Below, in pieces: positions 1 to 64,000 of a stretch of DNA of 64,000 bases. Each line of letters opens with the position of its first letter. Position 1 is the stretch's first letter. Origin of the DNA: an uncultured Candidatus Rokubacteria bacterium (GTDB lineage Bacteria; Methylomirabilota; Methylomirabilia; Rokubacteriales; CSP1-6); the NCBI GenBank assembly GCA_963758635.1, contig CAVWWD010000004.1:96001-160000 (forward strand), written 5' to 3'. The notes beneath the pieces are model-generated. The model ran no database searches. It was not told the DNA's origin and saw only the letters and a program-made list of their open reading frames with translations. Position numbers and translations under genes: made by a program.

Positions 1-716
1 GCCGCGTCGTGTGCGTGGACGCGGTGGCCGACAACGCGGGGCAGTGCGCAGCGTTCATCGTGAGCCGGGGCGGCCAGGCGCTCGGTGTCACCTGCGACGT
101 GACGGACGAGGCCCAGGTCGAGGCCATGGTCGCGCGCGCCCGCGAGGCCTACGGCGGCGTCGACGTGCTCGTCAACAACGCGGGCATCCTCGGCGGGCTC
201 TCCGTGCTGGAGATGCCGCTCGAGCGCTGGAGCCGGCAGATCGCCGTCAACCTCACGGGCACGTTCCTCTGCACCAAGCACGTGGCCCGCGCCATGGTGG
301 AGGACCGCCGCGCCGGCAGCATCATCGTGATCGTGTCCACGGCCGGGCACCAGGGCCAGCCGGGCAACATCGGCTACTGCACGAGCAAGAGCGGCCTCCT
401 GAACTTCACTCGCGCCGCCGCGATGGACCTCGCCCGCCACGGCATCCGCGTCAACAGCCTCACGCCGACCGCCACCGACCCGGAGGAGGCCGTGGAGCGC
501 GGCGTGGCCTGGGGGCGCCCACGCCCGGCGCCCCGCGGTCCCGGCATGCTGGACTTCCGGAAGATGGTGCCGGCGGGCCGCCTGCCCAGCCCCCGCCACT
601 ACGCCCGCGCCGCGGTGTTCCTGGCCGGGGACGACGCCGAGATGATCACGGGCATGGACCTGCGCGTGGACGCGGGGGCCATCGCGAAGTACTGGCCCTG
701 GATCCCGAACGCGTGA
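1..716 (+). CDS. Short-chain dehydrogenase/reductase (5'-truncated by window edge)
   Basis: VLVNNAG motif, YCTSK catalytic YxxxK, ITGMDLRVDAG C-terminus; the N-terminal GxxxGxG lies outside the window. Confidence 0.9.
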   Translation, partial: RVVCVDAVADNAGQCAAFIVSRGGQALGVTCDVTDEAQVEAMVARAREAYGGVDVLVNNAGILGGLSVLEMPLERWSRQIAVNLTGTFLCTKHVARAMVEDRRAGSIIVIVSTAGHQGQPGNIGYCTSKSGLLNFTRAAAMDLARHGIRVNSLTPTATDPEEAVERGVAWGRPRPAPRGPGMLDFRKMVPAGRLPSPRHYARAAVFLAGDDAEMITGMDLRVDAGAIAKYWPWIPNA

Positions 717-838
717 GCGCGCGCGTGTCGTCGCATCGCGCCGCCACGGGCGGCTGACCTTCACCGGGAGCCGGACCGACGCGCATTCTCTGGCCTGTAC
801 GGCTTCAGCTGCCGATACGGCTTCACCTGCCCGCCATC

Positions 839-2062
839 GTGGGCCCCTTCGTGACGCTGGGGCTCGTGTACGGAGTCTGGTACTCGTACTCCGTCCTGCT
901 GGTCGCCCTCGTGCAGGAGTTCGCGTGGCCACGGGCCCTGGCCGCGGGGGCCTTTTCCGTCTTCGTGGTCGTCCACGGCGGGGTCGGGCCGGTCGTGGGC
1001 CGGCTCATCGAGTCGCTCGGCGTCCGGCTCGTCATGGTGTCGGGCGCCGTCTGCCTGGCCGCCGGCCTCCTCCTGGCCGCGCACACGAGCGCGTGGTGGC
1101 ATCTCTACCTCGCCTTCGGCGTGGCCGCCGCGGCCGGGTCGTGCGCGACCGGCTGGGTGCCCGCGGTGACCATCGTGCGCCGCTGGCATCCGAGGAACTT
1201 CGGCACCGCAGTGGGCATCGCCTCGGCAGGCACGGGCGTGGGCATCCTGGCGGTGGTCCCGGCCACGCAGCTCCTGATCGGCGGCCTGGGCTGGCGCTGG
1301 GCGCTTCGCATCCTGGCCGCGGTCATCTTGCTCTGGGTGCTGACCGCGGTGCGATGGTTCGCGGGAGACGGCCCGCGGGAGATGACGCAAGGGCCCGCCG
1401 CCCAGGACATGGCCGGTGGCGGCTCCGCGGCCTCCCACTGGACGCTGGCCATGGCGCTCCGCTCGTGGCGGTTCTGGGGCGTGGGCGTGGTCTTTCTCGC
1501 GGGCAGCACGGCGACCCAGACCCTTCTCGTGCACCAGGTGGCCTATCTCGTGGACACGGGCGTGGCCGCCATCGTCGCGGCCAGCGTGGCGAGCGTGGTC
1601 GGCCTGGCGAGCGTGGCCGGCAAGATCGCGTGGGGCTGGCTGGCCGACCACGTGGGCAGCGAGGTCGCGTTCACCCTCGCGTCGATCTGCGTGGTGGCGG
1701 CGATCGGCGTCCTGGCCTTGACCTCGCCCGGGATGCCCGCGCTCGCGTTCGTCTACGCCGTGCTCATGGGCGTGGGATACGCGTCCTCGGCGCCGCTCCC
1801 GCCCGCCGTGGTCGGCCGCCTGTTCCGGGGCCCGTACTTCACGAGCATCTTCGGCGCGCTGCAGCCCGCGACGTCCATCGGCAGCGCGGCGGGCGCCTGG
1901 GCCGCGGGCCGCATCTTCGACCGGACGGGAAGCTACGCGATCGCGCTCGCCCTGGCCGCGATCATTGCCGCCCTGGCGCCCGTTCTGCTCTGGATCGTCG
2001 CCCCCCGCCGCCCGCATCCGCCGCCTCCACCCCCACCAGGCACGCGAGCGCCATCAGCGTGA
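839..2062 (+). CDS. MFS transporter
   Basis: ~12 hydrophobic segments; GRLIESLGVR and GWLADHVG MFS loop motifs; start uncertain. Confidence 0.85.
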   Translation: MGPFVTLGLVYGVWYSYSVLLVALVQEFAWPRALAAGAFSVFVVVHGGVGPVVGRLIESLGVRLVMVSGAVCLAAGLLLAAHTSAWWHLYLAFGVAAAAGSCATGWVPAVTIVRRWHPRNFGTAVGIASAGTGVGILAVVPATQLLIGGLGWRWALRILAAVILLWVLTAVRWFAGDGPREMTQGPAAQDMAGGGSAASHWTLAMALRSWRFWGVGVVFLAGSTATQTLLVHQVAYLVDTGVAAIVAASVASVVGLASVAGKIAWGWLADHVGSEVAFTLASICVVAAIGVLALTSPGMPALAFVYAVLMGVGYASSAPLPPAVVGRLFRGPYFTSIFGALQPATSIGSAAGAWAAGRIFDRTGSYAIALALAAIIAALAPVLLWIVAPRRPHPPPPPPPGTRAPSA

Positions 2063-3161
2063 GCGCGCTGGCGACGGCGAATCCCACCCCGAGCGAGGCG
2101 CGCTCGACGACGGCGGCGATCAGCAGCGAGCCGGCGAGGATCCCGAGGTCCCAGGCTCCGGAGACCATGCCCATGGCCACCCCGCGCTCGCGATCCGGCA
2201 CTCGATCGACCACCAGGGCGACCAGCATCGGATAGAGCGCCGAGCTTCCGGCGGCCAGGAGGAACGCGGCGAGCGCCAGGCGAGGCGGGGCCGGAGGCGC
2301 GATCAGCACGGCGAAGCCCGCGGCCATCAGGCCGAGCGCCGGCACCAGGATGCGGGGCCGGCCCCAGCGATCAGCCATGCCGGTGACGCCGATGCGGAAG
2401 AAGATCATGGCGGTCGAGTACAGGCCGAAGAACCACGTGAGGTGGCGGTCGTGTCCGTGCGCGGCCGCGTGCAGCGGCAGGAACGCGTAGAGCACGCTCT
2501 GGCCCATGGCCGCCACGACGAGCACGAGCGACAGGGGCAGCGCTCCGCGGCTCCACAAACGCACGGGATCCCGCGCCGACGGGGCCCAGCCGCCCATCAC
2601 CGAGCGCATCGCGAGCGCGATGCCTACCGCGGCGAGCCCGAGCACGGTCACCAGCGCGAAGTTGGCGCGCGCGCCGACCTCGCGGAACAGCCAGAGGCCG
2701 AGCGGCGCGGCTGCGGCCATGGAGACCGGCGCGGCCAGGTAGTAGAGGCTCAGCGCTCGGCCCCGCTCGGCAGCCGGCGCGCTGGCGGCGAGGACCGCGG
2801 CCGCCATCGTGACCAGGCCGTAGCCCACCCCGAAGCCGGCCATCAGCGCGATGAACGCCGGCGGGCCGCTCGCGGCCTGGAGGCCGAGGGACGTGAGCAC
2901 CACGAGAGCGGCACCGGGGACGAGGGCCCTCCGGACGCCGCTCCGGTCGATCCAGACGCCCGCCATCGGACGCAGGATCACCGAGACCAGCGAGAAGACG
3001 GAGAAGAGCAGGCCGACCTGGGTGCTGGTGCCGCCCAGCGCCACCAGGTGCATGGACAGGACCGGCGTGAGCCCGTAGACGGCGAGGTGGGCCACCACGC
3101 TGATTCCCATCGCCGTGGCCAGGGCCGGTGAGATCGAAGCGACGAGCGCCCGTGGATTCAC
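1962..3161 (-). CDS. MFS transporter
   Basis: GVWIDRSGVRR and GMADRWGRPR motif A in both halves; likely GTG start at 3161; 3' end uncertain (overlaps the convergent MFS). Confidence 0.85.
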   Translation of the reverse strand: MNPRALVASISPALATAMGISVVAHLAVYGLTPVLSMHLVALGGTSTQVGLLFSVFSLVSVILRPMAGVWIDRSGVRRALVPGAALVVLTSLGLQAASGPPAFIALMAGFGVGYGLVTMAAAVLAASAPAAERGRALSLYYLAAPVSMAAAAPLGLWLFREVGARANFALVTVLGLAAVGIALAMRSVMGGWAPSARDPVRLWSRGALPLSLVLVVAAMGQSVLYAFLPLHAAAHGHDRHLTWFFGLYSTAMIFFRIGVTGMADRWGRPRILVPALGLMAAGFAVLIAPPAPPRLALAAFLLAAGSSALYPMLVALVVDRVPDRERGVAMGMVSGAWDLGILAGSLLIAAVVERASLGVGFAVASALTLMALACLVGVEAADAGGGGRRSRAERAPGRQ

Positions 3162-3221
3162 GCCTTCCCGGGATGCCCAGACGGCCGCGCGCCCGCGCCG
3201 GCGGCGGCCCTCCACGGACGG

Positions 3222-3300
3222 GGCGAGCGGCAGCGTGAACGTGGACGTCGACTCTTCACCCAGCTGACTCTCCACCCAGATCCGGCCGCCGCACGATCCC
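3222..3300 (-). pseudogene. Remnant of histidine kinase HATPase C-terminus
   Basis: Translates GGRIWVESQLGEESTSTFTLPLA, matching the HATPase_c tail HGGRIWVESxxGxGSTFTFTLP; no upstream kinase body. Confidence 0.65.
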
Positions 3301-3313
3301 GGCCAGGGTTTTG

Positions 3314-3739
3314 TCAGCGCCGCCGCAGCCAGTCGACGCTGACGATCCTCGCCGCGACCACCGGCGCGAACTCGCGATCGCCCGTGAGGATGACCGCCTC
3401 GTGCTCTCGCGCCGCGACGACGGCAAAGGCGTCGGCATACGACAAGGCAAAGCGCGCCTTCACGTGAGCCGCGGCGAGAACCGTCGAGCGCGTCACGGGC
3501 AGGATTGCGAGCGGCAGGGCGTCGACGGCGGCGAGCACCCGGTGAGCGTGTACGAGGCCGCGCCCGCGCTCGGTGATGTACAGCACCTCGCCGAGATTGA
3601 TGAGTGACATATAGACGACGCCGCGTCCGGCCTCGGCCGCCTCGAGCGCCGCGCGGACCTTGGGCATCCCGGGCTCGCCACCGAGGTACGCGAGGAGCGC
3701 GAAGCTGTCGAGGACGAACGCCGGAGCCTTATCGGCCAC
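3314..3739 (-). CDS. vapC: PIN-domain toxin (VapC)
   Basis: FVLDSFALL, INLGEVLY, LSYADAF, ILTGDREF PIN motifs; overlaps the antitoxin stop. Confidence 0.9.
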   Translation of the reverse strand: MADKAPAFVLDSFALLAYLGGEPGMPKVRAALEAAEAGRGVVYMSLINLGEVLYITERGRGLVHAHRVLAAVDALPLAILPVTRSTVLAAAHVKARFALSYADAFAVVAAREHEAVILTGDREFAPVVAARIVSVDWLRRR

Positions 3740-3962
3740 GGCCCCGTTCGCGGCGGTGTTCGATCGACAGGGCGCGCGTCAAGGATCTCCTGCCCTTCAG
3801 CATCCCGGCGGCTTGCCGCGTTGGCCGGCCCATGGTCGGCACGAGCGCGAGGACACCCCCGTAGTCGACGACGCTCACCTCGGCGCCGGGCTCCAGATTG
3901 TACTTGCGGCGCAAATCGACAGGAATGACAACCCATCCCTTCTCGGACACAGTCACCGGCAT
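3729..3962 (-). CDS. vapB: AbrB/MazE-family antitoxin
   Basis: MPVTVSEKGWVVIPVDLRRKYNLEPG swapped-hairpin signature; directly upstream of the PIN gene. Confidence 0.88.
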   Translation of the reverse strand: MPVTVSEKGWVVIPVDLRRKYNLEPGAEVSVVDYGGVLALVPTMGRPTRQAAGMLKGRRSLTRALSIEHRRERGRGR

Positions 3963-3981
3963 CGTGGCCTCCACGTCGTGG

Positions 3982-4013
3982 GCGTTATACTGGCGACTCG
4001 AATGGTATAACGC
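3982..4013. promoter_or_regulatory. Palindromic operator upstream of vapBC-1
   Basis: Perfect 9-bp inverted repeat GCGTTATAC-N14-GTATAACGC, AT-rich, 20 bp upstream of the antitoxin start. Confidence 0.65.
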
Positions 4014-4095
4014 GTGGCCCTCCAGGCAAAAGACGGACGCTGACGACGCGGGTGTCAAGACGGCGTGCGGATCGCGTCGTCGAAGCTCTCCTCCG

Positions 4096-5232
4096 CTACG
4101 GCTTGATGCCCAGGAGCTTCGCCGCCGTCTCGCCGAGCATCGCCCGGCGCTGCGCGACAGTGAAGCCGGGCGCCTTCAGGATGTGATTCACGGAGTCGGC
4201 CTGCCAGGGGATCGGGTGGTCGGTGCCGATGACCAGCCGGTTCACGCCGACCTCGGCGGCCAGGTGGCGGAGCGCCTCCCCGGTGAAGACCAGCGTGTCG
4301 TAGTACATCTGCTTCAGATACTCGGTGGGCTTCTTCTTCAGGCGGACGCCGGTGTCCATGTCGGGCGCGACGCGCAGGCTGTTGTCGGAGCGCGCGGCGT
4401 AGGAGGGCAGGAAGCCGCCGCCGTGGGCGGAGACGATCTTGAGCCGCGGGAAGCGGTCGAGCGTGCCCTCGAAGATCAGGTGCGAGAGCGCGATCGTCGT
4501 GTCGAGCGGGTTGCCGATCGTGTTCTCCAGCCAGCCCTGCCCCTTGAAGCGGCCGGCGAGCTCGGGGGTGCTCTGCGGATGGATGAAGATGACCGCGCCG
4601 AGCTCCTCGGCCTTGGCCCAGAACGGATGGAACTTCGGGTCGGAGAACTCCTGGCCGGCGACGTTTGCCCCCACCGCGGCGCCGCGGAGCCCGAGCCCCT
4701 TCATCGCCTGCGTGAGCTGCTGCACCGCCAGGGCCGGGTACTGGAGCGCCACCGAGGCGAACGCGACGAAGCGGTCAGGGTACCGGGCGCAGAAGTCGGC
4801 GAGCGCCTCGTTCTGGATCGAGATCACCTTCTCCGCAACGTCGCGCTCGGCCCGGTACCAGCGGGGGTTGATGCTCAGCGCCTCCATGTCGATGCCCTGC
4901 GCGTCCATCTCGCGCATGCGCCGCGGGCCGACCTCCTCGATCCCCGGCCCGCGATGGTCCGACACCTGGAGGCCGAGGAGCGCGTAGGCCTCGGGGATGA
5001 TGCAGTGGGCGTGCACGTCGATCGTCCGCACCCGGCGGCCGCCCACCATCACCTCACGGCGCCGCGGCGCCGCGCGCCGCCGCGTCTGGCGCGCGCTCCG
5101 CTTGCCCCGCGCGGCCGCCGCGGCCCGGGTCCGTCCCCGTGCGCGCGCCCAGTCGAGCAGATCGCAACCGGTGAAGGCGATGGCGGCCGGCATCCCGGCG
5201 GTGCTCCCGGCGAACGGATCGCGCGTGGTCAT
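4096..5232 (-). CDS. Amidohydrolase family protein (Amidohydro_2)
   Basis: IDVHAH metal motif, IFIHP, SAHGGG, IGTDHP. Confidence 0.9.
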   Translation of the reverse strand: MTTRDPFAGSTAGMPAAIAFTGCDLLDWARARGRTRAAAAARGKRSARQTRRRAAPRRREVMVGGRRVRTIDVHAHCIIPEAYALLGLQVSDHRGPGIEEVGPRRMREMDAQGIDMEALSINPRWYRAERDVAEKVISIQNEALADFCARYPDRFVAFASVALQYPALAVQQLTQAMKGLGLRGAAVGANVAGQEFSDPKFHPFWAKAEELGAVIFIHPQSTPELAGRFKGQGWLENTIGNPLDTTIALSHLIFEGTLDRFPRLKIVSAHGGGFLPSYAARSDNSLRVAPDMDTGVRLKKKPTEYLKQMYYDTLVFTGEALRHLAAEVGVNRLVIGTDHPIPWQADSVNHILKAPGFTVAQRRAMLGETAAKLLGIKP

Positions 5233-5346
5233 GGTGTCCTCCCTGCCTCGCGTCTCACGCGAGGTCTGGAGCGGTCGCCGGGGCGAATCCGGCGCCGCTC
5301 GCTTGGACGGCCTCGGTCGTCGTCTGCGTTTACACGGATTTCACGC

Positions 5347-7662
5347 TTACACCGGTCTCGGCCCGCCCGCCGCCATGGCGCGGATGTCCGCGCGCGTGAC
5401 GGGCACGCGGGTCACCCGCGCGCCGAAGGGGGCGAGGGCGTCCTCCACCGCCTGGGCGATCACGGGGTGCACCGGCATGATGCCGCCCTCGCCGGCGCCC
5501 TTCGCCCCCAGCGGGTTGAGCGGCGTCGGCGACTCCAGGTGGCGGATGTCGAAGGTCGGCGGGGCGTCCCCGGCGGTGGCGAGCGCGTAGTCCATGAGCG
5601 TGGCGGTGAGCCGCTGGCCCGACTCGTCGTGGACCAGCTGGTCGTTCAGCGCGTCGGCCAGCCCCTGGACCACGCCGCCGTGGATCTGGCCATCCACCAT
5701 GCCGGGATGCAGGACGCGTCCGCAGTCGTGGGCCACGACCCAGCGCAGCACCTTCACCGCGCCGGTCTCGGGGTCCACCTCGATGACGGCGGCGTGGGTG
5801 CCGTTGGCGTAGGACGAGCGCTCCACGGTGAACACGTTGGTGTCCTCGAGTCCGGTCTCCTCCCCGGGAACGCGCCCGGCGTGAGCGGCCGCCGCCACCT
5901 CTTCCCACGACACCGTGCGGGCCGGGAAGCCGCGGACCATGAACCGGCCGTCCTGGACGATCACGTCGGCGGCCGCGGCCTCGAGCAGATGGCCGGCGAT
6001 CCGGCGTGACTTCTCGGCCACGACGCGCCCGGCGAGGAGCGCCGCGCTGCCGCCGAGCGCGGTGACGCGGCTGCCGTAGGTGCCGCCGCCGGTGTGGATG
6101 AGGCTCGTGTCCCCCGTCTTCACCTCGATGCCGTCGGGGTCCACGCCGAGCTCGGCGCCGACCAGCCGCGAGAGCATGGTCTCGTGGCCCTGGCCCTGGG
6201 GCGACGCGCCGCACACCACGAGCACGCGTCCGTCCGCGCCCACACGCACGGTGACGGCCTCGAGCGGCACCGTGGCCGTGGCCTCCACGTAGTTCACGAG
6301 GCCCACGCCGAGCCAGCGCCCTTCGGCGCGCAGACGCGCCTGCTCCCCACGCACCGCGGGCATGTCGAGCGCCTCGCGCCGCCAGCTCCATGCAGCGCGG
6401 GTAGTCGCCGCTGTCGTAGATCACCGGGCCGCGCCCGGCGGTGTTGAGCCCGGTGTTGTACGGCTGCTCCTCGGGGCCGATCAGGTTGCGGCGGCGCACG
6501 TCCAGGGGGTCGAGGCCGAGCTCGCGGGCCACCGCGTCCACCGCGCGCTCGGCCACGAACGTGCCCTGGGGCCGGCCCGCCCCGCGATAGGCGCCGACCG
6601 GCGTGGTGTTGGTGAGCACGCCGCGCATGTGCAGGTCCACGTGCGGGATGCGGTACGCGCTGACGGAGTGGATCATCGTGTTCTGCGGCAGGTTGAGGCC
6701 CGAGGCGGTGTAGGCGCCGAGCTCGTGCAGGAAGCTGTCGCGGAGCGCCACCAGCGTGCCGTCGCGCCGGGCCGCCACCTCGAGCGTGTGCACCTGCTCG
6801 CGCTCCACCCACGAGGCCACGGTGTGCTCGCGACGGTCCTCGATCCACTTCACCGGGCGCCCGAGGCGCATCGCGAGGAGCGGCACCAGGATGTCCTCGG
6901 GATACCACTGCCCCTTCGTCCCGAAGCCGCCCCCCACGTCGGCGGGCGCGATGACCCGCACCTGCTCCTCCGGCAGCCCCACGTGCTGGGCGATGAAGCG
7001 CCGGTGCCGGTGCACCATCTGGATGGCCGCCCACACCGTGAGCTGCCCCTCGGCGAAGCGGGCCACGAGCCCGCGCGTCTCCAGCGGGTGCGCGCCGCCT
7101 CGCGACTGGCGGAGCGTGACGCGCACGACCACGTCGGCGCCGCGGATCGCCGCGTCGGGATCGCCCACGCGCTGCCGCCACTCCGCGGCCACGTTGCTCG
7201 CCAGCGCCTCGTGCACGAGCGCCGCGCCGGGAAGCGCCGCGGCCTCCACGTCGGCCACCGCGGGGAGCGGCTCGTAGTCGACGTTCACGAGGTCCACGGC
7301 GTCCTGCGCGCGATAGCGGTCCGTCGCCACCACCGCCACCACCGGCTCGCCCACGAAGCGCACGCGGCCGGCGGCGAGCGGCGGGATGCCCACGGGCGTC
7401 GGCAGCCCGGGGTGCGCGTTGAACACGGGGATGGGCGCGCCCGCCGGGCCCAGGTCCTCGGAGGTCACCACCGCGACCACGCCGGGCGCCTTCGCGGCGG
7501 CGCGCGTGTCGATCGACCGGATCACCGCGTGGGCGTGCGGCGAGCGCCCACCGCCATGTGCAGGCAGCCGTCCACGCGAAGGTCGTCGATGAAGAGCCCC
7601 CGTCCCGTGACGAGGCGCGGATCCTCCCGGCGTCTGATCACCTGCCCGGCATGCTCGGCCAT
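5347..7662 (-). CDS. Xanthine dehydrogenase/aerobic CO dehydrogenase (form II-like) molybdopterin large subunit, frameshifted (~7550, ~6365)
   Basis: RREDPRLVTGRG N-terminus, DVGGGFGTKG, AYRGAGRP, GQGHET, GQIHGGVVQG, GAKGAGEGG; split over frames. Confidence 0.88.
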
Positions 7663-7684
7663 GCGATTCAGCTCCTTGCGTTGC

Positions 7685-7873
7685 TCACTCCGGCGCCCTC
7701 GGCATCACGATCCATAGCACGACGTACACGAGGATGCCGGGAAAGGCCACGGAGACGAGCGACACCACGATGTAGAGGATGCGTACGATCGTCGGGTCCC
7801 AGCCGAGCCACTCGGCGATGCCGCCGCAGACCCCGGCGATCATCTTGTTCCGGCGCGACCGCACGAGCGCCAT
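7685..7873 (-). CDS. PspC domain protein
   Basis: MALVRSRRNKMIAGVCGGIAEWLGWDPTIVRILY...YVVLWIVMP (62 aa) is a classic PspC domain. Confidence 0.9.
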   Translation of the reverse strand: MALVRSRRNKMIAGVCGGIAEWLGWDPTIVRILYIVVSLVSVAFPGILVYVVLWIVMPRAPE

Positions 7874-7875
7874 GG

Positions 7876-9394
7876 TCACTCCGCCTCCGCGGGCAGGCGC
7901 GACCGCCAGTCGAGGCTGCGCGAGACGAGGGGGCGCAGGGCCAGCGCCAGCAGGACGGCGCCGGCGGCGAGCAGCGCCACGGAGATGGGGCGCGTCACGA
8001 AGATGGCGTACTGGCCGTCGGACATGGCGAGAGACTGGCGGAGCGACAGCTCCATCATGGGCGAGAGCACCAGGCCCAGCACGATCGGCGCGGTCTCGAA
8101 GTCCAGCTTGCGCAGCACATAGCCCAGCACGCCGGTGGCGAGCATGATCCACACGTCCACCACGCTCCCGTTCACCGCGTACACGCCCAGGATGGAGCAC
8201 ACGAGGATGATCGGGTAGAGGACCGGGTACGGCACGCGGAGCAGGTTCACGAAGAGGCCCACGAGGGGCAGGTTCAAGACGAGCAGGATCACGTTGCCCA
8301 CGTACATCGAGGCGATGAAGCCCCAGAAGAGCTCGGGCGAGTTCTGGATCAGCAGCGGACCGGGGGTGACGCCGTGGACCATCATGGCCGCGAGCAGCAG
8401 CGCGGCGATGGGCGCGCTCGGCACGCCGAGGGCCAGCATGGGCACGAAGGCGCCGGAGGTGGCGGCGTTGTTCGCCGACTCGGGGCCGGCCACGCCGGCC
8501 ACCGCGCCCTGCCCGAACTCCTCGGGGCGCCGGGATATCTTCCGCTCGATGGCGTACGAGACGAACGTGGCGATGACGTGGGCGGAGCCCGGGGATGATC
8601 CCGATGAGGAAGCCGAGCGCGGTGCCGCGCCAGATCGGGCCGTTCGCCTCCCGCCACTCCTGGCGCGACGGCAAGAGGTCGCGCAGGCGAGGCCGGATCA
8701 CCTCGGGCGGCGCCGCCATCCCCGCCGTCACGAGGATCTCCGAGAGCCCGAACAGCCCCACCGCCACCGGGACCACGCCGATCCCGTCACCCAGCTCGGT
8801 GACCCCGTAGGCGAAGCGGAAGTAGCCGCTCATCTGGTCGATGCCGATGCTGCCGAGCAAGAGGCCCAGCGCGGCCATGGCGAGGCCGCGCAGCATCGAG
8901 CCGGAGTTCATGTAGGCGAGCACGAGCAGGCCCAGGAGCAGCAGCGAGAAGTACTCGGGCGGCCCGAAGCGGAGCGCGAGGGACGCGAGCGGCGGCGCGA
9001 GCACCATGAGCGCGATCACGCTCACCGTGCCCGCGACGTAGGAGCCCACCGCGGCGATGGCGAGCGCCGGCCCCGCCCGTCCCTTGCGGGCCATCGCGTA
9101 GCCGTCGATGCACGTCATCACCGACGCCGCCTCGCCGGGGATGCGCATGAGGATCGACGTGGTGGACCCGCCGTACATGGCGCCGTAGTAGATGCCGGCG
9201 AGCATCACGATGGCGCGCGTGGCGTCGAGCCCGAACGTGACGGGCAGGAGGAGGCTGATCCCGGCCAGCGGCCCCACGCCGGGGAGCACGCCGACCAGGG
9301 TGCCCACCACGCAGCCGACGAAGCCGTACCAGAGCACGCCCGGCGACAGCGCCACGCTGAAGCCCAGGTAGAGGTTCTGGAGGGTCTCGACCAC
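7876..9394 (-). CDS. tctA: Tripartite tricarboxylate transporter TctA (frameshift ~8590)
   Basis: GTLVGVLPGVG, YYGAMYGGSTTSILMRIPGE, AGPESANNA motifs. Confidence 0.92.
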
Positions 9395-9400
9395 GCGAGG

Positions 9401-9856
9401 TCAGAACCCGAGGGGCCCGCGCGGCAGCGGCACCCGCAGGACGGTGTTGAAGAGGTAGAAGCTCCCGCCCGCGACGGCGACCACGAGGACGGCGGTCAGG
9501 GCCGGGTGCTTCCGCTCGAGGACGCCGAGGAGGAACGCGAGGGCCACGGCCATGGTGAGGCGATACCCCAGCCGCTCGAGCCCCCATGCCGCGAAGGCGC
9601 ACGTGGCGAAGATGGCGACGGCGTGACGCCACTCGCTCCACGCGACGCTGGCGAACCGGCCGCTGGCCCCGCCGAGCGCGGCGACGGCCACGCCGAAGGC
9701 GACCAGCAGCAGGGCGAGCACGGCCGGCATGTAGGCGGGCCCGGGGTTCTTGAGCGAGCCCAGCGGGAGGCGGAGGCTCTGCCAGAGGGCGATCAGCCCC
9801 ACGAGGACGAGCGCGCCGCCGGCGACGCGGTCGGTCGTGAGGGCCCGCACGGTCAC
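9401..9856 (-). CDS. tctB: Tripartite tricarboxylate transporter TctB
   Basis: PGPAYMP, 4 TM segments, FNTVLRVPLPRG C-terminus; GTG start overlaps the tctC stop. Confidence 0.88.
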   Translation of the reverse strand: MTVRALTTDRVAGGALVLVGLIALWQSLRLPLGSLKNPGPAYMPAVLALLLVAFGVAVAALGGASGRFASVAWSEWRHAVAIFATCAFAAWGLERLGYRLTMAVALAFLLGVLERKHPALTAVLVVAVAGGSFYLFNTVLRVPLPRGPLGF

Positions 9857-10839
9857 TTGGCGCTCTCGACCTTCCCGATCGCGCGCACGACCTGCGCGAG
9901 CCGCTGCGCGTCCTTGTCCCAGTACGCGTTGAACTCGTCGGCGTCCATGTAGGAGATGGGCGTGTCGAGCTTGGCGCTGGCCGAGACGACCTCGGGCTCC
10001 TTCACGGCCTGGCGGACGGCGTCGCGCAGGATCTTGATCACGTGGGGCGGCGTGCCCTTCGGCGCCACCAGCCCCGCCCACGCCGCGTAGTCCACGTCGT
10101 AGCCGAGGGACTTGAGCGACGGCACCTCCGGGTACGCGGCGATGGGCGCGGCGCCGGTGTGGGCGAGGAGCCGCAGCGTGCCCGTCTTCATGTGCGGCGC
10201 CACGAGGGTGTTCGTCGACGCGGTCACCTGGGCGTGCCCGCCGAGCACCGCGTTCATCATGGGCCCGCCGCCCGTGGTGGGCAGGTGGCGCATCTTGAGG
10301 CCGCCCGCCGCGTGCAGGAACATCTCGAACGGCACGTGGGAGGCGCCGTAGAGGCCGGACGAGGTGAACGTGATCTCGCCGGGGCGGCGGCGCGCGTCCT
10401 CGACGAGGTCCTTCAGCGTCTTCCACGGCGAGCTCGCGAGCACGGTGATGATCGACGGCTCGGCGTTGATGCGGGCGATGCCGGTGAGCTGGTCCTTCGT
10501 GTAGGTCGGCGGCCGTCCGAACAGCTTGTCCACCTCGGGCAGGACCGACACGCTGACCAGGGCCATCAGGAGCGTGTAGCCGTCGGGCTTGCTCGTGGCC
10601 GTGAACTGGTTGCCGATGGCGCCGGCCGCGCCCGGCTTGTTGGCCACCACCACCGGCTGCTTGAGGAGGCGCTCGAGCGCGGCGGCGACCGGGCGGGCGG
10701 TGAGGTCGGCGAGCCCGCCGGGCGGGAACGCCACGACGATGGTGATGGGGCGGGTCGGAAACGGCTCCTGGGCCGTGGCCGCGGCGGTGGTCCCGAGGAT
10801 GATCAGCACGACAGCCGCCCAGAGCGCTCGTTGGGTCAT
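9853..10839 (-). CDS. tctC: Tripartite tricarboxylate transporter substrate-binding protein TctC/Bug
   Basis: Signal peptide, FPTRPITIVVAFPPGG, NKPGAAG, PDGYTLL, GLVAPKGTP. Confidence 0.93.
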   Translation of the reverse strand: MTQRALWAAVVLIILGTTAAATAQEPFPTRPITIVVAFPPGGLADLTARPVAAALERLLKQPVVVANKPGAAGAIGNQFTATSKPDGYTLLMALVSVSVLPEVDKLFGRPPTYTKDQLTGIARINAEPSIITVLASSPWKTLKDLVEDARRRPGEITFTSSGLYGASHVPFEMFLHAAGGLKMRHLPTTGGGPMMNAVLGGHAQVTASTNTLVAPHMKTGTLRLLAHTGAAPIAAYPEVPSLKSLGYDVDYAAWAGLVAPKGTPPHVIKILRDAVRQAVKEPEVVSASAKLDTPISYMDADEFNAYWDKDAQRLAQVVRAIGKVESAK

Positions 10840-10895
10840 GCCGCCTCCCGTGCTCGGGTTCCGACGTGCCGAGATCGTGCTCGGCGTGGCGAGCC

Positions 10896-10977
10896 ATCCT
10901 GGCGTGGCGGCTCCGGCGTGTCAAGGCGCGGTCCGCCGCCGGCGCCCCTTGACAACCCCACGGGGCGCACCTAAGGT
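10896..10977. promoter_or_regulatory. Divergent sigma70-like promoters
   Basis: Plus strand TTGACA-N17-TAAGGT (10949-10977); minus strand TTGACA-N17-CAGGAT (10924-10896). Confidence 0.55.
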
Positions 10978-11197
10978 CGCGGTACTCGGACGAGCAGGAC
11001 ACGCGCGCGCGACGACCGCACCCCCATCGCTCCGTTGGGGAGGTGTCGGATGTGACGACCGCTCCCGCCCGGCCCGCTCCTCTTCCCCGACGCACCCCTG
11101 CGCTCCCGCGCCGGCTCCTCGGCTCGCTCCACGCTCGCTCCTCGGCACGACCTGGGTCTGGACCGCGGAACCCCACTCACGGGAAAGGAGTCACCCC

Positions 11198-12802
11198 ATG
11201 GGCTCGAGATCCTTGCGGCTCGGGACGATAGCGGCGCTCGTCGCGGCCACCTGGCTCGCCGGCATCCCGCCGGCGGAGGCGCAGAAGCGGGGCGGCACGC
11301 TCCGCGTGGCCTACGGCAACGAGATCGCCGGCCTCGACTTCCACACCGTGCCCGGCTACGAGATGGTCTGGGTCGCCACCAACGTCGGGTGCGGGCTCAT
11401 CGGCATCACGCCGGACGGGAAGTTCCTCCCCGAGGCGGCCGAGTCGTGGCAGATCTCGCCCGACGGCCTCCTCTACACGTTCAAGCTCAGGAAGGACGTC
11501 CTGTTCCACGACGGCAGCCGCGTCGACGCGGCGGCGGTCAAGTTCACCTTCGAGCGGATCATGAATCCCGCCACGCGCTCCAGCATGCGCTCGTTCCTCG
11601 AGTCGGTGCACTCGGTGGAGGTCCTCGACCCCTTCACCGTGCAGGTCCGGCTCAAGCAGCCCTACGCGTTCATGCTGCACATGCTCGCCGCGTACCGCAT
11701 GGGCCTGGTCCTCGCCTCGCCGGCCAACACCCAGAAATACAGCCCGGAGGAGCGGCGGGCGGGGAAGCCGGAGGCGGTGGTCGGATGCGGGCCCTTCAAG
11801 CTCGTCGAGTGGGTGAAGGGCAGCCACCTCATCATGGATCGCTTCGACAAGTACTTCGAGCCGGGCCTGCCGTACCTGGACCGTGTGATGATCCGCACCA
11901 TCAAGGACCCGGTCACGCAGATGGCCGCCTTCAAGGCGGGCGAGATCGACTTCATCGCCGACTTCTCGGCCGACCACGTCGAGACCATGCGGGCCCAGAA
12001 CCCGCGCGCCCAGGTCATGACGGGCAAGGAAACGACCCCGATGGTGGCCATGATGAAGGTCACCGTGCCCGCGGACGGCAAGCCGATGTCGAAGGACCGC
12101 GGCCCGCACGCCATCTTCAACGACCTCCGCGTCCGCAAGGCCATCGGGTGCTTCGGGATCGACCGCAAGGAGATCGTCAAGATCGCCTACAAGGGGCAGG
12201 CCACCCCCTGGGTCGGGATCATCCCGCCGGGGACGCTGGACACCGTGGACGTCAATCACGTGTGCCCGTACGACCCCGCGCGGGCGAAGGCGCTCCTCGC
12301 CGAGGCCGGCTGGGGCCCGCAGAAGCCGTTGACCTTCGAGCTGATGACCAACACCGAGAAGTCCGTGTTCGGCGTCATCGCCACCGTGATCAAGGAGCAG
12401 GTGGCGCGGATCGGCGTCACCGCGAACATCAAGCTCGTCGACAAGGTGAGCTGGATGAACACCGCCACCCAGGACGGCCCCTTCGACATGTACGTGGAGG
12501 ACCTGGCCTCGCTCATGACGCTGGACCAGAACACCTATCTCTCGGCGAGCACGGCGGCGTGGAACAGCGTGCGCCACGTCGACCCCAAGGTCGACGACTA
12601 CTACGTGCGGTACGCGCGGGAGATGGACCCCGCGAAGCGGAAGGCGATCGCGCGGGAGTTCCAGGAGTTCAGCGTGGACAAGCTCTACTGGAACACGATC
12701 TCCGGCTCGCCCTTCCACCAGGTGGCCCAGCCCTGGATGAAGGACTACGTGTACCAGGGCGAGTTCAAGGTGCTCTACAAGAAGGTCTGGCTCGACAAGT
12801 AG
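11198..12802 (+). CDS. ABC transporter substrate-binding protein, family 5 (peptide/nickel-type)
   Basis: AAGGAG RBS, signal peptide, KRGGTLRVA, AESWQISPDGLLYTFKLRKDVLFHDG, GCGPFKL. Confidence 0.92.
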   Translation: MGSRSLRLGTIAALVAATWLAGIPPAEAQKRGGTLRVAYGNEIAGLDFHTVPGYEMVWVATNVGCGLIGITPDGKFLPEAAESWQISPDGLLYTFKLRKDVLFHDGSRVDAAAVKFTFERIMNPATRSSMRSFLESVHSVEVLDPFTVQVRLKQPYAFMLHMLAAYRMGLVLASPANTQKYSPEERRAGKPEAVVGCGPFKLVEWVKGSHLIMDRFDKYFEPGLPYLDRVMIRTIKDPVTQMAAFKAGEIDFIADFSADHVETMRAQNPRAQVMTGKETTPMVAMMKVTVPADGKPMSKDRGPHAIFNDLRVRKAIGCFGIDRKEIVKIAYKGQATPWVGIIPPGTLDTVDVNHVCPYDPARAKALLAEAGWGPQKPLTFELMTNTEKSVFGVIATVIKEQVARIGVTANIKLVDKVSWMNTATQDGPFDMYVEDLASLMTLDQNTYLSASTAAWNSVRHVDPKVDDYYVRYAREMDPAKRKAIAREFQEFSVDKLYWNTISGSPFHQVAQPWMKDYVYQGEFKVLYKKVWLDK

Positions 12803-12850
12803 CCGCGCAAGCGCCCCGGCCCGGCCCGGGGCGCCTGCTAGAATCCGCCG

Positions 12851-14026
12851 GTGCTCTCGGTGGTCGTGGTGGGCGGGGGGATCGGCGGGCTCTCGCTCGG
12901 GCGCGAGCTCGCGCGTCGGGGCTGCCCCGTCACCGTGCTCGAGCGCGCGCCGCGGCTCGAGGCGGCGGGCGCCGGCATCATCGTCAACCCGAACGCGATG
13001 GCGGTGCTGGAGGCCAGCGGCCTCGCCGCCGGCGTGCGCGCGGACGGGGCCCCGTACCTCGGGCGGGATACGCTCGATCACCGTGGCCGCTGGCTCGCCA
13101 CCCGCGACTACCGGCCGCTCTACGACGCGGGGCGCCTCGCCGCGGGCGCCCTCGTCCACCGGGCGCGCCTGCACGCGCGCCTCGCCGATGGGCTCCCCGC
13201 GGGCACGCTGCGCCTGGACGTGGGCGTGCGCGCGCTCCACGCGGACGCGGACGGCGTTCGCGTGGAGACGGAGCGCGGCGAGACGCTCGCCGCGGACGTG
13301 CTCGTCGGCGCCGACGGGCTCCACTCCACCGTGCGGCGGGGCTGCTTCGGCGCGGTCGAGCCGGTCTACCTGGGCTACCGATCCCATCGCTTCGTGGTGG
13401 ACAACCGCGACCGGCTCGTCCACTTCACGGAGTTCCTCGGCCGCGGCCAGCAGATCGGCCTGGTGCCGATCGGCGACGGGAAGCTCTACGTCTGGACGGT
13501 GTTCGCCTCGCCGCGCGACAGCCGCGCCTGGGCGCTCGAGGACGCCGGCGCGCTGCGCGCGCTCTTCGCGCAGTTCACCGATGCCCGCGTGCGGAACGCC
13601 TTCGCTCAGCTCGCCTCGACCGAGGGCGTCATCTGCACCGACCTCGAGGAGATGCACCAGTCTCCGTGGACCTCGGGCCGCGTCGCGCTGATCGGCGACG
13701 CCGCGCACACCATCTCGCCCGGCCTGGGGCAGGGCGCGGGCATGGCCATGGAGGACGCCGCGGTGCTGGCGGAGGAGCTGGCCGCCACGGACGGCGACGC
13801 GGGGCGCCTCGCGCCGGCGCTCGCCCGCTACGAGGCCCGCCGGCGCGACCGCGTCGAGACGATCCGCCGGCTGTCGCGCGCCGTGATCGAGCGCGGACAG
13901 CTCACGCACCCGGTGGCGTGCTGGCTGCGGAACCGGCGCATCACGCGCGAGGGGCGGGACGTGGCGCGCATGCAGGACGGGCTCGCCCGCCTGCTCTCCT
14001 GGCCCCGGCCGGACGGCGAGGCCTGA
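12851..14026 (+). CDS. FAD-dependent monooxygenase
   Basis: VVGGGIGG, LVGADGLHSTVR, LIGDAAHTISPGLGQGAGMAMEDA. Confidence 0.92.
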   Translation: MLSVVVVGGGIGGLSLGRELARRGCPVTVLERAPRLEAAGAGIIVNPNAMAVLEASGLAAGVRADGAPYLGRDTLDHRGRWLATRDYRPLYDAGRLAAGALVHRARLHARLADGLPAGTLRLDVGVRALHADADGVRVETERGETLAADVLVGADGLHSTVRRGCFGAVEPVYLGYRSHRFVVDNRDRLVHFTEFLGRGQQIGLVPIGDGKLYVWTVFASPRDSRAWALEDAGALRALFAQFTDARVRNAFAQLASTEGVICTDLEEMHQSPWTSGRVALIGDAAHTISPGLGQGAGMAMEDAAVLAEELAATDGDAGRLAPALARYEARRRDRVETIRRLSRAVIERGQLTHPVACWLRNRRITREGRDVARMQDGLARLLSWPRPDGEA

Positions 14027-14079
14027 CCGAACCCAGAAATCACGCTCGGTCGGCTGACGACCTCCCGGCGCCTCGCTGG

Positions 14080-14224
14080 GGGCGGCGGGGAGGGGCCAGG
14101 GGTCGAGGGCGCCCTTCCCCTCCATCGGGCAACGGACCCCGCGCGCCCGGATGGAGCCCAGTCCCAGCGGGGCAGCGGACGCGTGCGGCGTGGTCCCGCG
14201 ACCCCTGGCCCCTCCCCGTCGCCC
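14080..14224 (+). repeat. Structured intergenic repeat, family X copy 1
   Basis: ~25-bp terminal inverted arms around a core shared (45 nt identical) with 49945-50094 in the opposite orientation. Confidence 0.85.
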
Positions 14225-14286
14225 GCCCTCGCGCGCATGTCGGCGTGATGACGGGGGGCAGAGGCGGGCTGCTACACTCGGAGCCC

Positions 14287-16355
14287 GTGGGCCTTCGACT
14301 CGGCATCGACGTGGGCGGCACGTTCACGGACCTCGTGCTCTACGACGAGGCCACCGGCGCGCTCACCGTCGAGAAGGTGCCGTCGGTGCCCGCCGATCCG
14401 TCCGAGGGCATCGTGCACGGGATCGTGCGACTGCTCCGCGCCGCCGGCGTGCCCGCCGCGGCCGTCCAGTACGTGGCGCACGGGACCACCGTCGCCACCA
14501 ACGCGCTCCTCGAGCGCAAGGGCGCGCGCACCGCGCTCATCACCACCAAGGGCTTCCGCGACCTCCTCGAGATCGCCCGGCAGAAGCGTCCGTCGCTCTA
14601 CGACCTGCACGCGCGGAAGCCCGTGGCCCTCGTGCCCCGCCATCGCCGCCACGAGGTGGCCGAGCGGCTCATGGTGGACGGCACCGTGCGCACGCCGCTC
14701 GACCTGGGTGACCTGGACCGCGCGCTCGCCGCCATCGCCGCGGACGCCGACGGCGGGCCCGTCGAGGCCCTCGCCATCTGCTTCCTCTACTCCTTCGTCT
14801 CGCCGGACCACGAGCGGCAGGCGCTGGAGCGTGCGCGCGCGCGCTTTCCCGGGCTGGCCATCGTGGCCTCGCACGAGGTGCATCCGGAGTTCCGCGAGTA
14901 CGAGCGCCTGTCCACCACCGTGGCCAACGCCTACCTGGCGCCCCGGATGAGCGCCTACGTGCGCGCGTTCCGGGAGCGGGTGGCCGCGCTCGGCATTCCC
15001 GCCCGGCCGTACATCAACCAGTCCAACGGCGGCACCATGTCGGTGGACGAGGCGGCCCGCGTGCCCGTGCGCACCGCGCTGTCCGGCCCCAGCGCGGGCG
15101 TGGCCGGCGCGGCGTGGATCGCCGGCCGGGCCGGGTTCGACGCCATCGCCACCTTCGACATGGGCGGCACGAGCACCGACGTGGCCTTCGTGCGCGACGG
15201 GCGCCCCGCGCTCTCGTTCGAGCGCGAGATCGGCGGGGTGACGCTGCGCGTGCCCGCGCTCGACATCCACACCGTCGGGGCGGGCGGCGGGTCGATCGCG
15301 TGGCGGGACTCGGGCGGCGCGCTCAAGGTGGGGCCGCACAGCGCCGGCGCCGAGCCCGGCCCCGCGTGCTACGGGCGCGGCGGGGAGGAGCCCACGGTCA
15401 CCGACGCGAACCTGGTGCTCGGGCGCCTCGGCGTCTCCGGGCTCGCCGGCGGGAGCGTGCCGCTCGATCCGGCGCGCGCGGAGGCCGCGGTGTCGCGGCT
15501 CGCGCGCGAGCTGGGGCTGGGCCTGGTCGAGACGGCCCGCGGCATCGTGCGGGTGGTCAACGCCAACATGGCCAACGCGGTGCGCGTGGTCACGGTCCAG
15601 CGCGGCGTGGACCCGACGGGGCTCACGCTGGTTCCCTTCGGCGGCGCCGGGCCGCTGCACGCCGGCGAGATGGCGCTCGACCTGGGCATTCCGACCATCG
15701 CGGTGCCGCCGGGGCCGGGGCTCCTCTGCGCCCTCGGGCTCCTCGTCGAGGACCTGCGGACGGACGCCGTGCGCACGTACCTGGCGCCACTCGAGGCGGC
15801 GAGCCTCCCCGCGCTCGCCGCGCGCTTCGCGGACATGGAAGCGCGACGTGCTGGCGTGGCTCGACCGCGAGCGCGTGGCCCCGGACCGCCGGCGGATCGA
15901 GCGCTGGCTCGACCTCCGCTACGTGGGCCAGAACTTCGAGCTGCTCGTGCCGGTGCCCGAGGAGACGTGGGCCACCGGCGACTGCGCCGCGCTCTCACCG
16001 GCGGTTCCTCGAGGCCCACGAGCAGGTCTACGGCTTTGCCGCCGAGGACGAGCCGGTGCAGGTGGTGAACGCGCGGGTGGTCGCCCGCGGCCTCGTCGAC
16101 CCGCCCCGCCTGGCCGGGGTGCCGCGTGACGGCGCCGGCGCGAGCGCGGCCGAGATGGATCGCCGCCCCGTGTACGTGGACGAGGCGCGCGGCATCGTGA
16201 CGTGCCCGGTGTACGACCGCGCGCGCCTGCGCGCCGGGCAGCGCATCGACGGGCCGGCGGTGGTGGAGCAGTTCGACGCCACCACGCTGCTGCTCGCCGG
16301 CCAGGCCGCCCGCGTGGACGACCTGGGCTTCCTGGTCATCGAGGCCGCGCGATGA
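14287..16355 (+). CDS. Hydantoinase A/oxoprolinase family subunit (frameshifts ~15845, ~16000)
   Basis: [57 protein letters not shown]. Confidence 0.9.
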
Positions 16356-16416
16356 CCTCCGGCCGCGGCGGTCGCCTCTTCGCCACGCGCCGGCTCATCG
16401 CGCGCGAGCCTCGCCG

Positions 16417-17179
16417 ATGACGCTGGCGGAGGCGCTCGGCGTCGGCCGGGGCGACAGCGTGGCCCTGGTCGGAGGCGGCGGCAAGAGCACGGCCATGTTC
16501 CGCCTCGGCGCGCGAGGTGGTCGGCACAGGCGGCCATGCGATCACGACCACCACCACGAAGATCTTCGCGGGCCAGATCGCGCTCTCGCCCGCCCACGTT
16601 CCCGCGGCGAAGGCCACGCGCGCCGCCGTCATGGCCGCGCTCGACGCCCATGGCCAGGTGCTGGTGATCGGCGAGGCGGACCCGGCCTCGGGCAAGGCCG
16701 ACGGCATCCCGCTCGACCTCTTCGCGCGCCTGCGCGAGTGGTTCCCGGACGCGTGCATGCTGAACGAGGCCGACGGCTCGCGGATGCTCCCGTTCAAGGC
16801 GCCCGCCGAACACGAGCCGGTGATCCCGCCGGCCACCACGCTGGTCGTGCCCGTGGTGGGCGCGGACGTGATCGGGCAGCCGCTGGACGCCGAGCACGTG
16901 CACCGCCCGGAGCGGGTACGCGCGCTGAGCGGCGCCTGCGCGGGCGCGGTCGTCACGCCGGAGATCGTCGCGCGCGTGCTCGCCCACGCGGACGGGGGGT
17001 GCAAGGGCGTGCCCGCGGGCGCGCGCGTGGTCGCCATGATCAACAAGGTCGAGGCCCTTGTCGACCGCGGCCCCGCCCACGAGACGGCCCGCCGGCTCCT
17101 GCGCGAGCCGCGCATCGAGGCGGTGGTGCTCGCCGCGGTCCGCGCGCCGCAGGCGGTGCTCGAGGTCTGCCGCCGATGA
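16417..17179 (+). CDS. yqeC: YqeC selenium/molybdenum-hydroxylase accessory protein (frameshift ~16510)
   Basis: [38 protein letters not shown] signature. Confidence 0.85.
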
Positions 17180-18345
17180 CGCTCGACGTGGCCGCGCTCC
17201 GCGCCGACACGCCCGGCGTGGGCCGGGTGCTCCACTTCAACAACGCGGGCTCAGCGCTGCCGGCGCGGCCGGTCCTGGAGGCGGTGACGGAGCACCTCCA
17301 GCGCGAGGCGGCGATCGGCGGCTACGAGGCGGCCGCGGAGGCGGCGAGCCGCGTGGCCGACGTGTACGACGCGGCGGCCGCGCTGATCGGCGCGCACCGG
17401 GACGAGATCGCGTTCGTCGAGAACGCCACGCGGGCCTGGGACATGGCGTTCTATTCGGTCCCGTTCCGGCCCGGCGACCGGATCGTGACGGCGCGGGCGG
17501 AGTACGCGTCGAACTACCTCGCGTTCCTCCAGATGAAGCGGCGCGCCGGCGTGGAGATCGACGTGGTGGACGACGACGCGTCGGGGCAGCTCGACGTGGC
17601 CGCGCTGGAGCGAACGATCCGCCCGCGCACCCGGCTCATCGCGATCACCCACGTGCCGACCCAGGGCGGCCTCGTGAACCCCGCCGCGGCGGTGGGCGAG
17701 GTCGCGGCGCGCCACGGCGTCCTGTACCTCCTGGATGCGTGCCAGTCCGTGGGGCAGCTCGCCGTCGACGTGGGACGGATCGGCTGCCACATGCTGTCCG
17801 CCACCGGACGGAAGTACCTCCGCGGGCCGCGCGGCACCGGCTTCCTCTACGTGCGCCGCGACACGATCGCCGCGCTCGAGCCGCCGTTCGTCGACCTCGA
17901 GGCGGCCGCGTGGATCGACGCCGACACGTACACGGTCCGCGAGGACGCGCGCCGCTTCGAGAACTGGGAGCGCTACGTGGCCGGGCAGATCGGGCTCGGC
18001 GTGGCCGTGCGCTACGCGCTGGCCCTGGGCATGGACGCGATCGAGGCGCGGGTGAAGGGGCTCGCCGCGACGCTGCGGGAAGGCCTCGCGCGCGTTCCCG
18101 GGGTGGGCGTGCACGACCTCGGCGTGGAGAAGTGCGGGATCGTCACGTTCCTGAAGTCGGGTGAGGAGCCGGCGGCGACCCGCGAGCGCCTGCGGGTGAT
18201 GGGCATCAACGTGACCCACACCCGGGCGAGCTCCTCCCGCCTGGACCTGCCCCGCCGGGGCTTCGAGTCGCTCGTGCGGGCGAGCGTGCACTACTACAAC
18301 GACGAGGCCGAGGTGGAGCGCTTCGTCCGCGCGGTGGCGGGGTAG
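17176..18345 (+). CDS. Class V PLP-dependent aminotransferase/lyase
   Basis: [49 protein letters not shown] overlap with yqeC. Confidence 0.9.
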
Positions 18346-18349
18346 GGGG

Positions 18350-18727
18350 TCAATCCCGGTAGAGCGTCAGCCCGGGGATGTCCGAGAAGTCCTCCGGATT
18401 GAGCGTCCAGAGCGAGGCGCCGTGCACGAGCGCGCATGCGGCCACCGCGAGGTCGGTCGAGCGCGCCCGTGGGCGGCGCAAGCTTCGGTAGAGCTCGGCG
18501 GCCAGCGCCGCCTCGACGGAGCCGAACGCGACAGCGGCGGTATCCGGGAACAGCGCCTGCTGCGCGCTCGTCTCCTCGTCGGTCCGTGGACCGCGAAGCC
18601 ACTCGTAGAGGACGAGCGTCGAGATCTGTAGCCGCTCGCCTCTCTCCACGATGCGCCGGAGGGTGATGGCATGCCCCCGCAACCCGGCGAGCGACGCCAC
18701 GAGGGCGGACGTGTCGAGGTGGATCAC
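18350..18727 (-). CDS. vapC: PIN-domain toxin (VapC)
   Basis: IHLDTSAL, LVLYEWLRG, DLAVAACA, LWTLNPEDF. Confidence 0.88.
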   Translation of the reverse strand: MIHLDTSALVASLAGLRGHAITLRRIVERGERLQISTLVLYEWLRGPRTDEETSAQQALFPDTAAVAFGSVEAALAAELYRSLRRPRARSTDLAVAACALVHGASLWTLNPEDFSDIPGLTLYRD

Positions 18728-19014
18728 TCTCCGGCCTTCTCGGCCCGCCTCTTGCCGCTCTCGCGACGAGCCCGACGGATCTCGTCGAGTTCGGCCTGCA
18801 CGTCGTTCGCCGGTCGGGCGCGCCCGGCCGGCGCAAGCCGATCGAGGATCTCCAGCATGCGCCGCCGCTCGTCCTCGTCGAGCTTCTGGCTCCGTGCTTC
18901 GTAGTCGCGGATGGCCTCGCGAACGACCTGGCTCTGCGGTCGGGCCAGCCGGGCCGCCGCTCGGCGGAGACGAGCGACCGTGTCCTCATCGAGCGTGAAG
19001 GTCACCTTGATCAT
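18724..19014 (-). CDS. vapB: Ribbon-helix-helix (CopG-like) antitoxin
   Basis: MIKVTFTLDEDTVARLRRAAARLARPQSQVVREAI RHH pattern; 4-bp overlap with the PIN gene. Confidence 0.85.
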   Translation of the reverse strand: MIKVTFTLDEDTVARLRRAAARLARPQSQVVREAIRDYEARSQKLDEDERRRMLEILDRLAPAGRARPANDVQAELDEIRRARRESGKRRAEKAGE

Positions 19015-19022
19015 GGCAGACG

Positions 19023-19041
19023 CCAGCATACCATATGCTGG
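19023..19041. promoter_or_regulatory. Palindromic operator upstream of vapBC-2
   Basis: Perfect 8-bp inverted repeat CCAGCATA-CCA-TATGCTGG just upstream of the antitoxin. Confidence 0.65.
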
Positions 19042-19217
19042 TGTGCTGGTAGATGGTCAGACTGACCGTGGAAACCAGCGAGGTTCTCGTCTCGCGTCCC
19101 CGACCGTTGACTCGCCCCGGCTCGCGTGTCTACGCTCCGCTTCGATGCCACTCGACCGCTCGTCTCGGCCCGTCGTCAGCCACGGCGACGGTTCAGCGTT
19201 CCCACGCCGGCTCCGGG

Positions 19218-20225
19218 ATGACCGGCGTTCCGTTGATCGACCTCGGCTCGGCGCGGCCGGGCGGGCGCCGGGAGCGCGAGGCGGCGGCCGCGGCCATGGA
19301 CGCGGCGTGCCGCGAGATCGGCTTCTTCGCCATCACCGGGCACGGCGTGTCCGATCGCCTCGTCGACGATCTGCGGGGCGCCGCGCACGGGTTCTTCGCG
19401 CTGCCGCTGGCCGAGAAGCTCGCGGCGCGGCATCCGGTCGACGGCACCAACCGCGGGTACCATCCGGTGGGCGGCGAGACGCTCGCCCAGGCCAACGACG
19501 CGGCGGCGCTCCCGCTCCCGGACCTCAAGGAGTTCTTCCACGTCGGGCCCGTCGACGTGACCGACGACGCGTACTACACGAGCGCGGAGGGGCGACAGCA
19601 CTTCCTGCCCAACCTGTGGCCGGCGCGCCCGGCCGGGTTCGCCGCCGCGGCCACCGCCTACTACCGGCAGATGGATGCGCTCGTCGCGTTCCTGATGCGG
19701 CTGGCCGCCCTCGCGCTCGGGGTCGACGAGGGCTTCTTCGACGACAAGGTGAACCGGTCCATCGGCACCATGCGCCTGAACTACTACCCGGCGCAGCCGC
19801 GCGCGCCGGAGGCCGGCCAGCTCCGCGCCAGCGCGCACACCGACTACGGCGGGTTCACCATCCTGAGCGGCGAGGACGTGCCCGGCGGCCTCCAGGTGCG
19901 CACGCGCGACGGGCGCTGGGTGGACGTGGCGACCACGCCCACCTGCTTCGTGGTGAACATCGGCGACCTGCTCATGCGCTGGACGAACGACCGCTGGCTG
20001 TCGAACCTGCACCGCGTGGTCAACCCGCCGGCCGCGGATGGCCCGAGCGCGGCGCGGCTGTCCATCGCGTTCTTCAACCATCCGAACTACGACGCGCTCA
20101 TCGAGTGCCTGGCCCCGCCGGGCGAGGCGAAGCACCCTGCCGTGCGCTCCGGCGCGTATCGGGACCTCAAGTACGCCAGGATCGGGCTCGCCGGCGCGGG
20201 CGCTCCCGCGCCCGGCCGCCGCTGA
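19218..20225 (+). CDS. 2OG-Fe(II) oxygenase, isopenicillin N synthase family
   Basis: VPLIDL, IGFFAITGHGV, AHTDYG (HxD), VNIGDLLMRWTND, LHRV, RLSIAFF. Confidence 0.92.
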   Translation: MTGVPLIDLGSARPGGRREREAAAAAMDAACREIGFFAITGHGVSDRLVDDLRGAAHGFFALPLAEKLAARHPVDGTNRGYHPVGGETLAQANDAAALPLPDLKEFFHVGPVDVTDDAYYTSAEGRQHFLPNLWPARPAGFAAAATAYYRQMDALVAFLMRLAALALGVDEGFFDDKVNRSIGTMRLNYYPAQPRAPEAGQLRASAHTDYGGFTILSGEDVPGGLQVRTRDGRWVDVATTPTCFVVNIGDLLMRWTNDRWLSNLHRVVNPPAADGPSAARLSIAFFNHPNYDALIECLAPPGEAKHPAVRSGAYRDLKYARIGLAGAGAPAPGRR

Positions 20226-20238
20226 GAGGAGACCGCCG

Positions 20239-21081
20239 ATGCTCTACCGGGGAATGGATCGCGCCACGCTCGACGCCGCCTACAACAACGGAGCCGCCGT
20301 CGGCCTCGCCAGGCGCGATCAGTACGCGGAGGACCGGCGCCTCCGCAGCGAGGCGCTCCGCAAGCGCCTTCACGGCCGCCTCGACGTGCCGTACGGCTCG
20401 GGGGCGCGCCAGCGGCTGGACTTCTTCCCGTGCGGTCGCCCGGGCGCGCCCACGCTGGTCTTCATCCACGGCGGCTACTGGCAGACGAACGACAAGGAGC
20501 CGCTCACCTTCGTGGGCGAAGGCGTCCTGCCCGCCGGATTCAACCTGGCCCTGGTGGAGTACACGCTGGCGCCCGCGGCCCGGCTCGACGAGATCGTCGC
20601 GGAGGTGCGCGCGGGCGTCGCGTGGGTGATCGACCACGCCGCCGAGCTGGGCGCGGACGCCGCGCGCGTGTTCGTCTCCGGCAACTCCGCGGGCGGCCAT
20701 CTCACCGCGATGGCCATGACGGACCAGCGCATCGCGGGCGGCATCGCGATCAGCGGCCTGTACGACCTGGAGCCGATCCGGCTCTGCTACCTGAACGAGA
20801 AGCTCCGCCTGGACCCCGCGGAAGCGGAGCGCAACAGCCCGATCCTCCACCTGCCTGCGCGCTCGGCGCCGCTGGTGGTGACGGTGGGCCTGGGTGAGCT
20901 ACCCGAGCTGATCCGCCAATCGGCAGAGTACGCGGAGGCCTGGGGGAAGCACGGACTCCCTGGCTACTACCTGCCGATCGAGGTCCACGATCACTTCTCG
21001 ATCCTCGAGGAGCTGGCGCGGCCGGACGGCAAGCTGCTGGGCGCGCTCGAGGAACTGGCGAAGGGCGGCCGCGCCGCCTGA
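20239..21081 (+). CDS. Alpha/beta hydrolase (arylformamidase/esterase-like)
   Basis: FIHGGYW oxyanion motif, GNSAGGHL nucleophile elbow, HDHFSI; AGGAG RBS. Confidence 0.9.
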   Translation: MLYRGMDRATLDAAYNNGAAVGLARRDQYAEDRRLRSEALRKRLHGRLDVPYGSGARQRLDFFPCGRPGAPTLVFIHGGYWQTNDKEPLTFVGEGVLPAGFNLALVEYTLAPAARLDEIVAEVRAGVAWVIDHAAELGADAARVFVSGNSAGGHLTAMAMTDQRIAGGIAISGLYDLEPIRLCYLNEKLRLDPAEAERNSPILHLPARSAPLVVTVGLGELPELIRQSAEYAEAWGKHGLPGYYLPIEVHDHFSILEELARPDGKLLGALEELAKGGRAA

Positions 21082-21088
21082 GGGAGGT

Positions 21089-21121
21089 CCGGACGCGCGA
21101 GTTTGAAGTCCGCGCGTCCGG
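21089..21121. terminator. GC-rich hairpin between convergent genes
   Basis: CCGGACGCGCG-N11-CGCGCGTCCGG 11-bp stem. Confidence 0.5.
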
Positions 21122-21207
21122 GGTGGGTCAGACAGCACCCGCGAGCAGCACCTCGCTCCGCCCGACTGGACGCTGGCGGTCGCCGGTGCTCTGGGGTTTC
21201 GCCGAGA

Positions 21208-21336
21208 CTAGAACCCGTCGCAGAGACGCGTCTCGTAGGGGTTCTGTCTCGGTGCGGCCTCGGTCATCACCGGGACGAGAGTTGCCGCCACGGCCAGGAT
21301 GCCGAGCATCACGGCGATCACCTTGCTGAGCTTCAT
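21208..21336 (-). CDS. 42-aa secreted micropeptide (not in ORF track)
   Basis: MKLSKVIAVMLGILAVAATLVPVMTEAAPRQNPYETRLCDGF*; AGGAGG RBS 8 nt upstream; Sec-type signal peptide. Confidence 0.7.
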   Translation of the reverse strand: MKLSKVIAVMLGILAVAATLVPVMTEAAPRQNPYETRLCDGF

Positions 21337-21383
21337 GGCCTGTTCCTCCTCTCGGTAGATGTCTGCAGCTATCTTTCAGGTGA

Positions 21384-21400
21384 GGCACACGACGTGCCAG
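21384..21400 (-). promoter_or_regulatory. Sigma54-type -24/-12 promoter for the micropeptide gene
   Basis: CTGGCACGTCGTGTGCC on the minus strand: TGGCACG-N4-GTGC, GG-N10-GC spacing. Confidence 0.6.
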
Positions 21401-21627
21401 AGCGCCCATACGGCTAAAATCCTCTGGATTTCAAGGGATGAGCGGCCGGGCCCACCGCTCCTCCGAGTTGTTCGGGCGGATCGGCAGAAGCCGATCGGGC
21501 AGAAAGCCGTCGCGACGAAGAGCCGGCGTTTCGCTCCCGGCCGCGTTCGAGGCGCGGGCGAGCCGCATCATCGACTGATCCCGGTCGCCCTCTTGGCTCC
21601 AATCCGAACTGCAAGTAAGGAGCGGCG

Positions 21628-22471
21628 TCAGCTCCTTCCGTACCGGCTCGTCGGGCCCGCGCCATCGGCCTCGGGCGGCGGCACACCGAGGGTGTCACGC
21701 AGCGCCGCGCCCTGGCTCGTGAACCACTGATGGAGCGTCGTCATGTCCCAGCCCATGCAGAAGTGGTTGACGCCCATGTCGAGGTGGCGCTTGGCCTCGG
21801 CCGGCTCGCCGATCTCCGCGCGCGGCGCCACGCCGCGGCGTCAGCGCCGTGTCCACCATGAAGCGCTCGGCCTCGCGCACCGCGGGATGGTCCCACTGGC
21901 CGGCGAGGCCGATGCTCATCGCGTAGTCCGCGGGGCCGAACTGCACCATGTCCACGCCGGGCACGGCGAGGATGGCGTCGAGGTCCTCCACCGCCTGCTT
22001 CTTCTCGATCATGAGCGCGACCACCGCGTCGTCCAGCGCCTGCACGTAGGCCGGCGTGCCCACCTCCATCACGTGGCCCACGTCGCGCCGCATCCCGACG
22101 CCGTGGATGCCGCCCGAGCCCGGCGCCTCCGCGCGCACCGCACGCACGGCGGCCTGCGCGTCGGCCACGGTGCGGATGTCGGCGAAGAGCACGTTCTGGA
22201 TGCCCGACCCGATGGCGCGCACGGCCAGGTACGTGCGCGGCTCCTGCTCGACCTTCATCATGCCCGTCATGTGGGGGAAGAGGTCCACGGCGCGGCCCAG
22301 GTTCTCGAGCGCGTAGAGATCGTAGGGCGCGTACTCGGCCAGGAACTCGACGTAGTCGAACATCCGCGAGTGGCCCACCAGCTCCACGATCGACGGCCAC
22401 GAGATGGCCAGGTGCGTGCCGATCGACGGACGGCCCTCCCGCAGCAGCTCCCTCAGGCGATTTCGTCGCAT
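21628..22471 (-). CDS. HpcH/HpaI aldolase family protein (frameshift ~21838)
   Basis: MRRNRLRELL, FDYVEFLAEY, ALMIEKK, VDMVQFGPADYAMSIG. Confidence 0.88.
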
Positions 22472-22550
22472 GGTACCCTCCAGGCCGCAGAGGATATCCC
22501 GCGCCGCGCGCGCCTCGCAAGGCGCGCGAGCGCCACGAGGAGACATCGTG

Positions 22551-23445
22551 ATGCAGATCGGCCGGCTCGGGGTGTGGGCGTCGATGGACGGCATGACCGC
22601 GGCGGCGGCGGCGGACTTCGCCCGACGCGTGGAGAGCTGGGGCTATGGCGCCCTCTGGGTGCCGGAGTCGGCGGGCCGGAACGTCTACGTGCTCTCCGCC
22701 TGGCTGCTGGCATCGACGCGCACGCTGGTCATCGCCACGGGCATCGCCAACATCTACGCGCGCGATCCGCAGGCCTCGGCGTCGGCGCAGAACGCGCTGA
22801 ACGAGCAGTCCGGAGGCCGCTTCCTGCTCGGGCTGGGCGTGTCCCACGTGCCGCTGGTGGAAGGGCTCCGGGGCCACACGTACGGCAAGCCGGTCGAGAC
22901 GATGCGCGCCTACCTGGAGGGCATGCGACGGGCGGGCTACGCGGCTCCGGCGCCTCCGGAGCCTCCGCAGACGGTCCTCGCCGCCCTCCGGCCGCGGATG
23001 CTCGCGCTCTCCGCGTCCCACGGCGCCGGCGCGCACCCGTATCTGGTCACGGCCGAGCACACGAGGCAGGCGCGCCGCGCCCTCGGCCCCGGGAAGCTCT
23101 TGTGCCCGGAGCAGACCGTGCTCGGGGTGACCGACGCGACGACGGCCCGTCGCGTCGGCCGCGCCTGGATCACGCGGTACCTCGCGCTGACGAACTACCG
23201 GGAGAACCTGCTGCGGCTCGGCTTCACCGAGGGCGACCTGGCCGACGGCGGATCGGATCGCCTGGTCGACGCGCTCATCGCCTGGGGCGACCCGCGGGCG
23301 ATCCGGGCGCGCGTGGAGGAGCACTGGGCGGCGGGCGCCGACCACGTCTGCGTCCAGGCGCTCGACCCCGCGGGGGCCACGCCGGCCCGCCCCGACGAGG
23401 GCCTGCTCGCCGCGCTCGCGCCCTCGGCCTCCGACCGCGCGCTAG
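22551..23445 (+). CDS. LLM-class (putative F420-dependent) oxidoreductase; 3' end uncertain
   Basis: IGRLGVW, GYGALW, IATGIANIYARD, GRFLLGLGVSH, GAHPYLVT, AGADHVCVQ; the frame runs on to 23756 through non-homologous sequence. Confidence 0.85.
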
Positions 23446-23675
23446 AGGCCCGGCCTCACGGGCCGCCCCAGCAGGCTCCGCTCCGCCTCCCGCCGCGTCT
23501 CGAAGACGTGGGCGGAGACCTCCCGCCGCGCCAGCTCCTTGCCGAGCTTCAAGCGCAGGAAGCCGCTGTTGGTGAAGCGCGAGACCTTGAGGTAGTAGCG
23601 CTTCTCGACGTACTGCACGGCGTCCATGTACGCGGCCATGGCGTCGTCGTCGACCTCGAACCCCTCCGGCGGGTG
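23442..23675 (-). pseudogene. 3' remnant of acyl-CoA:acetate/propionate CoA-transferase-type gene
   Basis: EGFEVDDDAMAAYMDAVQYVEKRYYLKVSRFTNSGFLRLKLGKELARREVSAHVFET resembles the C-terminal extension of propionate CoA-transferases; no N-terminal body or start. Confidence 0.55.
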
Positions 23676-23704
23676 ACGCCGCAGCCGGCACGAGCACGGC
23701 CGCG

Positions 23705-25150
23705 CTACGTGCGGGATCGTTCTCGTCGCGCCGGCGCCCGGCCGCGCGCTCGATGATGTCCCCCAGGCGCGTAACGTCCTCGGCCCAGGAGCGCTCGCGT
23801 ACATGCGAACGCTAGCCGCAGCCGGGAGGTCACGCAGCTCTTCCGGCAGGTCGTCGCTGCGCGGCATCGTCGCGGCATCGACGAGGAGCGGCACGAGCGA
23901 CCTGCGCATGGTGAGCGCGGCACGCAGCGTCTCCGGAGGGGGACGGGCACGTCGGGCTCAACTTGCGGGACCTCGCGAAGGAGCGTGGCGAACGCCGGGC
24001 CGATGACCAGCAGGACCACGTGCGCGTGGGCCAGGGCGGCCTCTGGCAATGTTTCTCTGTCGGACGCGGAGTCCGGAGGCACGAGCGCGGCAGTTGCGTG
24101 TGCGTGCTCTCCGGCCCGAAGCGATCCGCCAGGTCCTGCCGGAGTCGATAGGTGTGTCGTGGTCTGTCGCCGCGTGAGAGCAGAGGTAGATGCGGAGGCG
24201 GGCCTGGTCGCGGGCAGGAGCCGGCGGTGGCGGCGCCGGCGCCCAGCGCCTTGGCCACCCGCTCGACGAGGCGCGTCAAGGCCTCGGGGCCGCCGTGGAG
24301 CGCGTCGAACGCCAGCGCGTTCCTCCGGGTGAGCGTGCGGATGGCCGGCGGAAGCTCGTCTTCGGTCGGCATGCGGGCGCCGTCGAGCAATACCGGGATG
24401 ATGCGGCCTCCGCTCTGTAGCGCGAGCGCGATCTCCTCGCTCGCGTAGCCCTCCCGCACCCCGTCGCGCGCGACGACGACCAGCGTGGCCACGGCGCGAG
24501 CCAGGATCGACTCCACGCGCGAACGGCGAACCGGGTCCGCGAAGTCGACGAAGTCGCTGCCGATCACCTCCATGTCGGGAAGCCGGTCCTGGAGCCCGCG
24601 AACGAGTGCCCGGTAGACGTAAGCGGTGGCCTCGATGAGGCCGCACGAGACGAAGAGGACCGGCTTGTCGGCCTGCGCGTCGGGCTGCCCCGCCGCGGGC
24701 CCGCGAAGCTGGCGGACGAGCGCCGAGACGTCACGTCCCACGACGGCGCCTCGACTCGGATCGCGTGGAAATCTGTCGGCTCACGGAGTGCGGGCCGGGC
24801 CTGGACGAACGTGTCGAAGGACGCGCCGTCGACCAGCACCGGGACGATGCGCTTGCCGAGCGCGCGCGCCCCCTGGATCTCCGCTGCGACGAGCTGGGTC
24901 TCCTCGCTGACCGCCTGCGTGTTGGCGATCCCAGTTGCGAATGGCCGATCGATCACGACCAGCACGGCTCGCGCCCTCTCGATCCCCGACCGCGCCCACC
25001 CCTCGATGGTCGTTCCTTCTGGCATGAACGCCAGATCACCCATGTCGTCTATGTCCCAGCCCTCTTGGCGCAGGCTCCGGACCAGCCTTCGTGCCGATTC
25101 GCTCGGATCGATGCGCGACGAGATGACATACAGGACGTTACCGGCGACCG
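23705..25150 (-). CDS. Three tandem TIR domains (C-terminal part of a large, frameshifted protein)
   Basis: TIR1 LYVISSR...ARAVLVVID...VAAEIQGA...IVPVLVDGA; TIR2 VLFVS...ASEEIALA...IIPVLLDGARMPTEDELP; TIR3 RIYLCS...RLRQDLADRFG...VVLLVIGP...LVPLLVDAATMPRSDDLPEEL. Confidence 0.75.
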
Positions 25151-27640
25151 GCGCCTGCTCAGCGACTGCCGACGTGTCTGCCCGGTTGCCGCGCTCGGCT
25201 CCAGAGGTGCGCTTGCCGGCGACTCCGACGCCAGGTCTCGCGGCGCATTCGCCGTGGCCTGCGCCAGCGGGATCAGCTCGAGCGCCAGGAGCTTCCGCGC
25301 CACGGCCTCCGCGACGGCCTCCGTCGAGTCGCCACGCGCGAGGCGGATCTCTCCGGCCTCGTGGGCGCGGGGAACGGCGGTGGCATCCAGGGCGCCGGCA
25401 CCCGTCGGGCGCACCGCGGTGAAGCGGTCAACGGCGAGGGAGGCGACGGACGGCGGCACGGCGCCTGCGGTACCTTCCCACATGACCACGTCGAGCTCGG
25501 TCGCGCCGTCGTGCCCGAGCAGCGGCGTCACGAGCCACGCGACGAGCCGTCTGAGGAGCCACGCGACGAGCCCCGTCGGGACGCCCTTCCTGCCCGCCGC
25601 GATCGACCGTGCCAGGAGGAGCGCGGCGAGGCGCCAGGCTCCGAGCTGGATCCGAGGCAGCGTTCCCCACGCGGCGCCGCGGCGGACCACGTGGCAGTCG
25701 ACGGCCCGGCCTGCCGCGTCCAGCTGTCCGTGGATCAGCCGGGCAACACGCTCGGCCGCGGCGAGATCCTCCGAAGAGCAGAGGATCACCATGAAGCGAC
25801 GGACGATACGCGGGACGGGCGGCCGCAGCAGCCGCCGGAAGTCCAGCGAGGACCGCAGCATGCGCGCCTCGAAGTGCGTCCCCGGCAGGCTCGTGAACTG
25901 GGCGGCCGTGATTCCGGGGCGTACCGCCGCTGCGGCGGAACGAGGAACGAAGGCCGTCGACAGGGGCGCCGACGAGACGATCGGCCCGAAGCCCCCGAGG
26001 AGGAGCCTCGTCCTGAGTGGCAGATCTGGGCCCCGGATGACGAGCGCCTGGGCCGAGCTCTCCATGCGGCTTCCGATGACGAAGGGCCAGAGCTCGGCGG
26101 GCGCGTACAGCTCGCGCACCGGCAACGCGGGCCAGGCGTCGGGCTGCGCGTCGGCCCAGTCGTCGAGGTGCACGGGTCGAAGCGGGAAGAGCGCTTCCAT
26201 CTCGCCGGCGAGGCCGGCGGCCCGGAGATGCTCGCCGCCGATGCGCGGGCATCCTCGGGCACGGCGAGGATGGTGACCTGGCCCCCTCGCCAGCCCCCGG
26301 CGGCGCGCGCGGCCGCGCTGACGGTCTGGCCTCTCGTCCCGTTGTGGCACCAGGATCCAGAGCGGCACGTTGCAACGGGTGCCGGGGCGGCGAACCACAG
26401 CCGGATCCATCCGTAGGAGAGCGCGGCGGCCAGCGCCACGAGCCACTCCCGGCCGAGGACCACTCCGGCGTCCAGCCGCCACAGCACGAGCGGCACGAGG
26501 CAGCAGAGCGTGGCGGCGACGAGCGTCTCGCTGACGGCCACGGCCTCGAAGCGCCCGCGCAGCTGGCCGACGACGAGCCAGCGCGGTACACGCCACGCGG
26601 TCCAGCCGAGCGCGGCGAGCAGCGAGCACGGCGACGGCCCAGCCGGCGGTGACGCGAGGCTCTCGATCGGTGTGCCCATGGCGCGCGCCCGCCGTGGATC
26701 TCGACCGTCTGGCCGAGCCAGATCGCCGATACCAGCGCCGCGGCGAGGACCAGCACGCGGAAGCAGGTGTCACGCATCGGCGCGAGCGCGACGCCTGGCC
26801 GGAGCGCCACCGCGCGCCTGCCGTCGCGGCGAGCCACGCCAGTGGTGCCGTGACGGCGGCCCAGAGCAGCGCCAGCGGCTCGATGGCCGCCAGGAAGCCG
26901 AATCCGAGGATGGTAAGCAGAGGCCACGCCGTCGCCGCGAACGTGGCGACGGCGCCGAGCGCCAGGCCTCGGCCCAGCGACGATCCGCGACTGATCGAGC
27001 GCACGACGACCGCGAACAGCAGCGCACGCGGCGAACGGCAGCAGCAGCACGAAGGTCGCCACCTGGCCGGGCGCGACGACCGTCCGGCCGAGGCTGATCA
27101 GGAACCAGGTCGTGCTGAACACGGTGGCGCCGGGCGATCCGGGGACCGCGTAGAAGACGATGGCGAGCGGGATCGCCACCACCACGGCGAGCGCGGCGGT
27201 GACCAGGATGCCCCTGAGACGCACGCCCAGCGCCACGAGCACGAGCAGGAGCGCGACGCGAGCACGAGCGGCAGCGTGCGCACGAGCGGCAACGCCACCG
27301 CGCCGACCATCTGCGCGGCGATCACGGTGACGGGCGTCGCCACGGCCAGGGCGGCGAGCCGACCGAGGCCGCGCGGCAGGCTCGGTGGCACCGGCCGCCG
27401 GCGAGCCGGGCGAGGGGAGGCCGCGGACTCCGCCGGCTTCGTGGCATAGCTCGGCGACGGCGCTCACGCCGTGACCGCCCGCCTCGTCAGCGCGCGCCGC
27501 ACGCGGCGCTCGACCCGCAGAAGGGCCAGCAGCGTGCCCGCGAACGCCAGGGCCAGCAGCCACCAGATGGGCTGCCAGCCGGCCCGGGCCAAGGTGACGT
27601 TGTGGGCGATCAGGCCCTGGAGGCGGGAGACGCCGGAGGG
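25150..27640 (-). CDS. Multi-pass membrane region plus soluble linker of the large protein (frameshifted)
   Basis: Run of hydrophobic helices (e.g. WWLLALAFAG, LLLVLVALGV, AWPLLTILGFGFLAA) in shifting frames, followed by a ~300-aa soluble segment. Confidence 0.5.
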
Positions 27641-29570
27641 CGCCGGCGCGCGGATACGGATTCAGCCTCCAGATCTGAACCGTATGGGTGCCGCATCGGA
27701 GCGTGGGCTCGTGGTGGAGGCGGCTTGCTGGCGAGCCGCGTCGGCGCGCTTCGCCTCTTCGCACGGACGCTGGCGGCGCGGGGCTCGATCGAGAGCTGTC
27801 GCGGGGGTCTCGGACGCGATCGCCAGGTACTCTCCCGTCGGCCCGATCGCGATCGTGTCGATCGGACGCCGGCGCTGCGGAGCGTGCCGAGCTCGGCGCG
27901 CGTGGTCGCGTCCCAGAGCCGCACGGTGCCGTTCGTGCTGGCCGCGATGATGCGGCGGCCGTCCGGGCTCCAGGCCACCCGGAACACCGTGCCGCTGGCC
28001 GTGGTGGCCGGACTTCCCGGCGAGTAGGCGAGAAACGGCGAGCCGATCTGGGCTCCGGTGTCCGCGTCCCAGAGACGGACGGTGCCGTCACTGAGCTGCC
28101 GGAGGCGATGAGGCGGCCGTCGGGGCTCCAGGCCACGGCCCGACACTCTCGGTGTGGCCTTCGAGGGCCGCCCGATCGGGGCGCCCGTTTGCACGTCCCA
28201 GATCCGCACCGTCCGGTCGTCGTTGCCGGAGGCGACACGGCGGCCGTCCGGGCTCCAGGCGACGCTGAACACCCAGATCGTGTTGCCCTCGAGGGGCTGG
28301 CCGATCGGGGCGCCGGTCTCGGCATCCCAGATCCTCAGGGTCGCGTCCTCGCTTCCGGAGGCGATGCGGCGGCCGTCGGGGCTCCAGGCCACGCTCGAGA
28401 CGCGGTCCGCCGTGGCGCTGAGAAAAGGAAGCGATCGGGACGACCGCTTCGACGCAGTCCCAGAGACGCAGGGTCGCCTTCCGTGCTGCCCGAGACGATG
28501 CGGCGTCCGTCCGGACTCCATGCCACGCTCCGACGCGCCCGAGTCCGGCGCGACGTCGCCTCGGAGGTGTCGACCGCTCGCCGCGTGTGCGCGTCCCAGA
28601 TCCCCAGGTTCCCGTCCCCGCCGGCCGTGACGAGGCGGCGGCCGTCCGGGCTCCACGCCATGCTCGAACACTCGATCCGACGTGCTGTCGAGCGGCTTGC
28701 CTACCGGCGTAGCGCTCTGCGTGCTCCAGAACCGCAGCGTGCCGTCATCGTCGAGCGACACGACGCGCTGCCCGTCGGGGCTCCACGCCACGCTCACGAC
28801 GGTGGCGGTGTGTCCTTCGAGGGGCACGCCGATGGGGGTGTAGGAGTCGGCGTCCCAGAGACGCAGCGTGTCGTCGGCGCTGCCGGAGAGGATGCGGCGG
28901 CCGTCGGGGCTCCACGCGACGCTCAGCACGGCGTTACGTGTGCCCCTCGAGCGGGGGTCCCAGGCTGGCCACTGACCGCGTCCCAGAGGCGCAGCGTGCC
29001 GTCGGCGCTGCCGGAGACGATACGTCGCCCGTCAGGGCTCCACGCGACGCTCGACACCTGGCCGGTGTGTCCCTGGAGCGGCGCGACGGACGGGTTGGCC
29101 GGTGTTCGCGTCCAATATCTGGATCCGTTCCGTCTTCGTCGCCCGAGGCGAGCAGCCGTGCGTCGGGGCTCCATGCGACGATCCCGAGCCAGGAGAACGC
29201 GGCTGCCGGGCACGGGCTTGCCGGCCACCAGAGCGCCGGTCCGGGCGTCCCAGACCTGCGGCGCAGGACCTCCGACCGCGACGATGCGCTGCCCATCCGC
29301 GCTCCACGCCAAGCGCAGCTCGACGGATCCGCTGTTGTCGAGCACGCGGATCGACGCGCCAGCGTCGGCGTCCCAGAGCCGGACTTCCGTCGCGTCCCCC
29401 GGAGGCGATGCGGCGGCCGTCGGGACTCCACGCCACGCTCGACACCGTGGTGCATGACCTCGGAGCGGCGCGCCGATCGGCATCCCGGTCTCCGCGTCCG
29501 AGATCCGGAGCGTGCCGGACTCGCCCCCCGAGACGACACGGCGGCCATCGGGGCTCCACGCCACCGCGAG
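27640..29570 (-). repeat. WD40 repeat region, ~13-14 repeats (two beta-propellers)
   Basis: Recurrent VAWSPDGRR(I/V)xSGSxDxT(L/V)RLWDA units; 13 clear copies plus one degenerate. Confidence 0.92.
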
Positions 29571-31864
29571 GGTTCCCGGCGCCTCGATGAGGAACGGATG
29601 GGCCCGGTCGACGAAGAACGCGTTCCGGGGATCGTCGGCGCCGCCGGCGTCGACCGGCCCGCCGCCGCCGAGCGCCGCGACCAGCGGCAGGAGCAGAAGG
29701 ACGAGCGTGAGCGCGCGCCACCGGTTGAGCCCGAGGTACGGGAGCCCGTCCGCCCAGGCCCAGCGCGCCCACTCCGCGCGGGCGCGCTGGCCGGAAGCGC
29801 GCGAGCCATCCGCGCCAGCCGGGCTCGCGCGGCAGCCGCATGCGGCGCGCCCACGAGGCCCAGCGCGCGGGGGCGCGCAGCGCGAGCTGCTCCGGCGACA
29901 CGCCGCTCATGTAGCCCAGGTAGAGCGGATCGCCCTCCGGGCGCCCGTCGCGGCGGACCGCGAAGGGCGATCGCGCCGATCGACGTCGCTGCCCGGCGGG
30001 CGCTCGAAGCCCAGCTCGATGCCGTCGGTGACGGCGCGCGGCGAGATCTTCTCCAGCAGGTCTCTCCACGACGCGCCGGAGCTCGTCCTGTCGCGCGCGC
30101 GACAGCTCGGCCAGGAGCCTGAGCCGCAGCCAGTCCGGCATGCTCTCGCGCTGGAGCCAGGGCAGCCGGACGAGCCGCCGGTAGTTGCGCGCGAGCGCCG
30201 CGCTCAGCGAGCGCTCGTTCGCGAGCGCGTGGGAGCCGGGCCAGCGCCGCCTTGCCGAGGAGCAGCGTGAGCTCCCATCGCACGATGGGCGCGATCGCGA
30301 CGGCGGCGAGCCAGTGGAAACCCGTGCTCGCCCAGGTAGACGCGCAGCTCCAGGATCAGTCGCTCGCAGCGTCGTCCTCGTCGGGCGGCTCCGCGCCGAC
30401 GAAGCGCCGCGCCGTCGCCCTGGCGCAGGAGGCCGGGAAATCGCTGCGGCTCGCTGAGCGTCACCGTGGAGAGCTGGCCGGACACGCACCAGGTCGCCCA
30501 CGCGCCGAGGGCGGACTCCTCCAGCGGCAGCACGATGAAGCCCGGGGTCCGCGGCGCTCTCCGGCGCGCTCGATCGCCTCCTCGCGCGCGCCCCAGTCGC
30601 GCGGCTCGACCGGCGTGAACAGCGCGCGGTCGCGCCAGCGGTGGAAGTGGGAGCCGAGCGCGTCCGGGCGCCACGCGCCCTGCTCGTCCACGAGCGGGTC
30701 GCCGTCCGACACCACGATGAGCCGCTCGCCGAAGCGCGGCGCCCGCGACCTGCGAGAGCTGCGTCCAGCCGCGCTCGCCCGGGCGCGCTGGCGGCGGCGG
30801 GCGGACCATGAGCGCCTCGGCGCCCGATCGCTCGTCGCGCCGGCGCCGCGAGCAGGAGGATCTCCACGTCGAGGCCTTCGCGCTCGAGCCGCTCCGCCCA
30901 CTGGAAGAAGAGCCGGCCGCGCGGGTCCCGCTCGCTGGCCACGTCCACGAGCAGGAGGTAGCAGGGGTGGATGCGGGCCATGGAGTAGCGCAGCACCGGG
31001 ATGCCCTGGTTGCGGAGCGTGGCCTCGATGGTGCGGCGCACGTCCACGAGCGGCCGCCGGGCCAGCCGCTCGATGTCGATGCCGCGGCTGCGGACGTGCC
31101 GCGCGAGACGGTCCGCCAGCTCCGGCGGCATCGGAGGCACCAGGCGGCGCGCCTCGATGGCGAGCGGCTCCGGGTCGAGGAACATCGGCTCCGACCGCCG
31201 GCGCAGGCCGCGTCCGGCTCAGGACGAGCGCGGGCAGGCTCACGCCGAGCAGCGCGAGGAGCGGAAGCGCGCCGAGGAGCCAGATCCAGCTCGGGCCGGA
31301 GCTCCACGTTGAAGCGGAACGCGGGCTCGAGGCGATCGACGGCGCGGCCCCTGAGTCACTCCGGACGCGGCGCGACGGGCGGCACGGGCGGCGCGGGGCG
31401 TGTCCGGGGCGTCCGGCCCCGGCCCTCGATCTCGGGACGGACGCGCCTTCAGCCCGAGGAGGTCGAAGCGCCAGAGCGAGGCCGCCGGCGAGGGCCACCA
31501 GCGCGAGGCCGACCAGCGCGCAGGACAGCGGGCCGGACCGCAGGGCGGCGGGGGCGGAGGAGGCGGCGGCGGCGGGGGCGGCGGTGGTGGCGCGCCGCCG
31601 CTCCGGCCCTGCCCACCAGTCGTCGAAGATCGCGTCGAACGGCTCCTGCTGCTCGCCGGACTTGCAGAACACCGGGCGGAGGCGCGAGCGAAGCCGATCG
31701 CGATCGCCCAGGTCGGCCCCGCGCTCTCCGAGCGTCAGGAGGAGCTGGGTCGCGTCGATGGCCTCGGATACGCCGACGGGGAAGCCCGCGGCCCGGAGCG
31801 CCTCGACGAGATCCGCGATGCCCGGCCGCGGCCGAGCGTCGGCCGGCTCGGCGCTCGCGCTCAT
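29570..31864 (-). CDS. vWA-type (CoxE-like) MoxR partner; N-terminal part of the large membrane protein (frameshifted)
   Basis: LVEALRAAGFPVGVSE...VFCKSGEQQEPFDAIF helical N-terminus; DVRRTIEATLR; YLLLVD; LIVVSDG; WRDRALFTP; TM segments before and after. Confidence 0.75.
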
Positions 31865-33046
31865 GCCGGCCGCGCGCTCGAACCCCTCGAGGAACTCGCG
31901 CAGGATGCGGTGGTCGTCCTTGTGCTTGGAGACCGCCGACGCCGTCTTGCGCACGAGGTCGATCTGCTCCGTGAGCGCCGCGTCCGGCGCCGCCGCCTGC
32001 GCGCGGAGCGCCGCCGTCCAGTCGATCAGCTCGGAGGTGCCCGGCCGGTACTGGAGCTCGTCCTGGTGCTGCTCGCGGAAGTCCCAGAACCGCTCCAGGA
32101 GCTGCCGGTAGAAGGGTGGCAGCGCGGGCCCGCCCTGGCCGCCCTCGGCGCGGCGGTCGGCGAAGAAGCGCTGGGCCACGATGTCCGTCAGCTCGTCGCG
32201 GGTCGGGTCCGGGATGTGGAAGAACGTGCAGCGGCGCAGGAACGGCGCGGGCAGGTCGCGCTCGGAGTTGCTCGTGATGATCACGATGGGCCGGTGCTCC
32301 GGGTGCACCTCCATGGGGGCCAGGCCCAGCTCGCGCACGCGGAACTCGAGCCGCTCGATGCCGTTCAGGAGGTCGTTCGGGAAGTCGCGGCTGGTCTTGT
32401 CGATCTCGTCGATGAGGACCACGCTCGGCCGCGCGGCGGTCGCGGCCGCGCGCTCGCCGGGCCCGAACACCGCGTCGAACAGCACGTCGTACCGCGCCGG
32501 GTCCGAGCGCACGATGGCCTCGCCGAGCGGACCCAGCTTGACGAACCGCTCGGGGGCCAGCGGCTTCGGCTCGTTCCGGATCTGCGTGGCCAGCTCGCCG
32601 CGGATCTGGGTGGCGATCTCCTCCGGAGCCTCGGGCTTCGTGGCGAGCCTGAACATCTCGACCGCGGCCAGGTGCCCGACGAGGTCGAAGCGGTAGAAGA
32701 GGTCGTTGGCCTCCGACAGCGACTGGGCCTCGAATCGCAGCACCGGGCCCAGGTTGAGCTCCCACGCGATCCGCTCGGCGAGCTGGCTCTTCCCCGTGCC
32801 GGGGTTGCCGGTGAGGAGGAGCGGCTTCGACAGCGCCAGCGCGGTGTTGACGGCGTCGGCCAGGTCCGGCCGCGCGCGATAGTTGGCGGGATGGTTGGGG
32901 AAGCGCAGGTTGTCCTGCTCGCCGGGGTCCGCGTGATGGCGGCGCCAGGGCCCGATCCGACCGTCCCAGGGGTCGATCTCGCCGATGCGGGAGCCGAGCG
33001 CGGCGAGGTCTCCCCGGCCGACGAAGGTGAAGCGATGGGGCGCCAT
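31861..33046 (-). CDS. MoxR-family AAA+ ATPase
   Basis: AVNTALALSKPLLLTGNPGTGKS Walker A, VVLIDEIDK Walker B, DFPNDLL, ITSNSERDLPAPFLRRC; GAGGAGG RBS. Confidence 0.93.
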
Positions 33047-33056
33047 GCCGTCCTCC

Positions 33057-33662
33057 TCAGCCTGTCCTTGGTCTTGTCGCAGATGATCAGGCGTCACCGC
33101 GTCCGCGATCTGGTCCGCGCTCTCGGCCGGCCTGTCCTGGCTCGCGCCAGGTGAACCGGTCGTGCCGCAGGCGGATGAGCCACGAGTTGCTCTTGGTGTC
33201 GGAGAGCCAGAGGTCGCGGACGCGCCAGAGGTCCCAGGCCGGCTTCTCGACCGGGGCGAGGAACACGCGGACGCGCTCGGCCGGGTCCGTCTTGACGACG
33301 CGGTCGACGAATCGCGCCATCTCGCCCGCGGACGGCGCGCGCCCCTTGAAGTCGGTGTTGGCGTTGATGTACCGGCTGCTGAGGACGGCGACGAAGTCCG
33401 TCACGCCGCTGTCCCGTTGGGCAGGGTCGGGGCGCCGAGCGCCGACGGCGCCCGCCTCCACGGCCTCGCTCTGCGCCTCCACCGTCTGCAGGGGCTCGTC
33501 GAACTCGTCTCCGATGAGCGCGCCCATGTCGCCGCGCAGGCGCTCCCAGAAGTCGCCGATCCAGGTGCGCTGCTCGGGCACCGACGGATCCACCCAGGAG
33601 ACGAACACGCACCGGCGCGAGACGATCTTCTTCGCCCGGAAGGCCTTGGTGTTGGCCGGCAT
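33057..33662 (-). CDS. Divergent TIR-like domain protein (3' end uncertain)
   Basis: CVFVSW, WIGDFWERLR, FVAVLSSRY, GEMARF, VFLAPV follow the TIR secondary-structure order. Confidence 0.55.
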
Positions 33663-33694
33663 TGGCGCTCGCGCTCGACCCGCTCGTCGCGCCG

Positions 33695-34344
33695 CTACGC
33701 GATGACCCGCTGCAGGCGCCGGATGAGCTGCGCGATCTGATCGCCCAGCCTGGCCTCGTTCTCCCAGGCCAGGCGCACCAGCCTCCGGTTCTCGTCGAAC
33801 GGACCCAGGAACTGCACGTCGCCGATCTTCTCGATCAACGGGCTCGGGCTCTTGATGCGCCCCGCGAGCCGATCCTGGGTGAACAGGAAGTAGTCCGGGT
33901 TGAGGTCCTCGACCAGCACGAACAGCAGCCGGACGGGCGCCTGCGCCTCGAAGCGCTCGACGATGCGCGCCACTTCCTTGCGGCAGTAGTCGGAGCCCCA
34001 GTAGGCGTTGGTGAGGAGCACCACGAAGTGCGTGGTCCGGTCGAGGGCGGAGACGATCTTCTCGTCGAACAGGTCGGCCGGCTCGACCTCGTGGTCGTCC
34101 ATGAAGACGTCGCGTTCCACGCGTCCGCCGCCGGCGCCAGGGCCTCGAACAGCTTGTTCGCGATGCCGGTCGTGGGCGCGGCGTGGCGGTAGGAGATGAA
34201 GATGGTCGGCCGCGGGGAGTGATGACGCGGGCACGGCCGGCCGAGCGCGTCGGCCGGGCGATGGCCCGGGCGGGCTTCGCCCCGGCCGGCTTGCGCCGGG
34301 CTGGCGTCTTCGCCGACGGGGCGCGTCGATCGCTTCCTGCCCAC
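33695..34344 (-). CDS. TIR domain protein (frameshifted near N-terminus)
   Basis: TIFISYRH, DVFMDD, FVVLLTNAYWGSDYCRKE (catalytic Glu position); GGAG RBS plus GTG at 34344. Confidence 0.85.
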
Positions 34345-34415
34345 GTGACCGTCTCCAAGCTCGCCGCTCGCCCGGGCGAGCGGCCGTTCGGATGCGTCAC
34401 AGACCGATCGACGTG

Positions 34416-34444
34416 ACCGTAGCGGCATCCTCCACATGGGTCAA
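34416..34444 (-). promoter_or_regulatory. Sigma70-like promoter upstream of the TIR-MoxR operon
   Basis: TTGACC-N17-TACGGT on the minus strand. Confidence 0.5.
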
Positions 34445-34522
34445 GTGCGCGCGTTTCCGCGGGCACACCAGACATGGCCGCCTTCGGCCCGTGCCGCGAG
34501 CGCGGGGCGGCTTCTGCCCGCC

Positions 34523-35110
34523 TCAGGCGGGAGGCAGGAGCAGGTGCATCGTCGCCTCCAGCACGTCGCGCCACGGCAGGTGCGCGATCGGGCTTCCCGC
34601 GTTGTCCCTCGTGCGGAGGCCGGGCACGTAGATCTGGGTCATCGAACGGTCCGGATCGTAGCGGAAGAGCCCGTGATGGCCCTCCAGCGGCCGGCGTCCG
34701 GCGGGCACGAGCACGGTTCCGTCGGGGCTGACCAGCGATCCGTACGCCACCGCGCCGGGACGGATCGCCCGGGGCGTGCCGCTCCACGCGGCGAGGGGGG
34801 CGATCACCTTCGCGTAGAGCAGGACGTCCATGCTGCTCCACTCGAGAGGCACCGCCAGCGCCGAGCGGCCGGCCTGGGCGAGCGAGACCCGATCCCGCCG
34901 CGCGAGCTGCAGCAGGGCATCGTGCACGCTCCGGCCGAACCACCACGCTCCCGAATACCAGCGCGAGCTGTCAGCGGCGTTGCCGAACCGGTAGATCTGC
35001 ATGCCGGGTAGCAGCATCACGTCCACCACGCTGCTCATCCCGGACTCGGCGGACTCGCGCTCTTCCACCGAGCCGAGGTACGCGTGGTTCGCCGCGGTCA
35101 GCGTGGGCAT
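34523..35110 (-). CDS. Hypothetical protein, possible ADP-ribosyltransferase/NADase-like fold
   Basis: Intact 195-aa ORF with IYRF...GAWW...ALAVPLEWS...QIYVPG motif order. Confidence 0.55.
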   Translation of the reverse strand: MPTLTAANHAYLGSVEERESAESGMSSVVDVMLLPGMQIYRFGNAADSSRWYSGAWWFGRSVHDALLQLARRDRVSLAQAGRSALAVPLEWSSMDVLLYAKVIAPLAAWSGTPRAIRPGAVAYGSLVSPDGTVLVPAGRRPLEGHHGLFRYDPDRSMTQIYVPGLRTRDNAGSPIAHLPWRDVLEATMHLLLPPA

Positions 35111-35120
35111 GGGAGCGGGC

Positions 35121-35516
35121 TCAGGACGCGGCGGCGCGGTAGGCGCGCCAGCCGCCCCAGCGCGTGATCTCGCGCTGACCCTCGCAGAGCGCGGGCTCGC
35201 CGAGGACGCCCAGCGTCTCCTCGCCGTCGGCGAGGCGCACCTTGCCGATGCAGAGGCCCGGGGGCTCCTGGAGCAGGATCTGGCCCAGGCCGGCGGCGGG
35301 CACGTCCCAGACCTCCACGGCGATGGCGGCGCCGCCCTCGCGCACCCGGATCATGGCGGGATGGCGGTCGCCGATGGACCAGAGGCGGTACTCGGGCACC
35401 GTGGTCGCCTCGCGCACGAAGCGGGCGCCCGCGGCGAGCATGTTGGGGTTCAGTTCGAGGCCGCGCATGAGGGTGCCGTTTACGGCGAGGCGGATGTCCA
35501 TGGGGCCGTCCGTCAT
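35121..35516 (-). CDS. GGCT-like protein homologous to the allophanate hydrolase C-terminal domain
   Basis: LAVNGTLMRGLELN, YRLWSI, AVEVWDVP, EPPGLCIGKVRLADG, ITRWGGWRAY. Confidence 0.85.
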   Translation of the reverse strand: MTDGPMDIRLAVNGTLMRGLELNPNMLAAGARFVREATTVPEYRLWSIGDRHPAMIRVREGGAAIAVEVWDVPAAGLGQILLQEPPGLCIGKVRLADGEETLGVLGEPALCEGQREITRWGGWRAYRAAAS

Positions 35517-36962
35517 GCGCGCGGGGCGGGCGGCGGCGCAGTCACGGCGCCTCGGGCGCCCGCCACGCCCGCCGTGATGGCCGACGCGAGGGCGCGGGCC
35601 GCTGCCTCGAAGCACGCCCGCGGCGGGTTGACGAGCCCGGCGCCGATCTGGCCGATGCCCGGCTCCCGATGCGCGATGCCGGTGTTGATCTGGGGCAGGA
35701 TGCCGGTCTGCGCGACCAGGCGCACGTCGATGCCGGTCGGCGTGCCGCGGAAGTCGAGGGTGGGGATCCGGTACGCGCCGCTCTCGGCGAGCGTGATCTC
35801 GTACATCCTGCGCGTGTAGCGCAGCGCGTCCTCGGGCGTGCCGCCCACGAACTGGACGATGGCGGGGGCGGCGGCCATGGCGAAGCCGCCGAGCCCGGCC
35901 GTCTCGGTGATCGCGCTGTCGCCGATGTCGGGGTTGGCGTCGGCCGGCCCGAAGCCGGCGAAGTAGAGGCCCACGGGCGTCTCGGCGGGCGCGGTGAACC
36001 AGCGGTCGCCGAGGCCGCTCACGCGGATGCCGAAGTCGGTGCCGTTGCGCGCCATGGCGGTGACGAGGCTCGAGGCCGGCACGCCGTGGGCGGCGTCGCA
36101 CGCCGTCTTCGCCGCGGCCATGGCCACGTTCAGGAACAGGTGCTCGTTGCCGCCCATGAAGTCGAGCGCGCGCCGGCGCTCCGCGGCGGGCAGGTCGCTG
36201 CCGGCCAGCGCGGGGGCGAGCGCCTTCACGAGCAGCGCGGAGGCCGCGCGGTTCCGGTTGTGGCACTCGTCGCCCATCTGCACGGCCTGCGCGATGAGCG
36301 CCTGCACGTCGATGCCGCCGATCGCCCGCGACCGCGGCGCCCAGCGCCGGTCCCAGCGAGTCGCGGAACCAGCGCAGGCGGTCCAGCACCTCGGGCGCGA
36401 ACGCGCCGTAGCGAAGCACCTTGCCGAGCCCCTCGTTCAGCGTGGCGCAGGCCCGCTGCCCGTGCACGCGGTCCTCCACGACGAGGACAGGCATGGAGGC
36501 CGTGACGATGCCGGCCATCGGGCCCACGGCGGCATGGTGATGACAGGGCTCGAACGCTACGCCGCCCGTGGCCGCCATCCGCTCCGCCTGCTCGGCCGTC
36601 GATGCCAGCCCCTCGTGGAGCAAGGCCCCGATCACCGCGCCGCGCATCGGTCCGCTCATCCGCGCCCACTCGATGGGCGGGCCGGCGTGGAGGACGAGGT
36701 CGCGCCGCATGCCGGGGATGGCGTCGATGGCGGGGCGCACGTCGACCAGGACGGGACGCGCGGCCAGGAGCCGCTCGACGGCGACGCGATTGGCGGCGTC
36801 CACGTCGTCGCGCCAGAGAACCTCGAGCTCGGCTGCGAGCGGGGATGGCGCCCACTCGACGCGCGTGACCGGCGCGCCCTGCGCGGCCACCGCCTCGGCG
36901 AACAGCGCCGGGCCCGACACGGCGATCGCCGGTGGGGCGTCCAGGAGCCCACGCGCGGTCAC
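35513..36962 (-). CDS. DUF1116 (YlbE/AllG-like) protein (frameshift ~36330)
   Basis: LHAGPP, PCHHHAAVGPMAG, NEGLGKVLRYGA, MGDECHNRN, MARNG, DIGDSAITE, INTGIAH, GQIGAG. Confidence 0.88.
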
Positions 36963-36986
36963 CGGTTCCCCCTCACCCGGTCCCCC

Positions 36987-38427
36987 TCATCGGCTCCCCC
37001 GGGCGAGCGCGAGCGCGGTCTCCGCGGCGATGCGGTTGCTTCCGCACACGATGGCGTCGACCGCGCGCAGCGCGTCTTCCTGCGCCGCGAGGCCCTGCGG
37101 GTCGTCGTCCGTGCCCACCACGTGCGCCACCACGGCGAGACGGCGGCCGAGGCGCGACGCGCGCGTGCGGGCCTCGGCGATGGCGGCCGCCGCGGCGCCC
37201 GCGGGATCGGGGTGGGCGCACGAGCCGAGCACGGCGTCGAGCAGGAGCACGCCCACGCGCGGGTCGCTGGCGGCGCGCGCCAGCGCCGCCGATCGGAGCG
37301 CCGGGTCGATCATCGGGTGGGGACGGCCGCGCGTGTACTCCTCCGCGCCGAAGTCCACGAAGCCGCGCGCGTCCGGGCCCACGATGCGCCGCGCCTCGTC
37401 GCAGAGCGTGCCGCCCGTGAAGAGGCCCAGCACGTGGCCGAGTCGCTCGCGCCCGGCTTCGAGCTTCGGCGCGTCGATCGCGGCCGGCTCGAGACCGAGC
37501 GCGCGCACGGCGGCGGCCGCGGCGTCCTCGAGGGTGTCGACGAGGCGCACGCCGCCCGGCGCCGCGCCGCTCCAGCCGAGCAGGCAGCCGATCACGGGCT
37601 TTCCGAGCGACGCGGCGGCGCCCAGCACCGCGCGCGCAACGTCGGAGGACGCCGGCTTCGACACCAGCACCACGACCCGCGTGGCGGCGTCGGCGCCGAG
37701 GAGCGCGAGAGCCTGGAGCGAGGTGATCCCGCCGATCTCCGCGTGGAGGTCACGTCCCCCCGTGCCGATCGCGTGCGAGACGCCGCCGCCGAGCCGATGG
37801 ATCAGGCTCGTGACCTCCTGGAGCCCGGTGCCCGAGGCGCCGACCAGGCCGATGCCGCCCCGGCGCACGCGGTTGGCGAAGCCCAGCCCCACGCCGTTGA
37901 CGATGCTGGTCCCGCACTCCGGTCCCATGACGAGCAGGCCGCGCGCGCGCGCGCGGAGCTTCAGCGCGCGCTCCGCGGCGGGCGGCACGCCGTCGCTGAA
38001 GAGGAACACGTGGAGACCGGCGGACAGCGCCTGGTGCGCCTCGGCCACGGCGTGCTCGCCGGGAACGCCGATCACCGCGAGGTTCGTGTCAGGCATCCGC
38101 CGGGCCGCGCTCATCAGCGATTGCGGCGGCTCCTCGGCGCGCCCGCCGTCGCCGGCGCGGCGTCCGCGGGCCAGGAGCGATTCGGCCTGGGCGAGCGCGG
38201 CGTGGCCGCTCGGCGTGTCGTCGGCGGCCACGGCGACGAGCAGGTCCTCCGCGCTCGCGGCGTCGGCCTCGGCCGGGCGGAGACCGGCCTCGGCGAGCGT
38301 GGCGAGGTTGGCGGGCGTCGCCATCAGGACCGCGGCATCGCGGATGCCCGGCAGCTTACGCAGCGCCTCGGCGGCCTGCATGAGCGCAATGGAGTCGGCG
38401 TAGGCGCCGCGGCGAAGCCGATCCCAT
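36987..38427 (-). CDS. fdrA: FdrA (AllF)-family acyl-CoA-synthetase-like protein (start uncertain)
   Basis: YADSIALM, MATPAN, HVFLFSD, MGPECGT, VGASGTGLQE, IGTGGRDL, SKP, FTGGTL, GRPHPMIDP, VVGTDDDPQ. Confidence 0.88.
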
Positions 38428-38521
38428 GACGTGCACGTGAGAACCCTCCAGGGAACGTGGCGGCCCGAGTATAGGCAGCGCTTCCTGCCGGATCAACCGT
38501 GGGGGCGCCGGTCCACGCGGG

Positions 38522-38662
38522 CGCACAAGGCTTGCGCAGTCGAGGGCCGGCGTGCATAAGAACTAGGCACGACTCAGCCGGACGCCGGGGGCCCGGAGAC
38601 CGCCGAAGTGCTTTCGGGGCACGAGGTTGGCGCGGGCCGTCCCGTTGGTGCGCCCCTTGCGT
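38522..38662 (+). promoter_or_regulatory. Sigma54 promoter with two NtrC-like enhancer sites
   Basis: TTGGTGCGCCCCTTGCG (GG-N10-GC) at 38645-38661; 17-bp GC-N11-GCA boxes at 38522-38538 and 38553-38569. Confidence 0.6.
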
Positions 38663-38714
38663 ACCGCCCGGGTGGTTCCGCTCGGTCATCGAACCCTCTT
38701 TCAAGGAGTCAGCC

Positions 38715-39842
38715 ATGCTCGACTGGAGTGGACAGGGGAGCCGCCGCGAAGCCCTGAAGACGCTCGGCGTCGCCGGCGCGATCGGGGCGCTGGGGGCGCT
38801 CGCCCCGGCGCGCGCCCGCGCCGCGGACAAGCTGGTCGTCGGCGTCATCTACGTGGGCCCCCGCGACGACTACGGCTACAACCAGGCGCAGGCGCAGGCC
38901 GCCGCCGCGATCAAGAAGATGCCCGGGGTCACGGTCGTCGAGCAGGAGAAGGTGCCGGAGACGACGGACGTGCAGAAGACCATGGGCTCCATGATCGAGC
39001 AGGACGGCGCCACGCTCCTGTTCCCGACGTCGTTCGGCTACTTCGATCCCCACATCCTCCGGCTGGCCGAGCGGTATCCGAAGGTGCGGTTCGCGCATTG
39101 CGGCGGGCTCTGGACCGACGGCAAGCATCCGAAGAACGCGGGCAGCTACTTCGGCTACATCGACGAGTGCCAGTACCTGAACGGCGTGGTGGCGGGCCAC
39201 AAGAGCAAGTCGAAGAAGCTCGGCTTCATCGCGGCCAAGCCCATCCCGCAGGTGCTGCGGAACATCAACGCCTTCACGCTCGGCGCGCGCAGCGTGGACC
39301 CGAAGATCACCACGCAGCTCATCGTCACCGGCGACTGGTCGCTGCCCGTCAAGGAGGCGGAAGCGGCCCAGAGCCTGATCGACCAGGGCGTGGACGTGCT
39401 CACCTGCCACGTGGACAGCCCGAAGGTGGTGGTGGAGACGGCGGAGCGCCGCGGCATCTCCGTGTGCGGCTACCACGCCAACCAGGCCACGCTCGCGCCC
39501 AAGGGCTACCTGACCGGCGCCGAGTGGAACTGGCTCACGCCCTACACGGCGCACGTGAAGGACGCGCAGGCGGGCAAGCCGATGGTCAACTTCCTGCGCG
39601 GCGGGCTCAAGGACGGGTTCGTGAAGGCCTCGGCCTACGGGGCCAGCGTGTCGGAGGCGGCGCGGAAGAACGCCGACGGCGTGAAGGCGCGCATGATGAA
39701 GGGCGACTTCGTGATCTTCCGCGGGCCGATCAAGGACAACACGGGCAAGACCGTCGTCGACTCCGGCGTGGCCCTCAAGCAGACGGACGTCGTCCTCGAG
39801 CAGATGAGCTACCTGGTCGAGGGGGTGCTCGGCCGGGTGTGA
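38715..39842 (+). CDS. BMP-family ABC transporter substrate-binding protein
   Basis: AAGGAG RBS, SRREALK twin-arginine-like leader, IYVGPRDDYGYNQA, FPTSFGY, NINAFTLGA. Confidence 0.92.
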   Translation: MLDWSGQGSRREALKTLGVAGAIGALGALAPARARAADKLVVGVIYVGPRDDYGYNQAQAQAAAAIKKMPGVTVVEQEKVPETTDVQKTMGSMIEQDGATLLFPTSFGYFDPHILRLAERYPKVRFAHCGGLWTDGKHPKNAGSYFGYIDECQYLNGVVAGHKSKSKKLGFIAAKPIPQVLRNINAFTLGARSVDPKITTQLIVTGDWSLPVKEAEAAQSLIDQGVDVLTCHVDSPKVVVETAERRGISVCGYHANQATLAPKGYLTGAEWNWLTPYTAHVKDAQAGKPMVNFLRGGLKDGFVKASAYGASVSEAARKNADGVKARMMKGDFVIFRGPIKDNTGKTVVDSGVALKQTDVVLEQMSYLVEGVLGRV

Positions 39843-40892
39843 CCCGCCCCGCGCTCCGGGGGGCGGCGGAAGCCCTCGTCATCCCCGTCGCCGCGCTCGC
39901 CGCGGCGATGGCGCTGTTCGGCGTCTTCATGGCCGTGCTCGGCCACGACCCGTTCCAGGTCTACGCGCTGATCTATCGCGGGGCGTTCGCGTCCGCGTTC
40001 GCGTGGCAGAACACGCTGGCGCGCGCGGCGCCCCTCGTGCTCACCGCGCTCTGCGTGGCGCTGCCCGCGCAGGCCGGGCTCATGGTGATCGGCGGGGAGG
40101 GCGCGCTCGTGCTGGGCGGGCTCGCCGCCGCCGTGCTCGGCCATCTGCTCGCCGGGTCCGCGCCGCTCGCCGTCAAGCTCGCGATGGCCGCCGGGCGCGA
40201 TGGCGATCGGCGCGGCGTGGATCGTGCTCGCGGGCGCGCTCCGCCACTACCGGGGCGTGAACGAGACCATCTCGAGCCTGCTCCTCACGTACATCGCCAT
40301 CGCGCTGTTCAACCACCTGGTCGAGGGGCCGCTGCGCGATCCGGCCAGCCTCAACAAGCCCTCCACCACGCCGATCGGGGAGGCCAGCATGCTGGGCCGG
40401 CTGCCCGGCCTCGACGTGCACTGGGGCCTGGGCCTCGGCGTGGTCTTCTGCGTGCTCATGTACGTGCTGGTGGCGCGCACCACGATGGGGTTCGCCATGC
40501 GCATCGTCGGGGGCAACACACGCGCGGCGCGGCTGGCCGGCCTTCCCGTGGGGCCGCTGCTCCTCGGCGCGTGCGCCCTCGGGGGCGCCGCCGCCGGGCT
40601 CGCCGGCATGGTGGAGGTGGCCGCGGTGCACGGCACGGCGAACGCTTCCCTCGTCGCGGGCTACGGCTACGCCGGCATCCTCGTGGCGTTCATCGCCCGC
40701 CAGAACCCGCTGGCCATCGTGCCCGTGGCCGTCCTCGTCGGCGGCATCTCGGCGAGCGGCGGCATGCTGCAGCGGCGGCTCGACCTTCCCGACGCCACCG
40801 TGCTCGTGCTGCAGGGTGTGGCCTTCATGGCCATCCTGGCCAGCGAGGCGCTCTACGGCCGCGCGAAGCTCTTCCGGCCGAAGGCGGCGTGA
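39839..40892 (+). CDS. ABC transporter permease (frameshift ~40195)
   Basis: NTLARAAPL, IGGEG, GVNETISSLLL, GYGYAGILVAF. Confidence 0.9.
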
Positions 40893-40895
40893 GCG

Positions 40896-41816
40896 ATGGG
40901 CGAGCTGGGCTGGTGGGGCGTGCCGCTCGCGGTGCTGGCCGGGGCCATCCGGCTGAGCACGCCGTTCCTGTTCGTGAGCCTCGGCGAGTGCATCACCGAG
41001 CGGAGCGGCCGGATCAACCTGGGATTGGAAGGCATTTTCGTGATGGGCGCGATGGCCGGCTACGCCGTGTCCCACGGGACGGGCAACCCGTGGGTCGGCG
41101 TGGTCGCGGCCGGCGGCGCGGGCCTCGCCCTCGGGCTGCTCCACGGCCTCGTGTGCAGCCTGCCGCGGGTCAACGACATCGCGGTGGGCATCGGGCTGAT
41201 GCTGCTCGGCACCGGCGTCGCGTTCTTCCTGGGCAAGCCGTACATACAACCGAAGGCCGCCATGCTGCCGGCGATCCCGCTCGGCGCGTGGAGCGACTCG
41301 CCGCAGGTGCGCACCGCGCTCCAGGTGAACCCGCTGTTCGTCATCGGCCTCGTGCTCGCCATCGGCCTCGCGTGGGCGTTCCGCAACACGCGCTGGGGGC
41401 TGGTGGTGCGCATGGTGGGCGACAGCTCGGACGCGGCGCGCGCCATGGGCTACCGCGTGCCCGCCGTGCGCACGCTGGCCACCGCGCTCGGCGGCTTCCT
41501 GGCCGGCGTGGGCGGATCGTTCCTCTCGCTGTACTATCCCGGAAGCTGGACGGAGGGACTGTCGAGCGGACAGGGGCTGATGGCGGTGGCGCTGGTGATC
41601 TTCGCGCGCTGGGATCCGCTGCGCTGCTTCTACGCCGCGCTCCTCTTCGGCGGCGCCAGCGCGCTGGGCCCCGCGCTCCAGTCGGTCGGCATCACGGGCG
41701 GCTACTACCTGTTCAACGCCGCCCCCTACGTCGTGACGCTGGCCATCATGATCGCCACCTGCTCCCCGCGCCGCACCCTGACCGGCGCGCCCGGCGAGCT
41801 GAGCATCACGCGATGA
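40896..41816 (+). CDS. ABC transporter permease
   Basis: LGECITERSGRINLGLEG, GQGLMAVALVIFARW, APYVVTL. Confidence 0.92.
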   Translation: MGELGWWGVPLAVLAGAIRLSTPFLFVSLGECITERSGRINLGLEGIFVMGAMAGYAVSHGTGNPWVGVVAAGGAGLALGLLHGLVCSLPRVNDIAVGIGLMLLGTGVAFFLGKPYIQPKAAMLPAIPLGAWSDSPQVRTALQVNPLFVIGLVLAIGLAWAFRNTRWGLVVRMVGDSSDAARAMGYRVPAVRTLATALGGFLAGVGGSFLSLYYPGSWTEGLSSGQGLMAVALVIFARWDPLRCFYAALLFGGASALGPALQSVGITGGYYLFNAAPYVVTLAIMIATCSPRRTLTGAPGELSITR

Positions 41817-41853
41817 CCGCTGTACTGAACTGGTGGATGCTTCGTGTTTGCAT

Positions 41854-42100
41854 GCTCGCGGAGCCCGGGTCGCCGGGGAGGCGGGCCGCGGGGCCCGGGG
41901 GTACCGTGGCGCCGCTCGTGCCGACAGACGAGCGGGCGGCGCGAGCGCGGCCCCCCCATCCCCCAGAGGGGGCTGCGCGTGGGCTGTCGACCCGTTGCGG
42001 TCGCGCTCGCGCCGCCCGTCGCGCGAGGCGTTTTCGCCACAAGGCACCCCCGGGCCCCGCGGCCCGCCTCCCCGGCGCCGCGTGGTTCCGCCGTCGCTCT
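41854..42100 (+). repeat. Structured ~245-bp intergenic element, family Y copy 1
   Basis: Nested inverted arms; reverse complement of 42346-42590 with scattered substitutions. Confidence 0.88.
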
Positions 42101-42171
42101 TTCGGGCCAAAGCGCTGCGGGCAGCAACGACGAGGAGGACAGCGCGATGACGCGGTTCGTGAGCTGATCCG

Positions 42172-42259
42172 GCAACATCGGGGTCGGGTCTTGAAATGAT
42201 GCATTACGGTCGGCTCGACGATCCGGATATTGCAATTCAAGACCTGACCCCGATATTGC
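42172..42259. repeat. REP/MITE-like palindrome
   Basis: GCAACATCGGGGTCGGGTCTTGAA ... TTCAAGACCTGACCCCGATATTGC, 22/24 inverted match, lower-GC interior. Confidence 0.75.
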
Positions 42260-42345
42260 GTCACCGCGCCGCACCCTGACTGGTGTGCCGGCGAGCTGAG
42301 CATCACCCGATGACGGATGTGAGCCCGAGGGATTGCTGGTGTTCC

Positions 42346-42590
42346 AGAGCGATGGAGGAACCACGCGGCGCCGGGGCGGCGGGCCAGGGGGCCCGGAAGT
42401 GCCTTGTGGCGAGAACGTCTCGCGCGACGGGCGGCGCGAGCGCGACCTCGCGGATCGACAGCCCACGCGCGGCCCCCTCTGGGGGTTGGGGGGGCCGCGC
42501 TCGCGCCGCCCGCTCTCTGTCGGCCCTCGCGGCGCCACGGCACGCCCGGGCCCCCTGGCCCGCCGCCCCGGCGACCCGGGCTCCGCGAGC
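42346..42590 (-). repeat. Structured ~245-bp intergenic element, family Y copy 2 (inverted)
   Basis: Inverted homolog of 41854-42100. Confidence 0.88.
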
Positions 42591-42635
42591 GATGACAGCA
42601 TGAAGCACGAACGCGAGAACGAGGAGGGCGTCGCG

Positions 42636-43325
42636 ATGACGCGGTTCGTGAAGGCTGATCCGTACCCGTGGCCGTACGACGGCGACCTCCGGCCGGAGAA
42701 CACCGCGCTGCTGGTGATCGACATGCAGACGGACTTCTGCGGCAAGGGCGGCTACGTGGACACGATGGGCTACGACCTCTCGCTCACGCGCGCGCCGATC
42801 GAGCCGATCCGCGCCGTGCTCGCCGCCGCGCGGGCCGCCGGGCTCCACGTGATCCACACGCGCGAGGGGCATCGACCGGACCTGTCCGACCTGCCCGCCA
42901 ACAAGCGCTGGCGATCGCGGCGCATCGGCGCCGGGATCGGCGACCCGGGGCCGTGCGGCCGCATCCTCGTGCGCGGCGAGCCGGGCTGGGAGATCATCCC
43001 GGAGCTCGCGCCCGCGCCGGGCGAGACCGTCATCGACAAGCCGGGCAAGGGCTCGTTCTGCGCCACCGACCTCGAGCTGATCCTGCGCACGCGCGGCGTG
43101 ACGAACCTGGTCCTCACCGGCATCACCACCGACGTGTGCGTGCACACCACCATGCGCGAGGCCAACGACCGCGGCTTCGAGTGCCTGCTCCTCGAGGACG
43201 GCACCGGCGCCACCGACCTCGGCAACCACCGCGCCGCCGTCAAGATGGTCACCATGCAGGGCGGCGTCTTCGGCGCCGTCGGACGCTCGGCCGACGTCGT
43301 CGCCGCGCTCCAGGGGCTCGCGTGA
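42636..43325 (+). CDS. biuH: Biuret hydrolase (isochorismatase-family cysteine hydrolase)
   Basis: [70 protein letters not shown]. Confidence 0.85.
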
Positions 43326-44854
43326 CGGCAGGCGCGCTCGAGCTCGAGGTCGTCGGCCTCACCAAGCGCTTCGGCGGCCTCACCGCGCTGGACGACGTCT
43401 CGCTCCGGGTCGAGGCCGGCGCGTTTCACGCGCTGCTCGGCGAGAACGGCGCGGGCAAGAGCACGCTCGTGAAGTGCGTGGTCGGCTACCAGCGCGCCGA
43501 CGCGGGGGCGGTGCTGGTGGGCCGGCGCGAGCGCGACATCCGGTCCCCGGCCGACGCCCACGCGCTCGGCATCGGCATGGTGTACCAGCACTTCACGCTG
43601 GTGCCGAGCATGACGGTGGCCGAGAACCTCGTCATGGCCCGCGACGACGTGCCCCTGCGCGTCAGGTGGCGGCAGGAGCGCGAGCGCCTGGCCGCGTTCA
43701 TGACCACCGTGCCGTTCGCCGTGGACCTGGACCGGCCGGCGTGGCAGCTCGCCGCCGGCGAGAAGCAGAAGGTCGAGATCCTCAAGCAGCTCTATCTGAA
43801 GCGCCGGCTCGTGATCCTCGACGAGCCCACGTCCGTTCTCACGCCCGCCGAGGCCGACGAGGTGCTGGGCATGCTCCACGCGATGACCCGCGCCGGCGAG
43901 GTCACCGTGCTGATGATCACCCACAAGTTCCGCGAGGTCATGGCGTTCGCCGACGCCGTGTCCGTGCTGCGCCGCGGGCGCCTGGCCGGCGAAGGGCGCG
44001 TCGCCGACCTCACGCCGGCGCGCCTGGCGGAGATGATGGTGGGAGCGCGCGAGATCCCCGAGGCCCACGCCGCGCGCGCGAACGGCCGGGACCCCGGCCG
44101 CGCGCCGCGCCTGGTGGTGGAAGAGCTGGTGGTCGACAACGACGGCGGGCTCGTCGCCGTGGATCGCGTCTCGCTGGCCGTCCGGCCGGGGGAGATCGTG
44201 GGCATCGCTGGCGTCTCCGGCAACGGCCAGCGCGAGCTGGTCGAGACGCTCATCGGCCAGCGCGTTCCCGTGTCCGGGCAGGTGAGCGTGGACGGCCGAC
44301 CGTATCGCGCGACCCGCGGGGCCATCCGGTTCCACGGGGCGTTCAGCCTGCCCGAGGAGCCGTTCCGGAACGCCTGCGTGCCGGGGATGACGGTGGCCGA
44401 GAACATGGCGCTCCGGAACTTCGACCGGCCGCCGCTCGCCGCGGGGCCGTGGCTCCGGCGTGGCGCCCTGCGCGACCAGGCCGCCCGGTGGATCGCCGCC
44501 TTCAAGGTGAAGGCGGACGGGCCCGAGGCGCCCATGGCCACGCTGTCCGGCGGCAACGTGCAGCGTGCCGTGCTCGCGCGCGAGCTGTCCGAGGCGGTCT
44601 CGGTGCTCATCGCCGCCAACCCGGTGTTCGGGCTCGACTTCGCCGCGGTGGCGGAGATCCACGAGCGGATCCTCGCCGCGCGCAACGACGGCGCGGCCGT
44701 GCTGCTCGTGAGCGAGGACCTGGACGAGCTGCTCGCCCTGTCCGACCGGATCGTGGTGATGTTCGACGGCCGCATCGTCCACGAGACCGCGATCGAGGCC
44801 GCCGACATCGCGGTGATCGGTCCCGCCATGGCCGGCCACGCCGGAGCGGCCTGA
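43322..44854 (+). CDS. ABC transporter ATP-binding protein (duplicated ATPase)
   Basis: [41 protein letters not shown]. Confidence 0.93.
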
Positions 44855-44858
44855 GCCC

Positions 44859-45521
44859 ATGCCGGACGTCTCCGCGCGCCCGTATCCCTACGCTTTCGAG
44901 CCGTCCAGCACGGCGCTCGTCGTGATCGACATGCAGCGCGACTTCGTGGAGCCCGGCGGCTTCGGCGAGGCGCTCGGCAACGACGTGAGCCGGCTCGCCG
45001 CGATCGTGCCCACGGTGGCCGCGCTCATCGGCTGGGCGCGCGCTCACGGCATCCGCGTCATCCACACGCGCGAGGGCCATCGCCCCGACCTGGCCGACTG
45101 TCCGCCGGCCAAGCTCCGCCGTGGCGCGCCCACCCTGCGCATCGGCGCTCCTGGTCCCATGGGACGGATCCTCGTCGACGGCGAGCCCGGCAACGACATC
45201 GTGCCCGCCTGCGCGCCCGCTCCGGGGGAGACGGTGATCGTGAAGCCGGGGAAGGGCGCCTTCTGGGCCACGGGCCTCCACGACCTGCTTCGCGGCCACG
45301 GCGTCACGCACCTCATCGTGGCCGGCGTGACCACCGAGGTGTGCGTGCAGACGACGATGCGCGAGGCCAACGACCGCGGGTACGAGTGCCTCCTGGTCGA
45401 GGACGCCACCGAGAGCTACTTCGCGGCCTTCAAGGAGGCCACGCTCGACATGGTGCGGGCGCAGGGCGGCATCGTGGGCTGGACGGCGCCCTTCGCGGCG
45501 GTGCGCGCGGCGTTGCCGTAG
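44859..45521 (+). CDS. trtA: Triuret hydrolase-like cysteine hydrolase
   Basis: [64 protein letters not shown] match the TrtA-type pattern. Confidence 0.8.
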
Positions 45522-45626
45522 CGTTCCGTCCCGCCGTCGTGGGATGCTCGGGGGCACCGTGCGCCGCCCGAATCGCCGGCTCCCTCGTCCTCGTCGTCTG
45601 CGCCGCCGAGCGCTCCCCGTGAGCCC

Positions 45627-46445
45627 GTGACCATGCCTCCCGCCGCACGTGAAGGGCACGTGCCCGTCCCCGGCGCGCGCCTCTGGCATCTCGACACGGG
45701 TGGAACCGGCCCCGCCGTCGTCCTGATGCACGCGGCCACGGGGAGCGCGCGCGTGTGGGAGCATCAGCTTCCCGCGTTCACGGGCGCCGGGCATCGCGTG
45801 ATCGCGTTCGACCGGCGCGGGTGGGGACGCACCCTGATCGATGACTCCGGCCCCCAGCCCGGCACCGCGGCGGACGATCTCCACGCCCTCGTCGACCATC
45901 TCGGTATCGACCGTTTCCACCTCGTGGGCACCGCGGCCGGTGGCATCTCGGCGCTGGACTTCGCGGTGTCGTTCCCGCGGCGGCTGCGGAGCCTCGTCGT
46001 CGCCAACAGCATCGGGGGCGTCCAGGACCCGGAGTACCTCGCGCTGGGCCGGAGGTTGCGGCCGCCCGAGTTCGAGGCGCTGCCACCGGAGCTGCGCGAG
46101 CTGGGGCCGGCCTATCGCGCCGCCGAACCGGAGGGCACGCGGCGCTGGATCGAGCTGGAGCAGGTGAGCCGGCCCGCCGGGCCGCGCGCCGCCGCGCAGC
46201 CCACGCGAAACCGCCTGACGTTCGCGCTGCTCGAGACGCTCGCCGTGCCCACGCTCTTCCTCACCGGCGGCGCCGACCTCTACTCACCGCCTCCCGTGGT
46301 CGCGCTGTTCGCGGCCCGGGTCCCCGGTGCCCAGTCGCTGACGGTGCCCGACGTCGGGCACTCGGCCTACTGGGAGCGGCCCGACGTGTTCAACGCCTCC
46401 GTGCTGGGCTTCGTCGGCCGGCACCAGGCGATTGAGCTAGCATGA
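45627..46445 (+). CDS. Alpha/beta hydrolase fold protein
   Basis: VVLMHA, FDRRGWG, LVGTAAGG (Ala at the usual nucleophile Ser position), VGHSAYWE. Confidence 0.85.
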   Translation: MTMPPAAREGHVPVPGARLWHLDTGGTGPAVVLMHAATGSARVWEHQLPAFTGAGHRVIAFDRRGWGRTLIDDSGPQPGTAADDLHALVDHLGIDRFHLVGTAAGGISALDFAVSFPRRLRSLVVANSIGGVQDPEYLALGRRLRPPEFEALPPELRELGPAYRAAEPEGTRRWIELEQVSRPAGPRAAAQPTRNRLTFALLETLAVPTLFLTGGADLYSPPPVVALFAARVPGAQSLTVPDVGHSAYWERPDVFNASVLGFVGRHQAIELA

Positions 46446-46488
46446 ACGTCATGCTCGGCATCGACGGGCGAAGCTCGGTGGAGACGGC

Positions 46489-48147
46489 GTGGACCGCGTG
46501 ACGCTCGAGGTGATCGGGGCGGCGCTCCTCGGCATCGCCGAGGAGATGGGCGTCGCCCTCATCAAGTCGTCGTACTCGACCAACATCAAGGAGCGGCAGG
46601 ACTGCTCCACCGCCATCTTCGACGCGCGCGGCGAGGTCATCGCGCAGGCCGAGCACATCCCCATGCATCTCGGCTCGCTGCTCGGCGTGGTGCGCGAGAT
46701 CCTCGCGCGCTACCCCGCCGAGGGCCTGGCCGCGGGGGACGTGTTCGTGTCGAACGATCCCTACACGGGCGGCGGCACGCATCTGCCCGACATCAACCTG
46801 GTGAGCCCGGTGTTCGCGGACGGGGCGCTCTTCGGCTTCGTCGCCAACATCGCGCACCACGCCGACCGGAGCGGCGAGCGCATCCGCACGATCTGGGACG
46901 AGGGCCTCCGCATCACGCCCATCCGCCTGGTCGCCGCCGGCGAGATCTGCGAGGACGTGATGGAGCTGCTCCTCGCCAACTTCGCGCTGCCCGCCGAGCG
47001 GCGCGGGGACTTCCGGGCCCAGATCGCGGCCAACCGCCTCGGCGAGCGGCGGCTCGGCGAGCTGATCGCGCGCTACGGGGCCGGCGCGGTGCGCGCGGCG
47101 TGCGAGGAATCGCTGGCCTACGGCGAGCGCAAGATCCGCGCCGCCATCGCGGCGCTGCCCGACGGCGTGTACCGCTTCGCCGACGCCATGGACGACGACG
47201 GCGTGACGCCCGGGGCCATTCCCATCGCCGTTGCCATCACCAAGCGCGGCGACGCGATGTCGCTCGACTTCGCGGGCAGCGGGCCCCAGTGCGCGGGCGA
47301 CATCAACGTGGTCTACTTCGCGCTCCTCGCCACCGTGTACTACGCGCTCAAGGCCGTGCTGGACCCGACCGTCCCCGCCAACGGCGGCTTCTACCGGGCC
47401 ATCGAGGTCACGGCGCCCGAGGGCAGCATCGTCAACGCGCGGCCGCCCGCGCCGGTGGCGTGGCGGACGCAGACCTGCCAGCGCATCGCCGACGTGGTGC
47501 TGGGCGCGCTCGCGCAGGTGGTGCCGGAGCGTGTGCCCGCGGCCGGCAACGGCGCCAACTGCGCGATGGTCTTCTCCGGCACCCATCCGCGGACGGGCGC
47601 GCTCTACGTGTACCTGGAGACGCTCGCGGGCGGGGCGGGGGCCACCGCGGGCGGCGACGGGCCCGACGCCGTGCAGGTCCACGTGACCAACACGTCGAAC
47701 CTGCCGGTGGAGGCGCTCGAGTCGGAGTATCCGCTGCTGGTGAACGAGTACGCGCTGGTCGAGGGGAGCGGGGGCGCGGGCCGGCACCGGGGCGGCCTGG
47801 GCCTTCGCCGCACCATCGAGGTGCTGGACCACGACGCCCGCTTCCTCGGCACCACCGAGCGCGCGCGGGTGGCGCCCTGGGGGCTCTGCGGGGGTGGGCC
47901 CGGTGGCCTCGCGCGGCTCGTGCTCAACCCGGGCGGCGCGGGCGAGCAGGAGCTGCCCCCGAAGGTGTGGGGCCATCCGCTCCGCGCCGGCGACCGCGTG
48001 GCCATCGACACGCCCGGCGCGGGCGGGTACGGGCCACCCGAGGAGCGCGCCGCCGCGGACCGAGAGGACGACGACCGGAACGGCATCGCCCCGGCCGAGA
48101 GCCGGTCCCGCCCCCGCCGCGCGATCCCGCGGAGCAGCGCCCCTTGA
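46489..48147 (+). CDS. Hydantoinase B/oxoprolinase family subunit
   Basis: DRVTLEV, SSYSTNIKERQDCSTA, HIPMHLGS, NDPYTGGGTHLPD, NLPVEALE, TPGAGGYG. Confidence 0.92.
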   Translation: MDRVTLEVIGAALLGIAEEMGVALIKSSYSTNIKERQDCSTAIFDARGEVIAQAEHIPMHLGSLLGVVREILARYPAEGLAAGDVFVSNDPYTGGGTHLPDINLVSPVFADGALFGFVANIAHHADRSGERIRTIWDEGLRITPIRLVAAGEICEDVMELLLANFALPAERRGDFRAQIAANRLGERRLGELIARYGAGAVRAACEESLAYGERKIRAAIAALPDGVYRFADAMDDDGVTPGAIPIAVAITKRGDAMSLDFAGSGPQCAGDINVVYFALLATVYYALKAVLDPTVPANGGFYRAIEVTAPEGSIVNARPPAPVAWRTQTCQRIADVVLGALAQVVPERVPAAGNGANCAMVFSGTHPRTGALYVYLETLAGGAGATAGGDGPDAVQVHVTNTSNLPVEALESEYPLLVNEYALVEGSGGAGRHRGGLGLRRTIEVLDHDARFLGTTERARVAPWGLCGGGPGGLARLVLNPGGAGEQELPPKVWGHPLRAGDRVAIDTPGAGGYGPPEERAAADREDDDRNGIAPAESRSRPRRAIPRSSAP

Positions 48148-48338
48148 CACAAGGGCGCGCGCCGCTCAGGCTCGAAGACGCTGGCCGGATCGCTCCATGA
48201 ACCGTCACGACGTCGCTGCGCGCGTCGCCTCGGCCTGCCCGAGGGCATGGCCCCGCCCGCCCCCACCACGCCCCGTCCCTCAGGTCGTCCGTGTCCACGG
48301 GATGCAGCGTCGCAGTTCCCTTCACGGGAGGACGGACC

Positions 48339-49841
48339 ATGCCCCACTACCTGAGTGACGAGGAGCTCCGGAGGACGGCGCCGGCCGAGACCGCGTCGTT
48401 CCCGTCCCCGATCCCGACCCAGATCGTCTCCAACGGCGAGTTCAACCCGCTGCCGCAGACGACCGAGCAGCGGCGCGTGGAGCACCGCATCGCCGAGCTC
48501 GCCGGCACGCTCGGCCGGCGCCACGGCATGACCCGTCGCCGCTTCCTGGCCTCGAGCGCCGGCATGGCCGCCGCGTTCCTCGCCATGAACGAGGTGTACG
48601 GCCGCGTCTTCGACGTGGAGACCGCGGAAGCCGCGTCACCCGGCGTGGCCGACACGCGGGCGAAGGGCCTGGCCGGCCAGCCGATCATCGACGTGCAGAC
48701 GCACTTCGTCCGTGACGACTTCAACCAGGCGGGCCTGCTCGACCTGGCCAAGTACGCCAAGCAGCACTGGCACCCCACCCTCGCCGGCGAGTCGAGCCTC
48801 GCGCGCTACAAGTTCGAGAACTACGTGAAGGAGGTCTTCGTCGACAGCGACACGAAGATCGCGCTCCTCTCCGGGGCGCCCTTCGACGACCGGACGTGGG
48901 ATCTGCTCACCAACGACCAGATCGCGGCGGCGCGCGCGGCCATCAACAAGATCGCCGGCTCGCGGCGCCTGCTCGGCCACGCCGTGTTCACGCCCAAGCG
49001 CGCGGGCTGGATGGAAGAGGTGGACCGGGCCATCGCCACGCTCAAGCCCGACAGCTGGAAGGGCTACACCATCGGCGATCCGCTCTTTCCGTCCAAGGAG
49101 CAGTCGTACTGGTGGCTGGACGACGACAAGCTGATGTACCCGTTCTACGAGAAGATCATCAAGTCCGGCATCCGCACCGTCTGCGTCCACAAGGGCCTGC
49201 TGCCCGCGGACTACGAGACCTCGTGGCCGGGGGTGTGGGAGTACGCCACCGTCAAGGACGTGGGCAAGGCGGCCAAGGACTTCCCGCAGGTGAACTTCGT
49301 CATGTACCACGGCGCCCTGCGCGCTTTCCTCGAGACGCCAGACGCCGTGCTCAAGGAGTTCCAGGACACCGGCCGCATCAAGTGGGCTACCGATCTCGCG
49401 GAGATCCCGGCCAAGTTCGGCGTCAAGAACGTGTACGCGGAGATCGGGACGGCCTTCGCCAACTCCGCGGTGGCGAACCCGCGCTTCGCGGCGGCGTTCG
49501 TGGGCACGCTCGTGCGCGGCATGGGCGCGGACCACGTGCTGTGGGGCAGCGACTCCGTCTGGTACGGCTCGCCGCAGTGGCAGATCGAGGCGCTGCGCCG
49601 CCTCGAGATCCCGGCCGACATGGCCAAGCAGCACAACTTCGCCCCGCTGGGGCCGGCCACGGGGAAGGTCAAGACCGCCATCTTCTCCGGCAACGCCTCC
49701 CGCCTCTATGGGATCCGGCCCCAGACGGCGCTGGGCGAGATCCGGCAGGACCAGATCGCGGCCATCAAGGCCGAGTACGCGGACATGGGCGGCATGCGCA
49801 CCAACGCGCGCTACGGCTACGTGGCGCGGCCGCGCGCCTGA
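48339..49841 (+). CDS. Amidohydrolase family protein with internal twin-arginine motif
   Basis: GGGAGG RBS; IIDVQTHF, WKGYT, CVHKG, YHG, LWGSDSVWYGSPQWQI. Confidence 0.88.
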   Translation: MPHYLSDEELRRTAPAETASFPSPIPTQIVSNGEFNPLPQTTEQRRVEHRIAELAGTLGRRHGMTRRRFLASSAGMAAAFLAMNEVYGRVFDVETAEAASPGVADTRAKGLAGQPIIDVQTHFVRDDFNQAGLLDLAKYAKQHWHPTLAGESSLARYKFENYVKEVFVDSDTKIALLSGAPFDDRTWDLLTNDQIAAARAAINKIAGSRRLLGHAVFTPKRAGWMEEVDRAIATLKPDSWKGYTIGDPLFPSKEQSYWWLDDDKLMYPFYEKIIKSGIRTVCVHKGLLPADYETSWPGVWEYATVKDVGKAAKDFPQVNFVMYHGALRAFLETPDAVLKEFQDTGRIKWATDLAEIPAKFGVKNVYAEIGTAFANSAVANPRFAAAFVGTLVRGMGADHVLWGSDSVWYGSPQWQIEALRRLEIPADMAKQHNFAPLGPATGKVKTAIFSGNASRLYGIRPQTALGEIRQDQIAAIKAEYADMGGMRTNARYGYVARPRA

Positions 49842-49892
49842 GCGCGGAAGCGACCGGGACGTCGGGGCCCGGCGGCTCGCGCCGGGCTCCGC

Positions 49893-49942
49893 TCGTCGGT
49901 GTTCCCAGCGCGCTCATTCGTCGGTGTTCCCAGCGCGCTCAT
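49893..49942 (+). repeat. Perfect 25-bp tandem duplication
   Basis: TCGTCGGTGTTCCCAGCGCGCTCAT x2. Confidence 0.9.
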
Positions 49943-49944
49943 TC

Positions 49945-50094
49945 CAGGGGCGGCGGGTGGGGGCCCGGGGTCGCGGGGCGACGTTGCACGCGTGCGCTGC
50001 CCCGCTGGGACTGGGCTCCATCCGGGCGCGCGGGGTCCGAGGCCGGTTGGAGGGGAAGCACCCCTCGACCCCGGGCCCCCACCCACCGCCCCTG
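49945..50094 (-). repeat. Structured intergenic repeat, family X copy 2 (inverted)
   Basis: 29-bp terminal inverted arms (28/29) around the core shared with 14080-14224. Confidence 0.85.
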
Positions 50095-50200
50095 CCGGCG
50101 CGCTGTTGACTGCACGGCTCGGAATTCGCCCCCACTTGCCGTCGCCGGGGTTCGCTCCTCGCCTTGACTTGCCCCTCGCCCTCGCGCCATCCTCCGCCGC

Positions 50201-50953
50201 ATGGACCTCGAGCTTCGCGACCGTACCGCCGTAGTGACCGGATGCAGCGTGGGCATCGGCAGGGAGATCGCGCGGGTGCTTGCCGGCGAGGGGGTGACGT
50301 GCCTGGTCGTCGCGCGGCGTGGCGACCTCCTGAAGACGCTCCAGGACGAGATCGAGGCCGCGGGCTGGCCGCGCCCGCACGCGCGGGCGATCGACCTCGC
50401 GGACCGCGCGTCGGTCCCCGCGCTCCGCGACGAGGCCCTCGCGCGTCTGGGCCGCGTGGACATCCTGGTGAACAACGCGGGCGGCTCGCGGCCCACCGCG
50501 GTGGACGCGCCCGATCCCATCTGGGACGAGTCGTTCGCGATCAACTTCAGCGCCGTCCGCCGTCTCACGCAGGCGCTCCTGCCGGGCATGATCGAGCGCC
50601 GCTGGGGCCGCATCCTGAACGTCACCGGCTCGTCCGAGCCCTCGGGCACCAACGCGGCCGGCCCGGCCAAGGCGGCCGTCCATGCGTGGGCGAAGGGGCT
50701 CTCCCGCGACGTGGGCCGTCACGGCATCACCGTGAACTGCCTCGCGCCCGGGCGCATCCACAGCGAGCAGATCGACGAGCGCCTGCATCCCACGCCGGAG
50801 AGCCGGGAGCAGTTCGCCCGCCAGATCCCCCTCGGCTACTTCGGCGATCCATCGGACATGGCGTACCTGGTCGCGTTCCTCTGCTCGCCCAAGGCCCGGT
50901 ACATCACCGGCGAACGCATCCACGTGGACGGCGGCCTCCGCCGCGGCTACTGA
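50201..50953 (+). CDS. Short-chain dehydrogenase/reductase
   Basis: VVTGCSVGIG, ILVNNAG, YITGERIHVDGG; the catalytic YxxxK appears as AGPAK (no Tyr). Confidence 0.9.
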   Translation: MDLELRDRTAVVTGCSVGIGREIARVLAGEGVTCLVVARRGDLLKTLQDEIEAAGWPRPHARAIDLADRASVPALRDEALARLGRVDILVNNAGGSRPTAVDAPDPIWDESFAINFSAVRRLTQALLPGMIERRWGRILNVTGSSEPSGTNAAGPAKAAVHAWAKGLSRDVGRHGITVNCLAPGRIHSEQIDERLHPTPESREQFARQIPLGYFGDPSDMAYLVAFLCSPKARYITGERIHVDGGLRRGY

Positions 50954-50979
50954 TCCGAGGCGCCCCGGGGAGGCCCGCC

Positions 50980-52209
50980 ATGCCGAAAGTCAACGAGCAC
51001 TACCAGAGCCTGCGGGCGAGCTATCTCTTCGCGGAGATCCGGAAGCGGACGAAGGCCTTTCGCGACGCGCACCCGGACGTCCGGCTCGTCAACCTCGGCA
51101 TCGGCGACGTGACCCAGCCCCTGCCGCCCGCGGCGATCCGCGCGCTCCACGACGCGACCGACGAGCTGGCGCGCGCCGAGACGTTCAAGGGCTACGGTCC
51201 GTACGCCGGCTACGAGTTCCTGCTGTCCGAGATCGCCGCCCACGACTACGGGGCGCGCGGGATCCGCCTCGGCCCCGACGAGATCTTCGTGTCGGACGGC
51301 GGCAAGAGCGACAGCGCGAACATCCAGGAGATCTTCGCGACGGACTGCGTGGTCGCCCTCATGGACCCCGTCTATCCCGTGTACGCCGACAGCAACGTCG
51401 CGGCGGGACGGTCGGGGCCGGCCGACGAGAGCGGGCGCTACCCGGGCTTCGTCTACCTGTCGTGCACGGCGGACAACGACTTCCGCCCCGCGCTGCCGGA
51501 CGGGCACGTGGACCTGATCTACCTCTGCTACCCGAACAACCCCACCGGCGCCGTCGCGACGCGCGAGGTCCTCGCGCGCTGGGTCGAGTACGCGCACGCC
51601 CACGACGCCACGATCCTGTTCGACGCGGCGTACGAGGCCTACGTGGCCGACCAGGACGTGCCGCGCTCCATCTACGAGATCGACGGCGCGCGCGAGGTGG
51701 CGATCGAGTCGCGGAGCTTCTCGAAGACGGCCGGCTTCACCGGCCTGCGCCTGGCCTACACGGTGGTGCCGAAGGAGGCGCGGGGCCGGGGCGCGGACGG
51801 CTCGGCGCGGAGCCTGAACGCGCTCTGGACACGCCGCGTCGGCATGAAGTCCAACGGGCCGCCGTACGTGATCCAGAAGGCGGCGGCCGCCGTCTACACG
51901 CCGGAAGGGCAGAAGCAGGTGCGCGCGCTCATCGACGGCTACATGGCCAACGCGCGGATCATCGTGGATGGCCTCACCGCGGCCGGCCTCACCGTGTACG
52001 GCGGCCGGAACGCGCCCTACATCTGGCTGCGCACGCCGGGTGGCGGCTCGTCGTGGGACTTCTTCGACCGGATGCTGAACGAGGCCCACGTGCTCGGCGC
52101 GCCGGGCGCCGGCTTCGGCCCGAGCGGCGAGGGCTACTTCCGCCTCACCGCGTTCGGCTCGCGCGCCGACGCGGAGGAGGCGGTGGCGCGCATCCGCGCG
52201 CGGCTGTGA
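50980..52209 (+). CDS. dapL: LL-diaminopimelate aminotransferase
   Basis: SYLFAEI, LGIGDVTQPL, EIFVSDGGK, DPVYPVY, LCYPNNPTG, DAAYEAY, SFSKTAGFTG, PGAGFGPSGEGYFRL. Confidence 0.9.
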   Translation: MPKVNEHYQSLRASYLFAEIRKRTKAFRDAHPDVRLVNLGIGDVTQPLPPAAIRALHDATDELARAETFKGYGPYAGYEFLLSEIAAHDYGARGIRLGPDEIFVSDGGKSDSANIQEIFATDCVVALMDPVYPVYADSNVAAGRSGPADESGRYPGFVYLSCTADNDFRPALPDGHVDLIYLCYPNNPTGAVATREVLARWVEYAHAHDATILFDAAYEAYVADQDVPRSIYEIDGAREVAIESRSFSKTAGFTGLRLAYTVVPKEARGRGADGSARSLNALWTRRVGMKSNGPPYVIQKAAAAVYTPEGQKQVRALIDGYMANARIIVDGLTAAGLTVYGGRNAPYIWLRTPGGGSSWDFFDRMLNEAHVLGAPGAGFGPSGEGYFRLTAFGSRADAEEAVARIRARL

Positions 52210-52233
52210 CCCGCGCCAACGCCCGGCGCATCC

Positions 52234-52887
52234 TCACGGGAACGTGGTGCTCATCCACTGGTTGTAGCTCCGGAGCACCGTAGCGTCCGTGATGTCCAGA
52301 ATGATCTTCGGGAGGAGGAACTGCGCGAGAGGACCCTCCTGGTCGGTCGAAGGGATCCCGCCCATCCGTTCGGAGCGGCGGACCCGTGTCTGGAACTCCT
52401 CCGGCGACGACTCGATGCAGGCCAGCCCGGTGTCCCGATTGAACCGTCGCAGCAGCTCACGCGCGCGCTCCAGGAGCATCTGGTATTGCTGGCCGAACGC
52501 GGCGTTGATCGCCGTGTCGAGGTCGGACAGGAATTCCTTGTCGCGCGCGAGGTCGTACTGGATGGAGTCGAACGGCCGCAGGTCGACGGGAACGTCCTTC
52601 GGCTCATCCTGGGTCAGGAAGAGAACCGGTTTTCCGGCCGCGTGGGCGAGGCCGATCTCGTAGAAGACGTTCGGGTTGCCCCCGGTGATGTCGCCGATGA
52701 TGAGGTCGGCACGGAGGATCTGGTCCCGGATCTTGTCCATCAGGGGCTTCGTCAGGACGGCGGCATCGCCGCGCGCGACTCGGAGGCCGTGGTTCTCCTC
52801 GAGGTGCCGCTGGATGTACAGGTAGAAGAAATTCAGCTCGGGACGGAAGGGCATTGCGACGAAGCAGTACTTGGGCTGCTTCGCCAC
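52234..52887 (-). CDS. Nucleoside 2-deoxyribosyltransferase-like (TIR-like Rossmann) domain protein
   Basis: CFVAMPF, ADLIIGDITGGNPNVFYEIGLAHAAGKPV, PVDLR. Confidence 0.8.
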   Translation of the reverse strand: MAKQPKYCFVAMPFRPELNFFYLYIQRHLEENHGLRVARGDAAVLTKPLMDKIRDQILRADLIIGDITGGNPNVFYEIGLAHAAGKPVLFLTQDEPKDVPVDLRPFDSIQYDLARDKEFLSDLDTAINAAFGQQYQMLLERARELLRRFNRDTGLACIESSPEEFQTRVRRSERMGGIPSTDQEGPLAQFLLPKIILDITDATVLRSYNQWMSTTFP

Positions 52888-52891
52888 GAGG

Positions 52892-53303
52892 CTACTCGGT
52901 GAGCTTCGACGCCTGGTAGCTGAGGAATCGCGACATCTGCCGCTTCAGCGTGCTCGGATTCGTCGGGTCGTAGGTGACGATGTTGTAGCTCGCGATGTCG
53001 AAGGGCAGGTCGCCCTTGGCGTGCGTGCTGAGCAGGATCACCGTCGGCTTGCCTAGCGAGGTCGCGATCCCCAGCTCATAGAAGACGGCCGGGCTCGGCG
53101 AGGACACGTCGGCGACGATCACGTCGGCCTGGCGCATCGCTTCCGAGAGGTCGCTCGCCGCCTGCGCTCCACGAGTGCGGGGCTCTGCAACAGAGACGGT
53201 GTCGACCGATGCCTCGCGGAAGGCTTCTTCGAGCGGACCGCGACTCGGCCCGTCGGGCGAGTTCTGTGGAGCCGAGCACCAAGGCTCTCATCTTCCGCGC
53301 CAT
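52892..53303 (-). CDS. Second nucleoside 2-deoxyribosyltransferase-like protein (frameshift ~53220)
   Basis: ADVIVADVSSPSPAVFYELGIATSLGKP, LPFDI; ATG at 53303 with AAAGGG RBS. Confidence 0.7.
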
Positions 53304-53523
53304 ATCGTGTCCCTTTCGTCTACTCGGCGGCCGCTTGCAGCGTAGCACGGACCATGAGCGCTGTCCGGCCCCTCTCCGGACGGCACAGCAGTCGGGTGGC
53401 GCCGATTGACCGCCGTGGGGCGACCGCCTACTCTGTCGGGTCAAGCGCTCCGAGAGGCGTCGGACGCCGCGGGTCGCTCCGGAGAGCTCCGGTGGCCCGG
53501 CAAGTCGAGGAAGGAGAGACCCG

Positions 53524-54591
53524 ATGAGTCTACCCACGACGATGCAGGCGACCGTGCTCATGGCCCCGGACCGGTTCGAGCTGCTCGAGCGGCCGGTGCC
53601 GCGGGTCGGGCCAGAGGACTGCCTGGTCCGCGTGCGCGCCTGTGGCATCTGCGGCACCGACCTGAAGATCATCCACGGCGGCCTCCCGCACATGCCGCCC
53701 TACGGTGAGTTCATCTTCGGCCACGAGTACGCCGGCGACATCGTCGCGGTGGGCGAGACGGTGGACGAGTTCCGCGTGGGGGACCGCGTGGTCGTCGAGG
53801 CGCACATGGGCTGCCGGCGGTGCGAGAACTGCATCCGCGGGCTCTACACCGCGTGCCTGAACTTCGGCAACGCGCGGCGCGGCCACCGGGCCAACGGCTT
53901 CACCACCAACGGCGGGCTCGCCGAGTACGCGCTGAACCACGTCAACACGCTCTACCGCATCCCCGACGAGGTGTCGTACGAGGAGGCGGTGGTGGTGATG
54001 ACGGCGGGCAGCCCGCTCTACGGCCTCGAGCGGGCCGGCGGCTACTTCGCGGGGGAGACCGTCGCGGTGCTCGGCCCCGGGCCCATCGGGCTCATGGCCG
54101 TGCAGCTCGTCAAGGCGCTCGGAGCGGTCCGCGTGATCCTCACCGGCACGCGGCCAGGGCGGCTGGCGCTCGGCAAGGAGCTGGGCGCCGACGTGATCGT
54201 GAACGCGCGCGAGCAGGACCCGGTGACGGTGGCCCGCGAGGCCACGGGCGGCCGCGGCGTGGACGTGACGATCGAGTGCGCGGGCGGGGACGACACCTTC
54301 GACCAGGCGATCAAGATGACCAAGCCGGGCGGCCGCGTCATCCTGGTGGCCTTCTACCACGGGCCCATCACCGCGGACGTGGGCGACGCCGTGCGCCGCA
54401 ACCTGACGATCTACACCGAGCGTGGGGAGGGCGGCACCAGCGTCGGCCGCGCGCTGGCCATGCTCGCCGCGGGCCGCATCCAGGCCCAGCCCCTCGTGAG
54501 CCAGACGTTCCCCCTCGCCGAGGTGCACCGCGGCTTCGAGGTGGCGGAGAAGCGCATCGGCGACCCGATCAAGGTGGTGTTCCACCCGTGA
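53524..54591 (+). CDS. Zinc-dependent alcohol/polyol dehydrogenase
   Basis: CGICGTD, GHEYAG, CRRCENCxxG...C, GPGPIG. Confidence 0.93.
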   Translation: MSLPTTMQATVLMAPDRFELLERPVPRVGPEDCLVRVRACGICGTDLKIIHGGLPHMPPYGEFIFGHEYAGDIVAVGETVDEFRVGDRVVVEAHMGCRRCENCIRGLYTACLNFGNARRGHRANGFTTNGGLAEYALNHVNTLYRIPDEVSYEEAVVVMTAGSPLYGLERAGGYFAGETVAVLGPGPIGLMAVQLVKALGAVRVILTGTRPGRLALGKELGADVIVNAREQDPVTVAREATGGRGVDVTIECAGGDDTFDQAIKMTKPGGRVILVAFYHGPITADVGDAVRRNLTIYTERGEGGTSVGRALAMLAAGRIQAQPLVSQTFPLAEVHRGFEVAEKRIGDPIKVVFHP

Positions 54592-54679
54592 GCCGGCGGG
54601 CTGACGGGCAGGCGCGTGGCGTGCGGCTGATGGATCGGCCGTTCCGCTCGACGAAGTGCTCCGTGGGCCGACGGATCCC

Positions 54680-55469
54680 ATGGCCCTCGCGCGGCTCCTC
54701 GTGGGCCGCACGAACCAGGAGCGCGAGGCGGCGGTCGCGGCCTACCTGACCCACCGCGGCTGGGTCTTCTCGCGGCATGCGTTCGCCTCGGTCGAGGGGC
54801 GCGGCGAGAACTACGAGGTCGACGTGGGCGAGGGCGACCGCATCCTCGTCCTCGCTGCCCACCACGACGCCGTGCCCGACAGCCCGGGGGCGAACGACAA
54901 TGCCGTCGCCGTCGGCATCCTGCTCCACCTGGCCGAGCGGCTCGCGCGCCGCCGGCCCGCCGGGCTCCGCGTGCGCTTGCTCTTTCCGGCGGCGGAGGAG
55001 GGCGGCTACCTCGGCGCGCGCGCCTACGTGCAGGACCGTCCACTCGACGGCATCGTCGGCGTGCTCAGCCTCGAGCTCTGCGGGATCGGCGATTCACTGG
55101 TCGTCTGGGACGCGGACGTCCCCACGCCGTTCCTCCGGTCCGTGAGCGCCGCGATGGAGAAGCTCGGTCGTCGGCCCGACGAGAGCTACCACGTGGTCGG
55201 CCGCATCCCGGTGTTCGGGAGCGACCACCGGGCCTTCGCCGCCGCCGGCATTCCGGCCTACGGCCTGAGCATCGTGCCGGCCCGCGAGGCCGACGCCCTG
55301 CGCCGGTTCGTGCTGAATCCCACGGAGAGCCCGTTGGGCGCGGACGGCCGCATCCCACCGCCCTTCGATACCTACCACACGCCCGGCGACTCGCTGGCCA
55401 CCCTCGATCCTGCCGCGTGCGCCGCCGTTGCTCGCGGCGCTGGAGGCCGTCATCGCCGAGCTGGGCTGA
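54680..55469 (+). CDS. M28 family peptidase (frameshift near 3' end)
   Basis: AAHHD, PGANDNA, AAEEGG, GSDHRAF, YHTPGD. Confidence 0.85.
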
Positions 55470-55476
55470 GGCGCGG

Positions 55477-56463
55477 TCAGTCTCGTCTCGAATACCAGTC
55501 CAGCACTCGCAAGGCGCGGAGGGTGTTCCACCGGCTCGGCCGGCCCTCGCGTTCGTCCGTCTCGATCGGCATCTTGCCGGGGTGCTGCGTCTCGAGCGGC
55601 CACCTGCCGTCGTGGTCGCGCTTCGACGTGACCAGGTCGATCGCGTCGGCCACGCGCTCGTCAGGCACGACGCCGGCGCGGCGCAGGTGCTCGAGTCCCC
55701 GCAACACGTCGTAGTGCCACCACGTCGGGAAGGCGAAGCGCGTCCACGCGGAGCCGCCCTTGCGATCTCGCTCGATCACCTCGCCGGTCGACCTCCGGCG
55801 GAAGAGGCGGCGCTCGAGCAAGTACTGCTGCCCGCGGAGACGGGCGCCCGTCACCTCTGGGCTGTTCCCGATGGACCGTTCGTATTCGAGCAGGGCTTCG
55901 AGCACGCAGATGGTGGTGTTGAACGATGACCGCGTCGAGCCGTTGGGCGCCTCGCAGTTCCAGCCACCGTCGGCCAGCTGCTCGCCGAGCAGCCGGTGGA
56001 CGATGCCCCGGACGTCCTGGCCGAAGTAGGCGCCGACCGCCGCCACCTGCCCGTTGATACAGGGCTCGACCTCGCCTTGGAAGAAGGCATGGCCATCACA
56101 TTCCGGCGGGCCGCATCCCTGCCACGTCACCCGGTCGCGGACGAGGCCCACGGCGCAGCGTGCCTGGTCGCTCGCGGGATCGAGACCCATGTCCCGCAGC
56201 AGCATCAGGACGTGCATGGTGGAGTTCCACCCGCGGTTCCACGCCGCGGCGCCCCATCGCGCGTCGGCCGCCTGGCGGGCGAGCAGCCGCGCGCCCGCGC
56301 CCTCGCTGGCGACTCGCGCGCGCTCGGCCGCGACCTCGTCCGCCGGCGCATCGGTCAGGTCGCGCATCACCTGCCAGCGGATCGAAGGATCGGAAGCGAG
56401 CAGCCAGCGTATGACCGAGGGCTGCGGCCTTGTGGCGTGCCGTCTGGGTAGATTGGTCGCCAT
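55477..56463 (-). CDS. Squalene cyclase/prenyltransferase-fold hypothetical protein
   Basis: WLLASDPSIRWQV, EPCING, QLADGGWNC QW-like motif, FPTWWHYDVLRGL, SRWNTLRALRVL. Confidence 0.75.
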   Translation of the reverse strand: MATNLPRRHATRPQPSVIRWLLASDPSIRWQVMRDLTDAPADEVAAERARVASEGAGARLLARQAADARWGAAAWNRGWNSTMHVLMLLRDMGLDPASDQARCAVGLVRDRVTWQGCGPPECDGHAFFQGEVEPCINGQVAAVGAYFGQDVRGIVHRLLGEQLADGGWNCEAPNGSTRSSFNTTICVLEALLEYERSIGNSPEVTGARLRGQQYLLERRLFRRRSTGEVIERDRKGGSAWTRFAFPTWWHYDVLRGLEHLRRAGVVPDERVADAIDLVTSKRDHDGRWPLETQHPGKMPIETDEREGRPSRWNTLRALRVLDWYSRRD

Positions 56464-56535
56464 CGACTACTTCCAGCATGCCCTGGTCATCCGGTGGTGT
56501 CCCGATTGCGGTGGAAATAGCGGCGCGGCTTCCGG

Positions 56536-57517
56536 TCATTCAATGATCTGACCCGCCTGCAGTCGTAGCGATTGCGGGATCGTGAGACCGATCTCCCGCG
56601 CGATGCGGAGATTGAGGGCGAGTCCGACCTCGTCGTAGTTTTCAACCGGTAGGTCCTTCGGGTGCCGCCCCGACAGGATCCGCTGGACATGCTTCGCCGA
56701 CAGACGGCCGATCTGTTGGTAGTTGGTACCGTAGCTCGCAAGGGCGCCTTTGGCGACCAAGCTTTGCTCATGGAACATCGTCGGTAACTTCTTGCCCCTT
56801 GTGGCCTCGATGATCAGCAGCGCCTGGCTTGTTTCCAGCAAGCCCGGCGTGTGGAAGTAGGCGTCCGCTTCTCGCGACTTGAGCCCCTGCAGGTTCAGGC
56901 GGAGTTCCTCGATCGAGGCCACGTGCCGCTCGACAACCTGCACGCCTAACTGCCGCGCGGCGTCCCGGCCGAGCCGGGCGTTCTCTCTCGAGAGCGGCTC
57001 ACCGGGGTTGTAGAACGTTACCACCCGACGGAGCCTCGGGATCATCTCCTTCAGGACTGCTAGGCGCTTTGCGGTGATGTCGCGCGTGACGCCGTGGACG
57101 CCGGTCAACCGCCCGCCCGGTTTCCCCGGGCTCTCCACCAGCCCCAACGCGACCGGATCGGCCCCAACGTAGAACACGATAGGGGTCCGTGCCGTCGCCC
57201 GTCTTGCCGAGATCGTGACTTGCGAGGTGACCGTGTAGATGAGGTCGACTTTCCCTCGTTCGAGATCCCTCGCCGCCTGCTCGGCCGCATTCGGATCGGC
57301 CTCGATCTCCCGGATGTCCAGGACGAGCTGTTTACCCTCTTCGAGCCCGAGTTCCCGGAGCCCTTGCCGCAGTCCGTCCACCACCACGTGGTGATGGCCG
57401 CTGACGTGGATGATCCCCACGCGATGCACGTGTCCCGGGCGGTTGCCCCCGGACGGCGTACGGCGCGGCGAGCAAACCGAGGGCGAGGGCGACTGCGAGC
57501 GGAGCGCGTTTGATCAT
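56536..57517 (-). CDS. ABC transporter substrate-binding protein (orphan; frameshift ~57430)
   Basis: Signal peptide, GLRELG, VDLI, DPVALGLVES.GKPGGRLTG, ALASYG, PKDLPVE, IGLTIPQSL. Confidence 0.85.
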
Positions 57518-57840
57518 CAAGCCGCCACTGCGGTGTGCTGGCTGAGCACCGGGACGATCTTCCGCCAGCCGTCGATTCGGCGCAACGTGATCTGCCCGCT
57601 CGCCGCGAGGCTAGAGAGCAAGACCAGCGCCGCGTCTTCGCTTGGCGGCGAGCCCTGCGTGTTCACGCGGCGGCGAAACTCCTCATGGCGCCGCTCGATC
57701 ACGTTCGTGCTGCGCGGCGCTTTCCACTGCGTTGTCGGGAGGCGAAAGAACGTGAGGAGTTCGTCGCCACCTTCTCGAGGGCTCGTCACCACGCCCGAGC
57801 AGCGCTTGGCCCACGTGCGCTCGAAAGTCGCGTAGGCGGT
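57517..57840 (-). mobile_element. IS256-family transposase C-terminal remnant
   Basis: ELLTFF.LP..QWK..RSTNVIER..EEFRRRV.TQG...LRRIDGW; degenerate, no N-terminus. Confidence 0.78.
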
Positions 57841-58021
57841 GCGGTGTTGCGCGGGAGGGTGGCCAGGGTGTTGCCGCGCCTCGGTGACCCGAGGGCGCGA
57901 CCGGGTCCGGATGCGGCGAAGGCCGCGATGCGCGTCGTCGATTCGTGAGGCGGCGAGGCTCCTCGGTGCCTGGGCGGCCCACACGGGCGGCAGCAGCCGG
58001 ATCCTTCCGGCCGCAGCCTGG

Positions 58022-59637
58022 CTACTCCGGCGCCAGCCAGATGGTGTCGAGCTGGCTGTTCAGGTAGTGGCTGGGCGTGATCGTCCACCCGCGCACGCGC
58101 GAGTTGTGCGGGATGATCCGGTGCCACCAGAGGAGCGGCACCACGTGGGCCTGGTCGTCGAGGACGCGCTTCTCGAACTCGCGCACCAGCTTCTTGCGCT
58201 CCTCGGGGTCGCGGGCGCGGGCCTGGCGGTCGTAGAGGCCGTCGAGGACGCGATCGGTGTAGCGGCCGTAGTTGCCGTCGGCGCGATCGGTGGACTGGAA
58301 CACCGCCAGGTCGAGGTCCGGCTCCACGATGTAGCCGCACCACGCGGCGATGCTCATCTCGAAGTCGCCGGAGCGCAGCGCGCTGAACCACGCCGCGCTC
58401 TCCATCACCTTCTGGGTCACGTTGAGGCCGATCTTCCGCCACTGGTCGATGAGCCAGATGGTGGCGGGCTCGTAGGGCTCGGGCAGGTTGCGGTTGGTGA
58501 AGACGAACGAGAACCCGTCGGGGACGCCGGCCTCGCGGAGGAGCCGCCGGGCCTCGCGCCGGTTGGCTTCGATGTCGCGGCCGAAGCCGGCCAGCCGCGT
58601 CAGCTCCGCCTCGGACGCCGCGTAGGGCGTGCCGGGCACCTGGAGGCCGCCCACCTCCTTCATGATCGTGATCTTCGACAGGTTCTTCGACCCGTCCCAG
58701 CGGTCCAGGGCCAGGCTGAGCGCGCGCCGCACCCGCGGGTCGTCGAACGGCTTCTTCTCGTGGTTGGCCCACGCGAACATCAGGCAGTCCCACGGGCTCT
58801 CCTTGACGGTGATCTTCGCGCCCATGGCCTTCACCAGCTCGTCCCGGCGCGCCGGGTTGAACGAGCGGAACTCGATCATCGCCCGCTCCCCGCGCACGGC
58901 CGCGATGCGCGCGCTGGTGTTGGGCACGAAGAAGGCGCGATAGCCGTCGAGGTAGGGCTTCCCCTTGTCCCAGTAGTCGGCGAACTTCTTGCCCACCCAG
59001 TGCGAGCCCTTCACGTGCTCGACGAACGTGAACGGCCCGGTGCCCATCACGTTGGACTCGTACCAGCGCGGATCCTTGGCGATGAGGTCGGCCTTGTAGA
59101 TGAAGTTCCAGGGCGAGGCGAGGCTCGCGAGGAAGCCGGCCGACGGGTGCTTGAGCCGGAAGATCACGGTCTGGGCGTCGGCCGCCTCGATCGCCTCGAT
59201 GACGGTGTACTGCCCCTTGCGCGGGCTGGTGACGCCGGGCGGCGGATTGGCGATCTTGTCGTAGCTCGCCTTCACGTCGCGGGCGGTGAGGGTGGAGCCG
59301 TCGTGGAACTTCACGCCGCGGCGGACCTTGAACGTGTAGGTGAGGCCGTCGCCGGAGATCGTCCAGCTCTCGGCGAGGTCGCCGACCACCTTCGTGCCCG
59401 TGGGGTCGGTGGGCTCCGTGCGCAGGAGCGTGCTGTAGTGCGGGGCGATGGGATGGATGAGGCCGAACGTCTCCTCCCGGTGCCCGTCGTAGCTCGGCAT
59501 CTCGGAGCCGACGACGAACGTCAGCTCGCCGCCGTGGCGCGGGGCCTGGGCGTGAGCGGCCGGGCGCGCCGGCGGCGAGCGACGCGACGAGCGATCAGGA
59601 CGACGGCGACGAGAGCGGGGCGAAAGCCTCGATGCAT
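58022..59637 (-). CDS. ABC transporter substrate-binding protein, family 5 (frameshift in signal region)
   Basis: HGGELTF, DLAESWTIS.DGLTYTFKVRRGVKFHDG, MGTGPF, PFDDPRVRRA; ATG at 59637 after GAGGAG. Confidence 0.9.
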
Positions 59638-59786
59638 GGGCGCTCCTCTCGGAACGAGTTGGGGTCACGCGTGAGCCGGAGGGTCACGCGGGCGCGATCT
59701 TGGCACGCGCCGAACAAGGTGTCCACTCCGCTCGACGGGCCGGGTATGATAGCGCCCGATCCCATCCCCCCTCGCGAGGAGCCGTC

Positions 59787-61874
59787 ATGACAGCCATCAG
59801 CCAGTCCGTCAGCCTCGACCGCCGCGGTCGCGTCGCCGTCCTCACCGTGGACAACCCGCCCGTGAACGCGCTCAGCCAGCACGTGCGCCAGGGGCTCGAC
59901 GAGGGCATCCGTCAGGCCGTGGCCGACGCCGCCGTGGGCGCCGTGGTCATCACGTGCGCCGGCCGCACGTTCATCGCCGGCGCCGACATCACCGAGTTCG
60001 GCAAGCCGCCCCGCGAGCCCGGGCTGCACGGCGTGCTGGACCGGATCGAGGGCTGCTCGAAGCCGGTGATCGCCGCCATCCACGGGACCGCGCTGGGCGG
60101 CGGCCTCGAGGTGGCGCTGGCGTGCCACTACCGGGTGGGCGTCAAGAGCGCGCGGTTCGGGCTGCCCGAGGTGAAGCTGGGCCTGCTCCCCGGCGCGGGC
60201 GGCACCCAGCGGCTGCCGCGCGTGGCCGGCGTGGAGAAGGCGCTCTCGATGATCGTCAGCGGCGACCCGATCGGGGCCGACGAGGCGCTCCGGACCGGCC
60301 TCATCGACGAGATCGTGGACGGCGCCGACCTGACCGCGGCCGGTTGCGCCTTCGCGGAGAAGGTGCTCGCGGACAAGCGGCCCCTCAAGAAGATCCGCGA
60401 CCTCGACGACAAGGTGGCCGCGGTGCGCGGCAAGCCCGAGGTGTTCGCGAACTTCCGCAAGTCGGTCGCCCGCCAGACCCGCGGCTTCCGCGCGCCCGAG
60501 AACTGCATCAAGGCGGTGGAGGCGGCGGTGAGCCTGCCCTTCGACCAGGGCCTGGCGCGCGAGCGCGAGCTGTTCGCGGAGCTGATGGCCTCTGCGGAAT
60601 CCAAGGCCCAGCGCTACTTCTTCTTCGCGGAGCGCGAGGCGGCCAAGATCCCCGACGTGCCGGCCGACACCCCGCCGCGCGACGTGAAGAAGGCCGCGGT
60701 CATCGGGGCCGGCACGATGGGCGGCGGCATCGCCATGAACTTCGCCAACGCGGGCATCCCCGTGACGGTGGTGGAGGTGGCGCAGGAGGCGCTGGACCGC
60801 GGGATCGGCGTGGTGCGGAAGAACTACGAGGCCACCGCGGCGCGCGGCCGTCTCACGCCCCAGGACGTCGAGAAGCGGATGGGCCTCATCCGCGGCACCA
60901 CCGACTTCGGCGCCATCGCCGACGCCGACCTGGTCGTGGAGGCGGTCTTCGAGGAGATGCCGATCAAGAAGGAGGTCTTCGCGCGCCTCGACAAGATCGC
61001 CAAGCCCGACGCCGTGCTCGCCACCAACACGTCCACCCTGGACGTGAACGAGATCGCCTCCGCCACCGCGCGGCCGGAGAGCGTGATCGGCATGCACTTC
61101 TTCAGCCCGGCCAACGTGATGCGCCTGCTGGAGAACGTGCGCGGGGTCAAGAGCTCGCCAACCACGATCGCCACCGCGATGACGATCGGCCGGCGCATCG
61201 CCAAGGTGCCCGTGCTCGTCGGCGTGTGCTACGGCTTCGTCGGCAACCGCATGCTCCACCAGCGTGGGATCCAGGCCGATCGGCTCATCCTGGAGGGCGC
61301 GCTGCCGCACCAGGTCGACAAGGTCCTCTACGACTTCGGGTTCCCGATGGGCCCGTTCGCCATGAGCGACCTCGCCGGCCTCGACGTGGGCTGGCGGATC
61401 CGCAAGGGGCGCGGCGTCACCTCGCCGGTGGCCGACCGGATCTGCGAGCTCGGCCGCTTCGGGCAGAAGACGGGCGCCGGCTACTACACCTACGACGCGA
61501 ACCGCACGCCGAGCCCGGACACCGAGGTGGAGAAGATCATCGTGCAGGTGTCGGCGGAGCAGGGGATCACGCGGCGCCACGTCACGGACGAGGAGATCCT
61601 GCAGCGTCTCCTCTACCCGATGGTGAACGAGGGCGCCAAGATCCTCGAGGAGAAGATCGCCATCCGGCCGAGCGACATCGACGTGATCTGGGTGTACGGC
61701 TACGGCTGGCCGGTGTACCGCGGCGGCCCGATGTTCTGGGCGGACCAGATCGGGCTCAAGGCCGTCCGCGACCGGATGGCGCAGTTCCAGCGCGAGACCG
61801 GCGACGCGTTCTGGACGCCGGCCCCGCTGCTGTCGCGCCTCGCCGACCAGGGCAAGGGCTTCCTCGCGTCATAG
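59787..61874 (+). CDS. Enoyl-CoA hydratase/3-hydroxyacyl-CoA dehydrogenase multifunctional protein (FadB/PimF-like)
   Basis: [60 protein letters not shown]. Confidence 0.94.
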
Positions 61875-62130
61875 CCGAGACGGCGGAGCCTCGGGCTACC
61901 CTCGAAGTCGCGTGTCTGCCCGGGGGCATGGTGGCGGCAGGGGCGCGGCCACCTGTTCGCGACTGGGCCGTTGTTACTGTGTCGATAGTACGCATGGCGC
62001 GAAAGTACAGCCCCCGGGTGCCGCAACTACCTCTTGCGGAGGCCCTCGAAGCCTCCCTTCGGCTGGTACACCTCTTGCTCGCGTGCCGGACATGGACCCC
62101 AGTCTGTCCGCGGAGCGGAGGTAGAGAGAC

Positions 62131-62373
62131 ATGGTAAGGATCGCCGCACACACCCCACGGGGATCCGAGGACGTGATCGAGTCCGCGATCTCGTTCTTCG
62201 GCCCCGGCGGGCTTGGTCTGCAGATGAATCATCGGGCCGCCGACCACGTCAGCTTCGAGGGCGGCGGCGGCTTCGTCACGGTCGACTCGGTCCGCCTGGA
62301 GGGCCAGAACGAGGTGACCGTGATCGCCCAGGAGTGGGAGCTGCACGCCAGCCGCTTCATGCGCCAGTTCTGA
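62131..62373 (+). CDS. Hypothetical protein (80 aa)
   Basis: GGAGG upstream; host-like GC3 codon bias; FFGPGGLGL motif. Confidence 0.65.
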   Translation: MVRIAAHTPRGSEDVIESAISFFGPGGLGLQMNHRAADHVSFEGGGGFVTVDSVRLEGQNEVTVIAQEWELHASRFMRQF

Positions 62374-62421
62374 CCCTCCGGGCCGGGCCCCGTGCCCGGC
62401 CCACCGGCGCAGATCCCCGTC

Positions 62422-64000
62422 TCAGATCAGCTCGCGCACCCGGTCCGACAGCACGGTGAGAGCGATGGCTCCGCGGTTCGGCTCTCCGCGCACGAGCGCG
62501 GTGGCGAGCTTCGAGACCTGGCCGGCCGTGACCTTGGGCGGGTAGGGCGGCTCGAACGGGTCGACGCGCGCTTCCACGATCACGGGACCGGGCGTGGCCA
62601 GCGCCTCGTCGAGGACCGCGCCGCACTGCAACGGATCGTCCACCATGAAGCCCGTGCCGCCGCAGCAGCGCGCGAACATGGCGAAGTCGATCGGCTGGAG
62701 GTCGCAGCCGTACTCCGGGTTGCCCAGGAACACCATCTGTTCCCACTTGATCATGCCGAGCGTGTCGTTCTTCACCACCACCACCTTGATGGGCAGCCGG
62801 TACTTGACCGCGGTGGCGAACTCCGCCATGAGCATCGAGAACCCGCCGTCGCCCACGAACGCCACCACCTGCCGGTCCGGGTAGGCGACCTGCGCGGCGA
62901 TCGCGTACGGCAGGCCGTTGGCCATCGTGGCGAGGTTGCCGGACAGCGAATGCTGCTGGGTGCCCCGCGCGGGCACGTGCCGCGCCCACCAGGTCGCGAT
63001 GGTCCCGCTGTCGCACGCGACGATCGCGTCGTCGCGGAGCCGCTCGCCGAGCGCGCGCGCCACCACCTGCGGCTTCATGGGCCGGTCCTCGCGGCTCGCG
63101 CGCTCGCGCATGAGCGCGCGCCAGGCGTCCATCCCGCGCTGGGCGGTCTCGAGGAAAGATCGATCGGACTTCGGCACGATCCGCGGCAGGAGCGTCTCGA
63201 GGGTGCGCCGCGAGTCGCCGACGAGCCCGACCTCCACCGGATAGCGGAGACCGATGCGGGCGGGGTCAATGTCGATCTGGATCGCCCGCGCCTGGCCCGG
63301 CTTCGGGTAGTACTCGATGTACGGAAACGACGTCCCGACCATCAGCAGCGTGTCGCACGCCTCGAGCGCCTCCTGCGAGGGGCGCGTGCCCAGGAGACCC
63401 ACCGGCCCCGTGGTGAACGGGCTGTCGTCCGGCACCACCGCCTTGCCGAGGAGCGCCTTCACGATGGGCGCCCCCAGCAGGTCGGCGGCGCGCTCCACGA
63501 GGTCGCCGGCGCCGAGGGCGCCCCGGCCGGCGAGGATGGCGACGCGCTTGCCGTCGTTCAGCAGCTCGACGGCGCGATCGAGGTCCGCGTCGGCGGGCAG
63601 GCGGGCGCTCCGGGAGAACACGTCGGAGGTGTGGCCGGGCACGTTGCGCTTCGAGCGCGAGGCGCCGGCCTTCATCTCCTGGACGTCCACGGGCACGGTC
63701 ACGTGCGCGACGCCGTGGTAGGCCAGCGCGGTGCGGCACGCGAGATCGGTCACGTTCTCGACATGGGCGGGGCCCATCACGCGCACGCTGTACTTCGCCA
63801 CGTCGGTGAAGAGCCGGTCGAGCTCGAACGTCCTGCTGGGTATGGGTGGCGATGAGGTCGTGGTACGTCATGCCGGTGATGGCGAGCACGGGCTGGCCGT
63901 CGAGCTTGGCGTCGTACAGGCCGTTCAGGAGGTGGATGCCGCCGGGCCCCGAGGTCGCGACGCAGACCCCGAGCTTGCCCGTGAACTTCGCGTAGGCGCA
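62422..64000 (-). CDS. ThDP-dependent pyruvate oxidase/dehydrogenase (5' end outside window; frameshift ~63825)
   Basis: TSGPGGIHLLNGLYDA, LLGKA, SGNLATMANGLPYAI, VGDGGFSMLM ThDP motif, LGMIKWEQ. Confidence 0.9.

Follow-up and report, generated by a model that had tools for sequence, protein, structure and literature searches.

The locus at positions 23,705–31,864 of the window (the whole analyzed stretch of 64,000 nucleotides from an uncultured Candidatus Rokubacteria bacterium) raises the question whether a bacterium encodes a Toll-like receptor as one giant polypeptide or distributes its parts over several genes. Animal Toll-like receptors are single-pass LRR proteins with a TIR domain of their own, the repeats being located outside and the TIR inside the cell, and have soluble TIR partners. 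An initial annotation had proposed such a topology for this region, which would encode ~2700 aa if it were a single ORF. On the minus strand of the window, five genes were found in the order TIR, TIR-like, MoxR, gene 4, and gene 5, with the following features:

33695–34234, minus strand: gene 1, canonical soluble TIR protein (Pfam TIR_2, E = 6e-9; start uncertain)
33060–33662 (end approximate), minus strand: gene 2, divergent TIR-like protein of ~200 aa in relatives (HHalign, Atlas)
31861–33046, minus strand: gene 3, MoxR AAA+ ATPase (Pfam AAA/AAA_5)
27464–31864, minus strand: gene 4, ~1,460 aa, comprising a helical domain, TM1, TM2, vWA, helical linker, TM3, double propeller, TM4, and a basic tail of 17 aa
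30500–31190 (approximate), minus strand: vWA-like domain of gene 4 with degenerate MIDAS, homologous to the vWA genes of iSTAND loci, cytoplasmic by predicted topology
27660–29570, minus strand: 14 WD40 repeats of gene 4 (Pfam WD40, E = 1e-48), located between TM3 and TM4 and equivalent to two propellers of seven blades each, with a predicted extracytoplasmic position
27464–27467, minus strand: GTGA overlap of the gene 4 stop (TGA 27466–27464) and the gene 5 start (GTG 27467)
23705–27467 (3′ end approximate), minus strand: gene 5, ~1,250 aa, comprising a multi-TM block, a Rossmann-like domain, a second alpha/beta domain, and three TIRs
26390–27360, minus strand: membrane block of gene 5, eight hydrophobic segments in the broken sequence
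26010–26371, minus strand: signature domain of gene 5, alpha/beta and Rossmann-like by structural model, without a Pfam family
25250–25810, minus strand: second conserved alpha/beta domain of gene 5, found in a subset of the family, with marginal TIR likeness (E = 0.007 over 29 columns)
23746–25140, minus strand: three divergent TIRs of gene 5 (25133–24735, ~24680–24244, and ~24200–23746)

We read this arrangement, with a probability of roughly 0.7, as a five-gene conflict operon that descends from iSTAND-type MoxR-vWA ternary systems and is garbled in this copy by assembly indels; that it is a conflict or defense operon of this lineage at all is very likely.

Genes 4 and 5 are almost certainly separate. 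The in-frame TGA lies 17 codons past TM4 (27568), the C-termini of three homologs (P0143, P0142, and P0147) map to 27482–27494 with 5–9 residues left, and the nearest gene-5 homologs begin 29–47 residues before a motif that was found ~30 codons after the overlapping GTG. All 44 gene-4 homologs, retrieved within a search span of 925–2,944 aa, have lengths of 1,078–1,710 aa and lack the gene-5 domain, and 39 of them end with TM4 and a short tail. The 114 matches to the gene-5 family, obtained without restriction of length, are each at most 1,399 aa long, contain no vWA core, and have the gene-5 domain starting no later than residue 449. None of eight loci holding both genes has them fused, and seven further gene-4/gene-5 pairs are separate proteins, the longest contigs of each pair being equal in size. 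The initial annotation had named true stop codons splitting the region as evidence against it; such a stop exists where homolog C-termini and gene-5 starts fall. The single ORF is therefore rejected, and a Toll-like polypeptide that unites repeats of an ectodomain, a TM, and a TIR is not supported. Since errors are frequent in the assembly (3.7 model shifts per kb in this region compared with a genome median of 0.97), a false single stop is conceivable, and the sole contig crossing the TGA comes from a relative and not from the source. However, the coincidence of stop and start with the homolog ends, the lack of any fused form, and the additional separate pairs make it very improbable that the TGA is a sequencing error within one giant receptor gene or that the two genes are fused in this strain only.

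The same sequence quality has to be considered for the operon as a whole. To read the region, the codon model has to introduce 42 frame shifts. Compared with 145 random 8-kb tiles, its break density ranks within the highest 3.5%, and as assembled, no stop separates MoxR from gene 4, which follows in the same frame. The break density and the MoxR read-through would be compatible with a decayed pseudo-operon whose frame breaks are real in the source strain. This explanation is nevertheless improbable, given that short-read contigs of relatives show gaps approximately as the codon model predicts (for example, one in 29729–29953, two in 24113–24426, and none in 28697–28907), that the whole genome has about one break per kb, and that extra bases account for 13 of the 16 breaks of gene 4 relative to the intact homolog L025, a pattern of read errors. 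The sequencing runs hold a fraction of 0.06–0.11 of the words; they represent relatives of the source and give no indication of its habitat. Relative to these contigs, gene 2 has six single extra bases at 33072–33143, by which its 3′ end is scrambled, and one gap was placed by inference within 31778–31904. The MoxR read-through is most likely a one-base error just before the ATGA overlap of genes 3 and 4. A natural MoxR-vWA fusion was rejected, as the C-terminus of gene 3 aligns with homolog ends and the vWA core is fused to MoxR in none of 45 loci.

Within gene 4, the initial annotation was largely confirmed. The helical N-terminus starts at ATG 31864 and aligns from residue 1 with L025, to which gene 4 is 55% identical over the first ~790 residues along a path without stops. 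Two TM helices (TM1 at ~31522 and TM2 at ~31279) are followed by one ahead of the WD40 repeats (TM3 at ~29714); TM1 was detected in 43 and TM2 in all of the 44 homologs. The motifs LLLVDVASE and VSDG occur in the reported order, and both MIDAS aspartates are present with the serines replaced; among homologs, the first Asp is conserved in 41 and the second in 22 of 43, the serine positions being replaced there too. Pfam detects the domain marginally (VWA_CoxE with E = 0.055, in 3 of 34 cases), and no solved structure was matched by sequence to the vWA core, from which the helical linker extends unbroken within gene 4. The double beta-propeller corresponds to 14 repeat motifs between 29561 and 27850, and propeller families are listed for 42 of the 44 homologs, making this tail nearly fixed in the clade. 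The predicted multi-TM block does exist in gene 5, but one helix that had been counted into it (27568) belongs to gene 4 as TM4. In the 44 intact homologs, for which topology was deduced from hydropathy and charge, the excess of Lys and Arg alternates as an N-in protein with four TMs requires (before TM1 in 37/43, after TM2 in 33/44, before TM3 in 34/42, and after TM4 in 34/39). This charge bias bears out the earlier proposal of a vWA inside and propellers outside: the vWA and helical linker are predicted to face the cytoplasm and the double propeller the periplasm.

The ancestry of the locus, which the initial annotation had overlooked along with two further TIR genes upstream, is indicated by genes 3 and 4. 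In a quick tree seeded with clade members and calculated without VMAP-type MoxRs, 19 MoxRs with TIR-like neighbors formed one clade (SH-aLRT 99) within the iSTAND-associated MoxRs, and the gene-4 core profile matched vWA genes whose loci carry iSTAND upstream; the succession of a MoxR gene and a vWA-component gene of the iSTAND lineage is present. The previously suggested coupling to MoxR is likewise supported. The iSTAND model PF19995 matched 32 of the 47 upstream genes that were scanned in more distant loci, but none in the MoxR clade. Neither PF19995 nor VMAP-C matched genes 1 and 2 (nor, for PF19995, their homologs), and both searches of the 87%-complete genome gave no match, as did their built-in controls. 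With 17.8 bits, the bpMoxR model stayed below its cut-off of 27. The place of iSTAND is taken by a TIR pair. Gene 1, for which the same TIR gene also occurs upstream in relatives, has a Glu at the catalytic position (CRKE) and one frame break near 34112. Gene 2, located where iSTAND would be, aligned with TIR in HHalign (E = 1.9e-5; controls E > 0.2), its homolog L024 was called TIR by Atlas (features 0.94; structure TM 0.58), and the catalytic-position Glu of helix alpha-C is kept in 14 of 18 homologs. Gene 5 was added downstream: among clade loci, 8 of 9 have it directly behind gene 4, compared with 0 of 18 others. The multi-TM tails of iSTAND-type vWA proteins from six loci did not match its membrane block. 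In locus L035, the upstream genes of the clade are present and the downstream gene misses the gene-5 profile.

Gene 5 represents a family that lacks annotation and comprises at least 114 clusters at 50% identity. Its members have the membrane block and the signature domain in common, followed by a swappable tail. Tails among 53 scanned proteins included TIR (n = 14), WD40 (n = 7), OmpA (n = 4), TPR (n = 4), and trypsin (n = 2), and one of them, P0030, is an intact protein of 932 aa with TMs, the domain, and three TIRs. The same kind of hydrophobicity scan revealed 4–10 segments in the seven nearest homologs. Where the initial annotation had seen a soluble linker, there are two conserved domains. 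For the signature domain, two or three full-length members gave no PADLOC or NCBIfam match, Atlas returned no usable match, Foldseek none with E < 0.001, and HHalign to TIR gave E = 0.14. The best VIA match (Z = 7.1, rmsd 3.6 over 107 residues) was equaled by many Rossmann folds; no chain among 48,161 reached Z ≥ 8, and no TIR chain was among the 50 matches listed. The domain is placed in the cytoplasm, since an extra TM precedes the tail in all four OmpA proteins and rarely in others (0/7 WD40, 2/14 TIR). The three TIRs reported previously were recovered, the first two by TIR_2 (E = 0.01 and 0.004, both under the Pfam cut-off) and the third by its score of 73 against an intact TIR (28–45 for 10 shuffles). 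The catalytic-position Glu is present in TIR1 and TIR2, and a frame break falls on this position in TIR3. As they score below the cut-off and lack the usual FISY start, the gene-5 TIRs may be inactive.

An immune function is predicted for the MoxR-vWA ternary systems; what senses the threat in them, and what triggers them, is a matter of dispute. Kaur et al. (2020; PMC7159879) interpret the vWA tail as the effector and the third component as the sensor, the reverse of our model, whereas the sensor is placed on the vWA chain in PMC10907252. The iSTAND systems, as far as outlined in the former paper, share with our locus the order third component-MoxR-vWA, the MoxR lineage, a homologous vWA core, an N-terminal helical domain with TMs (N-terminal TM segments occur on ~28% of their vWA components), a TM ahead of the C-terminal module, and a TIR upstream. 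They differ in that here iSTAND is replaced by a separate TIR and TIR-like pair, the vWA chain has, instead of a variable effector, a fixed double-propeller tail with a fourth TM at its end, and domain-level variation resides on the added multi-TM gene 5. The beta-propeller ternary systems of the same paper also have membrane-proximal vWA-propeller fusions, but their propeller has about four blades and comes right after the vWA, their third component is of the TPR/propeller type, and conventional effectors are missing, whereas the neighbors here are TIR and TIR-like and MoxR is below the bpMoxR cut-off. TERNS3 and iSTAND2, in the sections of Kaur et al. (2021; PMC8195603) devoted to them, likewise have TIR upstream of MoxR-vWA and effectors on a separate downstream gene; their linker vWA-L is on its own gene and TIR is fused to TERNS3, whereas our locus keeps the linker within gene 4 and has a downstream gene of the multi-TM family. 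A precedent for a surface WD40 propeller that senses epibionts in association with MoxR and vWA is the Esr pathway of Actinomycetota (preprint PMC13622651), which differs by a secreted Ig-stalk sensor not fused to vWA, kinase/FHA output, monoderm hosts, and lack of TIR. The locus would be a variant of a known bacterial defense operon, with a possible role in sensing threats to the cell at its surface. In this clade, the usual third component was lost, a periplasmic propeller was fixed on the vWA chain, and variable output moved to a new membrane family; this rearrangement makes the location of the sensor directly testable.

Our best reading is an envelope-surveillance receptor that is reset or fired by MoxR and has a TIR output. 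In detail, the products of genes 4 and 5 would assemble in the inner membrane as a receptor of two chains, the propellers would recognize an envelope ligand that is foreign or stems from damage, MoxR would grip the vWA, remodel the complex with ATP, and set the threshold, and the gene-5 TIRs would cluster with the soluble TIR pair, whereupon NAD+ might be cleaved and the cell killed or arrested or a signal made. We give this sequence of events slightly less than even odds; the nearly fixed propeller would be equally compatible with a structural function. A more specific and less probable version is a split Toll-like receptor of Gram-negative bacteria, in which a periplasmic-propeller sensor with four TMs is joined by a multi-TM transducer with a swappable cytoplasmic tail (TIR, CHAT/caspase, trypsin, TPR, or WD40), MoxR arms or resets the complex, the soluble TIR pair serves as adaptor and NADase, and envelope contact by a phage, predator, or epibiont triggers TIR before foreign nucleic acid enters. 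If right, it would represent transmembrane TIR signaling from an envelope sensor in bacteria. The resemblance to animal Toll-like receptors (repeats outside, TIR inside, soluble TIR partners) is one of analogy only, as WD40 repeats, four TMs, TIRs on another chain, and AAA+ control are found here.

Rather unlikely is an alternative in which gene 4 is a self-contained iSTAND-like unit that signals to the soluble TIR pair via MoxR, and gene 5 an accessory membrane effector switched at its Rossmann-like domain by a TIR-made nucleotide without contacting gene 4. Gene 1 is a canonical TIR, the signature domain model ties with RCK, glycosyltransferase, and CARF-like chains at Z 6–7, and nucleotide-gated multi-TM effectors (SLATT) are known from other conflict systems; yet these fold matches are generic, gene 5 has variable tails of its own, among them periplasmic OmpA, and TM4 with its short tail would make little apparent sense unless a membrane partner existed. 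A role outside defense, in MoxR-assisted membrane assembly or as an envelope-stress complex, could be argued from the enzyme assembly that part of the literature gives as common for MoxR-vWA pairs and from PADLOC, whose models did not match genes 2, 4, and 5 beyond generic TIR matches in P0030. The presence of five TIR-type domains, the hypervariability of the tails, the descent from iSTAND systems, and the patchy occurrence in one of 251 genomes of the phylum render it hardly likely compared with the defense operon favored here.

The one phylum genome with gene 5 is the source genome itself; the other 250 did not match the gene-5 query. Close MoxR copies were likewise absent from 60 relatives, which gave distant AAA+ matches only (best E = 2.6e-12) and include the unpublished genomes G009 and G023, both possibly also counted in the phylum tally. 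Literature searches, which did not cover Figure 1-source data 1 of PMC7159879 as a possible list of such neighborhoods, found no published description of the five-gene variant. A plasmid search retrieved six distant vWA cores and nothing else, and an intact-looking operon, albeit with an apparent frameshift (locus L018), is present in the genome of a named Massilia isolate.

The elements of the region 23705-31864 were recovered by three-frame translation in combination with a codon model trained on the source genome, which has a size of 6.2 Mb in 12 contigs and is 87% complete; the G + C content of the window is 72%. Between 31864 and 23705 (minus strand) the codon model needs 42 frame shifts, and its shift frequency is 3.7 per kb in this region versus a genome median of 0.97 (145 tiles). 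Because shifts are common genome-wide and short-read contigs of relatives show gaps in approximately the predicted numbers, the frame breaks look like assembly errors; genuine decay of the locus in the source strain retains a residual probability. Among these gaps are six one-base insertions of the window between 33072 and 33143, each apparent against contigs from one or two sequencing runs. Two propeller pieces differ from the window at 25/211 and 15/164 bases, MoxR pieces by about 1-5% and pieces of the upstream flank by less than 1.5%, all figures being derived from short pieces that possibly stem from different strains. A 195-aa ORF upstream of the operon (34523-35110, minus strand), for which no Pfam or NCBIfam match was found, is matched by these contigs at 99-100% versus 88-99% for the operon pieces.

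All elements listed by the initial annotation were found again on the minus strand. The region 23705-31864, which had been read as one giant (~2700 aa) protein in the style of Toll-like receptors, is two genes (genes 4 and 5), with the following features at their boundary:

27568, minus strand: fourth transmembrane (TM) segment, downstream of the propellers
27467, minus strand: GTG start, overlapping the TGA
27466-27464, minus strand: TGA stop codon of gene 4, preceded by a basic tail

A homologue-guided alignment of gene 4 with its counterpart at locus L025 starts at residue 1 and extends for ~790 residues (55% identity); its path contains 16 breaks but no stop codon, and the 14 WD40 motifs follow this stretch. 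The homologue search (range 925-2,944 aa, best 8,000 candidates scored) yielded 44 gene-4 homologues of 1,078-1,710 aa, none of which carries a fused gene-5 signature domain or MoxR and 39 of which terminate in a TM segment plus 9-50 residues. Homologue C-termini mapped to 27482-27494 with 5-9 residues left in three of six cases tried, the other three alignments ending earlier, within the propeller. The profile of the gene-5 signature domain, applied to all protein lengths, gave 114 matches including the window's own fragment (maximum 1,399 aa); the domain begins at residue 449 or earlier in all of them, and none contains a vWA core. The nearest full-length gene-5 homologues start 29-47 residues ahead of a motif located ~30 codons past the GTG at 27467 (pattern matched in 6/7 nearest homologues). 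Both genes occur in 8 of 91 MoxR loci, two of the eight being near-identical, and are fused in none of these; likewise, no vWA core was fused to MoxR in the 45 loci with such a core. One relative's contig spans the TGA and shows a pair of gaps there; this agrees with genes 4 and 5 lying in separate frames but can also be read in other ways. The TGA/GTG overlap at 27464-27467 and the lack of a fused form in the 44 gene-4 homologues, 114 gene-5 matches and 8 loci thus contradict a giant single receptor.

The topology of gene 4 was derived from hydropathy and Lys + Arg bias across the 44 homologues. An excess of Lys + Arg was found before TM1 (37/43), after TM2 (33/44, with 10 ties), before TM3 (34/42) and after TM4 (34/39), alternating as an N-in, four-TM topology predicts. 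This alternation would place the vWA and linker in the cytoplasm and the propellers in the periplasm, as had been proposed initially, and the predicted surface-sensor topology is well supported. Column identity to the L027 counterpart falls from 0.52 for the vWA to 0.42 for the linker and 0.18 for the propellers, whose repeats align poorly. The MIDAS is degenerate, with the first Asp kept in 41 and the second in 22 of 43 homologues and mostly Ala and Glu/Gln at the serine positions, and the putative vWA assignment is based on the homologous vWA genes found at iSTAND loci, together with marginal Pfam matches.

Upstream of its signature domain, gene 5 has at least two hydrophobic segments in 98 and at least four in 84 of the 100 family members in which this upstream part is 150 residues or longer. 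No Pfam family exists for this domain; its model is alpha/beta and Rossmann-like (pLDDT 74), and structure comparison gave no specific match. Tails were surveyed in 53 of the 114 family matches and comprise TIR (14), WD40 (7), OmpA (4), TPR (4) and trypsin (2), with single cases of POT/MFS, of IcmF-N and NAD-binding, and of CHAT and caspase beside TIR; 20 of the 53 lacked any domain match. Since an extra TM precedes OmpA tails (4/4) but rarely TIR tails (2/14; WD40 0/7), the signature domain and TIRs are predicted to be cytoplasmic. The intact protein P0030 has the arrangement TM-domain-3xTIR. In the window, the catalytic-position Glu is present in TIR1 and TIR2 and sits on a frame break in TIR3. 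In another homologue, P0005 (860 aa), the signature domain lacks the membrane block and is flanked by two TIRs on its N-terminal side and a P-loop domain on its C-terminal side.

Gene 4 is preceded by a canonical TIR, a divergent TIR-like gene and MoxR, an order that recurs in Burkholderiales, Massilia, Rhodoferax, Rhodocyclaceae, Methylococcaceae and metagenome contigs, while iSTAND is the upstream gene in 32 of 47 scanned, more distant loci. In a quick 96-row tree, which left out short fragments, the near-duplicate loci L033 and L046 and VMAP-type MoxRs and whose search was seeded by the clade itself, the 19 TIR-like-associated MoxRs form one clade (SH-aLRT 99) within the iSTAND-associated MoxRs. 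Gene 5 follows gene 4 in 8/9 clade loci with enough downstream DNA versus 0/18 others, although these kin are not independent. A search of 251 genomes from the phylum of the window detected gene 5 in one. The locus represents a novel variant within the iSTAND-type MoxR-vWA systems, and its fifth component is an unnamed membrane protein; a literature search exclusive of the neighbourhood table of PMC7159879 found no published account of the five-gene variant. The N-terminal extension of the clade MoxRs (33046-32880, minus strand) carries invariant F-x-G-x-G, W and HP-x-x-Y motifs, which appear loosely similar to those described for VMAP-type MoxR.

The analysis establishes gene structure, gene order and variable tails and, by prediction, the topology; the mechanism itself is a proposal. 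Genes 4 and 5 would function as one membrane receptor, the propellers detecting threat at the envelope and MoxR remodelling via the vWA; the TIRs would then cluster with the soluble TIR pair, and NAD+ would be cleaved. The main rival explanation is that gene 5 is a nucleotide-gated effector acting downstream of the soluble TIRs. In the literature, the vWA chain is proposed as sensor in PMC10907252, PMC13622651 reports experimentally that a surface WD40 propeller senses in a MoxR-vWA pathway, and pairs of active and inactive TIRs are described for ParA systems in bioRxiv 10.64898/2026.10.19.760177.

Directly after gene 5, an 80-residue, well-coded fragment without N-terminus (23445-23684, minus strand) has no second copy in the source genome and no NCBIfam match; we take it to resemble an acyl-CoA transferase in its C-terminal portion, and it might be the trace of a gene interrupted by an insertion. 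Among the homologous loci, the Massilia locus L018 (11062-20222) has a gene 4 that overruns gene 5 out of frame and seems frameshifted close to its end, followed by a tailless gene 5 and a 1,066-aa protein without Pfam match. Gene-4 homologues were also found in Paraburkholderia elongata and P. caffeinitolerans (P0164, P0165), and one contig (L076, 4331-19342) carries two MoxR-vWA systems in tandem. The related vWA proteins of L022 (11145-16233) and L023 (2602-7241) terminate in an FGE-sulfatase-like domain and are followed by ORFs that resemble DGR reverse transcriptases.
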